Assembly: GCA_963748815.1 (NCBI GenBank)
Contig: CAVVKJ010000015.1
Location: 1-20,367, forward strand
Direction of reading: 5' to 3'
Origin: an uncultured Gemmatimonadales bacterium
GTDB lineage: Bacteria; Gemmatimonadota; Gemmatimonadetes; Gemmatimonadales; GWC2-71-9
DNA: 20,367 nucleotides
In this document: positions 1 to 20,367 of the stretch, piece after piece
Layout of the letters: every line of letters begins with the position of its first letter
How positions within the stretch are numbered: the stretch's first letter is position 1
Made by a program: the position numbers and the translations under genes
The notes under the pieces: generated by a model
Databases searched by the model: none
Seen by the model: the letters and a program-made list of their open reading frames with translations, nothing else
Told to the model about the DNA's origin: nothing

Positions 1-260
1 GGTCCTTGCGGACAGAACAGAACTACTCATTCGGCTTGGGTGGTTGGCTGGCGACGCCACGGGTGAAGTGTCCGTCGGGCGACGGAACGGTGCCCCGGTG
101 GCCGACAGCGGGATCACGGTGGCACGCAGCTTTGCAGAATTCCTCGGCCAGGCGATTACGAATCCGGAGCCCTTCTTCCGCGCTCCATGTTTGTGCCACT
201 GCACTCAGCCGATGGAGGAGGGCGCCAGCCGAAGAGTGGCTGACCCGGCGGGATGGTCGG

Positions 261-1172
261 CTAGCCACCGCCCCGCGGCCCCGCGGCCCCGCCAAGCAGC
301 GCCCGCAGCCCAATCAACGCCCGCTCCTCCTGCGCCGTCGCTCCGAAGGAGCCGTCCTTCCGCTGCATCGAGAGCAGCGCCGGCACCGCCCGCGCAATCG
401 CCTTCCGGGCGGGCGGCGTGTTGGCCACCAGCAACGACTCCAGCGCGTGGAAGAGGTCGGCGTTGGCCCAGGTGCCGTCTCCCTGCTGGTTTTCCGCGAT
501 GAATAGGGCGGTCTTGAGCGTGGCGCCGCGGTAGACCGGCGGCGAGATCGCCAGCGGATGCAGGGCCGCGATGATGAGGTCGGGCGCGTAGTACCCGCTC
601 CAGTCATCCCACACATCGGCCAGCACAGCCAGGCTGGTCAGGTGTTTCTTGACGCTTGCCTTCCCCGCCAATCCCGCCATCAGCACGGCCCGCAGCGCGA
701 GGCAGCTCACCGCGAACCGCGCCTGCGCCTCGGCGCGAAAAGTCTTGCCGCAGGGCATCGTGATCGGCGCCAGCCGTTCGGTCTCCGGCGCCGGTGCGAA
801 GAAACCCGCCAGGTAGTGGTCGCACGCCTTCTGCTCGTGGCGCGCCGGGTGGCAGCCCTCGCCGAACGCCCCCGGTTGTCCCGCCAGCCCAAGGGTCCAG
901 GTGATGAAGCGCGCCGTGCCCGGCTCCTGCCCCGAGTGGCCCAGGTCCATCAACTCGATGGCGCGCCAGATGGTGGGCAGCGCCGCGCCGCCGACGCTGC
1001 CGTCGGGGCGGAGCCCCTTCTGCAGCGCGGCGATGATGGCCGTGCGCGCGGCGTCGTCTCCGGGCGCCGGCCGGCCGAGCGCCTCCCGCGCCAGGAGCGC
1101 CGCGCGGGTACGGCGCGGGGCAAAGAACTCCTCGAGCCGCGTGACGGCGGCGTCGGTGTTGGGGTGCTTCAT
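261..1172 (-). CDS. Hypothetical protein with prenyltransferase/squalene-cyclase-like (alpha/alpha toroid) repeats
   Basis: Start placed at ATG 1172 (MKHPNT...), overlapping the upstream stop as ATGA. Helical protein with QW-like motifs LRPDGSVG, NQQGDGTW, MQRKDGSF. Confidence 0.65.
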   Translation of the reverse strand: MKHPNTDAAVTRLEEFFAPRRTRAALLAREALGRPAPGDDAARTAIIAALQKGLRPDGSVGGAALPTIWRAIELMDLGHSGQEPGTARFITWTLGLAGQPGAFGEGCHPARHEQKACDHYLAGFFAPAPETERLAPITMPCGKTFRAEAQARFAVSCLALRAVLMAGLAGKASVKKHLTSLAVLADVWDDWSGYYAPDLIIAALHPLAISPPVYRGATLKTALFIAENQQGDGTWANADLFHALESLLVANTPPARKAIARAVPALLSMQRKDGSFGATAQEERALIGLRALLGGAAGPRGGG

Positions 1173-1534
1173 GCCAGGAGGAGCGAGAGGATGCCGCCTG
1201 CAGCCGCCCCGCGGAGGCCACCGAGGAGCACGTGCGCCAGGGGAGGGAAGGGGGAGTCGTCCATGTCGGCTATCCGCATCCAGCCGGCCCACTCGACCAG
1301 CAGCCCCATCAGCCCGAAGAGGAGCCACCAGCCGCCGTGCCCGAGGCTCGCGAACCAGAGCCCTGCGATGAGCGTGAAGAGCAGCGCTTCGATGAAATAG
1401 GCGCCGGGTGCCCGGCGCAACACCGTGCGCCCCGGCTCTCGCGTTCCCCCGGCCACCTTGCCCTCGATCGCCTCCCAAAGGAGGAAGAAGAGCCACACGG
1501 CCATCCAGCCGAGCACCAGGCGCGCGAGAGGCAT
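1169..1534 (-). CDS. Small integral membrane protein (about 4 TM), unknown function
   Basis: 121 aa with four hydrophobic stretches. Starts 5 nt after the amidohydrolase stop and overlaps the next gene by 4 nt. Confidence 0.75.
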   Translation of the reverse strand: MPLARLVLGWMAVWLFFLLWEAIEGKVAGGTREPGRTVLRRAPGAYFIEALLFTLIAGLWFASLGHGGWWLLFGLMGLLVEWAGWMRIADMDDSPFPPLAHVLLGGLRGAAAGGILSLLLA

Positions 1535-1539
1535 CCCCG

Positions 1540-2898
1540 CTACCAGCGATTGCGGATCGAATCCGCCAGGATGAGCTGGCCGCGCACCATCACGCGGGTG
1601 ACGGAGCGCGTGTTCCGGATATCCGCCAACGGGTCCCGACCCAGGATCACCAGGTCGGCGGCCTTGCCCGGCACCAGCGTGCCCAGCGAGTCCGCCCCCA
1701 GGAGCGCCGCCGCGTCGCGCGTGGCCGCCCGCAGCGCCTCCGCGGGGGTCAGTCCCGCGCCGACGAGCAGCTCGAGTTCAAGGTGCTCGCTGGCACCCGG
1801 CACCAGCATCTGGTTCGAGGCGTCGGTACCGGTCACGATCCGTCCGCCGGCCTGCCGGAATGCCCGCACGAACAGGTCCTGCATCGGCCGTCCCCGGCGG
1901 AACGCGGCGAAGTCGGCGGGCGTCCAGCCGGCACGGCTCACCATTTCTGGAACGTTCCACGCCGCCCGCTCATTGGCGGGCACCGAGAGCAGGTCGGGAT
2001 TCGTGGCGGAGGCGCTGTCGTCCAACCGGCTGAACACCTCGTGCAGCGCCAGCGTCGGGACCATCGTCACCTTCGTCTCGGCGAGTTGCTCCGCCAGGCG
2101 GGAAAGGGTGACGGAATCGAGGGTGGCCCAGCTTCGCTCGAAGGCGGTCCACCCCGCCCAGAAGCCGTTCTGGTGGGCGGCGAAGAGCGCATCGGGCCTT
2201 CCCGCCGCTTCCGGCACGCCGCTGAGGTGCTCGATCGACGCGACACCGAGCTTGCTCGCCGTGAGCGCGTCGGTCAGGCCGAGGTGAACGGCCACCGGCA
2301 TCCGGAAGGTGCGGGCCTCGTCGACCACCGCCTCGAGGAGTTCCGGTGTGAGGCGGGTGTAACCCTTGATGAAGTGAGCGCCGGCGACGGAGAGGCGGTC
2401 CACGGCCTGCCGTGCCCCGCGGCTGTCGGTCACTTCGGTGGCATTGGGATAGGTGGCGGGCGCGCCGTCGATCATCGCCCCCGCCACGTAGATCCGCGGG
2501 CTCAGGCCGCCGCCGAGGTCGGCGGCCTCCGACATCGCGAAGATGCTGTCGGCCTGGTTGTGGACATCGCGCACGGTGGTGACGCCGTAGGCCACGTAGC
2601 GGTCGAGGGCCCAGCGGGCCACGTGCGCGTGGGCGTCGATGAGGCCGGGGATGATCCAGCTGCCGGACACGTCGACCTGCTTGGTGCCACGGGGGAGAAG
2701 CACATTTTCCCGCTGACCGACCGCCTCGATGGTGCTGCCCCGCACGAGGACCACGCCATCGCGAATGGGTGTGCCGCCTCGACCGTCGAGGATGGTGGCA
2801 CCCATGAGGGCCGTGCGCGGGGGGCCCTGTTCGGCGCAGCCGCCGAGGAGGGAGAGGCCGAGGGCCAGGGTGGTGACGGTCGCTGCGGCTCTGATCAT
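1540..2898 (-). CDS. Amidohydrolase family lipoprotein
   Basis: PGLIDAHAH metal motif, GVTTVRD, GTDA, GTLVPGKAADLVIL. Lipobox LLGGC. Confidence 0.9.
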   Translation of the reverse strand: MIRAAATVTTLALGLSLLGGCAEQGPPRTALMGATILDGRGGTPIRDGVVLVRGSTIEAVGQRENVLLPRGTKQVDVSGSWIIPGLIDAHAHVARWALDRYVAYGVTTVRDVHNQADSIFAMSEAADLGGGLSPRIYVAGAMIDGAPATYPNATEVTDSRGARQAVDRLSVAGAHFIKGYTRLTPELLEAVVDEARTFRMPVAVHLGLTDALTASKLGVASIEHLSGVPEAAGRPDALFAAHQNGFWAGWTAFERSWATLDSVTLSRLAEQLAETKVTMVPTLALHEVFSRLDDSASATNPDLLSVPANERAAWNVPEMVSRAGWTPADFAAFRRGRPMQDLFVRAFRQAGGRIVTGTDASNQMLVPGASEHLELELLVGAGLTPAEALRAATRDAAALLGADSLGTLVPGKAADLVILGRDPLADIRNTRSVTRVMVRGQLILADSIRNRW

Positions 2899-2928
2899 CG
2901 CGAGGCCCGAACGGTGAAGGGGTCGGCG

Positions 2929-2957
2929 GAAAAGCGCCCCGGGGTGGCCGGGGCGCT
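2929..2957 (-). terminator. Probable intrinsic terminator of the H1-like gene
   Basis: 10-bp stem AGCGCCCCGG/CCGGGGCGCT, 5-nt loop, short T run on the minus strand, 8 nt past the stop. Confidence 0.6.
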
Positions 2958-2965
2958 GGAGGAAT

Positions 2966-3358
2966 CTACTTCCCTCTCTTCTTTACCGGCGCCTTCTTCC
3001 TGGCAGGCGCTTTCCGCTTCGCGGCCTTCTTCACCGCTTTCTTCTTCGCGGGCGCCTTCTTCCTGGCGGCCTTCTTCGCCGCCTTCTTCTTTGCCGGTGC
3101 CTTCTTCTTGGCGGCCTTCTTCACCGTGTTCTTCTTCACCGTCTTCTTCTTTGCCGGTGCCTTTTTCTTGGCGGGCGCCTTCTTCTTTGCCGGCTTCTTA
3201 GCGGCCTTCTTCTTCGCCGCGGCGGGCTTTCTCGCCGGCGGTGCAGGAGGCGCCGGCGGTGGCGGTGGGGGTGGCGGAGGAGTCGGCACCTTTTGGGGTG
3301 ACATCGGCATGGGGTCCATCCATCCCGCCCCGGACCAGCCCATCTCCAGATCGCTCAT
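2966..3358 (-). CDS. Histone H1-like Lys/Ala-rich DNA-binding protein
   Basis: GGAGG RBS upstream of ATG 3358. Poly-Pro linker followed by many PAKKK/AAKKK repeats. Confidence 0.8.
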   Translation of the reverse strand: MSDLEMGWSGAGWMDPMPMSPQKVPTPPPPPPPPPAPPAPPARKPAAAKKKAAKKPAKKKAPAKKKAPAKKKTVKKNTVKKAAKKKAPAKKKAAKKAARKKAPAKKKAVKKAAKRKAPARKKAPVKKRGK

Positions 3359-3465
3359 CGGGTGTTCCTCCGCCTGCTGGTGCGACGCCCCCCGTCGCCG
3401 GACCGCGCAACCTGCGCGGGCGTAATTTCTTCCCTAATTACTCGCACTTCCGGAGAGGTTGTGCA

Positions 3466-3481
3466 AGCACCGGCCGTGCCT
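3466..3481 (-). promoter_or_regulatory. Possible sigma54 -24/-12 site upstream of the H1-like gene
   Basis: Minus strand AGGCACGGCCGGTGCT has GG-N10-GC spacing with two mismatches to TGGCACG-N4-TTGCW. Confidence 0.25.
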
Positions 3482-3654
3482 GGATCGGTTCCGATGCATG
3501 GCTGAGGGGGTGTGCTGCGCGCCAGGCACCGACAAACGTGACCGTAAGCCATTGTACACCAATCTGTTATGCCGCTTAGACCGAAGAATGTCTGATCGGC
3601 CCCTGTCAGGGCCCCCTCGCAATGACAGCAGGGTCGCCTCCATCCCGAGTCGCT

Positions 3655-3682
3655 AGTCCTCAATCCTCAGTCCCCAGTCCTT
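3655..3682. repeat. Degenerate 7-bp tandem repeat (AGTCCTC x4)
   Basis: AGTCCTC AATCCTC AGTCCCC AGTCCTT. Reverse complement of the unit at 13198-13218. Confidence 0.7.
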
Positions 3683-3703
3683 TCTCCCTTCCCTCGCTTC
3701 CTT

Positions 3704-3709
3704 TAGTTT
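3704..3709 (+). promoter_or_regulatory. -10 element of a probable leaderless transcript
   Basis: TAGTTT, 6 nt, then GTG 3716. No purine-rich RBS upstream. Confidence 0.5.
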
Positions 3710-3715
3710 CCCCCC

Positions 3716-5902
3716 GTGATCCGCCCCCGAATCCTGTCCCTGGTGCTCCTCGTCCTGCCCTCCCTCCTCTGGGCGCAGGCCGCTGTCGAGGTGCAGGTGA
3801 CGCCCGCGCAGCTGCGGCTGCGAGTCGCGCAGCAGGAGCGGCTCTTCCTCAGCGCCTACGACGCCGACGGCAATCTCCTCTCCGAGCCGGCGTTCTCCTT
3901 CGCCGTCTCGAAGGTCGGGGTGGTGAGCGTGGACAAGGCGGGGACGGTGGTCGGGGTCGCCCCGGGGACGGCGACGATCGAGGTCCGTGCCGGCACCGGG
4001 AAGGCCAACGTGTCCGTCACGGTCACCGGGCCGCCACCGCCGCGGGAACCCGAACCGGTTCCCGTCCTGCCTGCGGGCGCGCGCCTCGTTCCGAATCCCG
4101 ATACGCTCTGGCTGCTGCGGCTCGAAACGGCGCGTGTCTCGATGGCCCTCACCACACCGAGCGGTTCCGGGCTCGGCCAGGTGCAGGTGAGCTGGCGGTC
4201 GACGGCACCCGACGTCGTTTCGGTGACGGACGCCGGCGAAGTCAACGCGCTCCAGTGGGGCGTGGCGCAGCTGATCGGGACCGGTCCCGGCGGGCTGACG
4301 GGTACGGTGAACGTCCTGGTGCGTAACGACTCACTCGCCGTGACCCCCGATCGAATGGTCCTTCCCGTGACCGGTGCGGATTCGGTGCAGGTCACCGTCC
4401 CGGCCCAGGGAGGTCGCCCCGTCACCCAGGGAATCGCCTGGCGGAGCAGCGACTCGACCGTGTTGCGTGTCAGTCGCGATGGGGTCGCCCTCGGCGCCTC
4501 CCCCGGTGAAGCGCACATGCTCATGGTCGGGTTCGGGCAGCAGCGGGCCGTGCGAGTGACCGTTCACCCGCCTGTGACCCGACTCCTCCTTGCCCCCGCG
4601 CCGAACGTGCCCATCCGGCTCGCTCCCGGGGCGACCGCCCCGTTCGTGCTACAGGCGCTCGCGGCCGATTCCTCCCCCGTCGCCATTGCCGGCTACGACT
4701 GGGTGGTGGGCGACACGACTGTCGCCACCTTCGACCCGGTCTCCAGGCGGCTTACCGGCCGCGGCATCGGCCGCACCACCCTGACCATGACGACGTTCGG
4801 TTTCGAGCCCACGGTCTGGGAGGTGGAAGTCTTTGCCGGCGGTCTCGCGTTCCGACGGGAGCGGCTTCGCCTCCTCCCTGGGATGAGCGACTCCCTGGTC
4901 GTGGCGGTGCTCGACGCGAACGGGCAGGCCATTGGCCCGCCAAGTGCCGTCGACTACACCATCGACCGGCCGGAGGTGGCCACGGTCGACTCCGCCGGGT
5001 ACGTCACGGCGGCGAGCGTCGGCGGCGCGACGATCACCGCGCGCACGCCGTGGGGCACCACCGCCACGATCCGCCTCTTCGTGACGGACGACCTCCTGCT
5101 GAGCGTGCGCCGCGGTGCCGGCGCCGACCTTGTGCAGGTCGATCCCGCCGATGCCGGATCGCTCGTACCAATGCTCGTCAACGGAGGTCTGAACCAGCAG
5201 GCGGTGTGGTCTGCCGACGGGACGCGTATCGCCTTCAGCGGCACCGTCGACGGCAATGCGGACATCTACGTGATGGACGCCGACGGAAAAAACCTCACCC
5301 GCCTGACGACCACCTCCGAGGCGGACCTGGAACCGGCATGGTCGCCCGATGGCGGGACGATCGCCTTCACGTCCCTCCGGGGCGGTACGTCGCAGATCTG
5401 GGCCATGAACGCCGACGGCACCAGTGCGCGACAGCTCACCGACGGCGCCGGCGCAAGTTCGTCGCCCACCTTCCGGCGCGATGGCCGGATGATCGCCTTC
5501 ATCTCGACCCGCGATGGCAACGCCGATCTCTTTGAAATGGGGAGCGAGGGCGCCGAGCCGACCGCCATTACGCGGACGCCGGAACCGGAATCGTTCCCGG
5601 CGTACTTCCCGAATGGTGATCTAGCCGTTGCCGTGACCCGGCCCGGTCGCGGGGACATCCTCCGCATCCGCGCCGGCGACGGACAGCGGATTATGCTGCA
5701 GTCGATGGCGGGAACCATCACGTCCCTGGCGCTCGCGCCGGACGGCGGCACCCTCGCCTTCGCGCTGGCGCAGCCGGCCGCCGACCCGAAGGCGCCGCCG
5801 GTCGTTTCGTTCCAGTTCAAGGGACTCACCCCCGACCTCGCGCCGCTGGTCCTGCCAATCCCCGGTGATGTCGTCTCGGCCTCCTTCCAGGGTACTCGGT
5901 GA
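3716..5902 (+). CDS. Exported protein with tandem Ig-like (Big_2-type) domains and a C-terminal PD40/TolB-like beta-propeller
   Basis: Signal peptide ending LWA-Q. Repeated WRSS/T..V..V...G.V.A...G.A Ig-like motifs. PD40 repeats WSADGTRIAF, PAWSPDGGTIAF, PTFRRDGRMIAF. Confidence 0.88.
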   Translation: MIRPRILSLVLLVLPSLLWAQAAVEVQVTPAQLRLRVAQQERLFLSAYDADGNLLSEPAFSFAVSKVGVVSVDKAGTVVGVAPGTATIEVRAGTGKANVSVTVTGPPPPREPEPVPVLPAGARLVPNPDTLWLLRLETARVSMALTTPSGSGLGQVQVSWRSTAPDVVSVTDAGEVNALQWGVAQLIGTGPGGLTGTVNVLVRNDSLAVTPDRMVLPVTGADSVQVTVPAQGGRPVTQGIAWRSSDSTVLRVSRDGVALGASPGEAHMLMVGFGQQRAVRVTVHPPVTRLLLAPAPNVPIRLAPGATAPFVLQALAADSSPVAIAGYDWVVGDTTVATFDPVSRRLTGRGIGRTTLTMTTFGFEPTVWEVEVFAGGLAFRRERLRLLPGMSDSLVVAVLDANGQAIGPPSAVDYTIDRPEVATVDSAGYVTAASVGGATITARTPWGTTATIRLFVTDDLLLSVRRGAGADLVQVDPADAGSLVPMLVNGGLNQQAVWSADGTRIAFSGTVDGNADIYVMDADGKNLTRLTTTSEADLEPAWSPDGGTIAFTSLRGGTSQIWAMNADGTSARQLTDGAGASSSPTFRRDGRMIAFISTRDGNADLFEMGSEGAEPTAITRTPEPESFPAYFPNGDLAVAVTRPGRGDILRIRAGDGQRIMLQSMAGTITSLALAPDGGTLAFALAQPAADPKAPPVVSFQFKGLTPDLAPLVLPIPGDVVSASFQGTR

Positions 5903-6936
5903 AGGCCCTCGTCCTGCCAAAGCTTGGTGGATGGGAAGACCTCGTCGTGGATGACGTCCCGGCGCCGGAAATCCGCCACCCGAACCAGGTCCGGGTGCGG
6001 GTACACACCGCCGGCATCAACCATCTCGATCTGTTCATTCTCGGCGGGCTCCCCGGCATCACCTACACATTCCCGCACATCGTCGGCAGCGATGCCGCCG
6101 GGGTGATCGAATCGGTCGGGTCGGCAGTGACGGGCTGGAAGATCGGTGACCGGGTGATGATGAACCCCGGCATCGGCTGCAATGAGTGCGAACTGTGCGC
6201 TGCCGACCAGCAGCCGCTTTGCCGCGACTACCGCCTCCTTGGCGAGCATGTCCCGGGCACCATCGGGGAGTTCGTCGTGGTCCCGGCGACCAACCTGGCG
6301 CGAGTCCCGGATGCCATGCCATGGACGCAGGCCGCCGGTTTTTCGCTCGTGGCGCTTACCTCCTGGCGGATGATGATGGCCCGCGCGAAGGTGCGGGCCG
6401 GCGAGACGGTCCTCATCTGGGGCATCGGCGGCGGGGTGGCGCAGTGCTGCCTGCAGATCGCCGGGATGCTCGGTGCAACGACGATCGTCACCAGTTCCTC
6501 CGATGAAAAGCTGGAGCGGGCCCGCGCGCTGGGCGCCGACCACCTGCTCAACCACGCTCGTGAGGATGTGCCGAAGGCGGTCCGCGCATTCACCGGTGGG
6601 CGCAATGCCGACGTCGTGGTCGACAACGTCGGTGAGGCCACCTGGCAGAAATCGTTGCGCGCGCTCGGCCGCGGCGGTCGCCTCGTGACGTGTGGCGGCA
6701 CCACCGGGCCGATGGTCACCACCGACGTGCGGAAGCTCTTCTGGTACCAGTGGGACATTCTGGGGAGCACGATGGGCGGCGACCGGGAGTACCAGGAAGT
6801 GGCGCGGCACGCCGCCGAGGGGCGGTTCTGGCCGGTGGTGGACTCGGTGGTTCCGCTGTCGGAGGGGGCGCAGGCCTTCCGGCGCATGGCCGATGGCGCA
6901 CAGTTCGGCAAACTCGTGATCGAGGTGGCACCGTGA
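5899..6936 (+). CDS. Zinc-binding dehydrogenase (MDR superfamily)
   Basis: GINHLD, GSDAAG, four structural-Zn Cys (CNECELC...C), Rossmann-like WGIGGGVA, C-terminal QFGKLVI. GTGA overlap with the upstream gene. Confidence 0.92.
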   Translation: MKALVLPKLGGWEDLVVDDVPAPEIRHPNQVRVRVHTAGINHLDLFILGGLPGITYTFPHIVGSDAAGVIESVGSAVTGWKIGDRVMMNPGIGCNECELCAADQQPLCRDYRLLGEHVPGTIGEFVVVPATNLARVPDAMPWTQAAGFSLVALTSWRMMMARAKVRAGETVLIWGIGGGVAQCCLQIAGMLGATTIVTSSSDEKLERARALGADHLLNHAREDVPKAVRAFTGGRNADVVVDNVGEATWQKSLRALGRGGRLVTCGGTTGPMVTTDVRKLFWYQWDILGSTMGGDREYQEVARHAAEGRFWPVVDSVVPLSEGAQAFRRMADGAQFGKLVIEVAP

Positions 6937-7634
6937 ACGAACTCTGGGACCGGCTCTCCTACGGGATGGAACAGCTCAGCTTCTTCCTGCCGGCCATCAT
7001 CGGCGCCGGCGTCCTCCTGCTGGCCGGGTACTTCGTGGCACGGCAGGTGGAGAAGTGGGTGGACCGCACCCTGATGAAGCTCAACTTCAACCGCATGGCC
7101 AAGGAGGGCGGACTCGCCGAAGTCATGGAGCGCGCGGAACCGTCGCTCGATCCGGTGCACGCCGTCGGCAAGCTCGCCTTCTGGCTCGTGATGCTGGTGG
7201 TGATTCTGCTCTCCAGCACGGCGCTCGGGCTCGAGAGCATCAACGAGATGTTCGGCCTGATGCTCGGCTTCCTGCCGACGCTGATCAGCGCCATCGTCAT
7301 CGTCATCCTCGGCATCGTGGTCGGCGAATTCCTGCGCGGACTGATCGTGGCATCGGCCGGCGGGGTGGAGGGTGTGCCGACGCTCGCCCGGGTGTCGAAG
7401 GGCGTCGTGGTCATGATCGCGGTGTTCATGGCGGTGCAGCAGGTGGGCGTCGCCGAGGACATCGTGACGACGGCGTTCACACTGATCCTTGGGGCGGTCG
7501 CGCTCGGTGCCGGTCTGGCGTTCGGCATCGGGAACACGAAGTTGGCCGGGGAGGTCACCCGCCGCTGGTACGAGGAGGGGCGGCGGCCACGGACGGAGCG
7601 GACACGGGCGACGGATCCGAAGCCGGAGGAGTAA
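6933..7634 (+). CDS. Membrane protein with conserved TM-helix repeats (CmpX / mechanosensitive channel N-terminal-like)
   Basis: GTG 6933 overlaps the upstream TGA and follows GAGGTG. Two repeats FLPAIIGAGVLLLAGY / FLPTLISAIVIVILGI. C-terminal ALGAGLAFGIG. Confidence 0.8.
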   Translation: MNELWDRLSYGMEQLSFFLPAIIGAGVLLLAGYFVARQVEKWVDRTLMKLNFNRMAKEGGLAEVMERAEPSLDPVHAVGKLAFWLVMLVVILLSSTALGLESINEMFGLMLGFLPTLISAIVIVILGIVVGEFLRGLIVASAGGVEGVPTLARVSKGVVVMIAVFMAVQQVGVAEDIVTTAFTLILGAVALGAGLAFGIGNTKLAGEVTRRWYEEGRRPRTERTRATDPKPEE

Positions 7635-7651
7635 ACGCCGTCTTTCCGAAC

Positions 7652-7718
7652 CGTCACCCCCGCGAACGCGGGGGTCCAGTGAACAGACATCTGGATTCCC
7701 GCTTGCGCGGGAATGACG
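7652..7718. repeat. Inverted pair of CGTC-tagged REP-like palindromes
   Basis: CGTCACCCCCGCGAACGCGGGGGTCCAG (7652-7679) and inverted CTGGATTCCCGCTTGCGCGGGAATGACG (7691-7718) between convergent genes. Confidence 0.85.
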
Positions 7719-7740
7719 AGCTTGGCACCGTCGGTCCCGC

Positions 7741-7796
7741 TGCCCCGCTGCCCCGCTGCCCCGCTGCCCCGCTGCCCCGCTGCCCCGCTGCCCCGC
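7741..7796. repeat. Perfect 8-bp tandem repeat (TGCCCCGC x7)
   Basis: Seven exact copies, ending 3 nt from the CBS gene stop. Confidence 0.95.
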
Positions 7797-7799
7797 TTC

Positions 7800-8234
7800 C
7801 TACCTCACATCAAACATGTAGCTGTTGAGGTACTGGATGGTGGCGGCGTGCTCCGCCACCTGGAAGGCCAGCAGGTCGCCGCTGGTCACGAGCCCCACCA
7901 ATCCCCGCGCGTCGGTGACCGGCAGGTGCCGGATGCGCTTCTTGCTCAGGATGGCGCCGCACTCGTCAATGCTGGTTTCGGGCAGGCAGGTGATGACAGG
8001 CGAGGTCATCACCTCGCGCACCTTCGTTTCCGCCGGACTCCGCCCCGCCGCCACCACCCGCCGCAGGATATCTCGTTCCGTGAAGACGCCCAGCAGGGTG
8101 CCGTCTTCCAGCACGACGAGCCCGCCGATGGTGTGATGGTTCATCACCTGGGCGGCGGCGAGGACGGTGTCGGACGGGGCGATGGAGATGACGTCGCCGC
8201 TCTTGCGAGCAAGCAGGTCGCGGACGGTGGGCAT
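7800..8234 (-). CDS. CBS domain pair protein
   Basis: GVFTERDILRRV, VREVMTSPVIT, IRHLPV, GLVTSGDLL. AGGAG RBS. Confidence 0.93.
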   Translation of the reverse strand: MPTVRDLLARKSGDVISIAPSDTVLAAAQVMNHHTIGGLVVLEDGTLLGVFTERDILRRVVAAGRSPAETKVREVMTSPVITCLPETSIDECGAILSKKRIRHLPVTDARGLVGLVTSGDLLAFQVAEHAATIQYLNSYMFDVR

Positions 8235-8310
8235 CGGCGCGCTCCTGAGGAGGATGCTCCGATATTACGTGTTCGGTGCGGGGACCGCCAGCGCCGGGCC
8301 GAAGGCAGGG

Positions 8311-8670
8311 TTAGCGGCGGGACCGACGGATGATGGCGGCCAGGATTCCGGCGCCTGCCGCCGCGATGGCGATCGCCACGATGGGCCAGGGTGCGGTGTC
8401 GCCCCCGGCGGCACTCCCGGAACCGATGAAGCCGGCCGCAACGCCCAGCCCGACGATACCCGCGATCAGCGCCGCGGCAACCCGGCGTCTGGACGGCACC
8501 GTCGCCGATTCCTGCCCGATGGCGATCGCCGCGGCGGCGCGGAGGTCTTCCTTGCTGGTGCCGGGGTACTGGGCCTCGAACTTCTCGACCTCAGCCCGGA
8601 GGCGCCGGCCGAGATCCTGGGCCCGTGCCGAGGCCGGCGGCGGCGGTGGGACCATCGGGACGAATACCAT
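8311..8670 (-). CDS. Hypothetical membrane protein (2 C-terminal TM helices)
   Basis: 119 aa. ATG directly follows the upstream TAG (TAGATG), with GGAG upstream. Confidence 0.7.
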   Translation of the reverse strand: MVFVPMVPPPPPASARAQDLGRRLRAEVEKFEAQYPGTSKEDLRAAAAIAIGQESATVPSRRRVAAALIAGIVGLGVAAGFIGSGSAAGGDTAPWPIVAIAIAAAGAGILAAIIRRSRR

Positions 8671-8847
8671 CTAGAACTCCCGTTTCTTCATCTCCTTGAA
8701 GAGCCGCCGGGTTTCGGAGTCCATCTCCTCCGGCTTCTGCCGCAAGGTGGAGTCGTACTGCGCCGCGCGCTCGGCCACCGGCGGCTTGATTTTGGCGGCG
8801 TTCTTCTGGGCCAGCCGGGCAATCCGCTGGTCGTCTTTCTTGGACAT
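8671..8847 (-). CDS. Small basic hypothetical protein (58 aa)
   Basis: GGAGG RBS 4 nt before ATG 8847. MSKKDDQRIARLAQ...EMKKREF abuts the next gene. Confidence 0.7.
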   Translation of the reverse strand: MSKKDDQRIARLAQKNAAKIKPPVAERAAQYDSTLRQKPEEMDSETRRLFKEMKKREF

Positions 8848-8905
8848 CGGGCCTCCGTTCAAGGGTGGGCGAAATCTAAGGAAACGCCCGCCAATTTGCT
8901 TCCGG

Positions 8906-8932
8906 GTAGGGGTGGGCTCACGCCCACCCCTA
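8906..8932. repeat. GTAG-tagged REP-like palindrome
   Basis: GTAGGGGTGGGC-TCAC-GCCCACCCCTA. Related copies at 10420, 10516 and 13428. Confidence 0.75.
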
Positions 8933-9019
8933 GCGAGACGAACTCGCAAATTTGTGCCGGGCGACGGGCCTTTCCCGGCCAATTGGCCCGGTCAGGTTTC
9001 TGGTTGGCAAATCCTAGGG

Positions 9020-10114
9020 CTATTCAACGCCCCGGCCTTGCTGCCCCGCCGCGGGTCGCCGATAGCGCAGGAAGATCATCCCCTCCGGGCGGACCGCCTT
9101 GACCAGCACGGCGTCGGGGCTCGAGGCCAGCGCGTAGCCGTAGCCGTTGAACGAGATCGACTCGACCAGACGCCCCTGCCGGTCGATCACCTGGTAGCGG
9201 CGCACGGTGTCAGGGATGACGCGGCTCTTCTCCAGCCAGACGTTGCCGTCGCCGCCGGTGAAGGCCTCGTCGAAGGGCGGCTTTACGGGGCTGAAGGGGA
9301 CTTTTTCGGCGGCCGACCGGAGGTCCGGGGGGAACTTCCGCAGGAAGGCTTCGCGGTCGGAGACGGTGATGGTGAAGACCCGGTCCGGGAGCTTCTGTCC
9401 CTTCTGAAGCTCGCCGTCCGGTCCGATCCAGTCGACCCGGTTGGGGTAGACCCGCGCCACCCAGACGCTCCCGTCGGCCAGGACGCCCCACGCATCCTCC
9501 CCGCTGAAGACCCGGCGCTCATACCGGCGGCCGGCGTCGCCATCGACTTCGGCCAGGTCCAGCGGAGAGAGCCGGAAGAGGGTGTCGCCCCGCGAGAAGT
9601 CGAGCGGGAAGCGGACCACCACGGCCGAGTCCCGCTTGCCGCTCCCGTCGGGGCCGGGGGGCGGATTGAACTGCACGTACCAGTTGCCCTGTCCATCGCG
9701 GGCCCGGGGGAGATTGCCCAGGGTGATCTCCGGGCTCCCGATGGCCGTGACGTATGTCCCCTCCAGGGTCCACGTCGTCAGCCGGCGGAGCGCCCAGTCG
9801 CCCACGTAGAAGCCGTCACCCGCCCGGAAGAGGGAGAAAGGCCCCTCGAAGAGGGACTTCATTCCCTTGCCAAGATCACGCCCTGAACCCTCGGCAAAAT
9901 CGAGGACCACCACCCGCCGATCGGCGGGGGAGAGGACGGCCCACCGGTCGCCGCCCAGCCATGTGCCGGCCGTGGCCTCGAAGAGCGTCGTAGGTATAGA
10001 GTCGGCCTCGGGCCCGAGGGCGATGTCCGGGGCGTCGGCGGCCTTGGTGCCGCAGGCGGCAGCCAGGAGGAGGGCGCCGAGAAGGGCCGGCCGGGCGAGG
10101 GGGAAGGGGCGCAT
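9020..10114 (-). CDS. Beta-propeller lipoprotein (array member 1)
   Basis: Lipobox LAAAC. Shares EDAWGV..DG...VAR and KP.F motifs with 10623..11816. Confidence 0.8.
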   Translation of the reverse strand: MRPFPLARPALLGALLLAAACGTKAADAPDIALGPEADSIPTTLFEATAGTWLGGDRWAVLSPADRRVVVLDFAEGSGRDLGKGMKSLFEGPFSLFRAGDGFYVGDWALRRLTTWTLEGTYVTAIGSPEITLGNLPRARDGQGNWYVQFNPPPGPDGSGKRDSAVVVRFPLDFSRGDTLFRLSPLDLAEVDGDAGRRYERRVFSGEDAWGVLADGSVWVARVYPNRVDWIGPDGELQKGQKLPDRVFTITVSDREAFLRKFPPDLRSAAEKVPFSPVKPPFDEAFTGGDGNVWLEKSRVIPDTVRRYQVIDRQGRLVESISFNGYGYALASSPDAVLVKAVRPEGMIFLRYRRPAAGQQGRGVE

Positions 10115-10120
10115 TCTGGG

Positions 10121-10126
10121 AATCTA
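10121..10126 (-). promoter_or_regulatory. -10 element of a probable leaderless transcript
   Basis: Minus strand TAGATT, 6 nt, then ATG 10114. No RBS. Confidence 0.5.
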
Positions 10127-10214
10127 TAGAGTCAACCGCCGCTCCGCCTTCCTGGCCTGCAACCCTTTGCGCCGTGAGGGCATCAAAGGAAGTACATACA
10201 GAAAGGAGGCCCCG

Positions 10215-10406
10215 ATGGTCATGCTCGCCACAGATTCCCCGATCCCCACCTTCCGACTGGTGGATGACAACGGGACCTCCGTTGGTCGCATCGTGCTTCC
10301 GGTCGAGGACCGGATCAACGGCTCGGGCGCCGCGACGATCTATCTCCAGCGGGAGTCGCCAATCCGTCGGCGCCGGGTGACGGATACCCGGCTGGCAGCG
10401 CAATAG
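10215..10406 (+). CDS. 63-aa protein resembling the C-terminal blade segment of the neighbouring propellers
   Basis: AAGGAGG RBS at 10203-10209. FRLVDDNGTSVGRIVLPVEDRINGSGAATIYLQR aligns without gaps to the C-terminus of 10623..11816. Confidence 0.7.
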   Translation: MVMLATDSPIPTFRLVDDNGTSVGRIVLPVEDRINGSGAATIYLQRESPIRRRRVTDTRLAAQ

Positions 10407-10419
10407 CAGCATCCCCCCC

Positions 10420-10540
10420 GGGGTGGGCGCATGCCCACCCCTGGCGCAACCAGACGCGACTTCGTTGCATCAGGCTGGACGCCGCTCCCACCCACACGAA
10501 ATTGCGTTCCTGTCGATAGGGGTGGCCATACGGCCACCCC
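10420..10540. repeat. Pair of GTAG-family REP-like palindromes
   Basis: GGGGTGGGC-GCAT-GCCCACCCC (10420-10441) and ATAGGGGTGGCC-ATAC-GGCCACCCC (10516-10540). Confidence 0.7.
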
Positions 10541-10622
10541 GGCCTTCAGGCCCCCGGCTCTTGCGACTCCCCCCGCTCCTCGTGCATCCTCCCCTCCAGA
10601 ACCCACCCAACCCGAGGTCCTT

Positions 10623-11816
10623 GTGTCGCGACGCCCGTCCCTGCGCCTCATCCTTTTCCTGCTTGCCATCTCCGCCGTCTCTTCAGCCGTCAGCCTGGCT
10701 GCCCAGCAGGGCAAGGCCCCGGTCCAGAAGCTGACCAAACCTGACGCCACCTTCGACGAGCCGTTCACCCAGGTGGCCGGGCTCCGGGAGCTGAAAAACG
10801 GCGACGTCATCGTGGCCGACATGCGGGACCGGACCCTGCAGAAGATCGACCTGAAGACCGGTGCGGCCACGGCGCTGTCGCGCGAGGGGAGCGGCCCGAC
10901 CGAGTATCTCTTCCCCACCGGTGTCTACGCGCTGCCCGGTGACAGCACCGGCATTTACGACATGGGCAACCAGCGCTACCTCCTGCTGGACCCCACCGGC
11001 AAGGCGGTGAGCACCTTCAGGATGGACGAAGGGAACAGCGGTGGCGGGATGATGATGCTCCGCGCGGCAAGCGGGGCCGATGACAAGGGCCGCCTCTACT
11101 ACTCCACCCGAGGCGAACAGCGTGGGGGTGGAATGGATGGGGGCCCCCCGGAGTTTTCCGATTCTGGCCGCGTCGTGCGCTATGACCGGAGCAGCAAGAA
11201 GTTCGACACCCTCGGCGTCGTGATGGTGCCGAAGCCACTGGTTGAGGCGAGCGGGAGTGCCAACAACCGGTCGGTCAGCATCCGTCGGGTACCGATGGCA
11301 CCGGAGGATGCCTGGGGCGTGGCGCCGGATGGGCGCATCGGGGTGGCCCGCATCGCCACCGACGAGGTGCAGTGGTGGCTCCCCAATGGCAAGCGTGTGA
11401 CGGGGCCACCGGTTCCCTTCACACCGATCAAGGTCGTCGAGGCCGACAAGCTGGCCTGGCAGGCGCTGCAGGCGCGCAGCGGCATCAATGTCAACAACAA
11501 CAACGGCCAGATTACCGTCAGCCCGGCGGCGAGCAAGCCGGAGCCAATCGACCCGTCGATCCAGTGGCCGGCCACCAAGCCGGCGTTTCCGGCGAACGCG
11601 GTCCGCGTCGCCCCGACCGGGGAACTCTGGGAACTCCGCTCCACCCCCGCGAACGACCCTCTCCCACTCTACTACGTCTTCGATTCCTCCGGCAACCTGA
11701 TCAAGCAGGTACGGCTCCCGGCCCAGACTCGGCTCGTCGCGTTCGGAAAGGGCGTGGTGTACCTTGTCCGGCGGGATGCGGATGATCTGGAATATCTCGA
11801 GAGGTACAAGCTGTAA
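10623..11816 (+). CDS. Exported beta-propeller protein (array member 2; SPase I-type signal, no lipobox)
   Basis: GTG 10623 after GAGGT gives signal peptide MSRRPSLRLILFLLAISAVSSAVSLAA-QQ. SREGSGPTEY motif. C-terminal YVFDSSG..I..V.LP...VYLVRRDADD. Confidence 0.82.
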   Translation: MSRRPSLRLILFLLAISAVSSAVSLAAQQGKAPVQKLTKPDATFDEPFTQVAGLRELKNGDVIVADMRDRTLQKIDLKTGAATALSREGSGPTEYLFPTGVYALPGDSTGIYDMGNQRYLLLDPTGKAVSTFRMDEGNSGGGMMMLRAASGADDKGRLYYSTRGEQRGGGMDGGPPEFSDSGRVVRYDRSSKKFDTLGVVMVPKPLVEASGSANNRSVSIRRVPMAPEDAWGVAPDGRIGVARIATDEVQWWLPNGKRVTGPPVPFTPIKVVEADKLAWQALQARSGINVNNNNGQITVSPAASKPEPIDPSIQWPATKPAFPANAVRVAPTGELWELRSTPANDPLPLYYVFDSSGNLIKQVRLPAQTRLVAFGKGVVYLVRRDADDLEYLERYKL

Positions 11817-11827
11817 GTCGCGTTGAT

Positions 11828-11855
11828 CGTCACCCCGGCGAAGGCCGGGGTCCAG
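11828..11855. repeat. CGTC-tagged REP-like palindrome
   Basis: CGTCACCCCGGCGAAGGCCGGGGTCCAG, same family as 7652. Confidence 0.85.
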
Positions 11856-11886
11856 TTGTTGTCGTTCTTCACGCCTTTCGCGTTTC

Positions 11887-11931
11887 CTTTGCGTCTTTGC
11901 GGTAAGAGCTTTTGACCGCAAAGGCGCAAAG
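11887..11931. repeat. 17-bp inverted repeat built of CGCAAAG subunits
   Basis: CTTTGCGTCTTTGCGGT - 11 nt - ACCGCAAAGGCGCAAAG, one G-T mismatch, with degenerate subunits continuing on both flanks. Confidence 0.8.
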
Positions 11932-11987
11932 AGACGCCAAGGGCTCAACGTGACGCCCTGCTCCCCAATTTCTGAAACGAGACGACG

Positions 11988-13220
11988 ATGCGACAATTGG
12001 CGTGGGGACTCGCGTTGTTCGCTTTGGTGGGTTGCGGGGAGAAGGGCCCCAAGCTGGACGCGCCGGTGGTGACCACGCTCCCGAACGGCGCGGTCGAGGT
12101 CAGGAACAGCGGGCCGAGCGGGTGGGCGGACACCAGTGGCTGGAGGCTGGTCGAGCTTTACCGGGTCGGTGGTGTGGACGCCGAGGGGCTCGGGGCGGAG
12201 GAACTGGTCGATCCGCAGAGCGTGGCGATCGATGCCAGGGGCGGGATCTATGTAGCCGACGAGAAGCCCGCGGTCATCAAGCAGTTCGGCCCCGATGGCG
12301 GTTACATCCGGAGTTTCGGGCGGGAAGGGGGCGGCCCCGGCGAGTTCCAGGTGGCGTTCATCGCCGCGGCGCCGGGGGCGCTCGCGCTGCACGATCCCCG
12401 GTCGAGCCGGACGAGCGTGTTCGATTCGGCCGGCAATTTTCTCAAGAGCTGGCCGTCGAGCTGCTGCTACTGGTCGAACATCATGGTCAGCCGCGACACC
12501 CTGATCTACGTGCCGACCTCCGTGCGGTCGGAAGGGCCGAGCGAGCCGAATGACAACTATTACATCCGCTACCGGCTTGACGGGACGCTGGTCGACACGC
12601 TGAAGATCGCGGGGCCCGCTCGTGCCGATGAAGACAAGTACTGGACGGTTTCCGGGGGGGAGGGGCGCAACAAGATGATGTTCATGACGTCCATCCCCTT
12701 CGCGCCGGAGGTGCGGACTCCGCTCGATCCTGCGGGCGGCGCCATCGTCGCCTGGACGGGGGAGTACCGATTCTGGGCGACCTCGAACGGCCGAGACACG
12801 ACCCAGGTTGTTTCGCTCGCAGCGACGCAGTCGACCCTGAGTGAGGATCGTCGTCTGCATATCCGCGACTCGATGGTCGGCCTGTACGCAAAGCAATTCG
12901 ACAAGAAGGCGGTCGAGGAGGCGTTCAAGGTCTCCGACATCCCGACGGTGGCGCCATATTTCCGTTCGCTCCAGGTCGACGGTCGCCGCAACCGGTGGGT
13001 GCTTCCGGACGACGGCGGAAATCACGCCAACGCGCGCTTTGAGGTGTTCGACTCGACCGGGGCCTATCTGGGCGCGGTGCCGCTGCCGGAGACGTTCGGC
13101 ACGTTCTGGCAGACGGTGTGGGGAGTCGATCGCGTGGCGACGATCGCGGAAGATGCGGATGGGTTGCCGGTGGTGGTGGTGTATGGGATTGAGAAGCGAG
13201 GACAGAGGACAGAGGACTGA
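11988..13220 (+). CDS. 6-bladed beta-propeller (NHL-like) lipoprotein (array member 3)
   Basis: Lipobox LVGC. PQSVAIDARGGIYVAD, FGREGGGPGEF, FEVFDSTGAYLGAVPLP. Confidence 0.88.
   Translation: MRQLAWGLALFALVGCGEKGPKLDAPVVTTLPNGAVEVRNSGPSGWADTSGWRLVELYRVGGVDAEGLGAEELVDPQSVAIDARGGIYVADEKPAVIKQFGPDGGYIRSFGREGGGPGEFQVAFIAAAPGALALHDPRSSRTSVFDSAGNFLKSWPSSCCYWSNIMVSRDTLIYVPTSVRSEGPSEPNDNYYIRYRLDGTLVDTLKIAGPARADEDKYWTVSGGEGRNKMMFMTSIPFAPEVRTPLDPAGGAIVAWTGEYRFWATSNGRDTTQVVSLAATQSTLSEDRRLHIRDSMVGLYAKQFDKKAVEEAFKVSDIPTVAPYFRSLQVDGRRNRWVLPDDGGNHANARFEVFDSTGAYLGAVPLPETFGTFWQTVWGVDRVATIAEDADGLPVVVVYGIEKRGQRTED
13198..13218. repeat. 7-bp tandem repeat GAGGAC(A/T) x3 overlapping the gene end
   Basis: GAGGACA GAGGACA GAGGACT, encoding the terminal RGQRTED. 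Confidence 0.75.
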
Positions 13221-13236
13221 GGGCGATCCCACCATC

Positions 13237-13371
13237 CGTCACCCCGGCCCCCGGCTTTCGCCTGAGCAGGGTCGCCGGGGTCCAGCGTTTGAGCTCGCGG
13301 CTGAAGCCGCGGCTCGGCTGGTGTCGCTAAAGCGACGGGGAGGCAGTCACCCCGGCGAAAGCCGGGGTCCA
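13237..13371. repeat. Two direct CGTC-family REP copies with small hairpins between them
   Basis: CGTCACCCCGGC-(long loop)-GCCGGGGTCCAG at 13237-13285 and GTCACCCCGGCGAAAGCCGGGGTCCA at 13346-13371. Hairpins CGCGGCT-GA-AGCCGCG and GTCGCT-AA-AGCGAC lie between. Confidence 0.8.
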
Positions 13372-13427
13372 TGTTCCGGGCTCTTACGCCGATTCGTCAC
13401 ATTCCGCGTTCGACCGGACGCACCGAG

Positions 13428-13452
13428 GGGGTGGGCATACGCCCACCCCTAT
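13428..13452. repeat. GTAG-family REP-like palindrome
   Basis: GGGGTGGGC-ATAC-GCCCACCCCTAT. Confidence 0.7.
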
Positions 13453-13473
13453 CCGGGAGCGTCCAAGCCGTCC

Positions 13474-13517
13474 CCCCTCTCCCGGAGGGAGAGGGGGATA
13501 AGGGGGTGAGGGGTTAC
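13474..13517 (-). repeat. BoxC-like palindromic repeat, copy A
   Basis: CCCCTCTCCC-GGA-GGGAGAGGGG followed by GATAAGGGGGTGAGGGGTTAC. Confidence 0.9.
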
Positions 13518-13573
13518 GACGGCGGGGCAGGGTGGCGGGGGGCAGGAGTTCGCGGCATTGCGAGGAACCCCAG

Positions 13574-14791
13574 CTACTGAAGCTCCTCCAGCACCGGCAA
13601 CCGCCCCACCACCAGCGCCCCATCCTCATCTTCGGCGATTCCGTACACCCACCGCACACTCCACGCCTTCGGGGTGAAGTTGCTGGGCAGGTGGACGGTC
13701 GCGAGCCGGCGGCCGTCGGTGCCGAAGACATCCCAACGGTAGGTGGCCGGCCTCGCCTCGGCGACCCTTCCCATGACGAAGGGATGGTACTTGTAGGTGG
13801 AGTCCACGACGCGCATCCACAGCCGCCCTCCCGCGTCGAACTGAAGCTCCTCGACCTGATTGCGAGTGTCTCCGTAGTCTTGACCCTCCACGAGGTCGAT
13901 CAAGGGCGGGAAGGGCCCAGAAGGGAATTCACCCTGCCACTTCTCTGGAATGGTCTTGGCATCGGCAGTTACCGGTACCGCCGCTTCGTCAACGGTAATG
14001 ATGGACATCGCACCATTTGAGGCGTTTCGAATCTGAGCAGCAAACGTCACCCCATCCGACGTTGCTACCTGACAGCCGCCATCGCTTGCGACCAGCGCCC
14101 GGACTCCATAGGGACGGCGCGTACCCGATGGCTGTGTCGCCGTCCAGGCGACATCCTCAACCAGGAGCCACGGTACCGGTTTTGTGTTGGGTCGCCACCA
14201 GACGATCGCGACGGTGTCGGGGGGCCCGCCGGGTAAGCGGTACCCGGCCCTCCAGAGCGCGAGTATGTTGCCGTCGCACGAAGCCAGACTCGACGCCATG
14301 GCTTCGTCGTACCCGGTCGGCGCCTCAAGTGTGGTGGTGATGGGGACATGATCAGGCCCAAAACGGGTCAGCCGTGACGCGTTGAAATCCAGAGCTTCGA
14401 CGGTGTCCCCTCGTGCGTGCACACCCAGAATGCGACGAAATTCCCCCGGCCCATCACCCTTCCGGCCGAGAGTTTCTACTTCGCCAGGTGCACCGATTTC
14501 CACGATTTGAGTGCGTTCCCCGATGAGCAACTTGTCACCTGCCGTCGCCACCGCCGTTGATCGCAGGACTCCCTCCCCGGCATAAACGACCTCCAGCGAC
14601 TCGCTCGGGATGGTGCCGAGGTCTCCGAGGACGGAGCCGGATTGGGTGTGGACGAAGGTGGTGTCGCCGGAGGTGGTGATCGAGCCCTGCCAGGTATCGG
14701 AGGTCCCGTTGCCTGCGGAATCGCGACACCCGACGACCAGGCACAGGACCAAGACAGCACATGCGGCAGGCCGACCCCTACGAGAAATCAA
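13574..14791 (-). CDS. 6-bladed beta-propeller lipoprotein (array member 4)
   Basis: TTG 14791 after GGAGG gives signal MISRRGRPAACAVLVLCLVVGC. LGRKGDGPGEFR and WDVFGTDGRRLATVHLP motifs. Confidence 0.8.
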   Translation of the reverse strand: MISRRGRPAACAVLVLCLVVGCRDSAGNGTSDTWQGSITTSGDTTFVHTQSGSVLGDLGTIPSESLEVVYAGEGVLRSTAVATAGDKLLIGERTQIVEIGAPGEVETLGRKGDGPGEFRRILGVHARGDTVEALDFNASRLTRFGPDHVPITTTLEAPTGYDEAMASSLASCDGNILALWRAGYRLPGGPPDTVAIVWWRPNTKPVPWLLVEDVAWTATQPSGTRRPYGVRALVASDGGCQVATSDGVTFAAQIRNASNGAMSIITVDEAAVPVTADAKTIPEKWQGEFPSGPFPPLIDLVEGQDYGDTRNQVEELQFDAGGRLWMRVVDSTYKYHPFVMGRVAEARPATYRWDVFGTDGRRLATVHLPSNFTPKAWSVRWVYGIAEDEDGALVVGRLPVLEELQ

Positions 14792-14816
14792 AGTTGCCTC
14801 CGGATGTCCGCATGGA

Positions 14817-15938
14817 TCAGTTCCCTGGCGAGTCAACTGATCGTGTCTCGAACGTCCTCCACTCACACCTCTCCACATCGATCAGCATCCGTCTGACCCA
14901 CGTCTCCCCAGTGCCATCTGCGCCGATCCGCAGATCGATGCGCACCAGCGTGTCGCCGCGCACCGAGAGTTTTGGCGATCCCTCGGGGTCTTCCCCCAGC
15001 GGTGTGTCCACGCACGCTTCACCGGTGTGAAAGTCCAGAACGGAGAGCCAGCTGGTCGAATGCTCAGTTTGGCCGCTCAACACAAAATCGCTGTGAATCA
15101 CGGCCAAGCGCTCTGCGCCCATCGGGAAAAGCCCGCTCAGGAGCGAGGCCATGCCGATGATTGTCGAGTCACTCATTGGTTTGCTGAATCGCTGGATGAT
15201 GTCCGTAGGCACCGGGCGGCGAGCTACCCACGGCATCGTCACCGCCAGCGTCTCGGCGCCGGAGGTTCTTACGTAGAGCTCGTTGGATGCCATGACGCCT
15301 GTCACAAGCTTGTCGGGGATCGATGCCACGAAGAAATAGGGAAAAAATGTCCGCACACCCGGGGAGTCACGATACGGCGCGGGCAGCGTGCCTCGGCGGA
15401 TTGCCGAGTCCACGCCGGGTAGCAACACCACCTGGCTGGTGTAGTTGACCGGGTCGAACAGCGCGCCCACGAGGGTGTCGCCGTCCCAGGCGATGCTGTA
15501 CGCGAGGCCTCCGACCGGGGCGGAGCGTGTTAGCGCACCGCTGGAGAGATCAAAGAAGTTGACCCGCTGAAGTTGCCAGTCCACCGCCGCGAGCAGGGTA
15601 TCACGGAGCACTGCCATTGCGCCTGGAACCGCGAACTCTCCGGGGCCCCTGCCCTTCCGGCCGATTCGACGACGGAGCGCTCCCGATCGCTCGAACTCAC
15701 TGATTTGTGCGGATGCGAGGTCGGCCACGAGAAGGCCTCCATCCGCAGTCACCTGGATGGCAAGGATGTGGCTGAGGGGAGCCGAGTCGGGCTCCTCCAG
15801 CTTGACCGAATCGAGCAGCGTGACGACTGGGCTGGGGCTGGTCGGGGCCCCCAATTGGCGATCAGTACCGCAGCCGGCGAGCAGCAGGCACACCAGCAAG
15901 CAGGGTCCGAGGACCGGATATCGTCTCATGGTCATCAT
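14817..15938 (-). CDS. 6-bladed beta-propeller lipoprotein (array member 5)
   Basis: Lipobox LAGC. IGRKGRGPGEF. C-terminal ACVD...CEW. Start uncertain (candidates from 15929 to 15947). Confidence 0.82.
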   Translation of the reverse strand: MMTMRRYPVLGPCLLVCLLLAGCGTDRQLGAPTSPSPVVTLLDSVKLEEPDSAPLSHILAIQVTADGGLLVADLASAQISEFERSGALRRRIGRKGRGPGEFAVPGAMAVLRDTLLAAVDWQLQRVNFFDLSSGALTRSAPVGGLAYSIAWDGDTLVGALFDPVNYTSQVVLLPGVDSAIRRGTLPAPYRDSPGVRTFFPYFFVASIPDKLVTGVMASNELYVRTSGAETLAVTMPWVARRPVPTDIIQRFSKPMSDSTIIGMASLLSGLFPMGAERLAVIHSDFVLSGQTEHSTSWLSVLDFHTGEACVDTPLGEDPEGSPKLSVRGDTLVRIDLRIGADGTGETWVRRMLIDVERCEWRTFETRSVDSPGN

Positions 15939-16050
15939 AGTCTGCACCGCGGGATGGGGGGTGCGCTAGAGGGGATATTTGATCGACGAGCGGGTGGTAC
16001 CCCGCCTTGCGTTCAACCCGTCACCCCCGGTCCCCGCTCCCTCCACGCAT

Positions 16051-16094
16051 CTAACCCCTCACCCCCCGGCCCCCTCTCCCTCCGGGAGAGGGGG
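16051..16094 (+). repeat. BoxC-like palindromic repeat, copy B (overlaps the DUF559 3' end)
   Basis: CTAACCCCTCACCCCCCGGCCCCCTCTCCC-TCC-GGGAGAGGGG, inverted relative to copies A, C and D. A degenerate partial copy lies at about 16014-16042. Confidence 0.88.
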
Positions 16095-16470
16095 TGGTGA
16101 AGGGTTGGAGGAGGCTGCGAAATCGTTCGACGTTCACCTCCGCATTCGGGATTCGAAGCACCCGAACACCCAAGGACTCGATCTGCGCGTCGCGTTGGAG
16201 GTCGCGAATTGGATGCCCGTCCTCTTGATGGATGGGGCCATCCAACTCGATTGCCAGGCGCAATTGCGCACAATAGAAGTCCACGATGAATGGTCCTACG
16301 ATTTGCTGACGTCGAAATCGCAGCCCCAACATCCTTCTGCCACGAAGGAGTTCCCATGCCTGCCGCTCGGCAGCGGTTCCCTCACGCCGGAGTCGCCGTG
16401 CCTGATCGAGCAGGAGCGGATTCTGGTGTTGACGGGCGATGACACCCCTGCCTGTCGGAACTCTGGGCAC
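16051..16470 (-). CDS. DUF559 family (Vsr-like PD-(D/E)XK) endonuclease domain protein
   Basis: GTG 16470 after GGAGG. ARRLRREGTAAERQAWELLR, FRRQQIVGPFIVDFYC, LAIELDGPIH, RDLQRD..IESLGVRVLRIPN. Confidence 0.92.
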   Translation of the reverse strand: MPRVPTGRGVIARQHQNPLLLDQARRLRREGTAAERQAWELLRGRRMLGLRFRRQQIVGPFIVDFYCAQLRLAIELDGPIHQEDGHPIRDLQRDAQIESLGVRVLRIPNAEVNVERFRSLLQPFTTPSPGGRGGRGVRG

Positions 16471-16573
16471 ACTCGCCTCCCCCGAAATCTGCCCAAGGTG
16501 GCTATCAATGCGCGGAATGGTGATACCATTCCCCCGCAAGTCAGCACGAGCAATTGCGTTGGCGCTCACCTCT

Positions 16574-16754
16574 CCCCTCTCCCGGAGGGAGAGGGGGGTA
16601 AGGGGGGTGAGGGGTTACGACAGCGGGGCCGCGGGGCAGGGGGCGAAACGGACACCGGTCCCCCCCTTCCCGAAGGGGAAGATTCCGGTAGAATGCTGGA
16701 ATGATCCGGCTCACCCCCTGCTTGGTTGTGGGATTGTTGCTGCTCGGCGCCTGC
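16574..16754 (+). repeat. ~181-bp direct repeat, copy 1: BoxC-like copy C (16574-16618) + promoter + signal-peptide codons
   Basis: Hand alignment to 17827-18006 gives about 15 differences. Confidence 0.93.
16689..16694 (+). promoter_or_regulatory. -10 element of a probable leaderless transcript
   Basis: TAGAAT-GCTGGA-ATG. TTCCCG 16 nt upstream is a weak -35 candidate. Confidence 0.6.
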
Positions 16755-17810
16755 GCCGACGAGCCCCACCAGCCTATTGCGACGGATGGCGCCACGGCCA
16801 CCGGTTCGCTCCAGATCAGTGCGACACCCATTCAGATCCTCGCCCCATCCGACAGTGATGGAGTTCCCCTGTTCGGCAACATTGCCGACGCGACACGCCT
16901 GACATCAGGAATCGTCGTGGTGGTCGATCGGCGCATCGATGCCGTCACGCTCATTGATCCGAGAGGCCAACTCGTTAGTCAAGTTGGACGGAACGGGGAG
17001 GGTCCGGGCGAGTTCCGCTCGCTCGGCGGGATTGGCCAGTGTGCCCCTGACACCTTGTTCGTCTGGGACCGGATGAACGACCGGATGAACATCCTGGGTC
17101 CCGATGGTGCCTTTGTGAACTCCTACCGCCCACCGGGCGATCTGGTGGACCGGTACTGTGCGGGTGCTACCCGGTTCCTGGTATGGACGCGATTCCTGAA
17201 TTTTGGAACCCCGACTGCAGAGTCACCACCGATCCGCGGTATCGCTGTGCTTGTCTCCGCTTGGGGTGATTCAGTGGGTGGGCTGGGAGAAATCCAGGCG
17301 GGCGAGGTGTGGCCGTTGGGTGCGGTCACCCAATTTGCCGTCACCGAGGCTGGGGTCTATTTGGGAACTGCCGACACCGCGGTCGTGTCCCTATACGATA
17401 CGACCGGTCAGAGACTGCGATCGATTGCCGTGGGGGATGCGCACCGGGCGGCCTCGGAGGTGGACTATGACGCGGCCATCACGAGTTTGACCAGTACCGT
17501 ACCGGGTACCGCCGAGGAAGTTGCCAGCATGAAGCAGTTCATGCGCAAGCGCTTTCCGATGCCCACATTCCTGCCGGCGTATCGCGCGATCTTCACCAAT
17601 GGTCGCGGGGGCCTGTTTGTGGTTACCTCACCGCTCGGAGCTGACGCCACCACGATTCGGGTGTTCGATGGTGCCGGCGCTTCGCTCGGCGACATTCTCA
17701 TTCCCGGGGACTTGGAAATATTTGAAATCGGCAGCGACTATCTGCTGGGGATGACGCAAGATGCGGAGGGAGAACAGCAACTGGTGGTGTACTCGCTGAC
17801 GGTTGATTGA
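16701..17810 (+). CDS. 6-bladed beta-propeller lipoprotein (array member 6)
   Basis: Lipobox LGAC. VGRNGEGPGEFR. IRVFDGAGASLGDILIP...IGSDYLLG..QDAEGEQ. Confidence 0.87.
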   Translation: MIRLTPCLVVGLLLLGACADEPHQPIATDGATATGSLQISATPIQILAPSDSDGVPLFGNIADATRLTSGIVVVVDRRIDAVTLIDPRGQLVSQVGRNGEGPGEFRSLGGIGQCAPDTLFVWDRMNDRMNILGPDGAFVNSYRPPGDLVDRYCAGATRFLVWTRFLNFGTPTAESPPIRGIAVLVSAWGDSVGGLGEIQAGEVWPLGAVTQFAVTEAGVYLGTADTAVVSLYDTTGQRLRSIAVGDAHRAASEVDYDAAITSLTSTVPGTAEEVASMKQFMRKRFPMPTFLPAYRAIFTNGRGGLFVVTSPLGADATTIRVFDGAGASLGDILIPGDLEIFEIGSDYLLGMTQDAEGEQQLVVYSLTVD

Positions 17811-17826
17811 CCCCTCACTCTACCCC

Positions 17827-18006
17827 CCCCTCTCCCGGAGGGAGAGGGGGATAAGGGGGTGAGGGGTTACAACAGCGGGGCCGCGGGGCAGGGGGCGAAA
17901 CGGACACCGGTCCCCCCCTTCCCGAACGGGAAGGTTTTCTTAGTATGCTGGAATGACCAGACTCACCCCCTGCTTGGCTGTGGGATTGATGCTGCTCGGC
18001 GCCTGC
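17827..18006 (+). repeat. ~180-bp direct repeat, copy 2: BoxC-like copy D (17827-17870) + promoter + signal-peptide codons
   Basis: Matches 16574-16754 up to the lipobox Cys codon. Confidence 0.93.
17941..17946 (+). promoter_or_regulatory. -10 element of a probable leaderless transcript
   Basis: TAGTAT-GCTGGA-ATG, same position as in copy 1. Confidence 0.6.
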
Positions 18007-19080
18007 ACCGGCAGTGAGCCTGCCGCCGCCTTCAAGTCCCTCGACGTCTCGTCCTCCACCGCCCCTTCCTTCGACCACGCAGAAGTACACCCGATTGCAC
18101 TGAAGGCCGAGCCCTTTGTGGAGTCAGGCCTCTCGAATCCGTCAGCCATTGCCGTGGTGGGCCCGTATGTTGTCGTCGCCGACCAGACCAAATCCGACAG
18201 CATGGTGAAGGTGTATCGGGCTGCCGATGGGTCGCTCGCGTTTGCGACCGGTCGGGATGGGGAGGGGCCCGGGGAGTATCGAACCATCTGGGGGCTGCAA
18301 GCGGTGCCCTGGGGCACCGAGTCGAACCCCACCGTATCGGTCTTTGATGTTCGGCTCCGCCGCCTCACCGCGGAAGACCTGAGTCCTGCCGGCCAGGAAC
18401 TTGAGCCGGCGGAGCGGCCGATCGTGACCCTCCGGCCCGAGGCGACCCCGACTCAGGCGCTCTGGGAAACCGACAGCACCATTCTCGCGCTGGGGTTCTT
18501 CCGAGCGGGCCGGCTCGGCGTGTTCAACAATGCGGGCGAGCAAGTCGGTGTGGTGGGTCCCCTTCCCGTGGACGACCCGACCATTCCCGCTCCCGTCCTC
18601 CAGCACGCCTACCAGAGCTTCCTCGGCCGGAAGCCGGATGGTTCCCTGCTGGTGGTGGCGAACCGCCACGCCGGGCGACTCGAGATCCTCCGCCCCGATG
18701 GGGAGCGTACGACGGTCGTTCGCGGGCCGTACTACTTCGAGCCGCGATTCACCGTGGATCAGGCAAGCGACAGTGCCAGGACGCCGATATTTGCTGGTGG
18801 CAATCACCTGAGGTTCGGATACCAATCCGTTGCGGCCACGGACGCCGAGATATTCGCGCTCTTCTCAGGTCGGGTCCGGAAGGACTTCAGCGGTGAGGCG
18901 ATCTACGGGCGGTTCGTTCACGTCTTTGACTGGTCGGGGAACTTCCTGCGCGCGTACGACTTGGGCCAGGCAGTCTTCCAGATCGACATCGACCCGTCGG
19001 GGCAACGGCTCTATGCGCTGGTGCATGAGCCGGAGGTGGGAGTGGTTGTGTTTAATCTGGATCCCGAGGAAGCCAACTGA
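17953..19080 (+). CDS. TolB-like 6-blade propeller lipoprotein, BF3164-like (array member 7)
   Basis: Lipobox LGAC. GRDGEGPGEYR. C-terminal GY.SVAATD.EIFALFSG and VHVFDWSGNFLRAYDL...IDID...RLYAL. The BF3164 label is from recall. Confidence 0.82.
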   Translation: MTRLTPCLAVGLMLLGACTGSEPAAAFKSLDVSSSTAPSFDHAEVHPIALKAEPFVESGLSNPSAIAVVGPYVVVADQTKSDSMVKVYRAADGSLAFATGRDGEGPGEYRTIWGLQAVPWGTESNPTVSVFDVRLRRLTAEDLSPAGQELEPAERPIVTLRPEATPTQALWETDSTILALGFFRAGRLGVFNNAGEQVGVVGPLPVDDPTIPAPVLQHAYQSFLGRKPDGSLLVVANRHAGRLEILRPDGERTTVVRGPYYFEPRFTVDQASDSARTPIFAGGNHLRFGYQSVAATDAEIFALFSGRVRKDFSGEAIYGRFVHVFDWSGNFLRAYDLGQAVFQIDIDPSGQRLYALVHEPEVGVVVFNLDPEEAN

Positions 19081-19085
19081 CGACA

Positions 19086-20189
19086 TCAATGCTGCGTCGG
19101 CTGCCACTCGCAGGTGGTATCATCCACGACGTACCCCAGAAGTGTCGAGGTCAGGTGATCAGCTGAGTCGGCTCGTTGATCCAGGACAAAGACGGTGTCG
19201 TCCCTGAAGGCCGCAACCACCGGGGCATCGCCCGTGGAAGGGATGCTGGCGTCGACGCACGCGGTCTTGAGGTCGCGTGAGAGAATCGTGACATAGAGCG
19301 TCGCCGAGATCACGCGGCCATCGATCGTGGCATCACGATGCGCAGCCAGCACCCTTCCGCCGGGAAGCCGATGCAGCGCATAGAACTCGGACAGTACTCC
19401 GAACATCTCCGGCGGGGAGAGCTGGCTTTCAGGTCCAAACAGTCCTTTCACATCCGGTGGGATACCTCGGCGATTCCGCTTCGGCACGACCACCGTATCC
19501 CGCAGGCGGCCGAGGCTGTCGAGTATCAAAATCCTGTCGGTCCCCGCGAAGGCGACGAGGAGCGTGTCGACCCATGCCGTGACTGCGACGCCATTGTAGA
19601 TGCCTGCGAGCGGGCCACCGAACTCATACTCCTGGGGAACGGAAACCAGGTACGCGATGGTGCTGTCGCCCTCGACGTATCGCGCGATCCCGGTCCGACG
19701 CTCCATGTTCAGGTCGCCGAGCCAGATGCCTCCAGCGTCGTCCTGACCATGATAGGTGATCCCGTTGTACGAGACGGCCGAGAGTAGCGTGTCGCTCGCT
19801 TGATCGAAGAACGAGAGTCGTCGGAGCCCGTTGTCGGCGATCGCAACCCGCCCATCGCCCAACGGTAGAATCATCCCCACGGCGCGGAATTCACCGGGGC
19901 CGCTGCCCTTTCGGCCGACCACAGCCACCGGCGCTCCCTGCCTGTTGTACCGCACCACCCGTTCGTGGTAGCCGTCGGCAACCCAGAAATCGCCGGCGTC
20001 CGAGAACGCCATGACCCGTGGGCTGGCGAGGTAGAGTGACTCCGGCTCCTGGAGTGCGACCTGGGTGACGAGCCGTACGTCAGGGCCGCGACCGGCGGCT
20101 GGCAGAGGGGTATCCAGGCGAGTGCATGCGAGGCCCAGTAGGCACACGCCGCCGACCGCCCAGGTACTCGCGCGCAGCCTGTAGCCCAT
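19086..20189 (-). CDS. 6-bladed beta-propeller lipoprotein (array member 8)
   Basis: ATG 20189 after GAGGAG. Lipobox GLAC. VGRKGSGPGEFR. C-terminal ACVD...CEW. Confidence 0.85.
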   Translation of the reverse strand: MGYRLRASTWAVGGVCLLGLACTRLDTPLPAAGRGPDVRLVTQVALQEPESLYLASPRVMAFSDAGDFWVADGYHERVVRYNRQGAPVAVVGRKGSGPGEFRAVGMILPLGDGRVAIADNGLRRLSFFDQASDTLLSAVSYNGITYHGQDDAGGIWLGDLNMERRTGIARYVEGDSTIAYLVSVPQEYEFGGPLAGIYNGVAVTAWVDTLLVAFAGTDRILILDSLGRLRDTVVVPKRNRRGIPPDVKGLFGPESQLSPPEMFGVLSEFYALHRLPGGRVLAAHRDATIDGRVISATLYVTILSRDLKTACVDASIPSTGDAPVVAAFRDDTVFVLDQRADSADHLTSTLLGYVVDDTTCEWQPTQH

Positions 20190-20367
20190 CTCTCTCCTCT
20201 CTAGACACATCGATGGATTCTGCGGTGGGGCCAGCGTGGAGGACGACGAGATGTTGGCGTCGCTCCAGCGACACCAGCCGAGCCGCGGGTCTACCCGCGA
20301 GTCATAAGGGCCACGATAGCGTGTCCTGGGCCCTTCGGCCAGAGGGCTTGCGCCATCTCCCCCCCCC

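Follow-up and report, generated by a model that had tools for sequence, protein, structure and literature searches.

In the genome of an uncultured Gemmatimonadales bacterium, a small DUF559 gene and the two inverted repeats that frame it form one discrete unit of 565 bp with sharp ends, as shown by alignment with its relatives. 'Triplex motif' describes the repeat better than 'REP' does, and the best reading of the analysis as a whole is that protein and repeat would be a cognate pair working like the Ssn/NTS system, but with a different fold and a triplex target. The unit lies in a stretch of 20,367 nucleotides (here called the window) on contig C15 of assembly G000 (GCA_963748815.1). The window is a near-duplicate haplotype of C5:166455-184317 (98.9%), and contig C16 of the same assembly is a third haplotype. 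The features are listed in Table 1.

Table 1. The DUF559 gene and the repeat copies of the window, with the basis of each assignment.
Feature	Position	Strand	Basis or detail
DUF559 (Vsr/EDxHD-fold) putative nuclease gene	16051..16470	-	PF04480 match; start from alignment and GGAGG at 16476-16480; structure model, fold search
Repeat copy 3' of the DUF559 gene, left end of the cassette	16051..16094	-	hairpin 16070-16094; third tract 16056-16064
Repeat copy 5' of the DUF559 gene, inverted, right end of the cassette	16572..16617	+	hairpin 16572-16598; third tract 16605-16613
Degenerate half copy outside the left repeat	16014..16045	-	tail and pyrimidine arm, without partner arm; from sequence
Solo copy, GGA-loop subtype	13472..13515	+	direct repeat of the 16572 copy; repeat family search
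Solo copy, same subtype as the 16572 copy	17825..17868	+	part of the 165-bp duplication 16594-16758 / 17846-18010; haplotype C5 departs from the window here

The original prediction placed an inverted repeat pair at 16051-16094 and 16574-16618, and a repeat search of the window recovers it at 16052-16094 and 16574-16617. Both copies framing the gene have a perfect 11-12 bp hairpin and a third tract directed outward from the gene. The longest DUF559 open reading frame (16051-16569, minus strand) does pass through the downstream copy, as had been noticed (…PSPGGRGGRGVRG): its last ~14 codons lie in the copy at 16051-16094, and the stop codon (16051-16053) is the outer edge of that copy. The more likely start is the GTG at 16470, giving a protein of 139 aa, since GGAGG stands 5 nt upstream and TTG occupies the equivalent position in three relatives. 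The idea that the repeat-encoded C-terminal peptide is significant was dropped because many homologues stop ahead of the repeat. Locus L125 has tandem half copies on the same side of the gene as the half copy of the window, and downstream of its gene five tandem truncated repeat copies lengthen the reading frame with GGRGGRG-like units. The repeat is not restricted to the gene, two further copies being present in the window (at 13472 and 17825). The folding energy of the hairpin by itself is modestly unusual (z -1.8 to -2.1), an Rfam search of the window returned no match, and scans of 15900-16800 found no promoter and one terminator-like match at chance level.

The product of the frame 16051-16569 matches PF04480 with an E-value of 7e-29 (100.3 bits, gathering cut-off 20.6) and falls below the cut-off of the NCBIfam PRK09767 equivalog (64 vs 218). 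In a Foldseek search, a model built from a 39-sequence alignment (mean pLDDT 87) matches 3HRL (TMq 0.65), the catalytic domain of I-Bth0305I (3R3P, 0.63) and Vsr (1CW0, 0.61), which bears out the Vsr-like nuclease fold of the original prediction. Residues E24/D53/D66/H70/D79 (core numbering, counted from 16437) align with E170/D196/N208/H213/D222 of I-Bth0305I, the His being one position off; the latter are the catalytic residues named in the available text of PMC3239194. Each of the five is conserved in 31-32 of 32 homologues picked by Pfam. On model and alignment the protein is a putative nuclease of Vsr/EDxHD fold with an intact catalytic set. The dN/dS ratios of four unsaturated pairs are 0.18, 0.29, 0.22 and 0.14 (three other pairs are saturated at synonymous sites), and the active site is shown by these comparisons to be under purifying selection. 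PMC3424549 places DUF559 with Vsr and gives no substrate in its available text. A HUH motif with a catalytic tyrosine, or a DDE triad, is absent from the alignment and fold of the window protein, and neither the Pfam nor the fold search finds in it a GIY-YIG domain (cd10448). Elsewhere in the assembly GIY-YIG has a single match, in a 612-aa frame.

Each repeat copy has three tracts: a C-rich and a G-rich one pair as a hairpin, and another G-rich one comes after them. All four copies of the window fit the BoxC/TMECO tracts CCCTCNCCC / GGGNGAGGG / GGGNGAGGG with a first loop of 3-6 nt; the resemblance to E. coli BoxC, to which the original prediction pointed, extends to equality of the tracts with those of TMECO (BoxC and TMECO being the same). 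The assembly, with C15 and C16 left out, holds 48 non-redundant copies, 46 of which have the third tract. By their loops they fall into four main subtypes, A (9 copies), B (8), C (14) and D (13), with 4 others. Their second loop measures 4-9 nt, vs exactly 3 in TMECO; the TMECO pattern therefore gives no strict match in G000 and 16 once the second loop is relaxed, and the repeat is TM-like, not TMECO proper. A reversed version of the repeat pattern, searched as a control, has no match in any of 151 genomes (151/151). Stem sequences differ around homologous genes, and the third tract changes with them as a mirror image would: of 93 asymmetric stems, 68 favour the mirror and 3 the direct copy (22 ties), and of 32 stem types 24 vs 3. 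Such mirroring is the geometry of a class II purine-motif intrastrand triplex, a fold that is predicted here from sequence; according to the available text of Holder et al. 2015 (PMC4666352), a stable triplex could not be shown in vivo. GTAG- or CGTC-type tags are absent from the flanks of the 45 copies listed.

The sharp ends of the unit are seen in several alignments. The stretch homologous to locus L192 (86%) runs precisely from 16051 to 16615 of the window and does not extend into the flanks. In relatives homology sets in at 16051-16053, and four clade-A cassettes at three different sites can be aligned only from one tail to the other. The second DUF559 gene of the assembly (paralogue B, C5:150973-151335), whose product is 49% identical to the window protein, lies in an insert of 0.83 kb (C5 about 150624-151451) with third tracts at both ends, between convergent stop codons. 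This cassette is found at its C5 junction in none of 16 sister genomes: 12 of the 16 are empty of gene and repeat, one has ~4 kb of other DNA and three are uninformative. The search for empty sites that the original prediction proposed succeeds for paralogue B, and fails for the cassette of the window, which has no clean empty site in the sister genomes and haplotypes because its neighbours turn over too fast. In haplotype C16, one solo copy stands at the junction of the window cassette, but the adjacent genes differ too. Among contigs from four DNA runs, none spans the stretch, one joins 16051 to another flank and two join the homologue of 14817-15947 to 13419; all of these are a hint only, given their short sides and a minimum likeness of 88. 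The DUF559 gene is patchily present (5 of 16 sister genomes), and solo repeats are gained or lost between sister genomes at shared intergenic gaps among the matches listed. Decayed DUF559 sequence is absent between close repeat pairs in 8 stretches (gene-less or other sites).

Terminal inverted repeats, sharp ends and an empty site (clean for paralogue B only) are what would be expected of an autonomous, IS-like transposon, in which a tiny transposase would itself excise and insert the unit together with non-autonomous doublets. Facing doublets without a gene, 44-56 bp apart, do occur in G000, and pairs of type A and B repeats occur in E. coli. We nevertheless consider such a transposon very improbable: apart from 0-2 ambiguous bases, target duplication is absent at the paralogue B insert, no genome was found to carry near-identical copies at more than one site (no identical pair within a genome, the C5 and C15 cassettes being haplotypes of one site and the two A copies of genome G003 being divergent), and the hydrolytic Vsr-type fold has neither HUH/Tyr nor DDE chemistry.

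The neighbourhood of the unit is variable. Positions 9020-20210 hold a run of about eight signal-peptide proteins of 360-460 aa, two of which have 6-bladed beta-propeller Pfam matches; haplotypes C5, C15 and C16 and the sister genomes differ in the genes they have here, and two breakpoints lie on the repeats. A direct duplication of 165 bp (90%; 16594-16758 / 17846-18010) covers the repeat tail, leader and signal-peptide start of two adjoining propeller-like genes. On C5 the haplotype of the propeller-like gene 14817-15947 (C5 181274-182399) is frameshifted (293 vs 376 aa), which may be an assembly error. CGTC-type palindromes (NTS/SRM-like) stand at 7652, 11828 and 13345, and a third palindrome family (GGGGTGGGC…GCCCACCCC) at 8909, 10420 and 13428, as well as at L004:1426-1860. 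This third family also flanks the only Y1 transposase gene of G000 (C5:409955). At 7728-7807 the 8-mer CCCGCTGC is repeated in tandem, about nine units, and short tandem runs similar to this array are found at many gene ends in sister genomes. A 130-aa Pro/Lys/Ala-rich open reading frame with KKAPAKKK repeats (2966-3358, minus strand) is by its composition presumably histone H1-like.

Association of gene and repeat was examined in the best 80 of 137 loci, from many phyla, retrieved with a query that contained the repeat-encoded tail. Because the generic triplex motif finder used overlooks subtypes that have mismatches or long spacers, the fractions from these loci are lower bounds. In this best-80 set, the motif occurs 128 times in the 76 kb lying no more than 500 bp from the gene and 25 times in the 542 kb farther out; at least one side of the gene has a motif at 47 of 71 loci, vs 34 of 2174 control windows, and both sides have one at 24 of 71, vs none of 2174. 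Because of the tail in the query and the selection of 80 from 137, a separate set was picked by Pfam alone (35 standalone genes examined, 32 with enough flank), in which 26 of 32 genes are bracketed. The repeat, whose enrichment at DUF559 loci the original prediction proposed to test, is strongly enriched beside these genes in both sets. A hairpin accompanies none of seven weak or fused DUF559 matches. Bracketing spans many phyla; the subtype changes in both flanks at once, and the flanking copies match dispersed ones. A Deinococcus DUF559 gene is bracketed by TM-like repeats, a Synechocystis gene has one upstream, and the N. gonorrhoeae locus that matches 3HRL over the aligned stretch is flanked on each side by TM-like copies, which are directly oriented. 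The layout is tails-out in 37 loci, tails-in in 27 and uncalled in 50, with 11 changes on the tree (raw counts without a shuffle control). On a Synechocystis plasmid (L202:34-1679), a repeat-DUF559 unit stands between a DUF1156 gene and a hypothetical gene, and apparently splits a methyltransferase-like locus.

Among 150 relatives, the gene (E <1e-20) is present in 21 of 48 genomes with the repeat and in 2 of 102 without it. That repeat-bearing genomes usually lack DUF559 had been named as an outcome that would count against the pairing; the 29 relatives with at least five repeats divide into 14 without the gene, on the side of that outcome, and 15 with it. Five of the 14 were rechecked with the protein, including ones that are 95-98% complete.

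Many repeat-rich genomes without the gene would also be expected if the gene were a passenger, the repeats being recombination hot spots that captured a small nuclease gene long ago and the protein never contacting them. TM sites are reported to be unstable, and two haplotype breakpoints lie on A-type copies (C15/C16 at 16574, C15/C5 at 17867) and swap other genes too. Mere capture would have to account for the facing pairs of G000 (among its 48 copies, those enclosing >60 bp within 3 kb contain only the two DUF559 genes), for bracketing across so many phyla with concerted changes of subtype, and for the weak and fused homologues that have no repeat. We hold it to be quite unlikely.

Protein and repeat subtype vary together, as the original prediction proposed to check. 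A quick tree was made from 107 columns of 114 cores, with 54 of 111 forks open; L097 and L100, which duplicate L006 and L007, were excluded. It contains clade A (4 genes, support 99), all with a GGA/TCC loop, and clades C (2 genes, support 98) and D (2 genes, support 94), each with a loop of its own. Genome G003 holds clades A and C and genome G016 clades C and D, and the loops stay clade-specific in both. Protein distance is correlated with repeat similarity in 37 loci of the window's own lineage (rho -0.66, p 0.0005) and over all 102 loci (rho -0.35); for cross-phylum pairs outside this lineage, shuffled within phylum, the correlation is not significant (rho -0.18, p 0.07). The p-values overstate the significance because the genomes are related, and linkage alone can produce co-variation of gene and flank. 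In G000, a distance of 20 kb around gene A takes in 4 of the 7 remaining A copies, and the same distance around gene B takes in 2 of the 4 remaining B copies, a local excess of the cognate subtype with a label-permutation p of 2.5e-4, for a distance chosen after seeing the data. No cognate gene for subtypes C and D, the two commonest in G000 (27 of 48 copies), is present in this 86%-complete assembly. Within the genus, high subtype counts do not require the gene (21 A copies in G014, which has no gene; 26 C in G013; 16 D in G008).

In E. coli, ycjD is annotated as DUF559, in keeping with the original prediction. K-12 ycjD ends in a degenerate repeat copy and is followed by a full TMECO 168 bp downstream; none lies upstream of the gene, the repeats being on its 3' side only. 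The gene is present, at one fixed site, in 3378 of 5426 E. coli genomes. In a strain without it an efflux operon occupies the ycjD site, where such an operon is also reported in the available text of PMC12817139. TMECO counts, obtained from 10 of 13 strains and confounded by phylogroup, are 23, 24, 23 and 8 in strains with ycjD and 12, 11, 3, 4, 17 and 1 in strains without it, with overlapping ranges. A diverged E. coli ycjD (L119:1360-1707), annotated as a pseudogene, has an in-frame 3' repeat longer than that of K-12.

The fixed site in E. coli would suit a domesticated host nuclease, which would recognise the repeat and cut incoming or exposed ssDNA; the repeats would then spread by other means and the cassette by ordinary recombination. 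The same could be said of the 1-3 DUF559 copies per genome, which are divergent from each other, of the purifying selection, and of the few matches in phage records (2 in 50,697) and plasmid records (26 in 72,556, several of them chromosome-sized), and SsnA, which modulates transformation according to the available text of PMC11893778, offers a precedent. We judge domestication unlikely, if worth keeping in view: patchy presence, sites that differ from one paralogue to the next and a clean insertion into an empty junction look like movement, and the cognate subtype is in local excess near each gene. The 'minimal selfish element' of the original prediction survives as a discrete unit with sharp ends and one empty site. 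Its selfish character is weakened by the low number and divergence of the copies, their rarity on phages and plasmids and the 14 of 29 gene-less repeat-rich relatives, and the absence of a target duplication was counted against a simple selfish element.

We therefore return to the cognate pair, for which the following course of events, put together from sequence and analogy, seems to us slightly better than an even bet. The G-rich strand of the repeat would fold into the predicted triplex. The DUF559 protein, as a structure-specific nuclease, would likely bind the folded strand, a step suggested by the Ssn/NTS analogy and by co-variation, and would likely nick beside it, as the Vsr/I-Bth0305I fold suggests. 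Host recombination repair of the nicks would copy solo repeats, and rarely the whole 565-bp cassette, into intergenic gaps. A 110-aa hydrolytic domain of the PD-(D/E)XK type is not known to carry out strand transfer by itself, and for this reason spreading is assigned to host repair. A bolder version, possible but doubtful in our eyes, would make DUF559/YcjD a large family of triplex-specific nucleases, each tuned to a subtype, and the gene with its triplex ends a 0.5-kb mobile element that seeds BoxC with a preference for its own vicinity, the first class of mobile element with ends read as three-stranded DNA and a Vsr-like enzyme.

Neither a function nor a partner enzyme has been assigned to the BoxC/TM repeats, known since the 1990s (PMC4666352, available text). 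DUF559, for its part, is a widespread family that lacks a substrate, and the pairing makes the two questions jointly testable. The system is accessible in the laboratory through E. coli K-12, with ycjD and 23 TMECO copies, and through the solved structure 3HRL, which comes from a repeat-flanked locus. If the pairing is true, bacteria would have an enzyme able to recognise triplex DNA, the nucleases and their targets would form pairs of differing specificity, much as in Ssn, and the instability reported at BoxC/TM repeats would have a cause. Our search of literature outside subscription journals found no publication linking DUF559 or ycjD to BoxC/TM; the TMECO-flanking genes in the supplement of Holder et al. 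may include ycjD. The main text of the 2026 Minerva preprint has no mention of DUF559, Vsr, triplex or BoxC.

Four known systems invite comparison. In Ssn/NTS (SRM; Chenal et al. 2025, PMC11893778, available text), a dispersed polar hairpin repeat flanks the gene of a small single-domain nuclease, each Ssn homologue has its own repeat variant, and the layout is likened to IS/REP-transposase units. The DUF559 gene, too, has flanking polar hairpin repeats of its own, and these differ from one homologue to the next. Ssn, however, is a GIY-YIG protein with CGTC-type hairpins and shown cleavage of ssDNA, whereas a Vsr/EDxHD putative nuclease and a three-tract triplex motif are found here, and the available text of that paper mentions neither DUF559 nor Vsr. 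The label of the original prediction, a non-RAYT nuclease-REP unit, holds as regards RAYT, given the absence of HUH/Tyr and the different flanks of the Y1 gene; it does not name a new category, because Ssn/NTS is published, and the repeat is of the triplex kind. The possibility that the single Y1 transposase of G000 serves this repeat was rejected, its gene having other flanking repeats.

With BoxC/PIT/TMECO (PMC4666352, available text) the repeat shares three 9-nt tracts (C-rich, G-rich, G-rich), intergenic location, facing doublets, patchiness between strains and unstable surroundings, and differs in its second loop (4-9 nt here, 3 in TMECO); the main text of that paper, as available, names no partner enzyme and mentions neither 'endonuclease' nor 'ycjD'. 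Like REPIN-RAYT systems, or REPtrons (10.1101/2021.07.10.451892 and PMC3733652, available texts), the unit has a low-copy chromosomal gene flanked by its own repeats and gene-less inverted doublets, and repeat families that outlive the gene in some genomes. Unlike them, it has no HUH/tyrosine chemistry and no GTAG or CGTC end tag, and RAYTs stay put, whereas the DUF559 cassette lies at different sites in sister genomes (and at a fixed site within E. coli). With Vsr and the EDxHD homing endonuclease I-Bth0305I (PMC3239194, available text), the predicted protein shares fold and catalytic residues, but it has no NUMOD DNA-binding domain, no intron or intein host and no adjacent cytosine methyltransferase gene.

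What the first reader, a model, noticed from the sequence alone, without database searches (positions are those of the whole stretch)
16574..18006. Constant promoter + signal-peptide module fused to two very different propeller domains: candidate leader/cassette-swapping system
Seen: 16574-16754 and 17827-18006 are ~92% identical by hand alignment (about 15 differences in 181 nt). The module contains a palindrome, a TANNNT box 6 nt before ATG and the first 18 codons (MIRLTPCLVVGLLLLGAC / MTRLTPCLAVGLMLLGAC). Similarity fades within a few codons after the lipobox Cys. The mature parts share little beyond GR.GEGPGE(F/Y)R and look like different subfamilies. A simple tandem gene duplication would normally leave the coding body better conserved than the upstream DNA, and here the opposite holds. 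Inference: mature domains are captured or exchanged behind a reusable expression/export leader. Recombination between the two copies would excise or amplify a ~1252-bp unit.
Basis: partly seen in the sequence, partly recalled or inferred. Interest (0 to 1): 0.88.

Follow-up and report, generated by a model that had tools for sequence, protein, structure and literature searches.

The report
Swapped export leaders in lipoprotein array
In a fast-changing cluster of surface-protein genes of an uncultured Gemmatimonadales bacterium, the front end of a gene (promoter region plus export signal) has repeatedly been joined to a different protein body, most likely by ordinary recombination at the short shared lipid-anchor codons rather than by a dedicated swapping machine.

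Summary
The repeat is real (166 of 180 bases), and contigs from other studies span both joins. Its first ~45 bases are a known dispersed repeat, BoxC/triplex motif. The rest is a putative promoter plus lipoprotein signal peptide ('head A'). The two bodies are distant propeller homologues (16% identity), so this is not a recent duplication. Relatives show true head/body exchange. Gene 1 orthologues carry another head (0 of 13 have A). Gene 2 bodies carry three unrelated heads. A second head (X, window 15870-16050) sits on three different body families in three species. Four of five joins I could place lie at the lipobox codons. The site is hypervariable: empty in 4 of 10 relatives, and different between co-assembled strains, with breakpoints at BoxC copies. 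Against a dedicated system: head A occurs only at this locus, every full-length body carries its own signal peptide, no recombinase lies near, and three other genera show no such sharing (57 genes). Best reading: microhomology recombination plus selection in a BoxC-rich array. The scan noted the DUF559-BoxC pairing and a one-off leader swap earlier on other DNA.

The parts
16574..16754 (+). Head A, copy 1: BoxC repeat (16574-16617), GC-rich spacer, hairpin, putative -10 box (16689-16694), 18-codon lipoprotein signal peptide ending in the lipobox Cys codon (16752-16754)
   Evidence: promoter function is inferred, the sigma-70 scan found no full consensus site
16701..17810 (+). Gene 1: six-bladed NHL-like beta-propeller lipoprotein (DUF5128-like, below cut-off); chimera of head A and a body whose orthologues carry another head
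   Evidence: model pLDDT 89.5, best fold matches NHL propellers and Bacteroides BF0058/DUF4221
17827..18006 (+). Head A, copy 2: BoxC (17825-17869), terminator-like hairpin 17917-17934 with T run, putative -10 box 17941-17946, signal peptide to Cys codon 18004-18006
17953..19080 (+). Gene 2: TolB-like six-bladed propeller lipoprotein (PF15869 above cut-off; some sources call relatives BF3164 family); the body occurs with heads A, B and C
15870..16050 (-). Head X: second shared upstream + signal-peptide module, next to the BoxC copy at 16052-16094; on three body families in three species
14817..15929 (-). Propeller lipoprotein carrying head X (DUF5128 above cut-off)
13574..14878 (-). Propeller lipoprotein (start uncertain, lipobox Cys near 14728); its orthologue in G012 carries head X
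16051..16569 (-). DUF559 (Vsr-like) nuclease gene between inverted BoxC copies (start uncertain; Pfam match 16126-16407)
13472..13543 (+). Third, partial copy of the module start (BoxC plus GC-rich tail); left edge of a 3-kb segment replaced by other genes in haplotig C16
19086..20189 (-). Further propeller lipoprotein, present in this haplotig only
11988..13220 (+). Conserved propeller lipoprotein that anchors the left edge of the variable site (the right edge, an RND-type efflux adaptor-like gene named from recall, lies beyond the window in C5)

Best explanation
This is one allele of a hypervariable chromosomal array of exported six-bladed propeller lipoprotein genes in one Gemmatimonadales genus. 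Genes come and go as blocks bounded by BoxC repeats or gene ends (shown). Heads (upstream DNA plus signal peptide) are joined to new bodies by crossovers in the few bases that all these genes share, the lipobox codons (joins shown; the mechanism is inferred). Such fusions survive because they stay in frame, expressed and lipid-anchored (inferred). For this pair: a crossover put head A, long attached to gene 2, on the gene 1 body. That allele (BoxC-head A-gene 1, as in haplotigs C16 and C5) then came to lie in tandem with BoxC-head A-gene 2 by recombination at the BoxC after gene 1 (order inferred). Housekeeping recombination and strain-to-strain transfer suffice. The proteins are probably variable surface or periplasmic binding proteins under diversifying pressure (weak inference).
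For: Gene 1 relatives at 50% identity or more with a visible lipobox: 0 of 13 carry head A (P0001, the window's own cluster, and truncated P0008 left out). G012 has head A on gene 2 and another head on gene 1. Gene 2 bodies: P0130 (A) vs P0032 (B) heads 6/18, next 13 residues 13/13; P0139 (A) vs P0034 (C) heads 3/18, next 13 residues 12/13; P0130 vs P0139 heads 16/18, next 13 residues 6/13. The body tree rejects an A clade (p-AU 0.0013) and a C clade (0.0004). Head X, 70-72% DNA identity, lies on three body families; gene order fits deletions in one minus-strand run. Unanchored DNA alignments start or stop at the lipobox. Site empty in 4 of 10 relatives, filled differently in 6. C16 matches the window again from exactly 16574 to 17867, both ends in BoxC. 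BoxC: 5 copies in 5.7 kb vs 0.09 expected; the motif is linked to local genome variability in E. coli (PMC4666352, passages). No recombinase nearby.
Against: Direction is not certain: head A is weakly related to the usual gene 1 heads (same 18-codon length and box spacing; z 3.5-4.0, null maximum 2.2 of 57, vs 6.3-11.5 among those heads), so A may first have come from the gene 1 family. One of five joins (G004, head X) is not at the lipobox. Part of the tree conflict comes from crossovers inside bodies (P0139 vs P0034 last segment 95/95, middle 86/95), not new lipobox joins. The AU groups were defined by head type but tested after a first tree had been seen. Only five joins were placed, two from protein sequence alone. 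The C15/C16/C5 relations rest on a long-read assembly without its reads.
Confidence: 0.66

Rival explanations
1. A semi-dedicated capture system: the DUF559 nuclease cuts at BoxC repeats, BoxC-promoter-signal modules act as fixed expression sites, and bodies are swapped in behind them with the lipobox as the second crossover point.
For: Both shared heads (A and X) begin at a BoxC copy. 10 of 10 distinct stand-alone DUF559 genes in the genus have BoxC beside them, 9 of 10 on both sides. DUF559 lies inside the array in G000 and G003. Strain breakpoints fall in BoxC. Head A has joined three different post-Cys sequences.
Against: DUF559 found in only 7 of 17 genus genomes, and not found in G008, G012 or G013 (85-98% complete), which have filled arrays. 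It is missing from haplotig C16. Heads B and C and the usual gene 1 heads show no BoxC directly upstream where DNA was seen (G003, G004, G012, G013). No headless full-length bodies. No activity data. In 57 propeller lipoproteins of three other genera only 3 pairs share a head, and all have homologous bodies (75-92%).
Confidence: 0.14
2. One-off gene conversion: the two genes became neighbours first, and a single tract copied gene 2's upstream region and signal peptide onto gene 1; the other cases are fast signal-peptide evolution.
For: Only two copies of head A per haplotype, adjacent and 92% alike; residual likeness of A to the usual gene 1 head could have seeded conversion.
Against: Fast drift cannot give unrelated heads before identical linkers or one head on three body families. 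C16 and C5 carry head A-gene 1 without an intact gene 2. It may still explain this one pair.
Confidence: 0.17
3. Assembly artefact of a strain-mixed long-read MAG.
For: The assembly holds three versions of the locus; C5 has an indel-ridden remnant of gene 2 (47 gap openings in 499 columns) between duplicated flanks.
Against: The copies differ at 15 sites, both frames are open, and contigs from other studies span the head A-gene 1 join and the gene 1-module 2-gene 2 stretch; P0130 is an independent head A-gene 2.
Confidence: 0.03

Closest known systems
BoxC / intrastrand triplex motif TM (Holder et al. 2015, PMC4666352; abstract and passages read, supplements not seen)
   Same: The palindrome has the same three-part layout as the listed E. 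coli motifs; it is intergenic, dispersed and tied to variable loci.
   Different: Here it heads promoter-plus-signal modules and marks strain breakpoints of a gene array; the paper's main text does not mention DUF559 (0 hits).
Tandem lipoprotein clusters such as S. aureus lpl (PMC4470592, passages read)
   Same: Variable tandem array of lipoprotein genes in an island-like site.
   Different: There the core is highly conserved (92%) and the flanks less so; here bodies are about 16-35% alike and the head is the shared part.
Polymorphic toxin / Rhs cassette displacement (PMC3482391, search listing and start of abstract only; details recalled)
   Same: A constant trafficking N-terminus is joined to alternative C-terminal parts by recombination at a conserved junction.
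   Different: No orphan cassettes, no toxin or immunity families recognised; the constant part is only 18 codons plus upstream DNA.
Mycoplasma vsa/vpma and Borrelia vmp expression-site switching; integrons and rAID arrays (recalled, not read)
   Same: One promoter and signal sequence placed before alternative lipoprotein bodies; repeat-bounded cassettes.
   Different: Those have a linked recombinase or silent cassette library; neither was found here.
REP-RAYT (REPtron) arrangement (recalled; also named in earlier scan notes)
   Same: A nuclease-fold gene between inverted copies of a dispersed palindrome.
   Different: The enzyme is DUF559 (Vsr-like), not an HUH transposase.

Membership tests
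Site-specific leader/expression-site switching (vsa/vpma type) and integron-like arrays | Linked site-specific recombinase | tested here: not met
   PF00589 hits lie on other contigs or about 200 kb away on C5; PF00239, PF02371 and PF00078 not found; PF01797 about 225 kb away; genome 86% complete
Site-specific leader/expression-site switching (vsa/vpma type) and integron-like arrays | Silent bodies without their own promoter and signal | tested here: not met
   Full-length propellers in the arrays all carry their own signal peptide, read (some by eye where the script missed the lipobox); only a short gene 2 fragment in G004
Site-specific leader/expression-site switching (vsa/vpma type) and integron-like arrays | Fixed crossover site | tested here: inconclusive
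   4 of 5 placed joins at the lipobox codons, but the shared bases differ between cases
Site-specific leader/expression-site switching (vsa/vpma type) and integron-like arrays | Switching within a clonal population (circles, alternative joints) | tested here: inconclusive
   None among 15 of 23 joints shown; contigs only, 4 of 24 listed runs laid
BoxC / triplex motif TM | Pyrimidine arm, purine arm and third purine strand with the E. coli sequence pattern | tested here: met
   Window copies compared by eye with Table 1 of PMC4666352
BoxC / triplex motif TM | Triplex formation | not testable with these tools
   Only hairpin folding computed (z -3.3)
Bacterial lipoprotein | N-terminal basic residue, hydrophobic stretch, lipobox Cys | tested here: met
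   Sequence pattern; lipidation itself not tested
TolB-like 6-blade propeller PF15869 (gene 2) | Pfam score above cut-off | tested here: met
   61.3 bits vs 29.2
DUF5128 PF17170 (gene 1) | Pfam score above cut-off | tested here: not met
   15.9 bits vs 22.9; fold is still a six-bladed NHL-like propeller
Polymorphic toxin system | Toxin domain plus cognate immunity gene | tested here: not met
   No such family in Pfam or NCBIfam scans of the array proteins; PADLOC and PHROGs not run

The most novel reading that the evidence does not exclude
BoxC repeats, cut by their partner DUF559 nuclease, together with the lipobox codons form a recombinase-free cassette system in which BoxC-promoter-signal modules serve as expression sites that capture and exchange whole propeller domains, diversifying the cell surface of these bacteria.
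Probability: 0.14. Interest if true: 0.85.

Novelty: new variant of a known kind. Interest (0 to 1): 0.52.

Why it matters
It is a clear natural case of the lipobox codons serving as a recurring crossover point that lets very distant lipoprotein domains (16% identity) trade promoter and export signal, in an array punctuated by BoxC repeats. It offers a testable site for two open points: whether BoxC/triplex motifs and their DUF559 partner drive rearrangement, and what the much-expanded propeller lipoproteins of Gemmatimonadota do (23 to 63 profile matches per genome in three other genera). If only ordinary recombination is at work it is a good but modest example of modular gene evolution. I found no description of this array or of lipobox-junction swapping in five literature searches on it, which cover open-licence papers only.

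Tried and rejected
Pattern scans of JGI metagenomes for head A: 0 matches twice; GTDB scan: only G012. Search of 1.84 billion representatives with the 40-residue leader region: 0 hits, too short to be informative. Whole module in 40 relatives: only G012 matches full length; the 15 other genomes with a match share only the BoxC part. Genome-wide profile search in G000: 22 propeller matches, no other gene with head A. Heads in G154, G066, G059: 57 genes recovered from 30 of 63, 23 of 23 and 30 of 55 profile matches plus a few earlier loci; none shared across body families. Sigma-70 promoter scan: 0 sites. Rfam: none. Single-sequence fold of gene 2 failed (pLDDT 33.7); PDB sequence search of gene 2: none. 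Integron attC reading of the bases after the palindrome rejected: they do not fit the core pattern (recalled), and no integrase is linked. The four different heads on the 13574-14878 family were not counted as swaps, apart from head X, because bodies are only 58-65% alike. Literature on DUF559 with palindromes: nothing relevant in the listings. Regions L018 and L019 held only BoxC copies and no array genes.

Full report
Observation. The two stretches align with 166 identities, 14 mismatches and one gap, 1252 nt apart. Each holds a palindrome, a TANNNT box 6 nt before ATG and 18 codons ending in a lipobox Cys. Identity drops from 17/18 to 5/18 across the Cys codon. Gene 2 is a PF15869 propeller; gene 1 scores below the DUF5128 cut-off but folds as a six-bladed NHL-like propeller. 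The bodies are distant homologues over 329 columns at 16% identity. A sister genome's record title places the genus in Gemmatimonadales.

The palindrome. The first ~45 bases match the BoxC/triplex motif listed for E. coli (PMC4666352, passages). There are 47 copies in the assembly outside the two haplotig contigs, 5 of them in the 5.7-kb array against 0.09 expected. The DUF559 gene at 16051-16569 lies between inverted copies, as do 9 of 10 distinct stand-alone DUF559 genes in the genus; the tenth has one copy (one haplotig duplicate and two weak hits in long frames left out). Earlier scan notes report this pairing in other genomes.

Not an artefact, but strain-variable. The assembly holds three versions of the locus: the window (C15), C5 (98.9% to 17867) and C16. 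C16 is 95% alike up to 13224, then has other propeller genes, then matches again from 16574 to 17867 at 98.5%; both ends lie in BoxC. In C16 and C5 gene 1 is followed by two BoxC copies, not by module 2; C5 also has an indel-ridden remnant of gene 2 between duplicated flanks, which I read as an unpolished read (inference). Contigs from other studies span the head A-gene 1 join without difference and the gene 1-module 2-gene 2 stretch (4 of 24 listed runs laid). Across the genus, 10 of 16 relatives have the left anchor gene; the site is empty in 4 and filled with different propeller sets in 6.

Heads and bodies do not travel together. Of gene 1 relatives at 50% identity or more with a visible lipobox, 0 of 13 carry head A. 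G012 has head A (74% DNA identity) on gene 2 and another head on gene 1. Gene 2 bodies carry heads A, B or C: P0130 (A) and P0032 (B) share 6/18 head residues but 13/13 of the next; P0139 (A) and P0034 (C) share 3/18 and 12/13; the two A proteins share 16/18 and 6/13. The body tree rejects one clade for A (p-AU 0.0013) and for C (0.0004) (G012 left out because of its frameshift; part of this conflict comes from crossovers inside bodies). A second head, X (15870-16050, minus), also begins beside a BoxC copy and sits on three body families in G000, G012 and G004. Its order fits deletions within one minus-strand run of genes (inference). Four of the five joins I could place lie at the lipobox codons; the G004 join does not.

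Direction. Parsimony favours head A moving from gene 2 to gene 1. But A is weakly related to the usual gene 1 heads (z 3.5-4.0, null maximum 2.2 of 57; those heads score 6.3-11.5 with each other), so an older transfer the other way is possible, and residual likeness may have helped the recent one.

Limits on the 'system' reading. Head A occurs only at this locus among 22 propeller matches in G000 and was found at full length in 1 of 40 relatives. Pattern scans of JGI metagenomes gave nothing. Full-length bodies have their own signal peptides. No tyrosine or serine recombinase, IS110, HUH transposase or reverse transcriptase lies near the site (genome 86% complete). DUF559 was not found in three genomes with filled arrays. 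In three other genera, 57 propeller lipoproteins show no head shared across body families. No leader1-body2 joint or 1.25-kb back-joint is among the joints shown, but contigs drop rare forms.

Mechanism. Shown: block gain and loss at BoxC or gene ends, and repeated head/body joins mostly at the lipobox. Inferred: crossovers use the few shared lipobox bases, selection keeps fusions that remain in frame, expressed and anchored, and alleles move between strains by homologous recombination (0.66). A BoxC/DUF559-driven capture system is not excluded (0.14). A single conversion event may explain this pair but not heads B, C and X (0.17). The function of the propellers is unknown; variable binding proteins at the cell envelope is my best guess.

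Comparison and verdict. It works like cassette displacement in polymorphic toxin loci or leader switching in mycoplasma lipoproteins (recalled), but fails their defining tests (linked recombinase, silent cassettes). It differs from S. aureus lpl clusters, where the core is the conserved part (PMC4470592, passages). I found no description. New variant of a known kind; interest 0.52.

Noticed in passing
window 16051-16569; loci L075-L086: Stand-alone DUF559 genes bracketed by inverted BoxC copies whose loop sequences differ between loci (9 of 10 on both sides).
   Followed up: partly
G000 contigs C15, C16, C5:166455-184317; also C4/C5, C10/C14, C10/C18, C19/C2, C19/C3: The assembly holds several strain haplotigs at 90-99% identity; C5:184431-185270 looks like unpolished read sequence.
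   Followed up: partly
window 11988-13220 vs L067:12033-13259 and G001: The anchor gene is only 77% identical between co-assembled strains but 96% identical to another species, G001: allelic replacement at the array edge.
   Followed up: partly
G003 array (L058), G009 array (L064), G013 array (L060), G008 array (L061): Short Cys-rich secreted-looking ORFs and thioredoxin/DsbA-like ORFs lie among the propeller genes (read by eye); may hint at peptide-related function.
   Followed up: no
window 7652-7680, 11828-11856, 13345-13373; 8909-8935, 10420-10446, 13428-13454: Two further families of dispersed short palindromes; both also cluster at the left edge of the variable site.
   Followed up: no
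window 7728-7807: 8-bp tandem repeat, also at many other intergenic sites in the genome; its reverse complement resembles the GC-rich spacer in head A.
   Followed up: no
window 17917-17942: Terminator-like hairpin with T run immediately upstream of the putative -10 box in copy 2; the T run is missing in copy 1.
   Followed up: partly
window 19053, 16028, 13591-13596: Contigs from several runs stop matching at these same places, near gene ends or the start of head X, hinting at further block edges.
   Followed up: no
G154 loci L091 and L094: Two propeller paralogues with 96% identical upstream and leader DNA but 75% identical bodies.
   Followed up: no
G012:C6:493796-494787: The gene 2 orthologue is frameshifted near residue 172 (real or sequencing error).
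   Followed up: no
window 2966-3358: Lys/Ala-rich histone H1-like repeat protein.
   Followed up: no
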